64,000 nt of DNA. Origin: a virus. Its lineage: Duplodnaviria; Caudoviricetes. The stretch is taken from the IMG/VR virus record IMGVR_UViG_3300020151_001495, positions 1-64,000 of that record, one strand, 5' to 3'. Positions 1-64,000 of this stretch are shown in pieces. Position 1 is the first letter of the stretch. Each line of letters starts with the position of its first letter. A model generated the notes under the pieces. It was not told the DNA's origin. It did no database searches and saw only the letters and a list, made by a program, of their open reading frames with translations. A program made the position numbers and the translations under genes.

Positions 1-29
1 CTTACAATCCTTACAGAGTTTGATGTCGG

Positions 30-257
30 TCATAAGTCAAGAGGTTGTTGGGGGTCCTTTTTCCATACTTTAGTATATACTAACCACTGCTCTTGTCTGC
101 TATCCATTTCTGCTGACCAGTGATTTCCATTCACATCAATGGCATCAAGATAATGAATACCATTTCTGTCATCAATCACACGGGCGACAGTTACAAACTT
201 TACTTTCTCAGCCATCACAATTTCTCCGATACCATTCAAGATCACGTTTCGATCCAA
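30..257 (-). CDS. hypothetical phage protein (true start probably the internal Met, MAEKVKF)
   Basis: ORF in a tightly packed small-gene cluster; no recognisable motif. Confidence 0.6.
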   Translation of the reverse strand: MDRNVILNGIGEIVMAEKVKFVTVARVIDDRNGIHYLDAIDVNGNHWSAEMDSRQEQWLVYTKVWKKDPQQPLDL

Positions 258-474
258 TTATATCAAAACTAAAGTAAAATCGTCTATAGCGAATGGAAGC
301 ACCAAACAAATTAGTATCACCAATATGCATATCAATACGTGGAAAGAGTTCAACACCACTATAATCATCCCACTGTAATGTGAGATCTAACAGTGCAAAT
401 TTACGATGGGGGAGAACTTGGAAGAACCATTCTTTACCAAAGTCCTCGTAGGTTTCATAATCAAAGAGTTTCAT
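208..474 (-). CDS. hypothetical phage protein
   Basis: 88-aa ORF, start/stop overlaps with neighbours. Confidence 0.7.
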   Translation of the reverse strand: MKLFDYETYEDFGKEWFFQVLPHRKFALLDLTLQWDDYSGVELFPRIDMHIGDTNLFGASIRYRRFYFSFDIIGSKRDLEWYRRNCDG

Positions 475-757
475 ACTTATTCTCCACTTCTTTCACACGC
501 TCCATGAAACTATCATCACCATGATCACCACTATACAGATAATCAATATGCCTCATAATTTCAGACATTTTACGCATCTTGGGCAGTTGTTCTTTCAGAT
601 ACTCAATCACTTCAGGTTCATGGTTGGGATAAAAGTTTTCCATGTATTTGTCTTCACATTTCAAACCATTAGTTTCAATCTCTTGCTCTAACTCATCAGC
701 AAACTGTGCTACCTTGTAATAATCGTAACCGCAGTTGCCAAAATGCCCTCCGCTCAT
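461..757 (-). CDS. hypothetical phage protein (MSGGHF...DYLYSGDHG type)
   Basis: 98-aa ORF, ATGA overlap with upstream gene. Confidence 0.7.
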   Translation of the reverse strand: MSGGHFGNCGYDYYKVAQFADELEQEIETNGLKCEDKYMENFYPNHEPEVIEYLKEQLPKMRKMSEIMRHIDYLYSGDHGDDSFMERVKEVENKYETL

Positions 758-1056
758 GGTTGTGTCTCCGTTGGTACTGGTGGGGGTGGTGTCAATGGAG
801 GTAGTATAGCAGGCTGTGGAGCTGGTGCCAAGGGTGGCTGTGGAGGTTCCTTGACTGGATGTGATGTAGGAGTTTCAGCAACTGCTTCTGGTTTAGTTAA
901 ATTTTCAAGTTTTTGATCTAGTTGATTAATCTTCTGATCCAATACTGTTGGAGGTACATCTGAATTTACTTGTGCAAGTTTCCATCCAGCAGCACCAGCA
1001 CCAAAAATACTTGCTAGGGCAGCAACAGTTGAAATAGTCGATTGAAATTTACTCAT
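754..1056 (-). CDS. membrane-anchored protein with coiled coil and Pro-rich tail
   Basis: N-terminal hydrophobic segment, LDQK heptads, PPP-rich C-terminus. Confidence 0.7.
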   Translation of the reverse strand: MSKFQSTISTVAALASIFGAGAAGWKLAQVNSDVPPTVLDQKINQLDQKLENLTKPEAVAETPTSHPVKEPPQPPLAPAPQPAILPPLTPPPPVPTETQP

Positions 1057-1259
1057 GGTAGATTTTCAAGTTCTTTTGATAATGCAATTAAATCAGTTTT
1101 ATCTACTACTGACATATTGTTCATCTTCTGAGCAACAAAAGTCTTACAGTGATCCATAGTTTTACGAATCACTGCAGCTACTAGTTTTTCTTCAGTATCA
1201 GCCCAGGAATTCCTCTCTTCCCAGATTTCCTTCATCAACTTTTGTGCTCTTTCTGTCAT
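1053..1259 (-). CDS. hypothetical phage protein
   Basis: 68-aa ORF, ATGA coupling. Confidence 0.65.
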   Translation of the reverse strand: MTERAQKLMKEIWEERNSWADTEEKLVAAVIRKTMDHCKTFVAQKMNNMSVVDKTDLIALSKELENLP

Positions 1260-1349
1260 TGTCTTTTAATTGTATATTTTGTTTTTTAGCCCAACCAAGA
1301 TTGGGCCAAGTATCACGAAAGATTTCGTTTAGTTTTTCATTGTCGTATA

Positions 1350-1556
1350 TCATTTTTCTACTACTTCAAAGCACACAGAGTTAAATTTACCTTTAACTCC
1401 TCTTAGTTCTACTTTGGTATGTTGAGAATGCACATTTACTTTCTCAACAAAATACTTGTCTCCTACTATTAAAATTCCAGTTGGATCATCATTAGATCCC
1501 CATCGAATTTGTTCCGATGAACATCCTAAAAATCTAACTATGTCTCCATATTTCAT
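1350..1556 (-). CDS. hypothetical phage protein
   Basis: 68-aa ORF in the cluster. Confidence 0.65.
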   Translation of the reverse strand: MKYGDIVRFLGCSSEQIRWGSNDDPTGILIVGDKYFVEKVNVHSQHTKVELRGVKGKFNSVCFEVVEK

Positions 1557-1702
1557 GGCTCTATCTTTACTTCTGTGAATAAATTGTTTAAAATTTGATC
1601 ACAAACCTCATAATCTTTTCCATTCAATGGAACTCTATTAATCTGATAATACCGAACTGCATTGAAAATTAGTTTTTTCTGTTCAGAGGTAAATTCAGTC
1701 AC
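1553..1702 (-). CDS. small hypothetical protein (MTEFTSEQKKLIFNAVRYYQ..., ~49 aa; not in ORF track)
   Basis: Manual translation; fills the gap and overlaps both neighbours. Confidence 0.5.
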   Translation of the reverse strand: MTEFTSEQKKLIFNAVRYYQINRVPLNGKDYEVCDQILNNLFTEVKIEP

Positions 1703-1880
1703 TTGCTCTCCATTGTCCTATTTTTGCACGTTTTGATTGAAATTCTTCAACTGTTTGAAGAATCATTGAAGCAGTTTCTTGTGCATCTGCTTCATCCCAA
1801 CCATCATTATGTTGACCACTAATAAAGTAGCCATACAGATGATCTTTTATCGTATCAATGAGTCTGTCGTAATGTGTCAT
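1695..1880 (-). CDS. hypothetical phage protein
   Basis: 61-aa ORF. Confidence 0.6.
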   Translation of the reverse strand: MTHYDRLIDTIKDHLYGYFISGQHNDGWDEADAQETASMILQTVEEFQSKRAKIGQWRASD

Positions 1881-1885
1881 GATAG

Positions 1886-1909
1886 AAAAAGGGAACTCAA
1901 CGAGTTCCC
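1886..1909 (-). terminator. rho-independent terminator
   Basis: GGGAACTC-GTT-GAGTTCCC followed by TTTTT on the minus strand. Confidence 0.75.
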
Positions 1910-1919
1910 GTAAAAGAAA

Positions 1920-2102
1920 TTAACAATCGTAATCATCATAGTCTCGGAAGGTAGAATCATTTCGACTCCAACGCTTCATTCCAGAAATTTTATATTCCTG
2001 GAATCCTTCTTCATATTCTAGATCTTGAATTGATGCGGTTTGGCGAAGCTCGGATAAGCTTCCATTAGGATTTTTGTTTCCTTTACGAAAAGTGCGTCCC
2101 AT
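1920..2102 (-). CDS. hypothetical phage protein (MGRTFRK...)
   Basis: 60-aa ORF ending before the terminator. Confidence 0.6.
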   Translation of the reverse strand: MGRTFRKGNKNPNGSLSELRQTASIQDLEYEEGFQEYKISGMKRWSRNDSTFRDYDDYDC

Positions 2103-2111
2103 AGTTAGTAA

Positions 2112-2276
2112 TCAGTCTGCGTAATCGAATGTGTAATCGTACTCGTAGTCGTTTGCGAAATCATCATAGGATTCATCATCATAGATTTCAATAGCTTGTT
2201 TACGATAAATCGTATCAAGTTTGATCTCATCACGAATTTCATCAAAAATAGATCCTCGGTAGCCCAGATAAGCCAT
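2112..2276 (-). CDS. small acidic hypothetical protein (MAYLGYRGSIFDEIRDE..., ~54 aa)
   Basis: Manual translation; first gene after an early promoter. Confidence 0.55.
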   Translation of the reverse strand: MAYLGYRGSIFDEIRDEIKLDTIYRKQAIEIYDDESYDDFANDYEYDYTFDYAD

Positions 2277-2302
2277 GATTGAATCCGTATCGAACAGGTA
2301 AT

Positions 2303-2331
2303 AGTATATAGGAGTATTTTTGGCTTGTCAA
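2303..2331 (-). promoter_or_regulatory. early sigma70-type promoter
   Basis: TTGACA-17-TATACT. Confidence 0.8.
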
Positions 2332-2615
2332 GGGGTTCGGTAATCAGGAAATGTTATGAATCCAGTAAATGAGTTTGATTTTTCAAATCAGTATCAGCAA
2401 TGTACATCATAAGAATGATTTTATTCACTAGAATTTGCTGTTCTTTTAGTTGGTCTTCAAGAATTTTTATTCGGTTGACCAACTCTGGCACACTGCTATC
2501 CATTCGTCAAATTCCTCTCCTATTGCAATTGCATCTTCATAACGACCTTCTTCAATCAATTGCTGAAATCTGTCGCAACGTTCTTTTAAGATTGTATCTA
2601 GAATTTTGGTGTGTT

Positions 2616-2888
2616 TCATAAATCACGATCCCATTTTTGAATAGGGCAAGATCCTTGACGAAGTTTGGTTTTTGCTGACATAAAACAGCCACAGCGTCTA
2701 CATTGAGTTGTAGACGCATTAAAATCTGGACAACTTCTGCAAATAGACATTCTCATTTGTTGAGTTTCTGGCGATACAAAAACTGCTTTTCCTTTAGAAA
2801 AATCAGTTAATGAATCAGAAACAGTTTCTGTTAGATTTTTTAGTTTATCTAACAGCTCCTGTTTAATTTCATTTGAGAAATTTTTCAT
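2616..2888 (-). CDS. Cys-rich Zn-binding protein (DUF6171-like)
   Basis: R..IC..C..F...C..CGCF..K......CP..KW pattern. Confidence 0.7.
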   Translation of the reverse strand: MKNFSNEIKQELLDKLKNLTETVSDSLTDFSKGKAVFVSPETQQMRMSICRSCPDFNASTTQCRRCGCFMSAKTKLRQGSCPIQKWDRDL

Positions 2889-2893
2889 GAATT

Positions 2894-3103
2894 TTATTCA
2901 GCTGGTGCTTCTTCTAACACTTCTTGTAGTACTTCTTCAGAACCTTCTTTCTCTTCTAGAAGTTGTAGAGTTTCTAAACCACCAAGTAGTTTAGTACGAT
3001 ATTCTACAAGACGAGAAAGTTCAGTTTGAAGCTCTTCAATTTTTTCGGTTACAGTCTTTAACTGCTCTTCAAAAGTTTCTTTAATTTGTTCTTGCTTTGA
3101 CAT
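2894..3103 (-). CDS. acidic coiled-coil protein
   Basis: 69-aa heptad-rich ORF after a promoter. Confidence 0.7.
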   Translation of the reverse strand: MSKQEQIKETFEEQLKTVTEKIEELQTELSRLVEYRTKLLGGLETLQLLEEKEGSEEVLQEVLEEAPAE

Positions 3104-3133
3104 GGTTAAATTTCCTGAAATGTAATGTAATCA

Positions 3134-3162
3134 ATCATAGATCATTTGGAGGGATTTGTCAA
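3134..3162 (-). promoter_or_regulatory. early sigma70-type promoter
   Basis: TTGACA-17-TATGAT. Confidence 0.75.
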
Positions 3163-3166
3163 GGGG

Positions 3167-3195
3167 TTGACAAGCCTCTTGATATTATGTATAAT
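3167..3195 (+). promoter_or_regulatory. perfect-consensus sigma70 promoter, antisense to the fibre genes
   Basis: TTGACA(3167-3172)-17-TATAAT(3190-3195), back to back with the minus-strand promoter. Confidence 0.75.
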
Positions 3196-3226
3196 GACTC
3201 TGTTGGGGGTCAGAAATAATATTAGA

Positions 3227-3577
3227 TTATCCAAATACTCTAGAGGGACTACTTGGAGCAGGATCTAGAACAAATTCTGATAACTCTTCTGGTAGAGTCC
3301 CGTCTAGAATAATATTCACATGCCAACCTTCTTTTGAAGTGGCTTCAGAAATTACAATTGGATATCCTTCCTCATTAATTTCAAATTCTGCATCATTATT
3401 ATAGATAATTCCAACTACATCAATGTCTCCATTTAGTTCTGGTCTCATTGAATAAAACTGTGGAGGCTCTTGTCCTTCAATATTAATGGGAGAAGTTTTG
3501 ATCCAATTTAAAACTTCAAATACTGAAATCATTTCTTCTTCAGAAGAAAATTTTAAGTAATATGTTGTGTATGTCAT
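3227..3577 (-). CDS. fibre-associated small protein (putative assembly chaperone)
   Basis: YYLKF..E...DVVG.I...GWHVN...PSRVF pattern; last gene of the spike-fibre block. Confidence 0.6.
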   Translation of the reverse strand: MTYTTYYLKFSSEEEMISVFEVLNWIKTSPINIEGQEPPQFYSMRPELNGDIDVVGIIYNNDAEFEINEEGYPIVISEATSKEGWHVNIILDGTLPEELSEFVLDPAPSSPSRVFG

Positions 3578-3592
3578 AGTTTTTATTTTTAT

Positions 3593-6160
3593 TTAGTAAG
3601 TTTTGGTGAGTTCAATTGCATTTTCTAAGGTAATAGTATGTGGGTAGTAAATAAATCTAGAAACAGTACCATTTATATTACTACCACCATTTGTATCACA
3701 TCCTATAGATACTCTATTAAATTTATCTATTAAACTAGCAGTCATGGTTTGTCTTGTAATTATAACTCCATTTAATACTAAAAATATCTGAGTTTGATTA
3801 CAAACTATGCAAGCTTTATTTTTTCCAGAAGTTAAAAATGCATTTTGATATGTACTAGTGGTAGTAGTACCAATATAACTTTCTATGTATGAAGTAAGTA
3901 AATTTGGAATAACCGCATAGTTAAAAGAATCAGCGGTTACTGTATTTCCTAACATAAGTATTCTTGTGTAAGCTCCATTAGTCCCGACTTTTTTAACATC
4001 ATCAAATTCAATGTATATACTACCAAAAACTGTTTTATTATTAAACCAATTTTTTGTGTTTAAATTATTAACATATAAGTATTCAAAAGACCTTGTAGTT
4101 CTTGCAGTAGAGTATACATCTGCAGTTCTAGTTGCGGTTGCATCTCCTAAAGCAGGAAAATATGAAGTAGCAGAAGTTCCAGTTTCTAATTGAGCACCCC
4201 AAATATATACTCCAGAACTTCCATTTCCAACATAACTATTTTGTCCAGATGAATTAATAAGAGAAATAGCAGGAATATTAGTAGTATTAGCTGCATTTTT
4301 GGTTACAGTTAAAATGCATCTAAACCAACCATCATGATATGGAATTATGTCTGCAGATGCATTAACATAATCAGTTCCACTTAATCCATTACCTAAATTT
4401 GCAGTTCCAGTTGATAAATTATATGTTGCATTACAATCTTCATTTACAAAATTTGACATTTGCAACATTATTCTATCTCTTTCTGCTTTTTTTGCAAATA
4501 TACTGAAAGTTAAAGTTTCATTTGAACCATTTCTTGAAAAATATAAAACATGTTGAAGAGAACCAGAAGCTGCTGGAGATTCAACTAATTTATCTGCTGT
4601 TGATATTGAATTGGGAGCAAATATTCCTGCAACATTGGCAGATAATGATCCCTGGATTGTCCAGCCACTGCCAGTAAATGATTCTGTAAATCTTAATAGA
4701 TTAATTGTTTGTGGTTCTAATAGTAAAAAGTTTGCATATAAGTAAGGATACGAATCAAACCTTGCAGTGTTTATTGCAGACGTATATATTGCATATCCTC
4801 CTGGACCATAACTTGTTCCAGTAGTTGATCTAGAAGTAAAAGTTTCAGTAGATGGAATATATGAAGTAGGAAATGTTGAAGCTACACTAGTTGAATATGC
4901 TACAGTTTCTACCTGCCATCCCCAAATCAAAAGTGAATGCCCTCTGACGTTAGCATTTCCTTGATCACGAATGTATACTCTAGGAGTTACTGTATTATTT
5001 GTTCCATTATTAGTTAGTGCTGTAGAAATTCTATACCATCCATTTGAATATGGAGTAATTGTTGCATTTGATCCTGTATCACGTACAATAGTTTTAGTTT
5101 CCCAACTTACAGTAACTACAGTTTGTTGATATGTTCCTCCATTAAGTTGTAGATTAATTGTAGATATTGGAGTAGTTCCAGGTTTTAGGAATACTGAAAA
5201 TACATATGTTGCACCATTTACAGTAATAGGTTCATATTTTTGAACCCAACAAATATTTGTTCCTGCACTTAACGTGGAAATTACTTTATCTGCGCTAAAA
5301 GTATTATCAGGAGCAATTTCTATATTTCTTTTTACATATGAATTATCTAATAGATAATTACCTAAGTCAGAACTATTTGATAATGTAACTAGATTTGTTC
5401 TTTGTTCTTCATTTATAATTCCTTTTGGAGATATTTCATAAGATGAAGTTGTAGTTGTAGTAGTTCTTATATATTCAGATAGAGTACTACCTATCTCTAA
5501 CTGCCCTCCCCATAGATAGACTCCAGATGCATTATCTCCTGTGTATACATTTGTATCATTAGACATCAATAACGCATATGCTCTTCCAATCGTATCTACC
5601 CATGCTCCAGTGATTGAACAACGATACCAACCATTTCCAACACTTTCAATTCTTGCAGTATATCCACCATTAGAAACTATAGTACCAGAAGAAAGATTAA
5701 AATTTGCTATTCCTCCAGCGTGTAAAGCTAATCCTAAAGTTCTATTGGAAGTATACTGTTTTGCATAAATTGACCAAGTATAAGTTGCACCCTGAGTTAC
5801 AGTTCCAATATCTTGATATATTAAATGTTGAAGATTAGCATTATTTTCTACCATTAAATTTCCAGTAATAGATCCATCTGGAGCTGCTATTCTTGTTCCA
5901 GCAGAATTTATTGATGATAAATTTCCTACAAGCCAATTTTGTAACTGTTCACTATAGGTATATAAATTTTTTACTTCTCTAACAGAATGAGAAAATCGAG
6001 GTATATTTGTAGTTGAATATCCTATAACTCCATCATCATTTACAAATGTAGCACTAGAAGATGCTCTAGTAAATTCTAGCCTAGGATCTAGTTTTTTGCA
6101 TTTTGCAAAATCTATATTTAATGTGTCTCCTTCAAAAGCAAAATTTTGAGAAATACTCAT
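3593..6160 (-). CDS. spike/head-fibre-like protein with CBM-like repeats and a LamG-like C-terminus (paralog 3)
   Basis: FTRASS.ATF..PRF, repeated NGWYR and WG.QLE motifs, TSYIP, TRTAD. Confidence 0.7.
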   Translation of the reverse strand: MSISQNFAFEGDTLNIDFAKCKKLDPRLEFTRASSSATFVNDDGVIGYSTTNIPRFSHSVREVKNLYTYSEQLQNWLVGNLSSINSAGTRIAAPDGSITGNLMVENNANLQHLIYQDIGTVTQGATYTWSIYAKQYTSNRTLGLALHAGGIANFNLSSGTIVSNGGYTARIESVGNGWYRCSITGAWVDTIGRAYALLMSNDTNVYTGDNASGVYLWGGQLEIGSTLSEYIRTTTTTTSSYEISPKGIINEEQRTNLVTLSNSSDLGNYLLDNSYVKRNIEIAPDNTFSADKVISTLSAGTNICWVQKYEPITVNGATYVFSVFLKPGTTPISTINLQLNGGTYQQTVVTVSWETKTIVRDTGSNATITPYSNGWYRISTALTNNGTNNTVTPRVYIRDQGNANVRGHSLLIWGWQVETVAYSTSVASTFPTSYIPSTETFTSRSTTGTSYGPGGYAIYTSAINTARFDSYPYLYANFLLLEPQTINLLRFTESFTGSGWTIQGSLSANVAGIFAPNSISTADKLVESPAASGSLQHVLYFSRNGSNETLTFSIFAKKAERDRIMLQMSNFVNEDCNATYNLSTGTANLGNGLSGTDYVNASADIIPYHDGWFRCILTVTKNAANTTNIPAISLINSSGQNSYVGNGSSGVYIWGAQLETGTSATSYFPALGDATATRTADVYSTARTTRSFEYLYVNNLNTKNWFNNKTVFGSIYIEFDDVKKVGTNGAYTRILMLGNTVTADSFNYAVIPNLLTSYIESYIGTTTTSTYQNAFLTSGKNKACIVCNQTQIFLVLNGVIITRQTMTASLIDKFNRVSIGCDTNGGSNINGTVSRFIYYPHTITLENAIELTKTY

Positions 6161-8055
6161 ATGACCTCTTTTAACTCTAAGTTACTTACTCTTTTTGGAT
6201 AAATGATTATTTTTGCAATAGAACCATTTAACTGATTTGCTGTGCCCAAACATCCAATTTCCATGTAATACCATCTATTGGTAAAATTATTGGTTCCATC
6301 TAAATCTGGAAGTATAGCTGTACCATTAAATATTCCAGTAACATCATTAGGTTTTACAGTAAATGCTAATACTAAAGTATCTCCAATATTTATTGGAGGA
6401 GTACTTGCAGCTGTGTCATATAAACCTGATATAGATTGTAAAATAACTCCATATTTATTTGGTCCTGTTTCCCACCACAAAGGTGAAGTAAAACCAGCTC
6501 CAGAAAGACTCAAAACTACTCTATTCAAATATGAAGCAACTGGAGGTGAATTAAATGTGCATTTAGTAACTGCTGAGAGTTGATCATAATTACATTCAGC
6601 TCTAAATCCAGCTTCCATTGAGCACACTTCTGCAGTTCTAGTAGTCGCAGCCCCATTAGAATAGATATAAGAAGTTGCAGCACCAAGTGCAAGTTTACCT
6701 GCTAATGTGGTTACTACAGTTCCATGATCAATAGATTCCAGTTGATACCCCCAAACATAAGTAAATGCACCTACTGAAGCTCCATTAATATCAGATCCTG
6801 GGAATATCCATGCAGCACCAGAAGTAGTCCCAGGAACAAAAGTAGCAGAAATTCTATACCAACCATTTGGATATTTTTCAAATCTATAATTTCCAAAATT
6901 TAATGGAGATCCAGTTGTAAAAGTTTCAGTTGCAAAATTCCAAGTTACTCTTCCTCCACCTGTCCAAATACCACTGTGTTCAAGAACACAAACATCACTA
7001 TTGCCTCTCTTTACAAATAAACTCCATGTATGAGGTCTGGTGGCACCATCTGGAGTATTAATTCCTAGTATAATTCTTTGCCAACCAGTGCCATTTTGAA
7101 TAACCTTTGCTGCGGTATTAGTTCCTTTTGGATCTAAAGTCTCTGTTGTATTTGGTGTGTATATTGCAGCCCAACCAGCCACAGCGTCTCCAGAACCCCA
7201 GGAAGATGTTGGAAATTCGGAATAAGTAGCTAAATTTTGAGCACTGCTCTCAATCAACAAACCTAATGATTGAATTTTAGTTTCTGATCTTACAAATCCT
7301 GTAAAATTAGGAATATAATCTGATGCAGTAGATCCTGTTTCTAACTGTGCTCCCCATGCAAATAATCTATTTGCAGTATTTCCTTGATAGATTGATTGAT
7401 TTGAACTGTTAATTAATGTTATACCTGCATAATAAATAAGATCTCCTCTAGTTGGAGTTACTGTAAAACTACATCTATACCATCCATTTGGATAAGGAAC
7501 AATTGCAGAAGATAAATTTGTTCCTGGGTCTGATACACTAGCTGTAGTTGATATTACTGTGCCACTTGACAAATTAAATAATGCAGTACCGCCCCCTCCT
7601 ATCCCAGCATACCCTAGACCTAATTGAATTCTAGTTACAGTGTCTGCCTTTACAAATACAGAAAAAGTATATCTACTAGTTGTAGATAGTAATCCAACAC
7701 TTTGATATCTGTTGTGAGTTGTATTTGTATTTGCTTCCACTAAAATATCTGCAGCGGCTCTAGTCCCAGTTGGAGACTCAATACCATTTGCAGTTATTGT
7801 AAGACCAAAATTATCTGTTCCCCAAACTGTGCCGTCATCAAAACTTTCAGATTGTTTGATTATATTTGTAATTATAACTGGCTTATGATTAAATCTTGGA
7901 TTATTTGCAGTTGCAGTTTTAATCAATCCATCACTATCTACATATGTGCCAACACTAGATCTTGTAAATTTAATCCTGGAATCTAGTTTTTTAGTTTTTG
8001 CAAAATCTAAAGAAATTGCTGAATTGGATTTTGGTTTTGTAAGTGAGATAGCCAT
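6157..8055 (-). CDS. spike/head-fibre-like protein (paralog 2)
   Basis: Same N-terminus (SLDFAK.KKLDSRI.FTRS) and GLLIE, NGWYR, WGAQLE motifs. Confidence 0.7.
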   Translation of the reverse strand: MAISLTKPKSNSAISLDFAKTKKLDSRIKFTRSSVGTYVDSDGLIKTATANNPRFNHKPVIITNIIKQSESFDDGTVWGTDNFGLTITANGIESPTGTRAAADILVEANTNTTHNRYQSVGLLSTTSRYTFSVFVKADTVTRIQLGLGYAGIGGGGTALFNLSSGTVISTTASVSDPGTNLSSAIVPYPNGWYRCSFTVTPTRGDLIYYAGITLINSSNQSIYQGNTANRLFAWGAQLETGSTASDYIPNFTGFVRSETKIQSLGLLIESSAQNLATYSEFPTSSWGSGDAVAGWAAIYTPNTTETLDPKGTNTAAKVIQNGTGWQRIILGINTPDGATRPHTWSLFVKRGNSDVCVLEHSGIWTGGGRVTWNFATETFTTGSPLNFGNYRFEKYPNGWYRISATFVPGTTSGAAWIFPGSDINGASVGAFTYVWGYQLESIDHGTVVTTLAGKLALGAATSYIYSNGAATTRTAEVCSMEAGFRAECNYDQLSAVTKCTFNSPPVASYLNRVVLSLSGAGFTSPLWWETGPNKYGVILQSISGLYDTAASTPPINIGDTLVLAFTVKPNDVTGIFNGTAILPDLDGTNNFTNRWYYMEIGCLGTANQLNGSIAKIIIYPKRVSNLELKEVI

Positions 8056-9903
8056 TTATTGTGTTAGCGATTTTAACTGCAAACCGTTTAATTTTCTAGG
8101 ATAATATATAACTTTTGATATTACTATACTGCTGGTAGAATTTCCAGTAAAGAAATTTCTGCCAATAATATAACAATCAAAGTCATATACTAATGTGTTT
8201 AAATTTATGCTAGTAGCTCCTATTATTCCATCAATACAAGCTTCGAAAGAATTTTGAGCATAAGATCCTGCTACCTTAGTAACTTTGTTTATTGACGAAT
8301 AGTACCCTCCTACGAGAGAATTACTTGTTATAGTTTGACTTCTAGTTGCTGTGTAAATACCATATACTCCAAATGGATTAAGTATTAAAAAATTAAATGG
8401 TGCTGGATCTGTTTGACTACTTACTCCAAAAATTCCACCGTAATAATCAATTCCATTTACGCCTTTTGGAGTAAATTCTGAAAAGAATGTTCCTTCATAT
8501 TTATTATAAGTATTTGTAAATCCAGATCCTGTAATACTTGCACGATCTTCTCCTACACTTACTGCAGCTCCATTTGTAGCAGTATAAGAAGTTGGAGATG
8601 TATTAACTTCAAGCTGATCTCCCCATATTAAAATATCGGTAGCAGCATCTGGTGATCTGATCTCTGCTAGAGTGCCATTAAGAGTTCCAGCACCATTATA
8701 AGTTACAATTGAAATTGAACATTTATACCATCCATTAAACAAAGGTTCAATGTTTGCAAAAGAATAAGGAGTAGATTGAGAATCTGTAGAAGAAGTTATT
8801 GCTGGAGTAGTATAAGAACCTTTTCCAGACAAATAGAAATTAGAAGTAGTTCTATATGCATAATCAGTAGAATTTACTTGGCATACCAAATCTAATCTAA
8901 TTTTAGAAGTTGCGTTTGATTTGACAAAAACTGAATAACACAATTGTCGATTTTTAGTTGTACCTGGAGCAGCATTAAAATAATTAGTAATTCTTCCTCC
9001 AGTTAAAGATGTAACAAATCTAGATGCAGTCGTAGTTCCATCTGGAGCTGTAGCAAAATTTGATGTAACTGTGGTATCAGTTAAATATTTTGTTCCAGAT
9101 CCTCCTGCACCAGATGCCCAGGTATCAGTAAAAAGTTGACTATATTTTGAGTGATTTGTAGCAGAGAATTCTACTATTAATCCTTCAGACCTTGGTTTGT
9201 TACTTTGATTGAAACTATTAGCAATATAGTCTAATATTACAGATCCCTCTTGCATCTGTGGTCCCCATAGAGATACTGTTCCACTAGTTTGAAAATAAAC
9301 TTGGAATCTTAAATAATTATTTGCAGCGATTGTTCCAGTAAAAGTAAAATAAAGTCTATACCATCCATTTGGATATGGAACTACGACTCCAGTTCCTGCT
9401 GTTATTTGACCAGTTGCAGGATTGAAAGTAGTATTAAATCCTTGTGTAGTATTATTGATAAAAAATCCTGCAAGTACAATTGATGTTTGTGTACCTGCTT
9501 TTACAAATATCGAAGCGGTATAAGTTGCATTTCCTCTTGCGTAAATATCTTGATATATTGATTCTGCACCAGTTCCTCCAGCTACAGCAGTAATATTTGT
9601 TGCGGTAGAAGTTCCATCTGGTGCTCCAGCATTATTATCTGTTGCCGTAACAGAACCACCCCCAGTTGTAATTTTAAACCAACTAGATAAATTATCAGTA
9701 TTATTCAATAAATTAATTGATTGAGAAAATGCATAATTGAATCGGGGAACATTAGCATCTGCACTTACAAGTAATCCTTTTTCATTAAAATATGTTCTAG
9801 CTGTAGATCTAGTGAATGTTATTCTAGAATCTAATTTTCTAGATTTTGCAAAATCTAAAGATAGTGCTGGAGCTTCTGTTGTAAAATTTTGATTGATTGC
9901 CAT
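8056..9903 (-). CDS. spike/head-fibre-like protein (paralog 1)
   Basis: Same conserved N-terminus and repeat motifs. Confidence 0.7.
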   Translation of the reverse strand: MAINQNFTTEAPALSLDFAKSRKLDSRITFTRSTARTYFNEKGLLVSADANVPRFNYAFSQSINLLNNTDNLSSWFKITTGGGSVTATDNNAGAPDGTSTATNITAVAGGTGAESIYQDIYARGNATYTASIFVKAGTQTSIVLAGFFINNTTQGFNTTFNPATGQITAGTGVVVPYPNGWYRLYFTFTGTIAANNYLRFQVYFQTSGTVSLWGPQMQEGSVILDYIANSFNQSNKPRSEGLIVEFSATNHSKYSQLFTDTWASGAGGSGTKYLTDTTVTSNFATAPDGTTTASRFVTSLTGGRITNYFNAAPGTTKNRQLCYSVFVKSNATSKIRLDLVCQVNSTDYAYRTTSNFYLSGKGSYTTPAITSSTDSQSTPYSFANIEPLFNGWYKCSISIVTYNGAGTLNGTLAEIRSPDAATDILIWGDQLEVNTSPTSYTATNGAAVSVGEDRASITGSGFTNTYNKYEGTFFSEFTPKGVNGIDYYGGIFGVSSQTDPAPFNFLILNPFGVYGIYTATRSQTITSNSLVGGYYSSINKVTKVAGSYAQNSFEACIDGIIGATSINLNTLVYDFDCYIIGRNFFTGNSTSSIVISKVIYYPRKLNGLQLKSLTQ

Positions 9904-9906
9904 GAT

Positions 9907-11208
9907 TTACCTCACTAACCATTCTTCTACAGTTTCACTAATATCTCTCATTTTAATCCATCTATCTCCAACAGGTTGACCTTTACGAAGTCTAAGTTTT
10001 CCAACTAGACCAACTGCGGACCACTCTGGTCTATCTTCTCTAGGAATATATGATTGATTTGGATCATAATCTGGATTCAATTTACGGTGTGTGAATCTTT
10101 TGCCGTCATCATCATGAGTTTTAATCACTGCATCCTCTGGAACAACTACATCTTCTGGGATGTTCCAATCCTCATATGCTCTAGTTACAGAAGTTGGAAA
10201 TCCATTGTCAGTATCAACTACCTCTTCCCATTCAATTATATTATGTTCTTCCCAAATATGACAATTAAATTCATCTCTAATGTACTTATCTGCCCAATAA
10301 TTCCATGCATTGTCTGCAAGAACTGCAGGATTTCCAGAAATAACTCCAATAATGTTAGAGTCTCCGTCAACAGATTTGCGAATTTTATTTCCAACTAAAG
10401 TTACACTATATCCTCTACGATCTTCGTTATCTGTATTACCATCTTCCCATTCAAACATCTCAGCGTAGTCAGCTGGGGAAGACATTGTAGTTCCACCATC
10501 ACTGAATACTACACCATCACCTCTGACTATAAATTCATTATCAACAAAACCTCCAGAAGCACATAAAATAAACGTATATGCAGATGTTGCGGATCTAGAA
10601 ACACCAGTTTGGAACAAAGTTGAAGCATAGCTAGTATTGCGATTTCCTACGTCTAACGTCGGGACAGACGTTTGTGAAGACATAAATTCATTTATTGTTA
10701 AAGCGCTATTATTATAGCCACCATCACTGGTTACTTTTAATGCTCCGCCATTTACAAGACGCATTCTTTCAGTATTATTGTTTGCCCACATATGTGTGCC
10801 GTTAGTATCAAGATTAAAAAATCTGTGCATGTTATTATAAACATCAATATAATAGCCAATATTTCCATTGGTATAATCAAATTGTATTTCTCCTCCTTCT
10901 AAACTAGTATCTTGACGATTTAATCTTAATGGTCTACCTACAGCAATATTTCCTGAAGTAGAACTTCCTAAAGTTAAAGTCTGTGTAGAACTAGGAAGAA
11001 TAGATCCAGATCTCTCAAAGATCATATTAACATTGTTTACACCATCTCCGATGTAAACATCTGCAGCAGTATTACCTACACTTAAATTTCCACCAGCATT
11101 TGTAATGGATAAATTACCACTCACATCTGTCTGAATAAGTGCTTTTGATGTTCCGTCTTGAAAATCTATGAGACCCGATGCGGGTGTTATGATTACGTCT
11201 CTTGGCAT
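9907..11208 (-). CDS. fibre/appendage protein with a C-terminal peptidase G2 intramolecular chaperone
   Basis: ADYAEMFEW, IIGVISG.P, KY..D.F, LNPDYDP, PREDRPEW..VGL.GKL. Confidence 0.8.
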   Translation of the reverse strand: MPRDVIITPASGLIDFQDGTSKALIQTDVSGNLSITNAGGNLSVGNTAADVYIGDGVNNVNMIFERSGSILPSSTQTLTLGSSTSGNIAVGRPLRLNRQDTSLEGGEIQFDYTNGNIGYYIDVYNNMHRFFNLDTNGTHMWANNNTERMRLVNGGALKVTSDGGYNNSALTINEFMSSQTSVPTLDVGNRNTSYASTLFQTGVSRSATSAYTFILCASGGFVDNEFIVRGDGVVFSDGGTTMSSPADYAEMFEWEDGNTDNEDRRGYSVTLVGNKIRKSVDGDSNIIGVISGNPAVLADNAWNYWADKYIRDEFNCHIWEEHNIIEWEEVVDTDNGFPTSVTRAYEDWNIPEDVVVPEDAVIKTHDDDGKRFTHRKLNPDYDPNQSYIPREDRPEWSAVGLVGKLRLRKGQPVGDRWIKMRDISETVEEWLVR

Positions 11209-13685
11209 TACTTAAACCTACCTCCTATACGAGTGATGAACTGACCAAATGCACTTCTAATACTATAATTTATTCTTGCATCACTTCCAACGTTTACAAC
11301 AGTAAATCCAGGATTTGGATACTGTCTATCTATAAAGATATCAATGTCTTTCATCCAGAATCCTTCTGCAGTATCATTGTTGCCAGCAGCAGTTACTCCA
11401 ACCTGGAAGTATCTTGGGAAGTTTACTGGATTGATTGTTATTTGTCTCTCTTCATAATTTGAGACTGATGCAGCAGTAAATGCTATCGTAGAAACTCCTC
11501 CAGACATTGGAGAACTCCAGTATGCAGAATTGGAAACTTGATTTGGTCCAACTGCCAGTTGGGTATCTCTAACTTCTAATACAGGATAACTAGATCCAGA
11601 CCAACCAGTTACAAGTTTTACTTTTGCACTGACTCTTAAAGTTGCACCAGCAGGAACTAAAATAGTTTCTCCAAATCCATAACCATATTCATTATAATCA
11701 TATCTAAATAACACTCTCCAAGAATTTTCAGTATTATCCCAATATCTTTCGCAACCAGTTGCAAATTGTCTTACGCCATTAAATTCAAAATCATCTTCTA
11801 GAATAGTAAATGATGAATATCCAAGAACTCCACGATCTAATTGTCTGAGACCTGGACCTGCTTGTGGAGTGCCCAGTTGTGGATTGATCAATCCAGAGAG
11901 ATATTTACTCCTAGAATAAATTAAAGCTGAATTAGTTGCTTCCGCAACATGTCCATAACGAAGACCAGTAAAGATAAATTTTTTGCCACTAATTCCTAAA
12001 CAACTGTTGTAGTGGCCGACTCCATATGTTGATGCATCAGAAATAAAATCATGATATCCCATGCCATTTTCATACATCATCAACCATCTTAAAGAAGTTT
12101 CTGCCCTGCTGGAGTAATTATATGCAAATTCTCCATACTCATGTAGACCTTCAGATCTATAATTTGTAGACTGATTTCTGGTGGAGATACAATTATAAAC
12201 TGATTGTCCAGGTGTATACCATGGTCCACTGATACCATTCCATGTATTCGCACAGAATGCACATCTAAGTTTTAAATACCTTTGTTCCCATAAAAATAAT
12301 CCACCGATGTCAATCACAGCAAGTGTTCCATTTACAGTAATACCTTCAACCCAAGGTTGTCTTTGGTGACTTGCAATTTGTTGTGAAATTGTTACAGGTA
12401 ATGAGTTTGAACTTGACCATCCTCGGAAACTTACACCTCTTGCATTTCCATCTACACTATTTCCGACTCGTTTGAAGTATACATCTTTGATAACTATTTT
12501 TTTATTAAAATTAGCAAGAGTGTTATAATCTCCAGTACCAACATAAGAATCACTATGAAAAAATGCATGGTCACTGTTAGTAACTCCACGAATCTGAACT
12601 CTTCTGGTAAGTCTTGTCACTAATGCACCAGATACAACTGTATATGGAAGAGTTGCATTTAATGTAATTACATTTCCACTAACTGAAGAAATTGTACGAA
12701 TAGTATCATATGCATTCCAAGCAAAATCAGTAGTTCCTCCAACTTCACTCCTCGCTTCTACCCATATTTCATCACCAGCAGTAAACCTATTTGCGTTTGC
12801 AACAGTAATTGTGCTAGTTCCTGAGTTAGATTGAACAGTTGTGACTGTTGCAACTTTTCTAACTTTCTCTGATGCATCGTGTGCCTTTTCAGTACCAGAA
12901 AGATATATCGTCAATCCTGCAATAACTCCAGTTGTTGCACTATCAACAGTTATTATATTAGTTGTATAGTCAATAGAATTTATAGTTTTTGTATTTAAAT
13001 TTGTAGAAGTTCCAAATATAATTTTTTGCCCTACACGAAACACTTTTGCATTTGAAACTGGAATTATTGTAGCTCCTGATATTACATTTGAATTAATTGT
13101 AGCAGTTGGACTTACATATTGTCTAACATAAATTGTATTTCCATTTATATCATGAATCCAAAAACCTTCATCACGTAATGTTTGATATGCACCATCACTG
13201 TCAGTTGATACTGTATTATTAAATACAGCAATCCATTCATCAATAGCAAAGTTTGTTGCACTGGCTACAGTAAATCCAAATGAATTTTCTACAACACTAG
13301 CAGATAATGTAGTTGTTGGCATTCCATCTTCACCTTCTGCAATAAATGCTGCAGCAGCTTCATTATATACCCATAAACCATGATTATCTGCGTTTGTTCC
13401 TTTGAACTCACATACAGCATCACCTCGCATATGATAGGTTCCACTACCTCTTACATGTAATCTGCCATTCATTCTGATAGTGCTTGTTCCACTTGTTGTG
13501 TGTTGAAGAATTCCAAAAATATTTGAATCTTCAAAACCATTTGTTCTAATTGGAGTTGAAGCATCAACAGTTACCGTATGTCCAACATTAATTTGAAATC
13601 CATCAAGGTCTGCAGGTACTACACCACCAGTCCATGTTGTGGTGGCACTAAAGTTACCAGATTGTGCAGATTGAATATATGCCAT
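11208..13685 (-). CDS. virion structural protein with a G8-like N-terminus and beta-rich repeats
   Basis: SAQSGNFS...TW.GG.VP...GHTVTVD N-terminus; repeated beta modules. Confidence 0.6.
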   Translation of the reverse strand: MAYIQSAQSGNFSATTTWTGGVVPADLDGFQINVGHTVTVDASTPIRTNGFEDSNIFGILQHTTSGTSTIRMNGRLHVRGSGTYHMRGDAVCEFKGTNADNHGLWVYNEAAAAFIAEGEDGMPTTTLSASVVENSFGFTVASATNFAIDEWIAVFNNTVSTDSDGAYQTLRDEGFWIHDINGNTIYVRQYVSPTATINSNVISGATIIPVSNAKVFRVGQKIIFGTSTNLNTKTINSIDYTTNIITVDSATTGVIAGLTIYLSGTEKAHDASEKVRKVATVTTVQSNSGTSTITVANANRFTAGDEIWVEARSEVGGTTDFAWNAYDTIRTISSVSGNVITLNATLPYTVVSGALVTRLTRRVQIRGVTNSDHAFFHSDSYVGTGDYNTLANFNKKIVIKDVYFKRVGNSVDGNARGVSFRGWSSSNSLPVTISQQIASHQRQPWVEGITVNGTLAVIDIGGLFLWEQRYLKLRCAFCANTWNGISGPWYTPGQSVYNCISTRNQSTNYRSEGLHEYGEFAYNYSSRAETSLRWLMMYENGMGYHDFISDASTYGVGHYNSCLGISGKKFIFTGLRYGHVAEATNSALIYSRSKYLSGLINPQLGTPQAGPGLRQLDRGVLGYSSFTILEDDFEFNGVRQFATGCERYWDNTENSWRVLFRYDYNEYGYGFGETILVPAGATLRVSAKVKLVTGWSGSSYPVLEVRDTQLAVGPNQVSNSAYWSSPMSGGVSTIAFTAASVSNYEERQITINPVNFPRYFQVGVTAAGNNDTAEGFWMKDIDIFIDRQYPNPGFTVVNVGSDARINYSIRSAFGQFITRIGGRFK

Positions 13686-13862
13686 TATATTATACTCCTA
13701 TCAGTAATAAGTTGTTCATATACATTTGGAATAGAACTTTCTGGTTTTACAATTTCCAATACAATTTCTCCATCATTTTCATAAATTTCATTGATGATGA
13801 CTGTTGGATCATTAGATGTGACATCCAATGTTGATTTGTTTATAGTTAATCGAATATTCATT
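13686..13862 (-). CDS. small hypothetical late protein (MNIRLTINKSTL..., 58 aa; not in ORF track)
   Basis: Manual translation; AGG RBS, CATAAATA upstream, stop abuts the next ATG. Confidence 0.6.
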
Positions 13863-13883
13863 GATATATACCTTTCCTAGTAT

Positions 13884-16800
13884 TTATGATTCGTATTCGG
13901 TGATTAATTTTTCAACATCTTTTCTTTCTGCAAATACAGTGAAGAAGCAGTTGATGACATCATTTGTAGATTCAATAACAATAGTGTTATTTGAGATATC
14001 AATCACGGAATGAATTCCAGGATTTCTACCAATAGGGGTTAGATTTACAGTGATTGAGTCTTCATGAACTAGTTCAGTCCAATACTCTGGAAGTTCAATA
14101 GTATTATTATCAGAGAGTCTTCCTCTAATATAAACACCATTTTCTGGACCTTCTAATGATCCATAGCGAAGTTTGAATCCTGGTTTTGTTGGGTGATCAA
14201 TTACGAATGACTTTGTGGTTGCAGCAAAGGAACCATTAACTTGAAGTTTGTATGTTGGTGATGCAACATCAATACCAACATTTCCAGTTGTTCCCTTAAC
14301 TGTAATTCCAACAGCTCCTGCTGATTGTAATCTTAAATCTCCACCATCATTTCTTAGAGTTGCAGTTCTAGTTCCACCATCTGATGCTCTATTTTGACTG
14401 TTTATGAAATAATACGCACTTGCATCTCCAGCAGTAATTTGAAGTGCTGTAAATGCATTAGCTCCAGTACCAGCATTTTGTGTTGATGTATAAAGTGAAC
14501 CATCTGTATTAATATAATTCAAGAATCTTACAGTTGGATTTGTTATTCCAATACCAACATTTCCAGTGCTGGTGATTGCCATTCTTATATTAGGCGCTGT
14601 TGTAGTGTCTCCCAACGTAGGCATCGTTGCCATGTATAGAGTTCCGCCGCCATTTCCAATCCACCAAGGATTTGAATTAGCAAAATCAAGAATACCTAGA
14701 CCGTTATTTCTAGCTCCTTTTAATATTAAATTAGTACCATAATTAAATTGTCCCCACTGAGGTCCCGAGTTAGCTATATCCAAAGAACCACTGGGAACCG
14801 TGGTGCCAATACCAACAAGACCAGAGGAATTTACAAATACATCGTCAGATCCACCACCAGCTCTTCTTAATCCAGATGGACTATATTCATCCATGAACGC
14901 CAACTGACCAAGATATTGGTTCAGTGGAATCTGGTTTGGATTTAATCCAACGTCTTGTTGAGATACTACATTATAGAAAGTTGTTCCGCCATCAGTTGAC
15001 TCTGAAATATATCCATTAACTGATAATTCTGTTGGAGCTGACTGAACTGGGGGTTTACCAATATGAATATTTCCTGTAGTAGCTTCTATTTTAAGAGGAC
15101 TTCTGTTTATATTAGCTTGATAGATCGAGAAATCTTCAGTGCCGTTACCATTGGTATCAACCAAAATTTGATGTGATGCACCAGTGCCAAATGCAATCGC
15201 AGCTCTCTTTGATGTTGCATGTGCAGTAGTTCTAATTCTAATTGAGTACGGGAATTGTGCAGTTTCTCCTCCAACATCTAATTTTACTACTGGTGAAATT
15301 GTACCAATGCCAATATTACCATTTGAAAGAATACTAAATCTATCAACGAAAGATCCAGCATGGTTAAATGTATAATGTAATGCTGATGTATTAGTTGCAC
15401 CTGTCTGAACAAATTTCACATCCAACATTGCGTTGGCATTTGCAGTGTCAGGATTTATTCTAAATCCTAATACAGACATAGCATTTGTTGTGGTGCTTTC
15501 ATTTACAATTGAAAGCATTCTATATCCATCACCTATATCACTATTAGCTGAAAATGTTGTGTTATTAGTAAATCCTACTGTTAACCCACTAGTAGATCTT
15601 GTTGCAGCACCACCAATTCTTGAATTTCCAATAACATCTAATTTTGTTGTTGGAGTTGTGGTTCCTATGCCGACATTACCAGAAATATAAGCACCATTAT
15701 TAACTTGTAGTGACTGGTTTGCAGTTCCAGTTGCAGTTGAAGTATTAACTAAGACCGCTGCAGCCGTTCCGCTACCATGCTGAAGAACAATATGACCTAC
15801 ACCACCAGTAATTTGATTTTGAATAGTAAAGTAATCTACATCTATGCCTCCCCAACCCATGTATCCTTTTCTACCAGCAGCAATACCATCTGGAAACCAC
15901 TGAATGTATGAGTGATCTGTGCCAACAAGGTTTAAAGTTGCTCCATTATTAGTAAATTGTCCCATTCCAGCAACATCAAGTTTTGTTGTTGGATTTGTCG
16001 ATCCAATTCCAACACTACCACCAGAAAGAATTGATAATAAGTTAGCTGAATTGGTACTATTTACAAATGAGAATGAAGTACTTGCATTAAATTGTAATCC
16101 TGCTGGAATAAATGTGGAACCTGTACCCCCTGCATATGCAGATATACTTGCAAGACTATTGACAATACTTCCACCTGTTGACATTCCTCTCCATATAAAA
16201 GTTCCAAGTAAATCACCAGTAGTAACTTGTGCCCCACCTTTACTTTTGTCTAGAATAAAATATGCAGCCGTAGCATCATTTGCATCATTTCTGGAAATAA
16301 TTTGTGATTCAAAAGAACTTGAACTTGACATTCTAAGAATGCCGTATCCATCAAATGAAGATGTTGGATTTATATTATTTCCAACTCCAACTTTTCCAGC
16401 ATCATTTACAACCATTCCATAATTCATTCGATTAGAAGAATTTAATGTTGGAATTGTAGGAGTAGTTCCAACAACAAAAGTTCCAAGACTTGATACGGAA
16501 GTTATATCAAGTCTAATATCATTAAGTGTATTAATAGGAGCAGCAGCATTATATACATAAGATATGAATACATAATAACTTTCATTGTCAATATTTTGAT
16601 AATGAAAAGTTACAAGAGATGTATATCCATTATGTACTATTATACCAGGAATTGATGAGGAACTCCAATTTTTATAAAAAGTAGCATCAAATCCAACTTC
16701 AGCAAATCCACCTGAAACATAAACTTGTAATTTATGAATTCCGATATAAAATTTACCAACATATACTGATTTTGTATCAGCCGTTCCAGCTGCAGTAGAT

Positions 16801-19800
16801 TTTACAGGAACTGAAATATATCTGTAATTTCTTGTTGTTCCTCCAGAGCCACCAACTTTTAAATATGTATTATCTACAGTATCAGAATTTCCTATGTGCA
16901 ATCTAGCAGATGGACTTGTATTTGCTATGCCAACATTACCTAATGAATTTATTACAACTGCTCTAGTTGTGTTATTTACTACTAAATTTAAATTATCAGC
17001 AGCGCCAGCAGCACGAACTACTGCTCCAGACCAAGTACTATCATATCCAAATAATGCTCCATAAGAACCATTATTATTTGCCCCATAATAAGCCATCCCG
17101 CCACTTGGAGCATTTATTTGAACTGGAATGTTTCCATCAGCTATTGAACCAGAACCAATCGATAGTGTTGCTAATGGGGCAGTAGTCGCAATACCAACAG
17201 CTCCAGTACCAAGAATTCTAACTCTTTCTGTGGCCGATCCACCACCATTACCTGTCCAAAAAGAAATAGTTCCAGCAACTCCAGATGCACCCCAAGAAAG
17301 TAACCTTGCTCCACCTGAAGTTGAAGTAGAGTAATCAAAAGATCCTGCACTAGTTTGATTATTTCCTGTTTGTCCGTATGTAACAATTGCACCAGAACTT
17401 TCAAATTTTTCTACTGGATTAGTTCGTCCAACTCCAACATTTTGAGTAGATGTAATTCTTACAGCTTCTACTCCATTATTTGGTTTTAGTGCGATATAAT
17501 CTGTAGCAATTAATGCTAATTTATTAGCTCTCCATGCAATTTCATTACTTGGAGTAACAGTTGCAGTTAGGAGTCTAGCATCACTTCCACTAAAACATAT
17601 AGTAGAATCTGTTGCAGTTCTTAATAGAGTAAATAACTCGGAAGAGTCATTATTAGCTGGAGATGCAGTTGGTTCAGATACGAATAATGCAGCTGAAGAA
17701 GTATTTGTATATACATGTAATTTTCTCGATATAACAGCAGTACCTATACCAACGTTTCCTGCAAAATAATTCTGTGCAGTTCCTCCAGCATAGAAGTTCC
17801 ATCTATTAGTTCCAGAGGGAATATTTGCAAAGTATCCGTAATTATTTGTAGCACCTACAAGAGTAGCAGAAACATTAAATCCTATTTGATTAGTTACTGC
17901 AGATCCAGAGCCAATTATTCCTTGTTGAGCTTGAAAATGAGTAAGAGTACCGAGAGTAAATGATGAAGCTGCAGTAGAACCACTTGAAATAAAATATATT
18001 GCACCGTTTGTAACATCGGATGCAACAACTCCCTGATGAACAAATCCATATGCTGTAACTCCACCAGTAATATTTTTACTGTTTAGAACTCCATAACCAG
18101 CAACATTTGGCCCACCAATACCAATTCCACCATCACTACCAATTCTCAATCTTTCTTGGTTATTGGTAGCAAATACCATATCAACAGTACCATAACCATA
18201 TAATCCTTGAATAGTAGATCCAGAGAAAACATCCATTAGTCTTCCTGTCACTCCACCACCTTCAATTCTTATATCTGCAGTTCCAGTAGCAGCATAAACA
18301 TGCAATTCTTGTTGTGGATTTGTGGTTCCTATGCCAATCCTTCCAACAGAATCTACAAGTAAATCATCAGATCCACCTCCAGCTCTTCTTAATCCAGATG
18401 GACTATATTCATCCATGAATGCAAGTTGACCAAGATATTGGTTCAGTGGAATCTGGTTTGGATTTAATCCAACGTCTTGTTGAGATACTACATTGTAATA
18501 ATTAGTACCATCAGTTGACTCTGTAATATATCCGTTTACTGCTAATTTTGAACCTGGATTTGTGACTCCTATACCAACATTACCAGAAATATAAGCACCA
18601 TCAATAACTTGAAGTCTTTGTGATGCTGTTCCTGTTGCTGTCCCTGTTCCTAGTAAAACATTACCAGAGGGATCAATAACTTGTCTATATGCATTTGCAG
18701 CATTATCATAGATGTAAAAGGCATTAGCAGGAGAAGCAGCAGAACCTCTTACACCAACCTCCCAGTCAGATCCATTTGTTAATAATTTTAATGTTGTTCT
18801 ATCACTTGCAGAAGTTGACTCAATTGCAAGAATGTCTCCAGAACCTACTATATGTGTTTTGTATAATGGATTTGTGGTTCCTATGCCAACAGAACCAGAA
18901 ACATAAGCACCACTATTAACTTGAAGTTTTTGATTTGAAGTTCCTGTTACTGATGTGGTGTTTATGAGGAAATTACCTGAAGTATCAATTCTATGTTGAA
19001 ATCCACTATTAATATAAAAATCAATTGGAGCAGAATCTACTGTAAATAATTCAAAAGCACCTGTTCCTCTATGATAAATGTTACTTTTAGAATTTGCTCC
19101 AGTATTACCTCTAATAATTCTTAAACCATAATCAGTATATGTCGCATCACCAATTAAATCAATAAGAGCAAACTGATTACTAGTTTGTCCTTGACCAATT
19201 TCTAATGCTGAGGTTCCTCCAATATTTCTCATGATTATGTTGCCATCACTAAAAATTCCACTACCACTAACATGTAATGTTGCAGTTGGAGTTGTGGTTC
19301 CTATGCCAACAGAACCAGAAACATAAGCACCACCATTAACTTGAAGTGGTTGTGATGCTGTTCCTGTTGTTAATGAAGTTCCTACAAGAACATTTCCTCC
19401 ATAAGCATTTAATGTTAAATTCTTCTTAATTGTATTTTCTCTATTGATTGCTTCAATTGAAACATTAGCACCTGAAACATCTGCGTAAGTGAGAAAGTAA
19501 GCATCACCTACACCTCCACCAGCAGAAAGATTTCCTTGATATACCTCTAATTTGTATAATGGATTTGTCGTACCAATTCCAACACGATTTGTAGTAGTAA
19601 TTTTACCAGTGGTGTTAAGTTCTGCAGTTACACCAGTCCTGGTAATAGTACTATGTAAATATTGTGTATGATCATCGTCTGCGAGACCATAAAATGAGCC
19701 ATGATCTGTAACGTCTACAATTACATCAGTAACAGTACCGTTTCCTTTCCTAAGAAACACTCTACCATCGGTAGTGTTAATTGCTAGCTCTCGTAGAGAA

Positions 19801-19865
19801 AGATCTGATAGAGTAGGTACTCTATTAGAAACTGAGCTTGATTTTAGCCTGATGTTAGTAGCCAT
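13884..19865 (-). CDS. long tail fibre with GNVGIGT repeats and a C-terminal chaperone-like domain
   Basis: N-terminal I.LK.S...P...L...ELAINT.DG anchor; many G.VGIGTT.P repeats; KSFVIDHP..LEGPE..IELPEYW C-terminus. Confidence 0.8.
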   Translation of the reverse strand: MATNIRLKSSSVSNRVPTLSDLSLRELAINTTDGRVFLRKGNGTVTDVIVDVTDHGSFYGLADDDHTQYLHSTITRTGVTAELNTTGKITTTNRVGIGTTNPLYKLEVYQGNLSAGGGVGDAYFLTYADVSGANVSIEAINRENTIKKNLTLNAYGGNVLVGTSLTTGTASQPLQVNGGAYVSGSVGIGTTTPTATLHVSGSGIFSDGNIIMRNIGGTSALEIGQGQTSNQFALIDLIGDATYTDYGLRIIRGNTGANSKSNIYHRGTGAFELFTVDSAPIDFYINSGFQHRIDTSGNFLINTTSVTGTSNQKLQVNSGAYVSGSVGIGTTNPLYKTHIVGSGDILAIESTSASDRTTLKLLTNGSDWEVGVRGSAASPANAFYIYDNAANAYRQVIDPSGNVLLGTGTATGTASQRLQVIDGAYISGNVGIGVTNPGSKLAVNGYITESTDGTNYYNVVSQQDVGLNPNQIPLNQYLGQLAFMDEYSPSGLRRAGGGSDDLLVDSVGRIGIGTTNPQQELHVYAATGTADIRIEGGGVTGRLMDVFSGSTIQGLYGYGTVDMVFATNNQERLRIGSDGGIGIGGPNVAGYGVLNSKNITGGVTAYGFVHQGVVASDVTNGAIYFISSGSTAASSFTLGTLTHFQAQQGIIGSGSAVTNQIGFNVSATLVGATNNYGYFANIPSGTNRWNFYAGGTAQNYFAGNVGIGTAVISRKLHVYTNTSSAALFVSEPTASPANNDSSELFTLLRTATDSTICFSGSDARLLTATVTPSNEIAWRANKLALIATDYIALKPNNGVEAVRITSTQNVGVGRTNPVEKFESSGAIVTYGQTGNNQTSAGSFDYSTSTSGGARLLSWGASGVAGTISFWTGNGGGSATERVRILGTGAVGIATTAPLATLSIGSGSIADGNIPVQINAPSGGMAYYGANNNGSYGALFGYDSTWSGAVVRAAGAADNLNLVVNNTTRAVVINSLGNVGIANTSPSARLHIGNSDTVDNTYLKVGGSGGTTRNYRYISVPVKSTAAGTADTKSVYVGKFYIGIHKLQVYVSGGFAEVGFDATFYKNWSSSSIPGIIVHNGYTSLVTFHYQNIDNESYYVFISYVYNAAAPINTLNDIRLDITSVSSLGTFVVGTTPTIPTLNSSNRMNYGMVVNDAGKVGVGNNINPTSSFDGYGILRMSSSSSFESQIISRNDANDATAAYFILDKSKGGAQVTTGDLLGTFIWRGMSTGGSIVNSLASISAYAGGTGSTFIPAGLQFNASTSFSFVNSTNSANLLSILSGGSVGIGSTNPTTKLDVAGMGQFTNNGATLNLVGTDHSYIQWFPDGIAAGRKGYMGWGGIDVDYFTIQNQITGGVGHIVLQHGSGTAAAVLVNTSTATGTANQSLQVNNGAYISGNVGIGTTTPTTKLDVIGNSRIGGAATRSTSGLTVGFTNNTTFSANSDIGDGYRMLSIVNESTTTNAMSVLGFRINPDTANANAMLDVKFVQTGATNTSALHYTFNHAGSFVDRFSILSNGNIGIGTISPVVKLDVGGETAQFPYSIRIRTTAHATSKRAAIAFGTGASHQILVDTNGNGTEDFSIYQANINRSPLKIEATTGNIHIGKPPVQSAPTELSVNGYISESTDGGTTFYNVVSQQDVGLNPNQIPLNQYLGQLAFMDEYSPSGLRRAGGGSDDVFVNSSGLVGIGTTVPSGSLDIANSGPQWGQFNYGTNLILKGARNNGLGILDFANSNPWWIGNGGGTLYMATMPTLGDTTTAPNIRMAITSTGNVGIGITNPTVRFLNYINTDGSLYTSTQNAGTGANAFTALQITAGDASAYYFINSQNRASDGGTRTATLRNDGGDLRLQSAGAVGITVKGTTGNVGIDVASPTYKLQVNGSFAATTKSFVIDHPTKPGFKLRYGSLEGPENGVYIRGRLSDNNTIELPEYWTELVHEDSITVNLTPIGRNPGIHSVIDISNNTIVIESTNDVINCFFTVFAERKDVEKLITEYES
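14841..14972. repeat. 132-bp direct repeat, copy A, in the tail fibre
   Basis: About 6 mismatches to 18363-18494 by manual alignment. Confidence 0.9.
18363..18494. repeat. 132-bp direct repeat, copy B, in the tail fibre
   Basis: Encodes the same NVVSQQDVGLNPNQIPLNQYLGQLAFMDEYSPSGLRRAGGGSDD peptide. Confidence 0.9.
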
Positions 19866-19893
19866 ATTGCAAATATTTGCGGTATATACCTAT

Positions 19894-19919
19894 AAAAAAG
19901 GAGGGATATATATCCCTCC
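19894..19919 (-). terminator. rho-independent terminator (20-bp perfect palindrome plus T-tract)
   Basis: GGAGGGATATATATCCCTCC followed by a T-tract on the minus strand. Confidence 0.75.
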
Positions 19920-19921
19920 AC

Positions 19922-19929
19922 TATTTATA
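19922..19929 (-). promoter_or_regulatory. T4-type late promoter
   Basis: TATAAATA upstream of the tail fibre gene. Confidence 0.75.
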
Positions 19930-19940
19930 TTAACGGTAAA

Positions 19941-20393
19941 TCACTCTTCCACTAATGGTTGAGTATAAAATTCATCAATGTTATTCGAAAAATTGTGTCT
20001 TTGATGCTCTGGAATATTTTGTTTGATTACTTCATAATCTTCTTCAATGCTTGGATATACAATTTCTGGACTCACTGCTTCTGGTTCTTTTACATCTTCA
20101 TCTATAATATCAATTCTAGATGGATCATAAATTGCTTCAGAAACATTTGTTAGGTGATGATGAATATAAATTCTAGCACCTTTATCAATTGGAGTAAATG
20201 AAATTGAATAATAACCAATTCCAGGATTAAAAAATGGTGTTGGAGAATCAGATTCTATAGTTTTTTGAATCAACTCTTTAAAATTTTCAGGAATTTCGTC
20301 AGACTCTAATTGAGTCTGACAAATTTTACGATTCTCCCTATCTAAAAATTCATTTACCAAAAATTCTTGTTCGTCAGTTAGAAAAAATGACAT
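19941..20393 (-). CDS. acidic hypothetical protein
   Basis: 150-aa ORF with AGGAG RBS. Confidence 0.7.
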   Translation of the reverse strand: MSFFLTDEQEFLVNEFLDRENRKICQTQLESDEIPENFKELIQKTIESDSPTPFFNPGIGYYSISFTPIDKGARIYIHHHLTNVSEAIYDPSRIDIIDEDVKEPEAVSPEIVYPSIEEDYEVIKQNIPEHQRHNFSNNIDEFYTQPLVEE

Positions 20394-20411
20394 AGATCAC
20401 TCCTATTTTAT

Positions 20412-23400
20412 TTAAAAGTATACAGTAGTTCGGTTGAGAGTAGTAGATGGTGCAGAGTTTACAGTTACGGTAGCTTCCAAATGAACTTTTTTATTAAATC
20501 TAGTAATATTTATGTTCATTGGAGTCCACTCAAATGCTGAGAGATCACCGAATGTAGGTCTCACTGATAAGTAAGCAGCATCTGCTCCCCACCACCACCA
20601 TCTGTTTCCAATTGGTTGAACTACATTTTCAGTATTTAGTAGTGGAGTAGTATTATAAGTTCTCTTGTTAATAACCATTGCCATATTATATTGATTACAA
20701 CCAACTAACTCAGAAGAAAGAACGTTTTCACCTTTTAGATTTGTAGCTCCATTATTCTTAACTGAGTTATCAAACGTAGTTGTTTTAATTCCACGCATTC
20801 TCAATACATAGACGTTTGTTCCTACTGTAATTGGTTCACTTACAGGGTTTATAAGTCTCAATCTTCCAAGTTCATACTGAGGAACTCCATTATAAGTAAC
20901 TGGCCAGACGAAGGCTAATACAAATCCGATAAACTTGAAGTTTATGCCATCAGTAGATGTATATAATGCGTCACTTCTAGAAATCTTAGAACTTGCATCT
21001 ACAAAGCTTCTCGCAACTCCACCTGCTCTAATTGGAACTGCACCAGTACTTGAACTTGTTGCAGTAAAGATAGTACCTGCTCTATTGTTAGGTGCTCCAT
21101 AAATTGTGAAGTCAACATCATTACTGTAATCAAGAATAGCTCCACCAGCATCATAGTTACCAATTATGTAGTCTTTACCAGCTTGAATTGAACTAGTTCC
21201 AGTGGTTAGAATCTTTCCATCCCATAGATTTCCATTGATTACAACATCTGAAATGATTGGAGTAATAGTTCCTGCGGTAACAGAACCAGAAGCAGTAGAG
21301 TAGAAACTTACGCTAGTTGTACTACATGCAACCACTCTCCATGTGCCATTATAAGAAGATGGAGTTGCACCAGAAACAATAATTTGTTGTCCATCAAAAT
21401 AAGGAATTGAAGCTTGTGTTGCAAATGTCAGAGTGCTAATGTTATTGTCTGAAGTAGATCCACCTGTTACAGTTAATGTAGAACTATTTGATGTTGTAAG
21501 TGTATAATCAGATACTCTCTTGAATAAACTTCTATCATAAGCAGAAGGTGTATATGTTTGTACATAATTTAGAATCATAGATTCCTCTAGCCTGGTATTA
21601 TTTCCAGTTCCCCATCTAACGTCTCCCCACTTTCCACTTACACCTGATCTAAACTTAAGATCTTGATACTTCCATGAAATTTTATTTAGATTCTTGAATC
21701 TGGAAGGTTTGATTGAATCGAATGTAGAAGACCACTTATATGTACTATAATTTAAAGGTCCAATTCCACTATCCCAATAGTTTCCACCATACCAGTAGGT
21801 ATTCATTGCTCTCTCAGCAGTATTCATTGTTAATAGAATACTATCAGTATTTAAATTCGTATGTTTAATTGGGTTAGGAGCAGTTGCCCCACTGGTAATG
21901 TTTGCATCTTCCATTAAATAATTTGGATTTGATGTACTGAATAAACTATCAGTTCCGTTTGACCAAATGTATCCAAAGTTAGGTGTAAATGCAAGTGTAG
22001 TTATAGACCAATCAGAAGGACCGCCTCCAATTCTATGAGACCATGCTGGTCTTATTGGTTGTGCAATCTGCCAAATACTATTTCCTCTTTGTCTACCCCA
22101 ATTGATTGAAAGTGATCCTGCGGAAGTTAATCCAATCATTCTCGCACCATCAATTGTTCTAGCAAAGTTTCCTACCCAACCAAAGCTACCGTAAATTCCA
22201 GAACCTCTAAAGTTGCCACCGTTGTAGTAGCTATTCCAGATTTTAAAATCATCAAACTGTAAACTTCCGCCGTATTCACTGTGAATAAATCTCTGTGAAA
22301 CTGGTCCATCGAATGCAAACAGATCATTTTGATGTGAAACTAAGATATCACTTACAGATAACCAATCTTCTGGAGATGGATGTGAAGAATATAGAATATT
22401 TTCACTGCTATCAATTGTTATTGTAGAATAACCATTTGCATCAACACTGGATACTGAAGTGATTACTCCAGATACAGTTTTCAATGATGGTTTCGGATTA
22501 TTAAATATAATTTTTTGACCCGCAGTAAATCCACCTATGTATCTTACTGTATATTCATCAGTCTGTCTAGTAATAGCATTTGTAGTAAATCTTGCATTGA
22601 AGTAAATAAATGATCCGTTAATTGTTCTAACTGCAATAGTTTCTTCTGGAATAAAGGTTGTGAATACTAATGGAGTAGATCTAGTAGCAGTTCCTAATGT
22701 AGTAGTATAAGTTCCTGCTGTTACTGAAGTTACGACAACAAAAGTAAATGTAGTTGCAGTTGGAATTGTTGCAATTTTCCATGTACCATTCAATTTAGCT
22801 TGCTGAGTTCCAGTTGCTCCAGAAATTACAATAATATCACCGACTGAATATCCTGTAGTTGAAGCAACAGTTGCAGTAACTGTAGTTGTACCATCTCCAA
22901 TATAATTTGTAGGTGTTATTGCAGAAGGAGCTGGAATACTTACTGGGGAACTTAAAGTAACCTGAGTAGTACTATCAACACTTGCAACAGTAATATTTGG
23001 AGTTGATGCAATTCCAAAAACATTATCTCCAATATTAATATTTACTGTACTTGCAAGAGTGACAACGGCACTTGAAGTAGTAGCAACTGTATTGTAGGTA
23101 GATGTTGTATAATAGAACTTATCAGTACCCATGGTCGCAATACCAGCACCTGTAATAGAGGTGGGATTAATTATCTGGAAATTATCTGCAGTTACGTTTG
23201 TTATTGCATATTGCCCTGAAGTAGCGTTAACACCACTTGATGCACTGAATGCAATATTGACGATATCTCCAGCTACATAACCATGATTTGCTGATGTAAT
23301 TGTAACCGTAGTAGATGCACTTGCAGACCAAGTAGAATCTTTTATTCTAAAATCATAATCAACAACCTTATCTGGGAAATTAGGATTAAACCATACAAAT

Positions 23401-26400
23401 TTTGGAGTGAATGATAAAATTCTACCAGCAGGATCTACCTTACTGATATAGAGGTATAAATCAGCAGGATATCTTGGATTATTAAAGTTAAATGTACTTC
23501 CTTTAATGATCAGATAATCATTAACTCTATATCCGCTACCACCATTTGAAATATAAAGTGCGGTGACTTCTCCAAAACTTCCAATACTTAGATTAATTAC
23601 AGCGTCAGTTCCATAACTTAGTCTAGTATTAGTTCCTGGTCTTTCTCTTGGTCCAGACAATACAATAGAACTCTTAATTGGATCTACAGTGTTCTGAACA
23701 AGAGCATTGCTACCGTCGAAGTAATAAACTCCCCAGTTTGCAATTCCTTGAGTCCATACGCTAATAGCAGTTGCTGCTGGTGATGGAGTTCCTGATGTTT
23801 GAGTGCCGATTCCATAATCTACATAATAAGTAACACCATCTTTAACATATGAAGTTGTAGGAGTTGTAGTAGATAATGTGTATAGAGTTAGTGTTGCTCC
23901 ACTTGCAACAGTACCAGTAGTTGGATTGCTAATGGTAATAATATTACCAGCGACGTTCGAAACACTAGTGTTTGTAGCAATTCCAGTTCCTGTTACAACA
24001 TCACCAGTCACAATTCCAGTTGCATCAGATAATGTAATTGTTACAGCACCTGCACTTGCTTGAGCAGCAGTGGTTTTTCTATATTCTTTTAGGAAATATC
24101 CTGCACCTGTGGTATATCCATTCTGGAATGCATAGTTATCGGTCAAATTTCCATAATGATCTTCATATCTTCTGTGAGTAAATACATAATTACCAGTATT
24201 TTTATAAGAATCTTTAAATCCATAATAATCAGTTTTCTTGCCAAATAGAGACTTAATTGTATCTCCTTCATTCAGAACAGGATTATCTAGTACAACAAAG
24301 CTGTTTGATCTATCATATTGAGTTTGTATGGTAGACTGTGCAATTCCCTGAATAATTGCAGATGCTTCATAGGTATACTTTAAAATATCACCTGTTTTAA
24401 TTCTGTTTGCATAGTTTGGAAGTTTTAATTGATCTGATGGTCCTAATAATTGTACGGTATTGGAATTGTAATAACTTCCGCCACTTCTTGGATAACTCCA
24501 TCCTCCTAAGTTAATTGAACATAAACCGTAGTGTCTGGAATCTGGATGTGTTAAGGTGAGATCATTTGCTCCACTGGAATTATATTGAACAAATCCAGCA
24601 GAAACACTTGTTCCGCCATAACTAATAGGATCTGCAAAATATAAACGAATAGAATTAGTAGATGTTATCTTTTGAATATCAACTACTCTACTCTTAAAGA
24701 GTTGAACATGTCTGTTGAAAATCCATCCCTCTTGGTTGAACGCAGGAATGATATGGAATTCTGTTCCTTCTGGAATATCATCTAAGAGAGGATGATCAAT
24801 CTTAAGAACAATTGGTTCTTGAGTTGTAAATGTTAATGTATCGTTTGTAATTGCAGCGGTAGCTGCAATATTTAAAACTACATTATATGTAAAATTAGGA
24901 CTGGTTCCAGTTCTTGATACACTTTCAATTCTACATTCTGGATTTAAATTAGGGTGGTTAACTCTAAGCTCAGGAACTAATCCAATTCCACTTGTAGTGG
25001 TGAATGTTCTGGAACCTGCTGCAATACTAATTCCACTTAATGTTGCTTCTCCTGTGGAAGGATCTCCATTTAATGGAACTCCTGGAAGAGTACCAAGACC
25101 TTTTGTAGATTGAACAACTGATGTTGGATCAATATAATTGGAAATTTGATAGGTAGTATTTTTGTTTGTATTGCTTCCAGTGTAAGTATTAGTACTATTT
25201 AAAAGCTGAGATGCTAAAGATACACTATAGAAAAAGATTCTTCCAGATGTTTCATTTGTTAGTGTTGCAACATCTGCAGTTGCAAGTTTTGTATTATATA
25301 GTACTCCATTAATTAAGTTATCTCCTGCTCTGTTTGCAGAGTTAGCAGTACCACCAGTTCCGATTCGTTTAGTTACCTTAAACTTATATTGTTTTGGATA
25401 TGAATCAATCCATATATCAGTTCCTCTTCTTAGATAACTATGATTCAGATTTCTAAATGGAACTGATACTATCTGACCAATTTCAAATTTTTCAAAGTCT
25501 TCGTTTAGAGTACTTGAGGTGCTTTCAATATCAATATATGCTCTGTTGGTTGTTGAAATTCCACTATGAGTAAGATATGAAGTTGATAGCTCTTCATATC
25601 CAACGGACTTAATTCTCTTATAGGTTGAGCAAGTTGCATCAACAGGATCTGCAAGTCTAAGTTCAGTTGTGTTAACAACACCAACAGAAATTCCAGGAAG
25701 AGCAACAGTTGGAGATGTTGGATCGCCAGCGATAATAGATTCTACAATGTCAATTCCATCCCAATCATGAATAAATGAAGGCCAATATTTAGAATTGCTT
25801 CTATCAATTGTTAATCTATATCCAGTAAAAGAATTAATAAATTGTTTTGTAAAATCTGCAAGTTCCAGTTCTCCAATTTCAAGTCTTCCATTATCTGGCC
25901 AATATCTGAGAATATTATCATCTTCAAATAGTTCAAATCTGGTAATTAATTCATTATCATATGCAGCACCTAGGGTTTGATCATATGTAATATTATATGT
26001 GCTTTCTTCTAATCTTACAACCAATGATGTTCTAATATCTTCAATGTTAGATGGATTTATGTACTGATAAATTCCAAGATATGGTTTGTTAGTCTCACTC
26101 TTAGCAATCTTATAATATCTATTGTTATAAAGAATATAGTTGCCTGGGGCAATAATTGCTTTTGCTTTCTGTAGAGATGCTTTAATTCCAGTAAGATCAG
26201 TTTCAATAAAGTTATTTAAAATAAATGTATTATTTGCAGGACAAATTACAACTTCTCCTGGATCAAACATTTCATAATCTAAATCAACTGAATCTGTTCT
26301 TACCCTTGCACTTGTTTGAATTGTAATCCTGTAACCATTTCCTCCACTGGTAGAGGATAAAATATCTCCAGGGAAATTTCTAATTCCAAGAGAAACTACA

Positions 26401-29400
26401 TCAAAGGAAACAATTTTTCCATTGGAATCAGTTTCCATCAATACTTTTACTTTCTCTGCATCTGTTTGAGGAACAGTTTTACTAGTATTTTCAAATAGAT
26501 ATGTGGTTGATCTATTTCTATTTGCAATACCATTTCCAACATATTCTACTTTGATGTCCTTATTTTCTGCAAATACAGAGCGTCTTTGTGCAGCATCATA
26601 TCCAATTTCTAATCTGGAATATGTACCAACAGGATTTCCAGAACTATTAATTACGTCTGAATTTCCAATTTTTTTATATCTTGTGGTTAATGTAGCAAGA
26701 TAATTAAATCTTTGAGATTGAATATAATTTGTTAGTAGTTGCAATTCAAATGTAGTCCAATTTGAAGGAACTCCATCAGTTTGATTCTTTCCATCAAATT
26801 GAATATTTCCACTGTATGTAATCTCAAAATATGCTTCTCCAGATTCTTTGTAGAAAGCTAATTGAGTTACAGTAGCAAGAACAGAATCAGTATTTCCAAA
26901 TCTTACAATTTTTGTAAAGTTAGGGAAGATATTTTTAGCAAGATTCTCTGCAGTATCTTGCTCAGTTTCAGTGCTATATGGTAATGTAAATACTAAAGTT
27001 CTTGGTGCTAATTGCTTAGCAGGATTTGGATGTCCCCCTGCAACTCCAGCTGACATTGCAGTTGATGTATTGTTAAATCTTAGTTCATACCCATCGGAAT
27101 TGGATCCAGAGGATGCATAAATTAATCTCTTTGTACTAAACTTTTCATCAAGAACTACTTGAGTTTTATAATTATTCTTCTGTAGAGCACTAGATCCTAG
27201 TCCAGTTGTATATGTAGCAGATGCAACAGCAGAAGAAACTGTAAATGTAAACGTAGTTGGAGTAGTTGCGGTAATATTCCAGGTTCCATTTAATTTCACT
27301 TGCTGAGTTCCAACAGCTGCAGAAATGATAACGGTATCACCAACTGAAATTCCTGCAGTTGAAGTAACAGTTCCTGTAATTACTGCAGTACCAGTTGCAA
27401 TATAATTAGTAATTGTTAAATTCTGAGTAGAAGTATCAAATTTAGGTAGTGCTGCAATTGTAGTTATTGGAAGAGTTCTTGAGTCATAATCTACTCTCTT
27501 ACCTGTAGGTAAGAATGCAGGTTCTGCAAACAAATTATTACTCTTAGTGTAAGTAGTATAGTAATCAAAATTAATATCATCCTTACTTACATTTAATTTC
27601 TTAAGTGCATTGTTACCAAAACCAGTAATTGTAGTAGTTTCTCTTGGTTCAATTAAGTCTACTGAGTGACCATATCCAAATTTATTAGTTGCATTAAGTC
27701 TAGATCCAGAAGAGGATAGTATTCCAGACCAATCTAGTACTAAGTTTCCTCTAATTCTAACTCCACTTATATTTAATTGTCCATAATTACATGCAATCAA
27801 TCCACCATAATAGCCTCCACCATAAGTATTTGATAAATCACTTGCATCAGAATATGCTCCAATTGTAACATCTTTGAGAGTAACCTGATTTGGACTACCT
27901 GGAATTCCTTCAACTTTAATTAATGTGGTTCCAAGATTTCCAATTGATGGAGGAGAGAGTGTTGGGAATTTCTTTCTTGTAATTCTGTATGTTTGTGCAG
28001 TGTTAATAAATATTTCTCTTCCTCTTGTTGTCATTCCAGAGCCAACTCTGTAATATCCATAAGAAGATACTGACTGTCCATTACCAGATTGGTATAAATT
28101 ATACTTGGCTACTACTTCAAATTCATTTCTGCTATCAAATACAGTCTTTCTTCTGATCCAAGATGGATAGGTATTTCCTTCAAATGTGAATGAAGTTCCA
28201 TCTAAAGTTCCAAGACCGTTGATGTCAGCAAATCCAAATCCAGTAAATCCGCCAAGAATACTTCCATTAACAGAAATATTATCAGGGATAGTTCCAATTA
28301 TTGCAGAGCTAACTTCATATAGATAGAATCTATCACTAGAAATTCCATAAGATCTTAGATATCCATTTGGTGTTACAGGAATTGTAACTGAATAATCTTC
28401 AGTATTGTTTCCAATTTTTACTGTGATGGAACTATGCTTGCCCATAATTCCAGAACCAGGATATGGAGCCTTTGCTGGAGTAATAGCACCAATTACAATA
28501 GTAATATTAGATCCTCCTCCAAGAGAAGCTCCAGATAAAGTAATTTGATCACCTATTTTATATCCAACTCCTGGTTCTGTATTTGTTACAGTATAAACAT
28601 TATTGTTTCTACTAACCGTAAATAGTGCTCCCGACCCTCCAGATGCAGGAGTGGATACTTGAGAAATTCCAAAATAATCTTGTTGTCCAGTAGCTGCACC
28701 AGAAGTTGTTGCAGAGAAAGATCTGATTCCTCCAAAATCTGCAGATGGATTTACATCAACTACTAAGTTAAGTGTATCTCTTGTAAACCCAGAAATAATA
28801 CCATAAATTTCAGGAGTATCATATAGTGTAGTATCATATCCTTCACCTGAAGTTGTATAAGTTGTTGGAAGAACAGCTCTTCTCATTTCATGACACCAAT
28901 TATATGTTAGAGAAACAAATTCATCTCCATCACGATTCGCAAATACAACGTAAATTCCATTTGTTAAATCATCAGCAGGTGCAAGTAAATTTCCAGCACT
29001 ATCAAGTAATGCAGTAGTAATGTTGAGGTCTTCATCTTTAACTGTGAAAGAAGATGCTACATTATACATTGCAACATAAAGATCAATACTAGTTAATGTT
29101 GTTCCACTATAATTTTTTCTTACATCTATAACTCTAGTTTTTCTTGTTGTGGAATCTACTGTACCACTAGTTAGATTCTGGAAGTAATACATTGTAGTTC
29201 CAGGAATTACAAAATCTTTCACCCAATTAAATCTTTGTAAATCACTTGGAGAACCAGAAGTTCCTGTGAAATTATTTGCATTAAATGTAATTACCATGTA
29301 TCTTGCAGTTTTAGATACATTTTTTGTATCTACAGATGGAGCAGATACAATTCCAGAGGAATCTGTTAAAGCTTCTTCATTTCCAACATAGCTAAATGTT

Positions 29401-32400
29401 GGTTTTCCTGTTATTGAAGTATAAGTAGTATGGAAACCTAGTCCGCCTTGTACACCAGAAATAATTTCTGGGAATGATCTAGATTTTTTAACATACCATG
29501 CTTTTCTTACTCTTCTTCTTGCTGCAACAATTGTAGAATTATTAGAATAAGAACTATCTAAAATTTCATTTCTAGTAATAGCTTCATTTAGTCCGAGGAA
29601 ATGTACATTCTGTACAGACAATCCACCTGTAGTTGTAATATTTCTTCCTCCAGTGCTTGCATATACTAAATCAGTTCTTCCTGTATAGTTATTAATAAAA
29701 TCTGGACTTCTATAGAAGTTTACACTATCTCCAGAACGTACACTGGTTAAAGAATATCCTCCAATTCTACCTGCAGATGTTTTTGCAAATTCTTTCGCAT
29801 ACTTTTCATTAGTAGAATCTACCCCAGAACCGTTAATACTAACTTGACATGGGAATGAAATTCCACCAGTTAAACGATAGTAACCAGGCTTCATTAATAG
29901 TTCAACACTATCAGTTGGTCCAAATGAAGATTCAATTGCAAATTGTGCTGCCTGAGATAATGTTTCGAATGGTTGGAATGTCTTAACAGCACGCTTAGTT
30001 TGTAGATTCGCTCCTAGTGCCTTAGAAGTAACTGGGTTTGGTACAATAGATTCTGTATATTTGTCATCAATTGTAGGATCAGTGTAAGGAACTGGCTTCT
30101 CTGGAATCGTATATAAAGTTGCACTTTCAATGTCTACATCTTCAGTGATAGTTTCTACTGCTGGAATAAATGCAGTTTCATATGTCCACTTATCTCCGTA
30201 TGAAGCATAGCAGGTAGATCCAGTAAAGAAGATATTTACAGTGGAGTCTGTAGTGCTATATGTAATTCCACTATCACTCTTAGACTGAGTATCAATTCTT
30301 CTTAAAATAACTAGTTGATTTGCATAAGAAGAAGACTTAAAGAATACAAATGTACTATATCTTAGGATTCCTCCAGAAGTACTTCTGATTGTTACTGCAC
30401 CTCTTGTTGGAATTTTATTATAGAAGTCAGCATTAACTCCAATTCTAACTAGAAGATCATTTCTAGGAGTTTCTGCAATAGCAGAAGAAATTGCAGCACT
30501 AGAAATTAATCCTGCAGTTGGATGTGCAGTTACTCCAGTAATAGTTCCTTTTAGATATTGAAAATCTGTTAATATGGAACTAGAATCAATAGCTTGTAAA
30601 ACAGAACCATAATTTCTAGTAATAGTATGTAAATTATAATCACTTATAATAGGAAGAACACTCTTTACATAATCATAGTAAGGAATGTAATTTTGAATTG
30701 TAGAGATGCTAACAGTATTATTTGTATAATCAATCTCATCATATTGAAGTGAAATATTAATTGTTGGATTGAAGTAATATTTTAAATTATTGATTGTTAC
30801 ATAGTCTCCAGCAACGACTTGTTCTAAAGTCATTTGAATATCAATTCTTCCAAATGGAGGTAGTCCACTGGTGTCGAATAGTCTTAGTCTATCAACTGCA
30901 TAGAATTGACTGCTGACTGAAATTGCTGGTACAGCAATTACATTCTCTAAGGTTACTTGAGTAGAACTATCAATAGATTTAATTGTTGCTTCGCCTGTTA
31001 GATCTAGAGTATTAGATCCACTAATGTATTGAGCAATTCTCATTCCAACATATAGATTGAGAGAAGTTGCAGTAGCTCCTCCTGTTAGAGTTAGAACTCC
31101 ATAAGTTACACCACCAACAACAGATCTTACAATGCTACCAGTAAACAGTGTAGGAACAGTAAGTGCAGTGGTTAGACTGGTCTCGACAGAGTTTGTAAAA
31201 GTTCTGCTGAGTGGCTCAATATAAACTCTGTTATTGTCTAAGTTTACGTTAGATGCGGATAGAATCTTCTTCTTAATTCTCCATGCATCCAAGAATTTAG
31301 GAGATACATACAATCTATCATTTGTATCAGTTGCAATATATCCAGTCTTCTCTGGTCTTGCACCTCTTACAAATCCATATCCCTCAGGACCACCTTCTGG
31401 GAATTTATCTCCATTCAAAATCTTTGTATTTGCAATATACATCTTATCAGTGATGTATAAAGTTTGAATGTTTGCTCTATCAGAAACTGTTAATCTTGCT
31501 GTAGTGAAGAAGTTTGATAGACCTTTTAGTAGAGTCTGGCTTGCAGCACTTCTATTTGTAGATGCAATGACGTTAATAACATTGTTAGCAATTCTATTCT
31601 CAAGGTCAGAGAAATCTACAGCATTAGATTCAGAAGATTTACGAACCTTAGGTACGTTTAGTGTGGTAGTAGATTGACCACCTGCCTGAATAACTTGGTT
31701 TCCAATGTAGAAATCACCAGCAGAGTTAGTACCAGAAGATGCTACGAAACCACCACCATTTTCATACCCCTGAACAATAAATTGCTCATATGCCTTGAGA
31801 ACTCTTGTCTGTAGATTTGGGAAACCAGTTGAGTAGTTACCAGGACCAATACCAATATATTCCCAAGTATGTGAAGATGCACGAAGAATAGATGGTCTGA
31901 AGAGTGGAATTATTGGAGAAAGATCACGAATAGTATCACTTTCATTAGTAATTTCATTACCATTATTAATTACAGCACTAGATGCTGCAGCACAAGGAAT
32001 CTTTCTTTCTTCTTCAGAACCACTAGAACCATACTGGTTTAAATCATCAGTGGAATTGAATGATTTTCCTTGTCCCCATCTATATTGATCCCCTACATTA
32101 CCATAGATATTGAAGGTTGTAGATACAGTATTAAATGTAGTAAATGAAGATCTGGTATCCCAAGAAGTTACAGGAGATACTTTTATTTGAGTGCTGGTTG
32201 TAGTTGTATTCTTGACATAGCAAAGATTCAAAGCAGATGCTAATCTATGGCAAGCTTCTGCAGTAATAGAAGCTAGTGCTGGAACTTCATAGAATGGAGT
32301 GCTTGAGATAGAAGAATTGTAATATTTTTTGTTTGGTACGGAAACATCTTTTGGTCTATATCCACCAAATCCAGAACCATTTCCAGAAACATATTCAACA

Positions 32401-35400
32401 ATACATCTAGAATCTGCTTGTGGAGGATTCCATAGAGTTCTGGAATTTGTAATATTACCTTCTTCATTAGTAGAAGGATATAAGTAGTTTACGTTACTTG
32501 TTACTCTATAATTATTATCATTTCTATACAACTCAGATAATGTATCTGCAGTTATAGTTTGATAGGCATCATCACGGGTAATTGCTACAGGAGTATTCTT
32601 AAAGTCTCCGCTATCACCATCAACAAAATTATCTACGTCTGCTCTAAGTACGGTTAGATAATATACGCCATCTCTTACATTTCTTTCCCAAGTTTCAACT
32701 TCTTGAACATCCCATACAGTAAATCTGTAATTTGCATATGGAATGCCATATGCATCATTACCTGCAGCAGTTCCTTTGATAATAAATCTCTTTTCTGGTG
32801 GCTTTGGAGATAGAATTTTTCCTGTTGGATCTTGATAGTTCTTTGGAATTACATACTTAACTCTCCAAAGAAGATCATTTGGATTAGATCCTCTGTTGTC
32901 TACAAATTTCGCAGAAGTAATACTTCCTGGGAATGAATCCCACCACTGAAGAACATTTACATCTTCAGTTCTAGACACAACTTGAGTACTTCCGTCTGGA
33001 AGAGGTTCAGATACTGTTACAAATTGAGTCTCTACTACACTTGAGAAGACAAAGTTTGAAACATAGTTTCTAGACTCTACATAATTTGGATTAATTTTTA
33101 AGTAAACTTTTTGACGACTTGGATCCCAGAAATATCCCTGTCTTTGAGTATTGTTAACAACGCTAGAAGTAAAATCACTTGCAGAAGAAGCTAGTTCAAT
33201 TACTGCTTCATAGTTAGAAACTCCACCTGTAGTTGTATCTACTTGGTTAGAAATTTTACAATCTGCCTGAGCTTGCACCCCAGTAGTGGTGTAATAATCT
33301 CTGAATAAATTATAGTTATTATTAGCACCAAAAGTTAAAAATCTCTTGATTGTATATGCATTAGAAGCGGTAGGATCGTTTACATTAACATTTCTAGATT
33401 CTATAACTAATTCTGGAATATCATCTTCAGACTGCACTCCAGGAATTTCAAGATACAGCTTAAAGTAGTTTCCTCCAGCAGTACTGTAATTAACTTTTGC
33501 TTGCTTCCATGAAGGTTCTGTTTTTTGTGCAGATTCTCCCAAGTTTGCTTTCCAAGTTATATCAGTTGCAATAGGATAAATTTCTGTGAACTGAGAAGTC
33601 TTAGAAATACCAGCAGGAGGAATGAAAGCGGTAATCTTACCGTATGCAGATGGAGGATCTACGGTAAACTTACTTCCAACTGCTCTGAGTGAAATGTGAC
33701 CAAAGTTAGAGTTAGAGTTGGTGATGGACATATCACCACCATTAACTGCCAAGAATTGGTCAGCATAGCCAACTGCGAAAACCGAAACTACCTGAATGAA
33801 TGCACCTTCAGAAGCTTTAATGTGGAAGTGTCTCCAATCATGCTTATATTCTGCATTTGAATCTGCATAGATTGGTCCTAGATTTTCTGCAGATTCTGGT
33901 TCTGGAGTTGGAGCACCTGCTGTACTGTATGCAATATTTCTTACTGAATCTCCTGTTGCAAATGTAGTGTTTCTGTCTTCATCTGCATATACTTTACCAG
34001 TTTTGTTTCTTGGTTGCCAGTATGCGTTTGGATCTTTCTGTAGAGAAATTCCAGTGAACTGAGCAACAACCATGGACTTGAAGCTACTCTCTTTAACTTT
34101 ACTGCCATCGGTGTGCATACCGCAGAGACCTAAGACAGAACGTAGAGAACAGTTAAAGATATATGGAGAAGCAGAATTTACTGTATCAATAGTTTGCTTA
34201 GTAGATGCATCTCCAACGATAGTATATTCTTCTGGTCTGGCAATTCTACGCTCAGCTCCAACTCCAATATCATTAGCCCATGCATCAATTCTTCTGTAAT
34301 ATCTATCTAATTCACCATCAGTAGTTCTTTGATCAGCATATGTAAATGAAACTACTCTATGGTGAGAATATTGTGTTGTAGATGCCTGAGTAAATGTTGG
34401 AATGCCACTTCCAGTGAATGCAACAGAATTTAGTGGATTTGTCTTGGCATCCTTGAAAGTCATCTGCCAGAAATAACAACCACCAGTAACCTTGAAGATT
34501 GATGTCTGGAATCCAACTCCAAGTACTTTCTTGTAAGTTTCAGTATATGTATCTGGATTGCTAATAATTCCAGTAATAATTGCCATTAAATTAATAATAG
34601 CAGATTCTGCAGTTGCACAAGAAGAATCGTATGTATTACCAACAGAATAATCAGTTCCTGCAGTAAAGGTGGGTTTTAATCCTGCAGTATAATTTATACC
34701 ACCGACTGAAGTAAGCTCACTGAAGTTATATCCTGCAGGAACATTAGCAGATACCCATGCATTAATTGCATGTAGCATGATATCTCTTGCTTTATTAAAT
34801 GCAACAATAGTAGCATCTCTTTCAGATCCTGCGGAAATAAATCTTAGTGAAGTTCCATCAGTATAGAATTCACCAGCTACATATGAATTTGAGTTTCCAC
34901 CTTCTCTAAGGTCAGAAATTACTGCGTCAACAATATATCCAATGTCTCTTTTGCAAGTTTCATTTATATCAACTACAGAAGGATATTGTTGCTTTGCATA
35001 TAACCAAGATTGCTCGATGATATAACCACGAGTCTTCTGAATCATATTAGCAGCATCATACATGACGCCACTAATCTTATAATTATCAGATGCAATGCTT
35101 CCATCATCTAATAGTGGATTAGGAACATACTTAGGACGAATAACTGTCTTTCTTAAGTCATATCCAACAATTGATGTACCTCTAGGTACAATAACTCCAC
35201 CATTTCTTGGGTTGAATCTCCATGAAGATCCAGTAGATAAATCTCCAGTTGTTGCAGATATTCCAGGAGATTCTGCAACAGAAGCTGCAAGTGGGTTTGT
35301 AGTAACATCAACACCAGGACGGTTATCAATTGTATAATCTCCAGGTAACACCATGATGGTGTATGCTTCAAATCTATCTTGACCTTCTGCAATATAACTC

Positions 35401-35792
35401 TTCTTTGCTGATTCTAGTAGTGCTCTCTCGATTGTCTTAAATGGTCTGTTGATATTACCACCGTCGTTCGTCTCTACATCAGTTGCGTTCTTATCTGACT
35501 GATTAACATACATTACAATGTTAGTTGCATTCACGAAGTCTGGGTTAGTTCCTCCAAGGGAAGTTCCATTTCCAGTAACAATCTGACCATCAGACTTGAA
35601 GATTAGTCTGGCAGTTCCGCCAGTAGTAATTGCAAGTTCATTTGGATTTGGATTATATACCCCTGTATCTGCATCGTTCTCAAAAGTAATAGCAGGTGAT
35701 CCTGGCACACGGTATTCTGGAGTGCCATTTCCACTAAACCTAATAACTACGCCTTCTGCAATACCACCAGAAGTTACTCTTGTTAGAGCCAT
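20412..35792 (-). CDS. giant (5126 aa) virion structural / tail-fibre-like protein
   Basis: RPFKTIERAL, GGVIVPRGTSIVG.DLRKT, SASPYIFNCSLRS, SMVVAQFTGISLQKD motifs of cyanophage fibre/structural proteins; S/T/G-rich beta modules; late promoter. Confidence 0.75.
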   Translation of the reverse strand: MALTRVTSGGIAEGVVIRFSGNGTPEYRVPGSPAITFENDADTGVYNPNPNELAITTGGTARLIFKSDGQIVTGNGTSLGGTNPDFVNATNIVMYVNQSDKNATDVETNDGGNINRPFKTIERALLESAKKSYIAEGQDRFEAYTIMVLPGDYTIDNRPGVDVTTNPLAASVAESPGISATTGDLSTGSSWRFNPRNGGVIVPRGTSIVGYDLRKTVIRPKYVPNPLLDDGSIASDNYKISGVMYDAANMIQKTRGYIIEQSWLYAKQQYPSVVDINETCKRDIGYIVDAVISDLREGGNSNSYVAGEFYTDGTSLRFISAGSERDATIVAFNKARDIMLHAINAWVSANVPAGYNFSELTSVGGINYTAGLKPTFTAGTDYSVGNTYDSSCATAESAIINLMAIITGIISNPDTYTETYKKVLGVGFQTSIFKVTGGCYFWQMTFKDAKTNPLNSVAFTGSGIPTFTQASTTQYSHHRVVSFTYADQRTTDGELDRYYRRIDAWANDIGVGAERRIARPEEYTIVGDASTKQTIDTVNSASPYIFNCSLRSVLGLCGMHTDGSKVKESSFKSMVVAQFTGISLQKDPNAYWQPRNKTGKVYADEDRNTTFATGDSVRNIAYSTAGAPTPEPESAENLGPIYADSNAEYKHDWRHFHIKASEGAFIQVVSVFAVGYADQFLAVNGGDMSITNSNSNFGHISLRAVGSKFTVDPPSAYGKITAFIPPAGISKTSQFTEIYPIATDITWKANLGESAQKTEPSWKQAKVNYSTAGGNYFKLYLEIPGVQSEDDIPELVIESRNVNVNDPTASNAYTIKRFLTFGANNNYNLFRDYYTTTGVQAQADCKISNQVDTTTGGVSNYEAVIELASSASDFTSSVVNNTQRQGYFWDPSRQKVYLKINPNYVESRNYVSNFVFSSVVETQFVTVSEPLPDGSTQVVSRTEDVNVLQWWDSFPGSITSAKFVDNRGSNPNDLLWRVKYVIPKNYQDPTGKILSPKPPEKRFIIKGTAAGNDAYGIPYANYRFTVWDVQEVETWERNVRDGVYYLTVLRADVDNFVDGDSGDFKNTPVAITRDDAYQTITADTLSELYRNDNNYRVTSNVNYLYPSTNEEGNITNSRTLWNPPQADSRCIVEYVSGNGSGFGGYRPKDVSVPNKKYYNSSISSTPFYEVPALASITAEACHRLASALNLCYVKNTTTTSTQIKVSPVTSWDTRSSFTTFNTVSTTFNIYGNVGDQYRWGQGKSFNSTDDLNQYGSSGSEEERKIPCAAASSAVINNGNEITNESDTIRDLSPIIPLFRPSILRASSHTWEYIGIGPGNYSTGFPNLQTRVLKAYEQFIVQGYENGGGFVASSGTNSAGDFYIGNQVIQAGGQSTTTLNVPKVRKSSESNAVDFSDLENRIANNVINVIASTNRSAASQTLLKGLSNFFTTARLTVSDRANIQTLYITDKMYIANTKILNGDKFPEGGPEGYGFVRGARPEKTGYIATDTNDRLYVSPKFLDAWRIKKKILSASNVNLDNNRVYIEPLSRTFTNSVETSLTTALTVPTLFTGSIVRSVVGGVTYGVLTLTGGATATSLNLYVGMRIAQYISGSNTLDLTGEATIKSIDSSTQVTLENVIAVPAISVSSQFYAVDRLRLFDTSGLPPFGRIDIQMTLEQVVAGDYVTINNLKYYFNPTINISLQYDEIDYTNNTVSISTIQNYIPYYDYVKSVLPIISDYNLHTITRNYGSVLQAIDSSSILTDFQYLKGTITGVTAHPTAGLISSAAISSAIAETPRNDLLVRIGVNADFYNKIPTRGAVTIRSTSGGILRYSTFVFFKSSSYANQLVILRRIDTQSKSDSGITYSTTDSTVNIFFTGSTCYASYGDKWTYETAFIPAVETITEDVDIESATLYTIPEKPVPYTDPTIDDKYTESIVPNPVTSKALGANLQTKRAVKTFQPFETLSQAAQFAIESSFGPTDSVELLMKPGYYRLTGGISFPCQVSINGSGVDSTNEKYAKEFAKTSAGRIGGYSLTSVRSGDSVNFYRSPDFINNYTGRTDLVYASTGGRNITTTGGLSVQNVHFLGLNEAITRNEILDSSYSNNSTIVAARRRVRKAWYVKKSRSFPEIISGVQGGLGFHTTYTSITGKPTFSYVGNEEALTDSSGIVSAPSVDTKNVSKTARYMVITFNANNFTGTSGSPSDLQRFNWVKDFVIPGTTMYYFQNLTSGTVDSTTRKTRVIDVRKNYSGTTLTSIDLYVAMYNVASSFTVKDEDLNITTALLDSAGNLLAPADDLTNGIYVVFANRDGDEFVSLTYNWCHEMRRAVLPTTYTTSGEGYDTTLYDTPEIYGIISGFTRDTLNLVVDVNPSADFGGIRSFSATTSGAATGQQDYFGISQVSTPASGGSGALFTVSRNNNVYTVTNTEPGVGYKIGDQITLSGASLGGGSNITIVIGAITPAKAPYPGSGIMGKHSSITVKIGNNTEDYSVTIPVTPNGYLRSYGISSDRFYLYEVSSAIIGTIPDNISVNGSILGGFTGFGFADINGLGTLDGTSFTFEGNTYPSWIRRKTVFDSRNEFEVVAKYNLYQSGNGQSVSSYGYYRVGSGMTTRGREIFINTAQTYRITRKKFPTLSPPSIGNLGTTLIKVEGIPGSPNQVTLKDVTIGAYSDASDLSNTYGGGYYGGLIACNYGQLNISGVRIRGNLVLDWSGILSSSGSRLNATNKFGYGHSVDLIEPRETTTITGFGNNALKKLNVSKDDINFDYYTTYTKSNNLFAEPAFLPTGKRVDYDSRTLPITTIAALPKFDTSTQNLTITNYIATGTAVITGTVTSTAGISVGDTVIISAAVGTQQVKLNGTWNITATTPTTFTFTVSSAVASATYTTGLGSSALQKNNYKTQVVLDEKFSTKRLIYASSGSNSDGYELRFNNTSTAMSAGVAGGHPNPAKQLAPRTLVFTLPYSTETEQDTAENLAKNIFPNFTKIVRFGNTDSVLATVTQLAFYKESGEAYFEITYSGNIQFDGKNQTDGVPSNWTTFELQLLTNYIQSQRFNYLATLTTRYKKIGNSDVINSSGNPVGTYSRLEIGYDAAQRRSVFAENKDIKVEYVGNGIANRNRSTTYLFENTSKTVPQTDAEKVKVLMETDSNGKIVSFDVVSLGIRNFPGDILSSTSGGNGYRITIQTSARVRTDSVDLDYEMFDPGEVVICPANNTFILNNFIETDLTGIKASLQKAKAIIAPGNYILYNNRYYKIAKSETNKPYLGIYQYINPSNIEDIRTSLVVRLEESTYNITYDQTLGAAYDNELITRFELFEDDNILRYWPDNGRLEIGELELADFTKQFINSFTGYRLTIDRSNSKYWPSFIHDWDGIDIVESIIAGDPTSPTVALPGISVGVVNTTELRLADPVDATCSTYKRIKSVGYEELSTSYLTHSGISTTNRAYIDIESTSSTLNEDFEKFEIGQIVSVPFRNLNHSYLRRGTDIWIDSYPKQYKFKVTKRIGTGGTANSANRAGDNLINGVLYNTKLATADVATLTNETSGRIFFYSVSLASQLLNSTNTYTGSNTNKNTTYQISNYIDPTSVVQSTKGLGTLPGVPLNGDPSTGEATLSGISIAAGSRTFTTTSGIGLVPELRVNHPNLNPECRIESVSRTGTSPNFTYNVVLNIAATAAITNDTLTFTTQEPIVLKIDHPLLDDIPEGTEFHIIPAFNQEGWIFNRHVQLFKSRVVDIQKITSTNSIRLYFADPISYGGTSVSAGFVQYNSSGANDLTLTHPDSRHYGLCSINLGGWSYPRSGGSYYNSNTVQLLGPSDQLKLPNYANRIKTGDILKYTYEASAIIQGIAQSTIQTQYDRSNSFVVLDNPVLNEGDTIKSLFGKKTDYYGFKDSYKNTGNYVFTHRRYEDHYGNLTDNYAFQNGYTTGAGYFLKEYRKTTAAQASAGAVTITLSDATGIVTGDVVTGTGIATNTSVSNVAGNIITISNPTTGTVASGATLTLYTLSTTTPTTSYVKDGVTYYVDYGIGTQTSGTPSPAATAISVWTQGIANWGVYYFDGSNALVQNTVDPIKSSIVLSGPRERPGTNTRLSYGTDAVINLSIGSFGEVTALYISNGGSGYRVNDYLIIKGSTFNFNNPRYPADLYLYISKVDPAGRILSFTPKFVWFNPNFPDKVVDYDFRIKDSTWSASASTTVTITSANHGYVAGDIVNIAFSASSGVNATSGQYAITNVTADNFQIINPTSITGAGIATMGTDKFYYTTSTYNTVATTSSAVVTLASTVNINIGDNVFGIASTPNITVASVDSTTQVTLSSPVSIPAPSAITPTNYIGDGTTTVTATVASTTGYSVGDIIVISGATGTQQAKLNGTWKIATIPTATTFTFVVVTSVTAGTYTTTLGTATRSTPLVFTTFIPEETIAVRTINGSFIYFNARFTTNAITRQTDEYTVRYIGGFTAGQKIIFNNPKPSLKTVSGVITSVSSVDANGYSTITIDSSENILYSSHPSPEDWLSVSDILVSHQNDLFAFDGPVSQRFIHSEYGGSLQFDDFKIWNSYYNGGNFRGSGIYGSFGWVGNFARTIDGARMIGLTSAGSLSINWGRQRGNSIWQIAQPIRPAWSHRIGGGPSDWSITTLAFTPNFGYIWSNGTDSLFSTSNPNYLMEDANITSGATAPNPIKHTNLNTDSILLTMNTAERAMNTYWYGGNYWDSGIGPLNYSTYKWSSTFDSIKPSRFKNLNKISWKYQDLKFRSGVSGKWGDVRWGTGNNTRLEESMILNYVQTYTPSAYDRSLFKRVSDYTLTTSNSSTLTVTGGSTSDNNISTLTFATQASIPYFDGQQIIVSGATPSSYNGTWRVVACSTTSVSFYSTASGSVTAGTITPIISDVVINGNLWDGKILTTGTSSIQAGKDYIIGNYDAGGAILDYSNDVDFTIYGAPNNRAGTIFTATSSSTGAVPIRAGGVARSFVDASSKISRSDALYTSTDGINFKFIGFVLAFVWPVTYNGVPQYELGRLRLINPVSEPITVGTNVYVLRMRGIKTTTFDNSVKNNGATNLKGENVLSSELVGCNQYNMAMVINKRTYNTTPLLNTENVVQPIGNRWWWWGADAAYLSVRPTFGDLSAFEWTPMNINITRFNKKVHLEATVTVNSAPSTTLNRTTVYF

Positions 35793-35826
35793 ATGTTTAT
35801 ATCCGTAGAGAGCTTAAATCTAAGTT

Positions 35827-35834
35827 TATTTATA
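35827..35834 (-). promoter_or_regulatory. T4-type late promoter
   Basis: TATAAATA about 35 nt upstream of the giant gene. Confidence 0.75.
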
Positions 35835-35839
35835 CAGAA

Positions 35840-36175
35840 TTATCTATCAAAGCATTTCATGTTATAATTTGTTGGTTTCAATACTTCAACACAATGAAGC
35901 AAAGCTAATTCTGGCTGACTAATACCACAGGTAAATACATCCAGAGCAGCACTTCCTAACTCTGGCCATGTGTGTATACTTATGTGACTTTCTGATAATA
36001 AAGCAACAATAGTTACTCCTTGTGGATCAAATTTATGGGATGCAATATTTAACAACGTAGCACCAGAAAGTTCAATAGCTTCTTTGAACATAGTTACAAG
36101 AAGCTCTTCGTCATTTAAAATATGTTCAGCGCAGCCATACACTTCAGCAACGCAATGCTTACCTAATTTTTCCAA
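35840..36175 (-). CDS. speD: S-adenosylmethionine decarboxylase proenzyme
   Basis: GKH...F.PQGVT..LLSESHISIHTWPE.G.AALDVFTCG; start reassigned to TTG 36175 because the longer ORF runs through tRNA-Leu. Confidence 0.92.
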   Translation of the reverse strand: MEKLGKHCVAEVYGCAEHILNDEELLVTMFKEAIELSGATLLNIASHKFDPQGVTIVALLSESHISIHTWPELGSAALDVFTCGISQPELALLHCVEVLKPTNYNMKCFDR

Positions 36176-36201
36176 TAACCCAACAAAAATTAATACAGGT
36201 T

Positions 36202-36209
36202 TATTTATA
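36202..36209 (-). promoter_or_regulatory. T4-type late promoter
   Basis: TATAAATA between tRNA-Leu and speD. Confidence 0.65.
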
Positions 36210-36213
36210 CGAA

Positions 36214-36297
36214 TAGGAGTAGGGAGACTTGAACTCCCACGGGCATAAGCCCAACAGATTTTAAGTCTGGTGTGTCTACCGATTCCACCATACTCCC
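36214..36297 (-). tRNA. trnL-TAA: tRNA-Leu(TAA)
   Basis: GGGAGTA/TACTCCT acceptor stem, CAGA-CTTAAAA-TCTG anticodon arm, long variable arm, GTTCAAGTC T-loop; no encoded CCA. Confidence 0.93.
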
Positions 36298-36417
36298 GCA
36301 AAAAAAATCCTAAAACACTCTAAGTAAAAATCATATTTTATAATTTTATATGAGATCTTAGGATTTCTGATATTAAATCATCAGTTAAAATTGATATGTT
36401 TTTGTGAACTCAATGCT

Positions 36418-36446
36418 ATCCTAACATAGGTTCCATGTTTTGTCAA
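36418..36446 (-). promoter_or_regulatory. sigma70-type promoter for tRNA-Leu
   Basis: TTGACA-17-TAGGAT. Confidence 0.65.
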
Positions 36447-36679
36447 TAGGTGTACTCTATCATTTCTGGTGGTAGAGTAGAGTTTACAAAGGAGCACATC
36501 TTAGTAAAGTCTTCTGGGTCAGTTTCCTCTACCTTTAGATATTCTCCATCATCACCATGTAAGTGAAATGTCCTGGACAACATATCAACTTCAACTCGAT
36601 GTAAAACTGAGTGATCTGTAATGTTCATATGGCGAGTTGAATTCCTATGTATCATAGCACACCCTCCTCGCCTTGTCAA
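36443..36679 (-). CDS. conserved cyanophage hypothetical protein (true start probably MNITDHSV, ~36628)
   Basis: The annotated 5' extension overlaps the promoter. Confidence 0.65.
   Translation of the reverse strand: MTRRGGCAMIHRNSTRHMNITDHSVLHRVEVDMLSRTFHLHGDDGEYLKVEETDPEDFTKMCSFVNSTLPPEMIEYTY
36651..36679 (-). promoter_or_regulatory. early sigma70-type promoter
   Basis: TTGACA-17-TATGAT with TG extension. Confidence 0.75.
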
Positions 36680-36687
36680 CCCCCTTG

Positions 36688-39171
36688 TTATGCGTTGAGA
36701 ATTGCTGGGGCTTGAGTAAATGATAGTGCGTCGGATAGATTAAAATCAATACCTTCTGCTAGATCAAAGCTTAATCCTGTCATAGTTTTAAAATCAGTTC
36801 CTATTACATTCTTTAATTTAGTTGAGAATAAATTCTCATTCGTAGTACCAACTGTAGTTTTATTATCAACAGACATTTTAGTTTGGTTTGATGCTCCTAT
36901 AATAGTTTCATTATACAAGCCACCCTTCCATACAGATTCTGCGGTTGCCTGATACTTTTGAGATACTCCAGTACCAATATCAGAATTAAGACCTGCTCTA
37001 AGTAAAGTTCTATTTCCTCCAATTAGACAGAATTTATTTGCTCCAATATAATCATTCTTATATAATGCATATAAATTCCATGAACCAGTACATAAGTGAT
37101 TCTGTTCGGTACAGAAAGTACTAAGCGTTGGAGTAAATATATCTAGCTGTCCAGAGGCACTAAGTCCCAGTTTAGATGCTGCAAGTGCAAATCCATTAGA
37201 TGCACTTAGTTTGGAATCATTCTTAAATATTGTTTCATGTTCTCCGCCATATGTAACTTTACTTTCTCTGTTTGCAAATACATTATATTGACCATCTACT
37301 TCTAGGTGATAGTTTCCTCCAACCTTTAGATGATAATCTCCTTTAACTGCAATATAAGCATCACCTTTTACAGTTATTTTTTGTTTGCCGAAAGTAACTT
37401 CAGTTTTATTATTACTATTCGTAACTTCTATATCACCATTATCTAGAATGTGAAATCCTGTTTTACTTCCGCCAGCTTCAATGACAAGTCTATTGTTGTG
37501 TGGAGTGTCATCCATAACAATAGTATGTCCAGCTTCAGAAGTCTGTACAAATAGTTTAGAATATTCTGGATTCCATCTACCTTGAATACCTCCAAGTACA
37601 ACAAAATTTAATGGATTACAATTATTTTCAGTTAGTTGACAATCATCCCATGTAATTTGTAATGGAGATTCTGTACTTCTATTACAGCCAATTCCTAGCA
37701 GATTTAAAATAAATCCAACAATATTACCAATATTTGATAGTGCATCTGCATTAACCAATCCATTTTCATCAAAGAAATCCACACCTCCAATATCTGATAT
37801 AGTTGAAAACAAACTAATTATATCTTCTACTGCGGTAGCAATTTGTACTGCAACTGAAGTTAATTGGAAAATAGATCCAAATATATCATTAATACATTGC
37901 TCTGCAAAATCAATATATGCTTGTGCTTGTTGAATTAATTGATCTGCAAGTTGAGTAACAAACTGTTCTATAAATCCTTCGATGCCAAGCATTATTGCAT
38001 CAACTAATGCTTGATCTAGAGTACAACCAATAGTTCTTAGTACTTGAACAACAACTTCAGTTACAGTCTTGACAAAATATGGAATTGGACTTGAAGATGC
38101 TAAACCAATTTCGTTCAAATATTCTGTGACTTTTTTCATCAACTGAGATTTTACTTCGTTGACAATAAACCAAACTAAGTTTCTTATGATAGAAATACAA
38201 CGATCTACTGCAGCTTTAACATCTACAACTTTATCTGTAAACTTACCAACAATTTCTACTGGGCTATCTGTTTTTGGTATATAAGTAACCTTTGCTCCTT
38301 TTGTATATGCAGATGGTTTTGTTGAATTCATTCCTCTAACAACATTTGTCAGAGAAGTTTCATTCTTTCCATTATATCCAATCTCTTCATTTCCTATTTT
38401 TATTTTTCCAAAATCAGGAAAATCTTTAACATTAGATACTGGAATATATTGTTGTTCTTTAGAAACATCCGAAGTTAATACTGGATTGCCTTTATTTGGT
38501 TGATATACTTTACCAGTCTTAAAAATATTACCAAGTTCCTCAATACACATCTTGATTTGTTCACTAATTACTTTTAGTGGACCATCCTTTCCATCTGCAA
38601 TTGGAACAGAACCCATTCTTCCTGATGGGTTTGATGGAGATGCAGGAGAAGACTTAGCAGCAATACTATCAGAAACTGGAATTCCTCCACTATTTTCTGC
38701 CTTTGTAGCACTAGCTTGCTCTGCAGTTGGAACTACATTCTCAGATTCTTGTGGCTGTCCAGTCTCAGTGGAACCTCTAGACTTTCTAATATTTGCTCCG
38801 CCTGGAGTATCTCTAGCTTGTTGAGTATCTGGTTCGATTACTTTCTTTATCTGACTATAAAACGTACCCATCACTACAGGTTGTTGGCAATCAGGATAGT
38901 CCAGAAAAAATCCCATAACAAAACTTCCAGGCTTCAGAGAATTGGCAGCATTTCCAATTCCACCCACTGCTGGGTTTGTAGTTGGTTGCATTACCAGTGC
39001 CCATGGAAGATTATCTGGCTTTTCATCTGAACGATGAAATCCAAGAATATTTACCTTCACTCTTCCTAATTTTGCATCTCTATCATCAGAGTTTTCTACA
39101 GTTCCTAGCCACCAAGTGAAATCATTATTTCCAAGAAATGCAGAATTTTGTAATGTTGGATTAATTGACAT
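36688..39171 (-). CDS. gp5: baseplate hub / central spike protein gp5-like
   Basis: WW.G.VE...GRVKV.I.G.H..LPWA..GSFVMGFFLD...QQPVVMG OB-fold; SEAGH..DDTP; beta-helix repeats (V.GDY.L.V.GNY). Confidence 0.85.
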   Translation of the reverse strand: MSINPTLQNSAFLGNNDFTWWLGTVENSDDRDAKLGRVKVNILGFHRSDEKPDNLPWALVMQPTTNPAVGGIGNAANSLKPGSFVMGFFLDYPDCQQPVVMGTFYSQIKKVIEPDTQQARDTPGGANIRKSRGSTETGQPQESENVVPTAEQASATKAENSGGIPVSDSIAAKSSPASPSNPSGRMGSVPIADGKDGPLKVISEQIKMCIEELGNIFKTGKVYQPNKGNPVLTSDVSKEQQYIPVSNVKDFPDFGKIKIGNEEIGYNGKNETSLTNVVRGMNSTKPSAYTKGAKVTYIPKTDSPVEIVGKFTDKVVDVKAAVDRCISIIRNLVWFIVNEVKSQLMKKVTEYLNEIGLASSSPIPYFVKTVTEVVVQVLRTIGCTLDQALVDAIMLGIEGFIEQFVTQLADQLIQQAQAYIDFAEQCINDIFGSIFQLTSVAVQIATAVEDIISLFSTISDIGGVDFFDENGLVNADALSNIGNIVGFILNLLGIGCNRSTESPLQITWDDCQLTENNCNPLNFVVLGGIQGRWNPEYSKLFVQTSEAGHTIVMDDTPHNNRLVIEAGGSKTGFHILDNGDIEVTNSNNKTEVTFGKQKITVKGDAYIAVKGDYHLKVGGNYHLEVDGQYNVFANRESKVTYGGEHETIFKNDSKLSASNGFALAASKLGLSASGQLDIFTPTLSTFCTEQNHLCTGSWNLYALYKNDYIGANKFCLIGGNRTLLRAGLNSDIGTGVSQKYQATAESVWKGGLYNETIIGASNQTKMSVDNKTTVGTTNENLFSTKLKNVIGTDFKTMTGLSFDLAEGIDFNLSDALSFTQAPAILNA

Positions 39172-39174
39172 GAA

Positions 39175-39393
39175 TTACACTTCGTATATTAAACATTCGG
39201 GAGCTTCTGGATTATCATTGCAATATAGTTCAAGACTTGTTGGATCTTTAGTTTTATTTGGATGTTTTTGTTGATATCTTTCTAATTGGTCTAACTCAGA
39301 TTCTAAATGGCGTCTACGCTGACCACTTGTGGTTAGGCTATCTATTTCATTAATATCATCATTAATGTGTTGTTGCAAAGTTCTTTTTTCCAT
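39175..39393 (-). CDS. cp12: phage CP12 (Calvin-cycle inhibitor)
   Basis: C-terminal LELYCNDNPEAPECLIYE and phage-type RRH.E.EL. Confidence 0.88.
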   Translation of the reverse strand: MEKRTLQQHINDDINEIDSLTTSGQRRRHLESELDQLERYQQKHPNKTKDPTSLELYCNDNPEAPECLIYEV

Positions 39394-39398
39394 ATAAG

Positions 39399-40751
39399 TT
39401 AGTTTCCTAAATTAGATTGACCTGACGAAGGAACTACGTCTGGAATATTATTACCACCAAAAGAATCCCTAGTCAATGTAACAGTAGTTCTAAGTTCAGT
39501 TCTATTTAGGATAGTATGTCGTATTGAATGTACTAAATATCTACCGCTCATTCTTTCATCTTCTTCAACTGATCCATCAGTTTTTCTTTTTGGAGATGGA
39601 ATAGAAATATTAATAACATTTCCTGCACGAATATTTAAGTCCCCTGGAATACTAATTTCCAATTTATTATACTCTAAGAAATAATATCTATAGATAGATT
39701 TTTCATAAGTTTGATTTACCTGATCTATATTTTTATTTTCTGCATCATCAACTTCCTTCCATCCAAATGTAGTTAATGTAGTTGGTCTGTAAACTATTCT
39801 GGTAGGAAACTGTAAAGATTTATCTTCACTATCCATTCTAAATGGCTTCAACTTACCTAGGTGTTCCATGTCATTCCAATACTTTGAAGCATTTGTATTA
39901 AATACTTTGTATACTCTATTGTTTATATCTACATAAACTGATCGGTGACAGAAGGCTCCATTTCTCAGATCTTCAAAAATATCAAATGCTTTAGGAGAAG
40001 AATAATTTAAAATTCTATAATTGTTTTGAGTGGTTCCTTTTGCTGTAGTATTTGCTTGAACAAATGTATACTTTGTATTATTATTTGGATATGCTGGTTG
40101 ACGGAATAATGTATCTATAGACTTAAATTTATATCCCTCTATAGTTTCATAAAATAAATATCCCACTGAGTTCTTATATGCAGTAGCAACACTTCTTCTT
40201 GACATCCAAATAGCTGTATCAAACAATCTCCAATTTGGAACATACATGTTAAATGGATATAAACTTTCGTCAGCTTCGAAAGTCTTTCTGGTAAATACAG
40301 ATCCATTGGATGAAGTTGCAGTCAATTTTTGTTTTAGAAAATCATGTGATTTTATTCCATCTACTCGTTCCATTATTCTATTTGATTCATTATATAAAGC
40401 TTCGAGACTAACAAAATGCATAACATATGCTTGGTTCTTTTCTTGCATCACTCTACCATCAATTTTATATAGATAAAAATTTAATTCATATTCTTCGGTA
40501 AATGTAGATATTTCAAGTTGTACTTTTTCCTGACCCATCAAAGGTAAAGAACTAATAATATTTTCTCCAATGTCAGTAACAACTATTTGACAGTATAAAC
40601 TAGCAGAAATTACACTTTCATAAATTGATACTTCTTTAACAAGTTCTTTTATATCAATATACTTTGTATCTTTTGCCGTAGTTCCTTCAAGAACTACAGG
40701 AAATAACTTTACTGTCTTTAGAGAAAAATCTCCAGAAAATTTTGCTTGCAT
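39399..40751 (-). CDS. baseplate hub / tail protein (gp27-like)
   Basis: YES....LPL.G.E, FYET..GY.FKSID.L, IPGDL...AG..I, SGRYLV..IRH; located next to gp5. Confidence 0.65.
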   Translation of the reverse strand: MQAKFSGDFSLKTVKLFPVVLEGTTAKDTKYIDIKELVKEVSIYESVISASLYCQIVVTDIGENIISSLPLMGQEKVQLEISTFTEEYELNFYLYKIDGRVMQEKNQAYVMHFVSLEALYNESNRIMERVDGIKSHDFLKQKLTATSSNGSVFTRKTFEADESLYPFNMYVPNWRLFDTAIWMSRRSVATAYKNSVGYLFYETIEGYKFKSIDTLFRQPAYPNNNTKYTFVQANTTAKGTTQNNYRILNYSSPKAFDIFEDLRNGAFCHRSVYVDINNRVYKVFNTNASKYWNDMEHLGKLKPFRMDSEDKSLQFPTRIVYRPTTLTTFGWKEVDDAENKNIDQVNQTYEKSIYRYYFLEYNKLEISIPGDLNIRAGNVINISIPSPKRKTDGSVEEDERMSGRYLVHSIRHTILNRTELRTTVTLTRDSFGGNNIPDVVPSSGQSNLGN

Positions 40752-43717
40752 TATAGTCTACGTTGTAAGTAACTTGTTGAACTATCAAGATTTGCATATG
40801 AAGTGTACATAGTATAATCAACAGCTGGCAATGGTGATAAAAGATTTACACTATTTGCTACTGTATTAGGTGGAGCTATAATATATGTATCTGACATAAA
40901 GGCAGTAGAAGTTATATTTTGTGCTTGAATCATATCCATACTGCTTCTTTCTAGTTGAGTCCCATTTAGTTTTGGCTTTCCAGTAAGACCTCTATACAAT
41001 TTATTTAAATCTTTTGCAATCTGAGAAAATGAAACTTCTGGTGGTGTCTCCTCTTCTGGAGTTGTTGAAGGAACATCACCGCCAGTAACTGATGGTTGTT
41101 GTCCTGGAGTAGGTGGCTGAGTTCCTGTGGAAGTTATTCCTCCTTTTCTTAGCAATGAAAATAATCCATTCTGTAATGGATCAACTTTTCCATTCAAAGT
41201 TTCTTCTAATCCTTTTACTGCAGTATGTTGCTCTAAATGTAAATGAGGTCCTCCAGAACGACCAGATCCAGGAGCACCTTTTGCTCCACCAGACATTGCA
41301 ATAACTGTATTTTCATTGAACTTACCTCCAGGCTTTACCCAAGATGGAATAGAACTTAAGTGTGCAAGTCTGGCAATTTTTCTATCAACTAATTTAATAT
41401 CAATATAAGATCCATATCCACCATTAGCTTCTCGTTCAGTACTAGAAGTTTTGGAAACTTTTGTAAATTCTCCCTTTGATGCAAATGATAATGGAGTTCC
41501 TACAGGAAACCCAATATCAATACCTTCATGTTTATGTTTTCTAAATGATTCTTTATTTGCAAAGTGACTTGTAATATCTCCTCTAGAAACTGCCCCTCCA
41601 ACTTGATATCTATCTCTAAAGAAGTTTCCTCCATCTGGTCTTCTTCTATCATTTCTGGTAACTCTATATCCCATGAAATATTGAGAACCTCCAACAAATT
41701 TCTTTGCAGATTGTGATAAAGGTCCATTCTTGTCAAAGTCAGCTAATACTTGTGCTGCAACTTTAGGATTGCCAGCCTGAAATCTATTTGTTAATTGTTG
41801 AATTCCATCAGATTTTCCTGCCAAATCAAATAATTCTTTTTTAGTTAGCCCTAATCCTCCATATTTTTTTGCTGCCGCACCATCAGCACTACCACCATAT
41901 ATTGCAGCAGAATAAGGAGAAAATTGTTCTTTTGCAGTAATGACTGCAGGAATTCCTCCGCTCTGTCCAGCAGCTCTATTTAAAATAACTTGATATACAT
42001 CTGCAACATGCTGTGGTGCAGATGCTTCAAGTGTAGCAAGGTGTGCAGCAGCTCTTTTATCTGCAGATGAAGCTTTAATTGCATCTAACTCAGCAGCAGT
42101 TAAAGCTTCATTTGAGCCTCCAGGACCACCTGAACCACCACCTCCACCCCCAGGAGTAGAAGTATCTAAATTCAGTATATTATTAAATATATCTGCTAAT
42201 AATTCTCTTACACTATTTCCAGTATTATATCTAGTTTTTTTGGTAGAAGATTTAGATGAAATTAAAGTTAGTGGTTTATTACTTCCTACAATTTTTTCTA
42301 ATTGTTTATCACTAGGTTGTTTAGTTTTCTTATCAATTGAACTAGAATCTATAGATGTATTTCCTAGATTTGAAGCAAATGTAAATCTAGAAACTCCAAA
42401 TTCTTTTGTAAATGGTGCAAATAATTGTTGAGCAAATGGACGAATTATATTTCCAATAGTTCCCATGGAGAATAGAACTGCATTTACTCCTCCAATTATG
42501 GAAGACCCAAGCATTCCAAGTGGACCAGACAGTATTGCACCTGAATATAATTGACCTAAAGGTATTACTGCTTCGGGACCAGCTTCACCAATAATAGCTT
42601 TGGTTGGCTGAGTTACAATACCTCCTACTGCTAACTGTGGAACATCATCAGACTTCTTAGAAAATAGTCCCTTTACCCAGCCATATAATTTATCGGCTGC
42701 CCAATCTCCAAGCAATCCGCCCAGGGCACCACCAACTATAGTTCCTGGTCCTGGGAAAGCAGATCCTACCAATCCACCCAGTCCCATTCCAAGTGCAGAA
42801 CCTGCAGCTTTTACAATAGCTTTATCTATTGGATCGCCAAGAATTAAATTAATTCCAAGATCAAGTAATGGTCCTACAATTGGTATTCCTTTTACTGTAG
42901 TTTTGGCAACTGCTTTGATTGGACCGAGAACAATATTTCTAACTGCTTTGAATGCAGGACCAAGCAATTTAGAAAGTATTCTAACTCCTCCCTTTCCAAA
43001 TACTTTTAATAGTCCTCTTCCTAATCCTCTAGCTAATCCATGCTTAAAAATTTGAGCAGTCTTTGGCAGTGTTTGTAGGAGTGCCTCTGAACCTTCTTTT
43101 AATCCAGCTTTTCTAAAAGTGTTGAATACTTCTAATATCTTACCACCATTTTTTATAACAAAAGATAAATCTTTAAATATTTTTCCAGGGTTTAATAGAT
43201 ATCTAAATCCAAGTAAACCTACTAATAATCTAAAAAATCCTAAGAATCTTTCTAATAAATTTTCTCCAAATATAACACTATGCAATCCACTAAAAGTATT
43301 ATCTATAGTTCCAGTTACAAACCAACTAACAAAATCAAAAATTCCTTTTAATGCTTTTACTATAGATAAAACTTTTTTTGAATTCTCTGGTTTACTTATC
43401 CATTCAACTGCTTTATATGTAATAAAAAATTGTAAAAATCCAAATAAAGCTGATCCTAATCCAACTCCTTGTTTGTATAAAAATTTACCAGCGGATTTCT
43501 TGGCAGATACTTTAGAAGATTCTTGTCCAGATTCTTTTTCTGCAAATTGAGATTTTTCTGCAGATCGTTTCTCTAGTGCATATAAACGTTTTTCTAACTT
43601 ATATCTAGTTTTCTTTTCTTCATATAATTTTTTACTCAATACATTGATAGCCTTCAGTTCCTTTAGTCTGGAAGGAACAATAAATGTAGATGGTTTAATA
43701 GGAGAAGAAATTGCCAT
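40751..43717 (-). CDS. tape-measure/hub-associated protein with cell-wall hydrolase (SleB-like) and M23 peptidase domains
   Basis: A.GGIV..PT.A.IGEAGPEAVIPL; LEA..VYQVILNR..VITAKEQF; HEGIDIG, AHLS, GPHLHLE. Confidence 0.7.
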   Translation of the reverse strand: MAISSPIKPSTFIVPSRLKELKAINVLSKKLYEEKKTRYKLEKRLYALEKRSAEKSQFAEKESGQESSKVSAKKSAGKFLYKQGVGLGSALFGFLQFFITYKAVEWISKPENSKKVLSIVKALKGIFDFVSWFVTGTIDNTFSGLHSVIFGENLLERFLGFFRLLVGLLGFRYLLNPGKIFKDLSFVIKNGGKILEVFNTFRKAGLKEGSEALLQTLPKTAQIFKHGLARGLGRGLLKVFGKGGVRILSKLLGPAFKAVRNIVLGPIKAVAKTTVKGIPIVGPLLDLGINLILGDPIDKAIVKAAGSALGMGLGGLVGSAFPGPGTIVGGALGGLLGDWAADKLYGWVKGLFSKKSDDVPQLAVGGIVTQPTKAIIGEAGPEAVIPLGQLYSGAILSGPLGMLGSSIIGGVNAVLFSMGTIGNIIRPFAQQLFAPFTKEFGVSRFTFASNLGNTSIDSSSIDKKTKQPSDKQLEKIVGSNKPLTLISSKSSTKKTRYNTGNSVRELLADIFNNILNLDTSTPGGGGGGSGGPGGSNEALTAAELDAIKASSADKRAAAHLATLEASAPQHVADVYQVILNRAAGQSGGIPAVITAKEQFSPYSAAIYGGSADGAAAKKYGGLGLTKKELFDLAGKSDGIQQLTNRFQAGNPKVAAQVLADFDKNGPLSQSAKKFVGGSQYFMGYRVTRNDRRRPDGGNFFRDRYQVGGAVSRGDITSHFANKESFRKHKHEGIDIGFPVGTPLSFASKGEFTKVSKTSSTEREANGGYGSYIDIKLVDRKIARLAHLSSIPSWVKPGGKFNENTVIAMSGGAKGAPGSGRSGGPHLHLEQHTAVKGLEETLNGKVDPLQNGLFSLLRKGGITSTGTQPPTPGQQPSVTGGDVPSTTPEEETPPEVSFSQIAKDLNKLYRGLTGKPKLNGTQLERSSMDMIQAQNITSTAFMSDTYIIAPPNTVANSVNLLSPLPAVDYTMYTSYANLDSSTSYLQRRL

Positions 43718-43718
43718 C

Positions 43719-46700
43719 TTATACAGTTACTGGAAAAAGTGTTAGTGGAACAGGGGCAACAGTATTACCAAGTGTAGGAGCTAATGATTGAGTTGTAGAT
43801 TGATTAACTACGTTAGTTCCTTGACCAAGAGAAACTATATTGCCTCCAGGGGTTGACATAGAAGCTCTCTGAGTTGCCCTATAATTATTTGAATCAGTTT
43901 GTGCTTGTTGTAATCTAGAAGATGATGCTGGAACTGATGGTCTAGTGGCAGCTGGAGGAGGTAGTGGTGTAGCAGATGGTACTGCTTGAGTAGGAGTTCC
44001 TGTTAATCCTTTATACAATTTATTTAAATCTTTTGCAATCTGAGAAAATGAAACTGGTGGTGGTGCTGATTCTCCTGATGGTGTAGTTCCATCATCTCCT
44101 GAAGTTGAACCATCATATGGAATTTGCTTTCCTCCTGGGGTTAGTGCAAAAATATTTTGAGAAGCAGATCCATACACTGCTGCAACACCATCATGTCCAC
44201 CACGTTGCCAATGACCACTCCATAATTTCCTTCCTCCCTGTTTAGCAATTGCAGCATCATGTCCACTAGATTGATTCTTTTTCCAATCTGAAAATTCTGT
44301 AGTAAATATAATGGATCCGCTTGGAATTTTATTCGATTTTACTGCAGTCGCCCATTCAGAAACTGTCATCGCATTTACAGCTGCATTTCCATATGCACTT
44401 TGAAGATTAATTCGTTTACTTCCCAATCCAGAAATAGGTCCCCACCCATAACTCTTCATTAATTGAACTGCAAGCCCTCTAGGATTATTAGGATCATTTC
44501 CAGTTCCTGGTGGATTAGGAACATCATTTGCAGCCATTGTATCAAGAACTCCAGTGACACAATAACCTGGATCTGCATTAGCTAATTTTGTTCCATCCTT
44601 TAATTTATCTAAAACAGATCCACCAGTTTGGAATCTTGGAAACATTCCAAAATTTATTCTATCCAATATTCCAGAGCCACCCATTCCACGAACTGCATTT
44701 CTGTTTAAAACATATTCTTGTGGTTCTAATAGTGCAGGTACTTTATCTCCACCCCCAAATCCTCTAATCTTTCCTCCACGATTAAATTTTGCAGGTCTTC
44801 CATAAACTCCTTCAGTAGGAGCTTCCCAAACATCTGAACCCGATAATCCTTTAGGTCCTTTATTAGCTCTAGATTTTAATATTTTACCCATCTGATAATT
44901 ATACATTCCTTCGGCAGTTTGATCTCCACCAAACAATCCTTGTAGAATTTTAACTTCTCCTGTGCTAGGAATTCTTACTAATGGACCTCCTAAAGTTTTA
45001 GAATCAAATAATCTAGTAGATGTAATATCAGTTAAAGGATCTCCAGGCTTTTCCCATCGGAATACATTTCCTGTAGCATCATACCAATATTTTCTATTTC
45101 CATTAATTACAGGCTTTAATCCACCGCCAGGAGAATATTCTTTTCCTGATCTACCCATATCTCTAACAGTTCCTTTGACTCCCTTCAGGGTTCCGTCTTC
45201 TCGCAATCCGCCCGCTTTTTTTATGGATTCTTTTGCACTGTCTGCTACGGTCGCTGCCCCTGCGCCAGGAGGAGGACTTCCACCTGCAGGAGCGGCAGGG
45301 GTTTCGGGAGAAGATGGCCCAGGAGATGGGGGGGTTGTTGGAGTAGTTGACTCTGAGTTCTTACTAGATAATACTCCTAAAATATTTGCAAGTAAACCTC
45401 TTACTGAAGTATCTCTAGATGGTGTAAATTTATTTCCTTGTTGTTTTGTAACTTTGGGATCCTTGTCTCCAAATAATTTAGATATATTTCCAGCTCCTTC
45501 AGATAATGCTTTTGCAGGATTCTTTACAAACTTAGAAACTCCTTTTACTATAGAAGTTGGTATTCCAAATGTAGATGCAATGCTACCAATTAATGGCATC
45601 ATCAATGGTCCAATACCAGGAATCATTGATAATGAAGATGTCATCAATGCTATAATTCCAGCACCAACTAAGGTGAATGGAATTGTCAATAGCTTCATAA
45701 ATTTTGGAATAATTTTTCCAATATCAGATTCAATACCTTTTCCTGCAAATGATGAAAGTTTATCTAATGGAAGTATTGCTTCAGGTCCAGCCTCTCCAAC
45801 AATAGCTTTAGTTGGCTTTGTTACAATGCCCCCCTTTGCTAATTTTGGAAGTTTTTCATTTTCTTTATCTTTCTCTTTTGCTATATCTCTGGCAACTAGT
45901 GCGGCATCAATTCCAATAGAAGCTGCGGTTCCCCATCCAGGTAATAATGAAGCTGCACCAGATGCAACTTCCATCCCTGCTCCGAGCCAATCTCCTTTGG
46001 ATGCTCTATCTACAGCAAAAACTCCACCAGCAACTGCACCAATAACTGGAAGTTTTTTCAGTAAAGATTTCCCTGCTCCTTTAGCTGCTCCTTTAGCTGC
46101 TGCTTGACCAGCACCCTTTGCAGCCGCACCAGCACCCTTTGCAGCCGCACCAGCACCCTTGGCAGCCGCATCAGCTCCCTTTGCAGCCGCACCAGCACCC
46201 TTTGTTGCTGCGCCAGCTCCTTCTTTTGCTGCCTGCTTACCTGCTTCAGTAGCTCCTTTTATACCTTCATTGATTGCAGTGTCTGCCGCCTGAGTAGCTA
46301 CACTTGGTATTAAATTAGTAAAGAAATTTAATATCCCATTTATAGTATTTGGAATTACCTTAGTAAATATATTTCCAATAAATTTAATATCGGAAATTAT
46401 TTTAGTAGGATTTAATAACCATTTAAGGGTAAAAAATCCAACAATCATTTCAAGAGCACCAAAGACTCTTGTTATTCCACCACCATCTACTAAGTGACTC
46501 AAGCCACTCATCAATTTGTCTATACCAAATCCTACAACATTACTAATAAATCCAAATATACCTAAAAATAATTTGGCAAAGTCTTTAACTTTTTTAGTAT
46601 TTTCTGGCTTACTTACCCATTCAACAATTTTATATCCAATAAACCATTTAAATAAATTACCAAAAAAATCAAAAAGTCCTCCCAGACCTTTCATTGCACC

Positions 46701-47015
46701 TTTGACAATAGGATTTTCTTTTTCTTTTTTATCCTTGTTGCCTTTGGTTTCTTGAGATGTTTCTTTCTTTTTTAATTTTGATTTTTCTTCAGTCCTAGCA
46801 AACCTAAGAATTTTATCCCCAAGAAGATCAGTATATTTTTTTTCAATTGCAAGTAGTGAATTTAAATTCTTCTTAATTGAAGACAACTCTGCTACTTCAA
46901 CAGCAGAAAATGCTCCTGGAGAACTCATTCCAGGAGAAGTAAATGCTGATTGATTAATTTTCTGACCAAGTAATGACTGGCCAAATGATCTCATTGTCGG
47001 TTTAGGTTGTGCCAT
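43719..47015 (-). CDS. tape-measure-like protein with a CHAP/NlpC-like domain
   Basis: Paralogous N-terminus, GEAGPEAILPL, GDKVPALLEP.EYVLN, GYCVTGV...GSIIF...GHDAAI. Confidence 0.65.
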   Translation of the reverse strand: MAQPKPTMRSFGQSLLGQKINQSAFTSPGMSSPGAFSAVEVAELSSIKKNLNSLLAIEKKYTDLLGDKILRFARTEEKSKLKKKETSQETKGNKDKKEKENPIVKGAMKGLGGLFDFFGNLFKWFIGYKIVEWVSKPENTKKVKDFAKLFLGIFGFISNVVGFGIDKLMSGLSHLVDGGGITRVFGALEMIVGFFTLKWLLNPTKIISDIKFIGNIFTKVIPNTINGILNFFTNLIPSVATQAADTAINEGIKGATEAGKQAAKEGAGAATKGAGAAAKGADAAAKGAGAAAKGAGAAAKGAGQAAAKGAAKGAGKSLLKKLPVIGAVAGGVFAVDRASKGDWLGAGMEVASGAASLLPGWGTAASIGIDAALVARDIAKEKDKENEKLPKLAKGGIVTKPTKAIVGEAGPEAILPLDKLSSFAGKGIESDIGKIIPKFMKLLTIPFTLVGAGIIALMTSSLSMIPGIGPLMMPLIGSIASTFGIPTSIVKGVSKFVKNPAKALSEGAGNISKLFGDKDPKVTKQQGNKFTPSRDTSVRGLLANILGVLSSKNSESTTPTTPPSPGPSSPETPAAPAGGSPPPGAGAATVADSAKESIKKAGGLREDGTLKGVKGTVRDMGRSGKEYSPGGGLKPVINGNRKYWYDATGNVFRWEKPGDPLTDITSTRLFDSKTLGGPLVRIPSTGEVKILQGLFGGDQTAEGMYNYQMGKILKSRANKGPKGLSGSDVWEAPTEGVYGRPAKFNRGGKIRGFGGGDKVPALLEPQEYVLNRNAVRGMGGSGILDRINFGMFPRFQTGGSVLDKLKDGTKLANADPGYCVTGVLDTMAANDVPNPPGTGNDPNNPRGLAVQLMKSYGWGPISGLGSKRINLQSAYGNAAVNAMTVSEWATAVKSNKIPSGSIIFTTEFSDWKKNQSSGHDAAIAKQGGRKLWSGHWQRGGHDGVAAVYGSASQNIFALTPGGKQIPYDGSTSGDDGTTPSGESAPPPVSFSQIAKDLNKLYKGLTGTPTQAVPSATPLPPPAATRPSVPASSSRLQQAQTDSNNYRATQRASMSTPGGNIVSLGQGTNVVNQSTTQSLAPTLGNTVAPVPLTLFPVTV
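46108..46221. repeat. 21-bp tandem repeat (~5 units) encoding (AAKGAGA)n
   Basis: ccagcaccctttgcagccgca units. Confidence 0.9.
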
Positions 47016-47018
47016 TTA

Positions 47019-47213
47019 TTATAATGACTGCGTTGTTTTATTTTTATTATTTTCTTCCTCAACATAATCAATTAACATTTGCACATAAACCTCTCTTTCC
47101 CACGGAATCATCATTTCTAACTCACTTAAATTCCACTTATGATGTTGTATCAATATGAAATTTATTCGATAGAAGTTTTCAAGGGTTTCGTGAGCTAGAG
47201 CTAGGCGAAAAAA
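47019..47213 (-). CDS. gp51: gp51-like baseplate hub assembly protein; startless frame probably entered by -1 frameshift from gp26
   Basis: Manual translation FFRLALAHETLENFYRINFILIQHHKWNLSELEMMIPWEREVYVQMLIDYVEEEN...; matches the cyanophage gp51 pattern NF.L.QHHK..L.E.E.MIPWER. Confidence 0.8.
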   Translation of the reverse strand, partial: FFRLALAHETLENFYRINFILIQHHKWNLSELEMMIPWEREVYVQMLIDYVEEENNKNKTTQSL

Positions 47214-47911
47214 CTTGCTAGACCTTCAATAACAACATCACTAGTAACATTTGTATTTGGATTTGTTACCGTTATTGTATGAGACAATTTAGGCATAGAC
47301 TCAAAGAACTGTTGTAGTTTGAGAAACTGTGATGTATCCATACTGTCCATAAAATCAGAAATTTCTTTTTTAGAGAAACTCTTAACTTCATATACTTCTT
47401 CATTATCAATAACTTGATCTATACAGGAAGAAGCAATATCAAAAACATCTTCTGCATTTGCATTAGAAGAAAGATTTGTTTTCACAAAAGTTTCCATGCT
47501 AGGATATTTCATTACAATAGATACAGTATCATTCAGTTGAATTATTCTATTGTGAGAATCAGATTTCTGAACTTTAATGTCCTCAACATTAATTTTAACA
47601 GGAACTGTTGTTTCATCATCATCTGGACAAGTAAGGTTCAGTTCGATTTCTTCTCCAACAGACTTAGCACGAATATTTAAAAACAAATATTCAATATCAA
47701 AGGTAGCTAAATCATCAATTTTTATCTTAGACAAAATGCAATTTTTTAAAATTGTTTTAACTGCATTTGTCATCTGTTTTTCATCTTCAGATTCCATAGC
47801 TAATAGAAGAATTTTTTCTTCCTTTACTAGAAATGGTCTGTATTTAATTGTTTCTTCAGTTGATGGAAGTGCCAACTCATATGTTGGGGCAACTAATTTT
47901 GGTAAAGGCAT
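47201..47911 (-). CDS. gp26: baseplate hub subunit gp26
   Basis: MPLPKL..PTYEL.LPS....KYRPFLVKEEKILL..FDIEYLFL.IRAKSVGE..EGL.SFF. Confidence 0.9.
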   Translation of the reverse strand: MPLPKLVAPTYELALPSTEETIKYRPFLVKEEKILLLAMESEDEKQMTNAVKTILKNCILSKIKIDDLATFDIEYLFLNIRAKSVGEEIELNLTCPDDDETTVPVKINVEDIKVQKSDSHNRIIQLNDTVSIVMKYPSMETFVKTNLSSNANAEDVFDIASSCIDQVIDNEEVYEVKSFSKKEISDFMDSMDTSQFLKLQQFFESMPKLSHTITVTNPNTNVTSDVVIEGLASFFA

Positions 47912-47954
47912 AGTATAAAACTATAACATAATTTGAAATTATTTAGGCACAAAG

Positions 47955-48773
47955 TTAAACAATTGTTTGAATTTGTCCTCTAACACTTCCGTTGTTGTGT
48001 GCGCTTGTTATAGCAGTTTCGTATTCAAATGTAACCTGTACTTTAACTAAATCCGATGCCCCACTTGATAATGGAATTGATGAAATGTTTGTAGGAAATG
48101 CATTCATCAAACGAACAGAATATAGTGGAACTGCTTCCGCAAATCCACTTGGAGTTTCTATTTGAGATTCTGGTTTAGGATAATCTGGAATAATTTCATT
48201 AGCTGGAATGAATTTTTTTCTTGACATATTAGTAACATCAAACATTCCAGTTTTTTCATATTTAACTATTATGATATCACTTACATACTCATCTCTATAT
48301 CTAGTTCTTCCTAAAAATTGTTTAGTGTTTATATTTAAACTTCCTACAGTTGGATCTATTCTAGCAGGAATATTATGTGCATATATGTAACTCTGCCATG
48401 CGTCAAAAGTTTTTCTAATATCTGCGTTAGCATCTCCAATAAAAGAAAAATTTATTTCATTATTTACAATGCCATATGCATATTTTAACTGAGGAGTATT
48501 GGTTATTCTATACTCACCTGTGGAAATTTGGAATCCTGGAATTGAACACTCTTCTGCATAGAATCTCATCAGATCCCTTATATTTGATGAGTCGGCAGTA
48601 TTTAATTTAGTTCCGCCAGGAATTCGTTTAAAAATATTATTTAAGTTCCGTTGAGAATTAGTTAACTCAAAATTAACATCATAAAAATTAGTAATACTAT
48701 ATCCAAACTTAGAAACATAACTTTTAAATTGCTTAAAAGTTCCTATCTTAGTATCAAAAGCTGGTGTACTCAT
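47955..48773 (-). CDS. tail tube initiator / gp54-gp19-like protein
   Basis: Tube-fold motifs (SIPG, FDAWQ, L.NAFPT.I..I.LS, VTF.YE); synteny. Confidence 0.6.
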   Translation of the reverse strand: MSTPAFDTKIGTFKQFKSYVSKFGYSITNFYDVNFELTNSQRNLNNIFKRIPGGTKLNTADSSNIRDLMRFYAEECSIPGFQISTGEYRITNTPQLKYAYGIVNNEINFSFIGDANADIRKTFDAWQSYIYAHNIPARIDPTVGSLNINTKQFLGRTRYRDEYVSDIIIVKYEKTGMFDVTNMSRKKFIPANEIIPDYPKPESQIETPSGFAEAVPLYSVRLMNAFPTNISSIPLSSGASDLVKVQVTFEYETAITSAHNNGSVRGQIQTIV

Positions 48774-49396
48774 TGATTACTGTCTCCCCAAACAAAAGAT
48801 TTACTTACTCGTTGATACAATCCTCTTCTTCTTGTAACAAAACTCTCATTTGGTATGAAGATTGCTGTTTTCCAGTCATCTGTATTTATTTCGAATAATG
48901 GTGTGTCAAGACCTTCATAAACATAATTATGAAAGCACTGTTTAGGAATAGTGGGTGTTCCATTTAAAATACTTTCTATTACTTGAACTCGTTTTAAATA
49001 CGGAAGATAATGTAAATTAGCTCCAAAGAATTTACGTCCTCCCTGAAGCATGTATACTAAAGGAAACTCATCATAGTATTTTAACTTTTTTGCCCATGTA
49101 GCATTATATTCGAAGAAATATAATTTTCCTCCAGAAGGCATTAATGTATCACTACAAGTAGAAAGAGTTTTATAAATGTCACTTGTTTTAGATACCATTC
49201 TTACAGTATCTCTATACCAGCTGTAACTTCTTTCCCTTCCTCTAGCTAATTGGTTGACTTCTTTAAATATATTTCCTTTTATATTTGTTAAAGAAGGTGC
49301 TGTATATGATTCAAACCCAAGTCCAGATGTTATATTATCTCCTCCTCTTATATTAGAAGGAGATCTGGGAACCATATTTCTAAAAGAAGATGTCAT
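48770..49396 (-). CDS. gp2: DNA end protector protein gp2
   Basis: YFFEY.A....L.YYD.FPLV, F.G.NLHYL, W..A...P.E.F. Confidence 0.8.
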   Translation of the reverse strand: MTSSFRNMVPRSPSNIRGGDNITSGLGFESYTAPSLTNIKGNIFKEVNQLARGRERSYSWYRDTVRMVSKTSDIYKTLSTCSDTLMPSGGKLYFFEYNATWAKKLKYYDEFPLVYMLQGGRKFFGANLHYLPYLKRVQVIESILNGTPTIPKQCFHNYVYEGLDTPLFEINTDDWKTAIFIPNESFVTRRRGLYQRVSKSFVWGDSNQ

Positions 49397-49830
49397 ACGT
49401 TTAGATTATCCTCGGTTAATACCATGAATTGCCAATCTCTATCTAAACAAAAATTTTTAGCAGCTGACCACTTAGCTTGATTTTTCACATATTCAGTAAC
49501 TTCATATACATAACTTTTTGTCTTTCTCTTGGGAATTTTTGGTTCCACTGTCTGCTTCTTTGGTTTAATCTCTATCAGATACTTCTTAATAGTATTGTTA
49601 GAATCTTTAACCTTCACATAAAAGTCAACAAAATATCTATGCACTCTATTATCAAGTGGAGATCTATAAGGTATAACAATTTCTTCACTTCCCCACTCTA
49701 AAATATTAGATCTTTCATCACAATATTTCATGAATTTAAGTTCCCAAGATGATCTATAAATTATATTTTTATAATCACCTTTGTACTTATGAATATTCTT
49801 AGGGAAGAATCTTCCTTTTAAAGTACTCAT
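49393..49830 (-). CDS. gp4: head completion nuclease gp4
   Basis: KY.GD...I.YRSSWE..FM..CD, W.SEE..IPY, HRYFVDF, EIKP, NQAKW.AA. Confidence 0.92.
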   Translation of the reverse strand: MSTLKGRFFPKNIHKYKGDYKNIIYRSSWELKFMKYCDERSNILEWGSEEIVIPYRSPLDNRVHRYFVDFYVKVKDSNNTIKKYLIEIKPKKQTVEPKIPKRKTKSYVYEVTEYVKNQAKWSAAKNFCLDRDWQFMVLTEDNLNV

Positions 49831-49869
49831 AAATAGTTTATAAATGTCAAACTATACCTACTATTTATG
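49828..49869. promoter_or_regulatory. face-to-face pair of late promoters for gp48 (+) and gp4 (-)
   Basis: CATAAATA on + at 49828-49835 and on - at 49862-49869. Confidence 0.65.
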
Positions 49870-50874
49870 ACATCTGTATCAAAAAGCTACGCTCCTCCAA
49901 CTGATACTAATGGGAATATTTTCCAACAGCAAGGATTGTATTGGCCAGATAATATTACAACGTATGATATATTAAAAATTGAAATTGTAGATTTTACTCC
50001 AATAGCAGAAGCTGGATTAGGAGGTATTGCAGTAGATGCAGGTAGTACAGCAAGTCCAGGAACTTCTACTCAATATAAAGGAAGTTTGAGTAATGTTCAA
50101 TTATCATCAGTTGCAAGAACAAAAGCAAAAAAACCTCTTGCTACAGTACTGTTGCCAGTTCCAGATGCATTAAATTATACAGATAACATGCAATGGGATG
50201 AAGAATCCATAGGAGCAATCGGAAAAATACTTCCATCAATTGCAAAGGGATTTGTTGGATCAGACTCTGAACAAATGGGAGGAAATTTGACTAAATTGGC
50301 ACAGAATGGTTTGGCAGGAATGATATTATCAAATCTATCTAATCTGAATATTGGAATAAGTGGTGAAGGTCTTACTCAAGGTATTGCAGGAAAAGTATTA
50401 AATCCTTACAAAGAACAAATATTTAAGGGAGTTGGAATGAGAAACTTCAGCTTTAGCTGGAAGTTAGTGCCAAGAAATAAATCTGAGCAAAAGAGAATTG
50501 ATAATATTATTAAAGCATTAAGATTCCATGCACTTCCAAATTATAGTGGAGTATCTGCATTTGAAGGAGAAGAAGGAGGTGAGACTAGTTTCAATGAACT
50601 TAGTGACAGATGGTTGTCTGTTCCAAGAATATTCAATTTATCTTGGATGTATAATGAACAAAATAGTGAGATTAAAACTTTACCAAAAATTAAACCAGCG
50701 GTACTCACAAATATTGCTGTCAATTACACTCCAGATGGAGTTTGGGCAACTCACTACTCAAGTGATCTAGGACCATCTCCAGTAGCATACAATCTTCAAC
50801 TAGACTTCAAAGAAACAGAAATTATTACTGGATCAGAAGTAGTACCATTCGGAACAGGAGAGGGAGGATACTAA
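49867..50874 (+). CDS. gp48: baseplate tail tube cap gp48
   Basis: LP.P..L, NP..E..F.G...R.FSF.WKL.PRN..E, V.YTPDG, L.F.E.EI. Confidence 0.85.
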   Translation: MTSVSKSYAPPTDTNGNIFQQQGLYWPDNITTYDILKIEIVDFTPIAEAGLGGIAVDAGSTASPGTSTQYKGSLSNVQLSSVARTKAKKPLATVLLPVPDALNYTDNMQWDEESIGAIGKILPSIAKGFVGSDSEQMGGNLTKLAQNGLAGMILSNLSNLNIGISGEGLTQGIAGKVLNPYKEQIFKGVGMRNFSFSWKLVPRNKSEQKRIDNIIKALRFHALPNYSGVSAFEGEEGGETSFNELSDRWLSVPRIFNLSWMYNEQNSEIKTLPKIKPAVLTNIAVNYTPDGVWATHYSSDLGPSPVAYNLQLDFKETEIITGSEVVPFGTGEGGY

Positions 50875-50875
50875 G

Positions 50876-51544
50876 ATGTTTTTTAATTCTCAGCCTAATG
50901 TATATTATCCTCAATCTTCTGGGGGAGCAAAGTTATCCAAGAACTTATTTCGTAGAGTAAGATTTAGAGATAACTTAAATTCATTGTATATTAATTCCAC
51001 CAAGTATACAATTCAAGAAGGAGAAACTCCAGAAATCATCTCATATAATAAGTATCAATCTACAGAGTGGTATTGGACTATTCTACTTTTAAATAATATT
51101 ATCGATTTGAATAATGATTGGCCTGTAGATTCAGAAGAACTTGATAACTCTATAAATCAAAAATATGAAGATAATCAATTCAAAGTTCGTCACTGGGAAA
51201 CGTATCAGATAAAGAATTCAGCAGGAACTATTGTATTGCCTGGAGGAATTATAGTAGAACTATCTGCAGATACTACAGCTCAAAACTCTCCAACATACTA
51301 TCCAACATATTCATTTAAATATAATGATGCTGGAGTTACTAAAACTTTAACAGGTTCACAGGTATTGAAGCGAGTGACTCATAGAGACTACGAATACGAT
51401 AAGAACGAAAGCAAAAAAGAAATCTACCTGATTAAAAAACAATACCTAAGTAAAATGAAAATTGAAATTTCTAAATTATTTGCATACGATACAGAATATA
51501 ATATAGACGAACGAGGAGTCAGACTACCAGACATTAAGTATTAA
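50876..51544 (+). CDS. gp53: baseplate wedge subunit gp53
   Basis: KNLFRR, Y.I..GETPE.I...Y....YW.ILL.N.I....DWP, YE...NE.K..I. Confidence 0.88.
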   Translation: MFFNSQPNVYYPQSSGGAKLSKNLFRRVRFRDNLNSLYINSTKYTIQEGETPEIISYNKYQSTEWYWTILLLNNIIDLNNDWPVDSEELDNSINQKYEDNQFKVRHWETYQIKNSAGTIVLPGGIIVELSADTTAQNSPTYYPTYSFKYNDAGVTKTLTGSQVLKRVTHRDYEYDKNESKKEIYLIKKQYLSKMKIEISKLFAYDTEYNIDERGVRLPDIKY

Positions 51545-51573
51545 AAAAGGGGGCATAAGCCCCCAATTTTTTT
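51544..51573. terminator. bidirectional rho-independent terminator between convergent gp53 and gp32
   Basis: AAAAA-GGGGGC-ATAA-GCCCCC-AATTTTTTT. Confidence 0.85.
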
Positions 51574-51581
51574 AGTTAAAT

Positions 51582-52475
51582 TCAGTCTTCTTCTGCTAGA
51601 CGAGCGAAGTAACTTAGAGTATCATCTTCGTCATCATCAGATGAAGCCATGCGAGAAGAGATAGTTGGTCGAGTTACTTCTTCCTGAACAGTCTCTTCGT
51701 CTTCAAGAGTTTCAGTATCAACACGAGGCTTGGGTGCAGAACGAACATTTAGAACATTGTTCAACCGAGTCTCAAGTTCTTGATAACTCTTAAAGTTAGA
51801 TAGTGCAGTGAACTCATCTAGATTGTGAATCTTATTATAGATCTTTTCTAGTTGATCATCATCAAAGTCACCTAGAGTTCCAGAAGTAGAGAACTCAGAC
51901 TTATCGTAGTTCCAGTAACCTTCAACCTTACGAATCTTTAGCTTGAAGTCTGCTCCAGTCCAAAGATCAAATGGATTTACTGGAGTCTCGTCTGCAAATG
52001 CTGGTTGCATTGCTTCCATAATCTTGTCAAAGATTTTCTTACCGTACTTGTAGAGGAATACTTTACCTTCGTTTTCTGGATGTGCAGGATCTTTAACTAC
52101 ATAGATGTTGCTGTAATATGATAGCTTACGCTTTTGCTTACGAGCAGTTTCTTTATCTTTCTCATTACCACTATTCCATAGCTGACGATTCAGTTCACCA
52201 ACTGGATCTTTTTGATTGATAGTAGTAAGAGAGTTTTCGATATACCAACCACCAGGACCTTGGAATGCATGAGAATAAATCTTAGCCCAGGGAGTAGCAC
52301 TTTCTCCAGCAGCAGGAAGAAAGCGAATAATAGCGTAACCATTTCCAGCCTTGTCTACTTCTGGCTTCCATAGCCTTTCGTCAGAACTAGATTCAGTACT
52401 GGATTGCTTTTCCATCTCCTGAGTTAGCTTCTCAAATACAGAAGATGAGTTACGCTTGAGTGTTGCAAATGACAT
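51582..52475 (-). CDS. gp32: single-stranded DNA-binding protein gp32
   Basis: DERLWKP..DK.GNGYA.IRFLP, HAFQGPGGWYIENSLTT, GKVFLYKYGKKIFDKI, acidic tail. Confidence 0.96.
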   Translation of the reverse strand: MSFATLKRNSSSVFEKLTQEMEKQSSTESSSDERLWKPEVDKAGNGYAIIRFLPAAGESATPWAKIYSHAFQGPGGWYIENSLTTINQKDPVGELNRQLWNSGNEKDKETARKQKRKLSYYSNIYVVKDPAHPENEGKVFLYKYGKKIFDKIMEAMQPAFADETPVNPFDLWTGADFKLKIRKVEGYWNYDKSEFSTSGTLGDFDDDQLEKIYNKIHNLDEFTALSNFKSYQELETRLNNVLNVRSAPKPRVDTETLEDEETVQEEVTRPTISSRMASSDDDEDDTLSYFARLAEED

Positions 52476-52493
52476 TTAGATTCTCCGTATTAA

Positions 52494-52518
52494 TTGGATT
52501 AGTTGGATTAGTTGGATT
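52494..52518 (-). repeat. three 9-nt repeats (AATCCAACT) in the gp32 leader
   Basis: ttggatt at 52494, 52503 and 52512. Confidence 0.85.
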
Positions 52519-52543
52519 CAGCTTGTCCACCGAATACATGACT

Positions 52544-52572
52544 ATCATAGCAGGTTCAGGCTGGGTTGTCAA
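52544..52572 (-). promoter_or_regulatory. sigma70-type promoter for gp32
   Basis: TTGACA-17-TATGAT. Confidence 0.75.
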
Positions 52573-52891
52573 GCTTTTTCTTGGCCTCTGCAATTCCCTC
52601 TTTCATCTCTGAAAAGATTTGTGTCAGATCCATTCCTGGAGAAATTCCAAGAAAAATAGCAGACTGTTTTAACATTTCAGTAAATTCTTTGGCTTCTTTA
52701 TCTTCAGAATACTTAGCTCTAAAATAAAGAAACTCTTGTAATTCAACCAGCCGTTCAAGTTTGTTTAAACATTCTATTTTAGATTCAATTGTTCTGTCCA
52801 AAGAATTTTTCAATGCTTCACGTATGTCTTCATACAGAGACATCATTTCTACGAGTTCATCACGAATTATTTCTTGTTCAAAAAATTTCAT
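52556..52891 (-). CDS. conserved cyanophage protein (DUF1825-like)
   Basis: FF..E....E...L.E.Q...Y.R...S.D.EA pattern; synteny upstream of gp32. Confidence 0.7.
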   Translation of the reverse strand: MKFFEQEIIRDELVEMMSLYEDIREALKNSLDRTIESKIECLNKLERLVELQEFLYFRAKYSEDKEAKEFTEMLKQSAIFLGISPGMDLTQIFSEMKEGIAEAKKKLDNPA

Positions 52892-53475
52892 AATTGAATT
52901 TGATCTAATAGAATATGTTTATATTTAGGTTTGTCTACAGAAATGAAAGGTTCGTATTTTACTACCTTTCGTTTTAGATCTGGCCAGATAACTGGCTCTG
53001 TAATAGTAGCATCAAAATCTTTGACATAGTTTAATAATACGTTTAGTATAACTAGTGTTTCTAGAGATATAGATTTTGATAGGTACTTTACAATGATGGG
53101 TGGATGGGTATGAGAGACTTTAAATATATCTTCAAAACAATTATCATTCAACAATACCAGAACATCACGTTTGAATGTATCTGGCATTAATTTAATTTTT
53201 TGTTTCCATCTAGGATATACTGTAGAATTTTCAATGCGAGATATATTTCCAATCCAGGTACTTTCATCGCCAACAAAATTAGCAATGAAATATTCAATGA
53301 GTTCTTCTCTAGAATATTTCATTGCTAATTTTTTAAAAAAGTATACATCTTTTCTTTTTTCAAAAGCTTTCATAGAAGCTTTTGTTTTTCCACAACATTT
53401 AAAATAATCAAATCTATCTGTAGTAAAATGTAATTTTATTGCAAGATATAATTTATATACTTCAAATGGATTCAT
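52888..53475 (-). CDS. gp59: helicase loader gp59-like
   Basis: FEVYK.YLA.K.HFT...DYFK..GK.......F.KRKD.YFF.KL; ISLETL. Confidence 0.85.
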   Translation of the reverse strand: MNPFEVYKLYLAIKLHFTTDRFDYFKCCGKTKASMKAFEKRKDVYFFKKLAMKYSREELIEYFIANFVGDESTWIGNISRIENSTVYPRWKQKIKLMPDTFKRDVLVLLNDNCFEDIFKVSHTHPPIIVKYLSKSISLETLVILNVLLNYVKDFDATITEPVIWPDLKRKVVKYEPFISVDKPKYKHILLDQIQL

Positions 53476-53756
53476 AGGGGCAATCTTGCTCTAGAAGATC
53501 TTTTCATAAAATTCATACGTTGAGCATCAAATTTCAGTTTTTCCTTAAGAGGTTTGGAAATAAGTTTAGATACATTTTCTAATTCAATATTATGTGATTC
53601 GCAATAAACAAGAATAGCTTCAATATAGTTGAGACCACCTTGATTAGAACGAACGATTTCTTCAACTTCCATAGAGAATTTTGTAGCAGTCATAAATTTG
53701 TCTTCAATAAATTGTTCAAAAGTTTCGCCATTTTTAGTGGATTTACGTTGTTCCAT
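53472..53756 (-). CDS. gp33: late transcription coactivator gp33
   Basis: F...VE..V....NYI.AI..YCE...IE.E.V.KLISKPLKEKL. Confidence 0.88.
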   Translation of the reverse strand: MEQRKSTKNGETFEQFIEDKFMTATKFSMEVEEIVRSNQGGLNYIEAILVYCESHNIELENVSKLISKPLKEKLKFDAQRMNFMKRSSRARLPL

Positions 53757-54427
53757 TAGAACTTAAGCATTTGGTTATTCCATTCTTTAATATAATCTAG
53801 AAGTACATTCATATAATGTTTGATATCGTATTCCTGAAAGACTTGAATTTCTCCATCCTCACATGCAATTAGAGTTACGAGTTTCTTTACTTTAACCCCA
53901 GTACGTTCATAATACATCATTGCATATGCACATTCCTGAGCTATGTAATTGTCAATCCATTCTCTCTTCTTTGGTTCAGTAGATGTTTTGAAATCTATAA
54001 TTGCAAGCTCATTCTCGTATTCTGCAATGCAATCGACTCTTCCTGCAAGCTTTAATTTATCGCTATACAGCGCCCCCTCTAGAGTATGGATATTATTAAT
54101 TTTATCTAGAAAAGGTTTTATACATTTAAACATGTATAAAGGGAGTACTTTATCCTTGTACTTCTCTTCATTGAATATATTATTTAGGTAATCTTCATTC
54201 ATTAGATGAAAATTAGTTCCCCTAAGTGCAGCTCTGGAAGAAATACGATTAGCTTCTTTTTCTCCTACTCTTTTTCTCCATTCAAGAATAGACTTCTTTT
54301 TCATGGCTCCTATAACAGTAGTAACGGAGGGATATTTGTTACCTTCTGGAGTAACATACATCCTTCCGTTATTTGTGGTTATAGATTGTAGATCAATTAA
54401 AGGAGCATTATTTAAATGTACAAACAT
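53756..54427 (-). CDS. PD-(D/E)XK exonuclease
   Basis: YPSVTTV, RGT.FH, LYS..L..AGRVDCIAEY...L.IIDFKTS. Confidence 0.88.
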   Translation of the reverse strand: MFVHLNNAPLIDLQSITTNNGRMYVTPEGNKYPSVTTVIGAMKKKSILEWRKRVGEKEANRISSRAALRGTNFHLMNEDYLNNIFNEEKYKDKVLPLYMFKCIKPFLDKINNIHTLEGALYSDKLKLAGRVDCIAEYENELAIIDFKTSTEPKKREWIDNYIAQECAYAMMYYERTGVKVKKLVTLIACEDGEIQVFQEYDIKHYMNVLLDYIKEWNNQMLKF

Positions 54428-55182
54428 TACAATCCTAAATTCATTTTACTAATTAGATAACTCTTGATTAGTCCAGAACGAACGATATCTGGAATTCCAA
54501 ATTCTACCATAGAAAACTCTTCCATGGTCTGAAGAATACTCATAAAGTTAAGAATACCATTCCTTTCATTGGTCTTAACTAAGTCTGTCTGATTTACATC
54601 GCCGCAGAAAATAATTTTAGTATCTTGACCAACACGAGTGATGATAGAATCTAATTCATGGAAATTAAGATTCTGACTTTCATCCACAATAATGATACAA
54701 TTATCAAGTGTAGTTCCTCTAATAAAAGAAGTAGACCAAAAACTAATAGTTCCTTGATTTTTCAGATTGCCATATAGCATCTCAAAGGATGCTTCGTCTG
54801 GCATCTCAAACATATATTTTACCATATTCTTATATGGAATCTGGTAAAGACTTGATTTATCTTCATGATCACCAGGAAGAAAACCAATTTCTCTTGTAGA
54901 AACTAAAGAACGAACCATATAAACTTTGTCATATGGTGTCTTTTCATTGAGTACATCCTTTAGTGCAAGATACAAACTAATGAAAGTTTTTCCAGTTCCT
55001 GCAGCACCATAAAGAAATAGATTCTTATCATTCAAGTATTCTTCAAATACCTTTTCTTGAGCTGGAGTAAGAGCAGAGATATCTCTCATGTGCTCACTAT
55101 CAATTGGCTTTTTCCTTCTCATTTTTTTAGCTGGCATATCAGCGAAGGTTTGGTCATTTTTTCTTCTGCGTGAACTTGTCAT
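54427..55182 (-). CDS. phoH: PhoH-family ATPase
   Basis: GAAGTGKT, IGFLPG, SFIRGTT, IIVDESQN, TRVG, GD..Q.DL, DIVRS. Confidence 0.95.
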   Translation of the reverse strand: MTSSRRRKNDQTFADMPAKKMRRKKPIDSEHMRDISALTPAQEKVFEEYLNDKNLFLYGAAGTGKTFISLYLALKDVLNEKTPYDKVYMVRSLVSTREIGFLPGDHEDKSSLYQIPYKNMVKYMFEMPDEASFEMLYGNLKNQGTISFWSTSFIRGTTLDNCIIIVDESQNLNFHELDSIITRVGQDTKIIFCGDVNQTDLVKTNERNGILNFMSILQTMEEFSMVEFGIPDIVRSGLIKSYLISKMNLGL

Positions 55183-55409
55183 ACGTCAATAGTCGAATGT
55201 GCATGGTTTGTTTTGATGCGACGAAGAACGTCTTTAAAGGTATCAGGAGCTTTGTTTTTTAACTCTCCAACTCCTCCCACTACGTTTATTCCCGTAGGAA
55301 CTTGCGTAAGGTGTGGATTTTCTGCCAGGTACGTTTCTCGTTCAGCCATGTACATCCATTTATCAAAATGTTCACCTGTGTTATTATCTCTAAATCTATA
55401 AGTTGGCAA
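55179..55409 (-). CDS. FmdB-like conserved phage protein (MPTYRF...)
   Basis: TTG start after GGAGG; PTY.F..TGE pattern. Confidence 0.7.
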   Translation of the reverse strand: MPTYRFRDNNTGEHFDKWMYMAERETYLAENPHLTQVPTGINVVGGVGELKNKAPDTFKDVLRRIKTNHAHSTIDV

Positions 55410-55410
55410 G

Positions 55411-55956
55411 TTATACCTCCATTGTGTTAAACCATTCAGGAATTGTGGCGGGAGATTTCCATTTCGCAAAAGAAACTTTTTCTCCAATATAATAATTGCG
55501 ATAAGACTGAATTGTGTCAGTTTCCTTATATTTATCGGGCATTGCAGGTGGAGGATCCGACCAACCCAAATTAGGAAGATTAGTGGGAGGATACTTTAGA
55601 TATGCCTTCAAAGACTCAGTAGCATGAAACTTGCCATATCTCCTGGTGTACTCGATGCAACACTGCTCAAAGAGTTCGTAGAGCCACTTATAATGTGATC
55701 TAGAACTCCTAGCCCAGACAGCAGAAGGGTGGTTAATATGACAAGCTTTATAGAGATTTGATTCTCTTGGCTCATCAAGTTTGAATCGTTTGACTTTACG
55801 ATTCTTTTCAGTAAGTTCAACATAACCAATACCGTCAAGAACTCGATGAGCAGTTGATAGAAGTTGTGCATACTCAACAATCATTTTAACTACATGTTTG
55901 TCACAATGCTCTTGGGCACAAATTGTAGGATTGTAATCTAGATAAAAAATGTTCAT
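55411..55956 (-). CDS. pyrimidine-dimer DNA glycosylase / endonuclease V family protein
   Basis: MNIF.L...P...A..H.DKHVVKM..E.AQLLSTAH, H.NHP..W, EYT.RYGK.H. Confidence 0.8.
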   Translation of the reverse strand: MNIFYLDYNPTICAQEHCDKHVVKMIVEYAQLLSTAHRVLDGIGYVELTEKNRKVKRFKLDEPRESNLYKACHINHPSAVWARSSRSHYKWLYELFEQCCIEYTRRYGKFHATESLKAYLKYPPTNLPNLGWSDPPPAMPDKYKETDTIQSYRNYYIGEKVSFAKWKSPATIPEWFNTMEV

Positions 55957-55974
55957 AATAAAGGGAGATTCACA

Positions 55975-56637
55975 TTACCATTCTAGTGCTTCTGCAACGT
56001 CAGGGAAGCAGGTTTTAAAGACATCTTTACATTCGTTTGCAATGTCCATATGTTCTTTCTGGGTTCCGTTTGAAGATCGTAGATTGATATAATGAATCCA
56101 TGACCTGGCTGAGCCCTTCATATAAATTCTTGTTGGTGTTGCTAAAGGAAGCACAAACCTTGCACATTCCTTTGCCACGCCCTTCTCAAGCAGACGGTTA
56201 TAAAGATTCTGACCTTGCTGGAAGTACTCAGAAATCTCACCCTGCAGTCCTAGTTTCACATACTCACCAAGATCATCAGTAGAGTTTTGACGATTTTTGG
56301 TATCTTGACGACGAAGATCTGGGACAGATGGCCTATCAGTAAGAAGTTTGGTATCTGCATACCGTTGTGAAAATTCTTGAAATGTAAATGAACGGTGACG
56401 AAGCACCTGGGCCGCTATACCTCTAGTGGTATTAATCTCTAGAGTCATATCAGCTTGTTCAAAGATGCTCCAGTGATTCTCTCGAATACAATAACGAAGA
56501 AGTCCTGCAGCAGTATCAAACTTTTCTTGGTTTGCTGGATTACTTACACGAGCAGTATAAGTAATCACTTCTTGGGCTGTCTTACCTTCTAGTTTACCAG
56601 CACCTTGACTTAACGAAATCAAAAAAACATTGCTCAT
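55975..56637 (-). CDS. thyX: flavin-dependent thymidylate synthase
   Basis: ARVSNP, HWS.FE, LRHRSFTFQEFSQRY, AKECARFVLP, TQKEH; start at MSNVFL. Confidence 0.95.
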   Translation of the reverse strand: MSNVFLISLSQGAGKLEGKTAQEVITYTARVSNPANQEKFDTAAGLLRYCIRENHWSIFEQADMTLEINTTRGIAAQVLRHRSFTFQEFSQRYADTKLLTDRPSVPDLRRQDTKNRQNSTDDLGEYVKLGLQGEISEYFQQGQNLYNRLLEKGVAKECARFVLPLATPTRIYMKGSARSWIHYINLRSSNGTQKEHMDIANECKDVFKTCFPDVAEALEW

Positions 56638-56639
56638 AG

Positions 56640-56897
56640 TTACTTTTTCTTTTTGGGTTCCTTTGGTTCTATTCCCCATAGTTTGGGATTGACCTTGCCA
56701 TCGGTCCAGCGGATGTCTTTCAGACCTTCACGGTACTTGTCCCAGTACATGTCGAAGATCTGAGCCCGCTTGTTACATACTATTATATCATACTTGGTTT
56801 GGTTGTCAACCTCATAGGTGACGATATAAGAGTTTAGTGGTAACGTCTTATCCTTGGCTAAACTTTTATCGCAATCTAAGTGTACAATTTTACACAT
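56640..56897 (-). CDS. conserved cyanophage hypothetical protein
   Basis: LP..SY.V.Y...IFD.YWDKY...G..NPKLWG. Confidence 0.75.
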   Translation of the reverse strand: MCKIVHLDCDKSLAKDKTLPLNSYIVTYEVDNQTKYDIIVCNKRAQIFDMYWDKYREGLKDIRWTDGKVNPKLWGIEPKEPKKKK

Positions 56898-56898
56898 G

Positions 56899-57351
56899 TC
56901 ACGACCTATTCCCCCACTGGATTTCTGGGTATGCTTCTTCTATAGCATTCTTGGTGATCTTATATCTCTTGCCAAGTTTCTTGTCTTTGACCAGGCAAAG
57001 AACAGAAGCTTCATCCTTGTGTAAAGCTTCTAAAAGTTGAATGAACATTAGTTCTCGCTTTGAACTAGGAAGACCATCGTTTCCTCCTTGTACAAAGTTA
57101 TACAGAATACGATACTCATGTAGTAGTCTTGTATGTTCTGTATCAATCGGAACATCATTCGCTGTATATGGAACTTCTCCCACTGGGAGCATTGACTTAA
57201 TGCTTTCGTCAAAATTCCAGATTAAAAGTGATTGAAGTGCTGGGGTCTTGTACTTTTTTAGTAGTGCTACCTTTTCAGCTTTGGTTTTTGCATTTGATAT
57301 TTTTTGAAGAACTTCAGATAGCAGAAGTCTTTCTACAGGCAATTCAGACAT
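56899..57351 (-). CDS. conserved T4-like protein (DUF6433-like)
   Basis: WNFD..I.S.LP.G.VPY, KRE.MFIQLLE.LH..EA. Confidence 0.75.
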   Translation of the reverse strand: MSELPVERLLLSEVLQKISNAKTKAEKVALLKKYKTPALQSLLIWNFDESIKSMLPVGEVPYTANDVPIDTEHTRLLHEYRILYNFVQGGNDGLPSSKRELMFIQLLEALHKDEASVLCLVKDKKLGKRYKITKNAIEEAYPEIQWGNRS

Positions 57352-57353
57352 GG

Positions 57354-58232
57354 TTAAAATTCCTCCATTTCATTTAATAAAAATACTAGTTTATGATCAA
57401 TAAAATAGTTAATTGATACATGTGGTAACTTATTACTATTTAACTGTTCAAATTCTTCTATAATTTTAGATTCAATCTCTCCAGGTATCATACTAAAATC
57501 AATTAGTTTAAGATTTCTATGATAGTTAGAAAGTTGTTCTGTATTGCAATAACTTTCTGGTTCAGAATTTATCCATTTTTCAATATTCTTTTTACTGATT
57601 GGTTTCTGTCTTTTTCCAGTTACAAACGTATCAGATGCAGATAAAAAATTTGGAATTCCATCTGACCTATCACCTTTTATTACATGTTCTTTTATGTAAT
57701 TCTTTGCGTTTATTTCGGTGATGTACTTCTTTTGTACTGGATTATATTGAGAAGCACATGGATACTTCTTTAATTGAATAAAATCTTTATCACCAGAAAG
57801 TATTAAAACTTTTTCTTTTGGTAGATTTTGTTTTTCTCTTTTTATATTTTGTAGAGTGACATATTTTGTCATAGTGGCAATAATGTCATCAGCCTCTGCT
57901 CCATATACTTCTAATACAATATATGGAAAGTTGTCTCGAATCTCATCTCGAATTTTATTTAATATATCGAAAATTTGAGACCAATTATGGGTTGACTTCT
58001 CTCTATCTTTTTTTCTATTCTGTTTATAATATGGAAAAAATTCTTTTCTCCAATAGTGTTTACTATCGTAACAAAGAACTAGATCACCATATTCTGCATG
58101 GAACTTTTTTTTGTAGGATTTGATAGCAACCAAAACCATATGACGAACCATATTTTCATCTAGTTCATCAGCATTTTTTATTTGCATCATTAAATTACTA
58201 ATCATGCACTGATTCATATCGACAAGAATCAT
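57354..58232 (-). CDS. rnh: T4-type RNase H (5'-3' exonuclease)
   Basis: ILVD, YWRK..FPYYK..RK, EADDII, ILSGDKDF.QL, GD.SDGIPN. Confidence 0.93.
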   Translation of the reverse strand: MILVDMNQCMISNLMMQIKNADELDENMVRHMVLVAIKSYKKKFHAEYGDLVLCYDSKHYWRKEFFPYYKQNRKKDREKSTHNWSQIFDILNKIRDEIRDNFPYIVLEVYGAEADDIIATMTKYVTLQNIKREKQNLPKEKVLILSGDKDFIQLKKYPCASQYNPVQKKYITEINAKNYIKEHVIKGDRSDGIPNFLSASDTFVTGKRQKPISKKNIEKWINSEPESYCNTEQLSNYHRNLKLIDFSMIPGEIESKIIEEFEQLNSNKLPHVSINYFIDHKLVFLLNEMEEF

Positions 58233-58235
58233 AAG

Positions 58236-58469
58236 TTAATCCTCTTCTTCATCATCCTCTTCTTCTTCGAAACGAACTGCAATTAATTCTTCTGTTATAT
58301 AGTTACCATTTTCATCATACATTTCTGGATGGGAATTTGGTGATGCAGAAGAAATAGGATTGAAGTATTCATTAGCAAACCATCCGAATACCATTCCTAT
58401 CATAAAACTCAATACAATTAAAACTAATCCAATAGTCAAAACAGATACTAGAACTAGTAAACTTGACAT
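58236..58469 (-). CDS. membrane protein with an acidic tail
   Basis: N-terminal TM; HPEMYDENG. Confidence 0.75.
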   Translation of the reverse strand: MSSLLVLVSVLTIGLVLIVLSFMIGMVFGWFANEYFNPISSASPNSHPEMYDENGNYITEELIAVRFEEEEDDEEED

Positions 58470-58491
58470 GGCTCTACTCCTTTATCTACTG

Positions 58492-58662
58492 TTAAGTATT
58501 AACGTCGTTGATGAAGATTTTAACCTCAACTCGGTAGATTTTTCGGAGAAATGAAACTACCCTGAGAAAGTGAAAGTTAGGCTTTTCTTGAAAAGTCTGT
58601 TTCCTCCCACTTAGCATTGCCATTACATTTTTATTTAGGTACTTTTCTGGAATTGAATTCAT
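58492..58662 (-). CDS. small basic hypothetical protein (56 aa; not in ORF track)
   Basis: Manual translation MNSIPEKYLNKNVMAMLSGRK...; ATGA overlap. Confidence 0.5.
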   Translation of the reverse strand: MNSIPEKYLNKNVMAMLSGRKQTFQEKPNFHFLRVVSFLRKIYRVEVKIFINDVNT

Positions 58663-59369
58663 TTAATTGTTTTCATAAAAATTTGTTTTATATTAGTTCT
58701 TCCAGTAGGAACCTTTGGTTTTGTAGTTAGATGAGATACAATATTTTCAATATTGTATTTTGAGCAAGAACTAATCTCAGGAAGAAACTCTTCAGGATTT
58801 CTAATCTTTCGAACCCAAGACTTGTCAGGATCAAATCCAGTGATTAAAGTTCTTCGAACACCAAGAGATCTACCAGTATAATAAGTAAGCTCCCTAGTTT
58901 CTACATTGTATAGAAAAATATGCTTTGAATTTAAAAGCTCAGTTGTAGGTAGTGACTTGTATGTAGTTGAACCAAGAGTAAGATCATCAGAATAAAAACT
59001 AATGTACTTAAGTAGTTTATCTGGTGAAGTACTTTTCCGTTTACGAATAATCTTTTTATTATCTTTGTACTTATAAAGATCATCAACAATTTGTTCTAAA
59101 AATTCTTTAAAATCTCTGAGTTCAGATTTTCTAAAATTTCCATAACCTTCTTTTACTTGAGGGTCTTCACCACTCATTGCAATCTCAAGTTCTTTAATTT
59201 GATATTCAATTCCATTAGCTTTAGTATCAACAAAATTATTGATAGTTCGTCTATCAATATTTTCAGATTGTAGGAATTTAATAAAATTAGCTTTTGGCTT
59301 CTTTCGTTGAATTACAAAATCATCGATAAGAATATCAATGAATGAAGAAATCTCACAAACTTTGTTCAT
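58659..59369 (-). CDS. conserved T4-like hypothetical protein
   Basis: 236-aa ORF coupled to glutaredoxin. Confidence 0.75.
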   Translation of the reverse strand: MNKVCEISSFIDILIDDFVIQRKKPKANFIKFLQSENIDRRTINNFVDTKANGIEYQIKELEIAMSGEDPQVKEGYGNFRKSELRDFKEFLEQIVDDLYKYKDNKKIIRKRKSTSPDKLLKYISFYSDDLTLGSTTYKSLPTTELLNSKHIFLYNVETRELTYYTGRSLGVRRTLITGFDPDKSWVRKIRNPEEFLPEISSCSKYNIENIVSHLTTKPKVPTGRTNIKQIFMKTIK

Positions 59370-59602
59370 ACAATACCATTCTCCATAAGATACTTTACAG
59401 TTTCAGATGCACCACCAATTAGGTTTCCATCAATCAATACTCGGGGAAAAGTAGAACCTTCTCCAAATTCCGAAATAAAATTATCTCGATCAAAATGATC
59501 TCCTAGTTTATACTCTACATAGGCAACATTTTGAATATTAAAAACAGTTTTAATTTTTTCGCAATAAGGACAGTCATCCTTAGTGTACAGTACTACATCC
59601 AT
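59366..59602 (-). CDS. nrdC: glutaredoxin
   Basis: CPYC, TFPRV, IGG. Confidence 0.92.
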   Translation of the reverse strand: MDVVLYTKDDCPYCEKIKTVFNIQNVAYVEYKLGDHFDRDNFISEFGEGSTFPRVLIDGNLIGGASETVKYLMENGIV

Positions 59603-59628
59603 AGGTCGCTGGAATTCTATTCCTATGT

Positions 59629-59657
59629 ATTATAGCACACTGGCTGGGAAAAATCAA
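59629..59657 (-). promoter_or_regulatory. sigma70-type promoter
   Basis: TTGATT-17-TATAAT with TG extension. Confidence 0.65.
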
Positions 59658-59661
59658 GGGA

Positions 59662-59743
59662 TGGGCAGGGAGGGATTTGAACCCCCGTAGGCAGAGCCAG
59701 CGGATTTACAGTCCGCCTCCATTAACCACTCGGACACCTACCC
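59662..59743 (-). tRNA. trnY-GTA: tRNA-Tyr(GTA)
   Basis: GGGTAGG/CCTGCCC acceptor stem, GCGGA-CTGTAAA-TCCGC, GGTTCAAATCC. Confidence 0.95.
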
Positions 59744-59904
59744 TAGAAACGTTTAAACTTCCACTTTAATTTTATATATTGAAGTTGAAGATAAACAAAA
59801 AAGTGATTTACTTTAATAGCAATCCAGTCTAATACGTTTGAATCTGTTATACAAACGTATGAAAATACGGAAAGTAGTAAAATAAAATAAAAGTAATAAT
59901 CCAT
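59743..59904 (-). CDS. small membrane protein (MDYYFYFILL..., 53 aa)
   Basis: Manual translation; TAATG coupling to the upstream ORF. Confidence 0.55.
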   Translation of the reverse strand: MDYYFYFILLLSVFSYVCITDSNVLDWIAIKVNHFFVYLQLQYIKLKWKFKRF

Positions 59905-60074
59905 TATTCCACAATATCGTTGAAATAACCTTCTTCGATTGCGTCGGATAATACTTGAGTTATCAATTGTTCTACTGTAACTCCTCTAGCTTCTGCTAGA
60001 GCATGAGCAATTTTAGCAGTCTCATCATCTAGTTCAATTTCAAGTTCTTCAGTTTTTTCAGAATTAGTTGTCAT
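59904..60074 (-). CDS. small ribbon-helix-helix-like protein (56 aa)
   Basis: LEIELDDET...AHALAEARGVTVEQLI..VL pattern. Confidence 0.55.
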   Translation of the reverse strand: MTTNSEKTEELEIELDDETAKIAHALAEARGVTVEQLITQVLSDAIEEGYFNDIVE

Positions 60075-60095
60075 AAAAAATTAATTTATAAACAA

Positions 60096-60182
60096 TGGAA
60101 AGAGAGGGATTCGAACCCTCGATAGAGTTGCCCCTATACAGACTTTCCAGGTCTGCTCCTTAAACCACTCGGACATCTTTCC
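60096..60182 (-). tRNA. trnS-GGA: tRNA-Ser(GGA)
   Basis: GGAAAGA/TCTTTCC acceptor stem, CAGAC-CTGGAAA-GTCTG, long variable arm, GGTTCGAATCC. Confidence 0.95.
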
Positions 60183-60373
60183 TAGAAAGGAGAATCTTCG
60201 TATCCAGGAGGATACTCATTCTCCGAATCGTAACATGGATTTATGCATGGAGCATCTACTTTACGATATTGGCAAACTCGTTGGGCAAGAAATTCTAAAG
60301 TTCCTGGCTTTCCATGAGAAAACTTTGCCATACCATCTTCAATACATACCTCACATGCAGGACATTTTTCCAT
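60182..60373 (-). CDS. Cys-rich hypothetical protein
   Basis: CP.C..C..RVC..CINP. Confidence 0.7.
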   Translation of the reverse strand: MEKCPACEVCIEDGMAKFSHGKPGTLEFLAQRVCQYRKVDAPCINPCYDSENEYPPGYEDSPF

Positions 60374-60544
60374 GTTACTTCTGGTATAGAATGATATTAT
60401 TTAGTCTCATTCTGATACTTTCGTTTTAATTCATTGACAATGATTAATGATTTTTTTAATCCTAATGCATAATCATTATGTCCATATTTTATAGAAATTT
60501 GAACACTGTGTTGAACTCTTTCTACAAATTCTTTATAAAAATTT

Positions 60545-60775
60545 TCATTCATTTTGAATTGATCTTGCGTCTAGTTGTCGAATTTTATAAAGAGGACTCC
60601 TCATGTATTTTTTAATTCGTTTGAGTTCTTTGTGTAGTTGTTTTAAATTTTCTAGATCTTGTCTAATCTCAGCAGGAGATTTAATTTTATCCTCATTTAA
60701 ACTAAGTTCTGGAGTAAGAACAGTTTCCTCATCTAAAACTTCAGTAGATTCTACATCAATAATTTGTTCTTCCAT
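60545..60775 (-). CDS. hypothetical protein
   Basis: 76-aa ORF downstream of a promoter. Confidence 0.65.
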   Translation of the reverse strand: MEEQIIDVESTEVLDEETVLTPELSLNEDKIKSPAEIRQDLENLKQLHKELKRIKKYMRSPLYKIRQLDARSIQNE

Positions 60776-60799
60776 ATACTATGAATTAATGTAAACTAT

Positions 60800-60828
60800 A
60801 TAGTAGCACATAATCATTCGGTTGTCAA
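60800..60828 (-). promoter_or_regulatory. sigma70-type promoter
   Basis: TTGACA-17-TACTAT with TG extension. Confidence 0.65.
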
Positions 60829-61232
60829 GTCAAGTACCGAATATCATCAATAAATCCTGCATCCAGTGCATTTTGTAACATCAAATCGGAAGAACTTCCT
60901 GGCTTTGGTTGTGCAGAAAAATAGATTACAAAATAAGCATCTGGATTCATAGATTTCAATAAAGCCCCATTTGCGATAGCTTTTTTAACACTGTCGGTAC
61001 GTTGGGCTCCTGGTCGTTTTTTATCGCCAGAAAGTCCACCTTTTACTTCGATGTATTCAGTGATTAGACCATCCGTTGCTACGAAGTCAACGTCAATACC
61101 AATAGAGTCAAATTTAAAATTTTTATGTAGAATTGATTTTCTAGAATCACGTAGATGTTCCTCTACTAGATTCTCAAATTGAATTCCAGTTTTTCTACTT
61201 TCTGATTGAAAATTAATTTGCATTGTATTCAT
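60825..61232 (-). CDS. PD-(D/E)XK endonuclease
   Basis: G..FE..V, I.VDF, EYIEVKG, RTD..KKAI. Confidence 0.75.
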   Translation of the reverse strand: MNTMQINFQSESRKTGIQFENLVEEHLRDSRKSILHKNFKFDSIGIDVDFVATDGLITEYIEVKGGLSGDKKRPGAQRTDSVKKAIANGALLKSMNPDAYFVIYFSAQPKPGSSSDLMLQNALDAGFIDDIRYLT

Positions 61233-61242
61233 TCATAGATAA

Positions 61243-61273
61243 TAAAAAACCACCTACTTATTATAGGTGGTTT
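61243..61273 (-). terminator. psbA terminator
   Basis: AAACCACCTA-TAATAAG-TAGGTGGTTT followed by TTT. Confidence 0.8.
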
Positions 61274-61288
61274 GAAGGGATTTGTCAA
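61260..61288 (-). promoter_or_regulatory. perfect sigma70 promoter overlapping the psbA terminator
   Basis: TTGACA(61288-61283)-17-TATAAT(61265-61260). Confidence 0.8.
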
Positions 61289-61293
61289 GTACC

Positions 61294-62373
61294 TCAGCCG
61301 ATGGCTGGTGCTTTGAGAGCAACAGGAGTTGCTTCAGCAGTAGCAAGGTCCAGAGGGAAGTTGTGAGCGTTGCGCTCGTGCATCACTTCAAAACCGAGGT
61401 TAGCACGGTTGAGGATGTCTGCCCAGGTGTTGACCACACGACCACTGCTATCGAGCAGGGACTGGTTAAAGTTAAAGCCGTTGAGGTTGAATGCCATGGT
61501 GCTAACACCAAGTGCAGCAAACCAAATGCCAACTACAGGCCAAGCAGCAAGGAAGAAGTGTAGTGAACGTGAGTTATTAAAGGAAGCATATTGGAAGATA
61601 AGGCGACCAAAATAACCGTGTGCAGCTACGATGTTGTATGTTTCTTCTTCTTGTCCAAACTTGTATCCATAGTTTTGGGATTCGTTTTCAGTAGTCTCAC
61701 GAACGAGTGAAGACGTAACCAGACTTCCGTGCATAGCACTAAAGAGGCTGCCACCAAATACCCCAGCCACACCGAGCATATGGAAAGGATGCATGAGAAT
61801 GTTGTGTTCTGCTTGGAAGACGAGCATGTAGTTGAACGTGCCTGAGATTCCGAGAGGCATTGCATCACTGAAGGAACCTTGACCGAAAGGATAAACAAGG
61901 AACACTGCAGAAGCAGCGGCAACAGGAGCACTATAAGCAACGCAGATCCAAGGACGCATACCCAGACGGTAGGAGAGTTCCCACTCACGACCCATGTAAG
62001 CATAGATACCAATTAGAAAATGGAATACGACCAATTGGAATGGTCCACCATTATATAGCCACTCATCAAGTGAGTTTGCTTCCCAGATGGGATAAAAGTG
62101 AAGTCCAATAGCATTGGAACTAGGGACAACAGCACCAGAGATGATGTTGTTTCCATACATAAGTGAACCAGCTACAGGTTCACGAATCCCGTCGATATCA
62201 ACTGGGGGTGCAGCTACGAAAGCAACAATGAAACAGATAGTAGCAGCGAGAAGGGTAGGAATCATTAGAGTTCCAAACCAACCGACATAAAGACGGTTAT
62301 CGGTAGAAGTTACCCACTCACAGAATTGTTCCCAAGTGTTACTCCCACGCTGTTGAGCGATGGATGCGGTCAT
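61294..62373 (-). CDS. psbA: photosystem II reaction centre D1
   Basis: Full-length D1 ([30 protein letters not shown]); start MTASIAQQ; no intron. Confidence 0.99.
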
Positions 62374-62436
62374 AGTTTTAAAAGAACGTAAAGGTTTATG
62401 CATGTTTATTAAGAAATGTTTCATTCCTTAATAACC

Positions 62437-62470
62437 TATTTATGGTAACACAAGATACGAAGTCTGTCAA
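62437..62470 (-). promoter_or_regulatory. composite early/late psbA promoter
   Basis: TTGACA-17-TACCAT with an overlapping CATAAATA late box. Confidence 0.7.
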
Positions 62471-62510
62471 GGGGGGTTTGCCTAAATATAATTGAGTTGA
62501 AAAATTGTGC

Positions 62511-62675
62511 ATGTATAGGTTTAACTCAGACGACATAAATTATTTAATTTTAGCATGTAATGCTTATCAAGAAAAAACTGGTTCTGATGAAATGTGGGAT
62601 GTTTTTAGTGATATGAAAGAAAAATTATATATCTACATGGAGCAGAATCTATATGGACGAGAGAAGGACATTTAA
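62511..62675 (+). CDS. small hypothetical protein (MYRFNSDD..., 54 aa)
   Basis: Manual translation. Confidence 0.55.
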   Translation: MYRFNSDDINYLILACNAYQEKTGSDEMWDVFSDMKEKLYIYMEQNLYGREKDI

Positions 62676-62847
62676 TACTCCTATCAGAGAACCTTGGAAT
62701 GCTCCGATCCATCAGATATTAAAAGCTATAGATAATCATACAAGAGAATATCTAAAGACTGAAGATCCTTGGCATGAAGAAAAGGCTAATATGTTGAGAG
62801 CATATTTGCACGAATTAAAAACTTGGATTCATAAAAATGAAACTTAA
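62653..62847 (+). CDS. conserved cyanophage hypothetical protein
   Basis: NTP.REPWN..I...LKAID.H...W..E.A..LR.Y..ELK.WI. Confidence 0.75.
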   Translation: MDERRTFNTPIREPWNAPIHQILKAIDNHTREYLKTEDPWHEEKANMLRAYLHELKTWIHKNET

Positions 62848-63121
62848 ATTTCCAACACTAGATAATATAGTTCCTGTTATGGTTGCATTTGTAGCAACAG
62901 CAATTGTTGGAATGACATTTACCAACTATGTCATTTGTAATTTTAAAGTAATGACTAGTTTACATTATTTGTATCTCGTAAAAGCATTTGATAAAAGTGG
63001 AGCCAAGCCACCAAGTAAATGTGACGACAATACATCAGAATCTATTCAAACACTGATGTCTTTATTAGCAACTATCATTGCACTCAAAGCAGATTTAAAG
63101 AATAAAAAAGAAAATGAATGA
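62837..63121 (+). CDS. two-TM membrane protein (holin-like candidate)
   Basis: Two hydrophobic segments and a charged C-terminus. Confidence 0.6.
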   Translation: MKLKFPTLDNIVPVMVAFVATAIVGMTFTNYVICNFKVMTSLHYLYLVKAFDKSGAKPPSKCDDNTSESIQTLMSLLATIIALKADLKNKKENE

Positions 63122-63239
63122 ATTTCCATGGGGAGTCGCAATAGGACTCGGAATAGTTTTAGTAGGAACTTTAGCTTGTATAATTTACATAATAATGTTA
63201 GACTACCTAGAAAGTAAAGATGAAAACCCTAAGCATTGA
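63114..63239 (+). CDS. small single-TM protein (MNEFPWGVAIG...)
   Basis: Manual translation, 41 aa. Confidence 0.5.
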   Translation: MNEFPWGVAIGLGIVLVGTLACIIYIIMLDYLESKDENPKH

Positions 63240-63366
63240 ATTATTAATTATAATAAGATTAATAACTAATGATGGAATATTTTTAGAAAATAGAAGACCT
63301 CTGCCGAAAAGACAATCGACAGAGGTTTCTCGTTTTATAAAAAGACCCGCAAAAAAAGGAAGGAAA

Positions 63367-63999
63367 TTATTTTATCTTATATAATCCAGAATCCCACAAT
63401 GCACCCTCCGCTCTACGTCTTCTAGCAAGTCCTTTCTCTACACTGGATCCTGGATTACGATATCGATAAAGTGCCTCAGGAATCATATGCCAAGACTTTT
63501 CCTTTAGTGTTTTTGTTATGGTAGCAAATCTATCTGAACCATAAAAATTAGCCCCAAGATTATATGCAAATGAAAGTAATGCTCCACGCATCTCATCATT
63601 CATTTCATTCCAGTATGGAATCTTAGTGAGTGGTGGCATAAACTGATTTCTCAATTGATACTCAAGCAATTCATCTGCTTGTTGTTGAGTAATTTTATCT
63701 GTAATTTTGAATGGTTTACCATTTAAATCTTTTGTACTTCCCCATCCGATTGTAATAGGAAGTCCACCAGTAAGAGAATCATAATATCCACTTAAATGAC
63801 ATCCTTCAAACTCTTTAATCAATTTAATTCCAACCTGAGGAACTACACTGGAATCTACAGATTTATATTCATTTCTAAATTTTTTAGCAAATTCTTCTAA
63901 TACTTTAGGTGAAGTATTTTGCTGGAGATATTCCCATGCATCCATTTGATGCATATATCCTTCAGTGTGTTTCGCAGCATCAGTTAATTTTATAGACAT
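63367..63999 (-). CDS. GH24 lysozyme (endolysin)
   Basis: LIKEFEG..L..Y.D....TIGWG, AL.SFAYNLG, GL.RRR.AE..LW. Confidence 0.9.
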   Translation of the reverse strand: MSIKLTDAAKHTEGYMHQMDAWEYLQQNTSPKVLEEFAKKFRNEYKSVDSSVVPQVGIKLIKEFEGCHLSGYYDSLTGGLPITIGWGSTKDLNGKPFKITDKITQQQADELLEYQLRNQFMPPLTKIPYWNEMNDEMRGALLSFAYNLGANFYGSDRFATITKTLKEKSWHMIPEALYRYRNPGSSVEKGLARRRRAEGALWDSGLYKIK

Positions 64000-64000
64000 A

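Follow-up and report, generated by a model that had tools for sequence, protein, structure and literature searches.

A single gene related to T4 gene 26 very probably yields both a short and a long tail assembly chaperone by -1 ribosomal slippage on a conserved U_UUU_UUC heptamer, a reading to which we assign a probability of roughly 0.85. The gene lies in the window, which is the whole 64,000-nt stretch of cyanophage DNA analysed here (positions 1 to 64,000 of the IMG/VR record IMGVR_UViG_3300020151_001495). A frameshift of the lambda G/GT type is supported by the conservation of the slip site and of the coding sequence behind it, missing start codons, collinearity with T4 gp51, the presence of only one PF12322 gene, gene order and the predicted fold. 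The analysis shows that the signal exists and is conserved, that the -1 frame is under coding constraint, that the fusion and T4 gp51 are homologous and that the fold is chaperone-like. As the sequence-only reading of this DNA had proposed for T4-like phages, conservation, T4 gp51 collinearity, synteny and the fold of the N-domain support the view that the chaperone pair is the counterpart of lambda G/GT; it likewise corresponds to T4 gp26 plus gp51.

The short form (TAC-N) is gp26, a 236-aa protein encoded on the minus strand at 47911-47201 and closed in the zero frame by a TAG at 47203-47201. It matches PF12322 (T4_baseplate) as a full-length domain (profile positions 2-219 of 219, E 1.5e-74) as well as the baseplate hub family phrog_150 (E 1.3e-81), and no other PF12322 match occurs in the 116-kb record that contains the window, a 63%-complete fragment. 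The 3' end of the gene reads AGT TTT TTC GCC TAG and includes the heptamer T_TTT_TTC (47213-47207, minus strand) in the X_XXY_YYZ register, with AGT TTT TTC as the zero-frame codons. A -1 frame extension, which is called gp51 in other annotations, occupies 47213-47019 of the same strand and comprises 64 codons and a TAA (47021-47019). Upstream of the T run, this frame has four open codons preceded by a TGA, while its first TTG and its first ATG are found at codons 21 and 34, respectively. Joining gp26 to the -1 ORF at the heptamer gives a long form (TAC-NC) of 297 aa with a predicted mass of ~34 kDa (vs ~27 kDa for gp26), whose predicted tryptic peptides include ...GLASFFR at the junction, followed by LALAHETLENFYR. 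Direct reading of the sequence confirmed all of the details that had been reported before, namely the gp26 end, the heptamer, the 64-codon -1 frame, the upstream TGA, the TTG and ATG positions and the 297-aa product.

According to the proposed mechanism, most ribosomes would terminate gp26 at the TAG and release the 236-aa short chaperone, and a minority would slip back by one base while two Phe-tRNAs are bound to UUU UUC of U_UUU_UUC. Both tRNAs would then re-pair with UUU UUU, and the slipped ribosomes would read 62 further codons in the -1 frame, producing the 297-aa long form in which gp26 is fused to gp51. The role of the pair is presumably to act as a chaperone of the tape measure while tail and hub are being assembled; by analogy with lambda G/GT, the short domain would bind the tape measure, and the extension would bind the tube protein. 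We infer the ribosomal nature of the slippage, its efficiency and the binding partners of the two products.

Gene order agrees with such a role, the chaperone pair being located between a tail-tube-like gene and a tape-measure-like gene. Upstream of gp26, also on the minus strand, are a tail-tube-like gene of 272 aa (48773-47955), which matches PF23849 (Phage_TTP_2, E 6.8e-13) and the tail tube family phrog_45 (E 4e-29), and, upstream of that, a gp2-like DNA end protector gene (49396-48770). On the other side, the -1 ORF stop is followed by TAA ATG, as previously noted, and this ATG, 3 nt past the stop, opens a tape-measure-like or wall-hydrolase gene of 1098 aa (47015-43719, minus strand) that matches the tape-measure families phrog_10093, 934 and 5448 with E values of 5e-6 to 6e-4. 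The same order of tube, chaperone and tape measure genes is present in KVP40, phiM7, OLIVR5 and RL2RES. In the window region 40751-47015, which includes the 1098-aa gene, the matches of this gene to tape-measure PHROGs are weak and those to large endolysin/peptidase-type families are stronger.

The heptamer alone is not beyond chance and is common in this AT-rich DNA; its mere presence was rejected as significant considering that the window contains 23 copies of TTTTTTC vs 31.7 expected from shuffles, and the decisive evidence is its conservation. We compared 85 loci, including the window, 80 gp26 relatives from IMG/VR (53-77% identity) and four named cyanophages (P-SSM2, S-SM2, S-SKS1 and ACG-2014d). 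T_TTT_TTC was found in the same register in 84 of the 85 loci and is invariant in all 77 non-identical junctions (these loci are related, and the counts are not independent events), showing that both the T6 heptamer and the -1 register first noticed in one genome are conserved features. The five bases in front of it are among the most variable columns of the alignment. In the loci that carry the site, the zero-frame stop lies one codon past the heptamer (right after TTC in locus L010), and across loci the -1 ORF behind the slip site has 61-66 codons. Codon usage at the site is equally constrained: the codon before the heptamer may be AGT, TCT, AAT, GCT, GGT or GAT, thereby specifying five amino acids, but its third base is always T, and the second Phe codon is TTC in 77/77 junctions vs 24% TTC elsewhere in gp26.

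Coding constraint crosses from one frame to the other at this point. Over the 77 junctions, conservation is lowest at the third position of zero-frame codons ahead of the site and at the third position of -1-frame codons behind it, and this shift in wobble periodicity provides a -1 coding signal of the kind for which the sequence-only reading had suggested looking. Conservation of the -1 peptide sets in directly behind the two Phe residues, with the pattern FF-[RQL]-[ILV]-x-[ML]-x-H..L..Y..NF. Codon 5 of the -1 frame is an ATG in 57 of the 77 junctions, 2-3 nt past the gp26 stop, and serves as the gp51 start of annotators; in the other 20 it is CTA, CTG, TTG, CTT or TTA. No ATG, GTG or TTG occurs within the first ten -1 codons of 17 of the 77 junctions, including that of the window.

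Similar arrangements were detected in more distant phages. A tblastn search with the -1 ORF of the window returned 557 phage records, with alignments that mostly begin at residue 1 and overlap the end of gp26. The slip site GAT TTT TTC and a -1 continuation are present in KVP40, ACP17, OLIVR5 and Paraglaciecola GD1, and the corresponding sites of phiM7 (AAT TTT TTT, a run of seven) and RL2RES (GAT TTT TTG) continue in the -1 frame as well. We also searched for homologues with a natural in-frame fusion (P0002, from locus L062) as the query and obtained 5198 of them; among the best 150 of these, which are cluster representatives, nearly all full-length proteins end at query positions 237-239, that is, at the slip site, and the sole protein spanning the junction is a fragment (P0010). 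This 192-aa database fragment is in frame across the junction with a locally divergent stretch (...CFFQSRYGSH...), which points to indels that compensate each other, or to faulty assembly, close to the slip site. The query itself, a 297-aa gp26-gp51 fusion, comes from a 236-kb contig (IMGVR_UViG_3300049043_000112), where the run (L062 3190-3240) reads TCT TTT TGG vs TCT TTT TTC GGT in a near relative (L056), a loss of 2 nt; this phage would make the long form only, or the contig could equally carry a homopolymer assembly error.

Comparison with T4 connects the predicted fusion to a protein that is encoded directly. Going by its domain and tail matches, T4 gp51 (249 aa) is collinear with the fusion, as PF12322 covers its residues 1-201 (E 3.9e-52) and its residues 200-244 align with the -1 ORF of the window from residue 2 of the latter (E 5e-6), so that its PF12322 domain leads into a C-terminal tail with homology to the -1 ORF. 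The -1 ORF also matches phrog_634 (E 9e-26), and profile positions 231-276 of the gp26 family phrog_150 match it with an E value of 3e-6. In the window, a gp51-type tail behind the PF12322 domain is present only if the -1 slip is read through. T4 gp26 (208 aa; PF12322, E 8.8e-64) and the gp26 of the window are members of the same family, and T4 gp51 has the domain order of the fusion; however, the short and long forms of T4 are encoded by two divergently transcribed paralogous genes, whereas a single gene with a slip site is present in the window. Both T4 proteins act in baseplate hub assembly. One PF12322 gene is found in each of the complete genomes of P-SSM2, S-SM2, ACG-2014d and KVP40, and two in that of T4, and encoding by two separate genes in the manner of T4 was found neither in the record of the window nor in those four genomes. 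At the 3' end of T4 gene 26 (L085 7803-7850), the peptide end ...GLKEFF is kept, with its two Phe residues encoded by TTC TTT and no T run, implying that the nucleotide constraint exists only where the long form depends on the slip site. According to Sullivan et al. (2010, PMC3037559), gp51 of cyanophages and vibriophages is missing the N-terminal ~200 residues of its T4 counterpart, and the frameshift explains why the cyanophage protein described in that study has only about a fifth of the T4 gp51 length.

Structural prediction was performed on the natural fusion P0002 with AlphaFold2 and a 117-row alignment. The model (pLDDT 87) contains a confident α/β N-domain (residues 1-233), a disordered junction (235-246) and a helical tail (246-296). 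Foldseek comparison of this model with the PDB revealed nothing at E <= 0.001 (best 0.16), and searching PDB sequences with a profile yielded nothing above noise. In a Foldseek-independent search of 48,161 chains, the top three matches are all phage tail assembly chaperones, namely HK97 2ob9 (Z 7.7, rmsd 3.6, 85 aligned residues), 3fgx (Z 7.6) and YqbN 3klu (Z 7.2), all with modest Z scores below 8 and over residues 1-91 of the model only, and the fourth-ranked chain has a Z of 4.7. The N-terminal ~90 residues therefore share a predicted fold with these HK97 and YqbN proteins, and the occupation of the top three ranks by chaperones is unlikely to be an accident.

Additional elements flank the heptamer in most relatives. 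With the 77 junctions taken together, RNAalifold found no consensus structure, and a hairpin emerged only after the junctions had been split into ATG and non-ATG types: in the 57 ATG-type junctions, a 10-bp stem begins 6 nt past the heptamer, positions +13 to +22 pairing with +32 to +41, and its 5' arm holds the annotated gp51 ATG (P-SSM2 locus L001 2219-2250; columns 26-54 of alignment A1). One of its pairs covaries between UA, AU and GC (28, 15 and 15 sequences) and joins the third base of an Ala codon to the second base of a codon for Glu, Ala or Val, where RNA pairing determines which amino acid is used. The covariation score was reached by none of 500 shuffles; 75% of the cells are paired vs 23-44% when the 3' partners are slid, and the 35-nt hairpin stretch has a mean MFE of -12.7 kcal/mol vs -3.3 in control windows inside gp26. 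No shared structure was found in the group of ATG-less junctions. The window, too, has no local hairpin at the site (MFE -0.5 vs the mean of -12.7 in relatives); a weak long-range stem that begins 7 nt past the heptamer (47199-47190 with 47125-47116, minus strand) is predicted there with an MFE of -20.7 kcal/mol (z -1.85), but 11 of 200 shuffles fold equally well and the stem is not conserved. When 46800-47400 was scanned against Rfam, the only matches were snoRNA noise below the threshold. Upstream of the heptamer, codon choice is biased toward GAG GGG/GGA: Glu is spelled GAG in 68/77 junctions (88%), compared with 31% in the rest of gp26, and Gly is spelled GGG in 26% of junctions, compared with 6% in the rest of the gene. 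In most relatives, GAG GGN thus creates a Shine-Dalgarno (SD)-like GAGGG with a 9-10 nt spacer to the heptamer, whereas the window has the weaker GAA GGT, that is, a GAAGG at 47227-47223 (minus strand) with the same spacing.

Two known systems help to interpret these elements. The -1 frameshift of E. coli dnaX uses an upstream SD-like element, a heptamer and a downstream hairpin, and its shifted product is the shorter one. Most cyanophage relatives resemble it in layout (GAGGG, a 9-10 nt spacer, the heptamer, a 6-nt spacer and a 10-bp hairpin), and by this likeness the SD-like element may be functional; however, the gene and the heptamer differ from those of dnaX, and the window lacks one of the three elements, the hairpin, and has another, the SD-like one, in weak form. 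Lambda G/GT slips by -1 on the X_XXY_YYZ heptamer G_GGA_AAG and needs no downstream structure, and a conserved -1 frameshift of tail assembly genes, including lambda G/GT, was reportedly described by Xu, Hendrix and Duda in 2004. The window and lambda are alike in their nested products, in a slip near the end of the short ORF, in placement between tube and tape measure genes and in having no evident downstream structure, but they share no sequence similarity, the likeness being limited to the N-terminal fold of the HK97 and YqbN chaperones. The short form of the window is also larger than that of lambda (236 aa, with an extra α/β part), and its heptamer is U_UUU_UUC rather than G_GGA_AAG. As the local hairpin is absent from the window and its SD-like element is weak, a low frameshift efficiency is expected, and because lambda G/GT does not need a downstream structure, the rate should be low and lambda-like rather than zero.

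On this basis, we tentatively suggest that cyanomyoviruses might tune the ratio of short to long form through a three-part signal consisting of the SD-like GAGGG, U_UUU_UUC and the covarying hairpin, that no free gp51 would exist, and that the lineage of the window might have lost both the hairpin and the ATG and run on the bare heptamer; this proposal is plausible but open to real doubt. If it is true, the free-standing gp51 in hundreds of GenBank records is nonexistent, and the window lineage, having lost the hairpin together with the ATG, should shift frame at a measurably lower rate.

Other explanations of the junction were considered. In the case of transcriptional slippage, the polymerase would add a U on the T6 run and the resulting U7 mRNAs would encode the same 297-aa fusion; the protein product being identical, sequence alone cannot separate this mechanism from a ribosomal one, and the signal is indeed a homopolymer run, which in phiM7 has seven T. 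For a polymerase to slip efficiently, however, a run of about 8-9 bases is usually required, and in 84 loci the run is exactly six, never longer, is held in the X_XXY_YYZ register and is followed by an invariant C; a spaced covarying hairpin and an SD-like element would moreover be directed at the ribosome and pointless for a polymerase. As to the literature, the title of Vladimirov et al. (2022) may be read in favour of this rival, but the alternative mechanism given in the summary in PMC10885494 is the use of two separate genes. In view of the six-base run, its fixed register and the ribosome-directed flanking elements, transcriptional slippage is considered unlikely.

Somewhat less probable again is the absence of any fusion, with gp51 being a separate small protein made from an independent start (in the window, the TTG of codon 21 or the ATG of codon 34) or by termination-reinitiation after gp26. 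All GenBank records examined, one from 2025 included, annotate gp26 and a small gp51 as two genes in this way, the ATG in 57 of the 77 junctions is suitably placed just past the gp26 stop, so that a free small gp51 may exist in those relatives, and a hairpin masking that ATG could enforce translational coupling. Nevertheless, the 20 ATG-less junctions keep the -1 frame open with residues conserved from the heptamer on, and in the window a start at the TTG of codon 21 would lose the conserved H..LEN.Y..NF segment, which upholds the earlier claim that the full gp51-like sequence is best reached by slippage. An independent gp51 also leaves the invariant heptamer and the preceding wobble T unexplained, a stop blocks the -1 frame within 0-19 codons ahead of the site in the 77 junctions, and in T4 gp51 the tail works as a C-terminal extension of the PF12322 domain. 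Least probable by far, and in our opinion close to negligible, is an artefact in which one 297-aa gene has been split, either through missequencing of the homopolymer or through a frameshift mutation of recent date; the L062 contig and the fragment P0010 do read through in frame, but the split is found in 84/85 independent assemblies or isolates and in nearly all of the best 150 cluster representatives, and the position of the stop after the heptamer is itself conserved. Sequencing error was rejected on the grounds that the split is conserved in 84/85 loci. Ribosomal slippage from one gene thus remains the preferred reading.

A direct literature search found nothing relevant on frameshifting in gp26/gp51 or in cyanophage baseplate-hub genes. 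Genes of the gp26/gp51 family were, however, identified as T4-like chaperones by Vladimirov, Gautam and Davidson (Virology 2022; 566:9-15, PMID 34826709), as cited in PMC10885494 and PMC12846349. The same study is cited for poly-T -1 signals with which the TAC-N genes of T4-like phages end (PMC12846349) and for some T4-like phages that do without a frameshift and have separate genes for a short and a long, fused form (PMC10885494). To judge from these citations, the identification as a T4-like chaperone frameshift appears to have been published in 2022, with the window representing one further genome, and the statement in the sequence-only reading that such a frameshift was not known to have been described in T4-like phages is probably wrong. 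The value as a discovery seems small for this reason. T4-like phages would nonetheless fit the pattern, almost universal among long-tailed phages, of producing the chaperone of the tape measure as two nested proteins, and there is value for annotation, as records of cyanophages, vibriophages and rhizobiophages should carry a joined CDS with ribosomal slippage. At present, public records list gp26 and a small gp51 separately and sometimes have gp51 truncated or missing; for example, gp51 is without annotation in ACG-2014d, and a truncated gp51 is annotated in S-RIM8.
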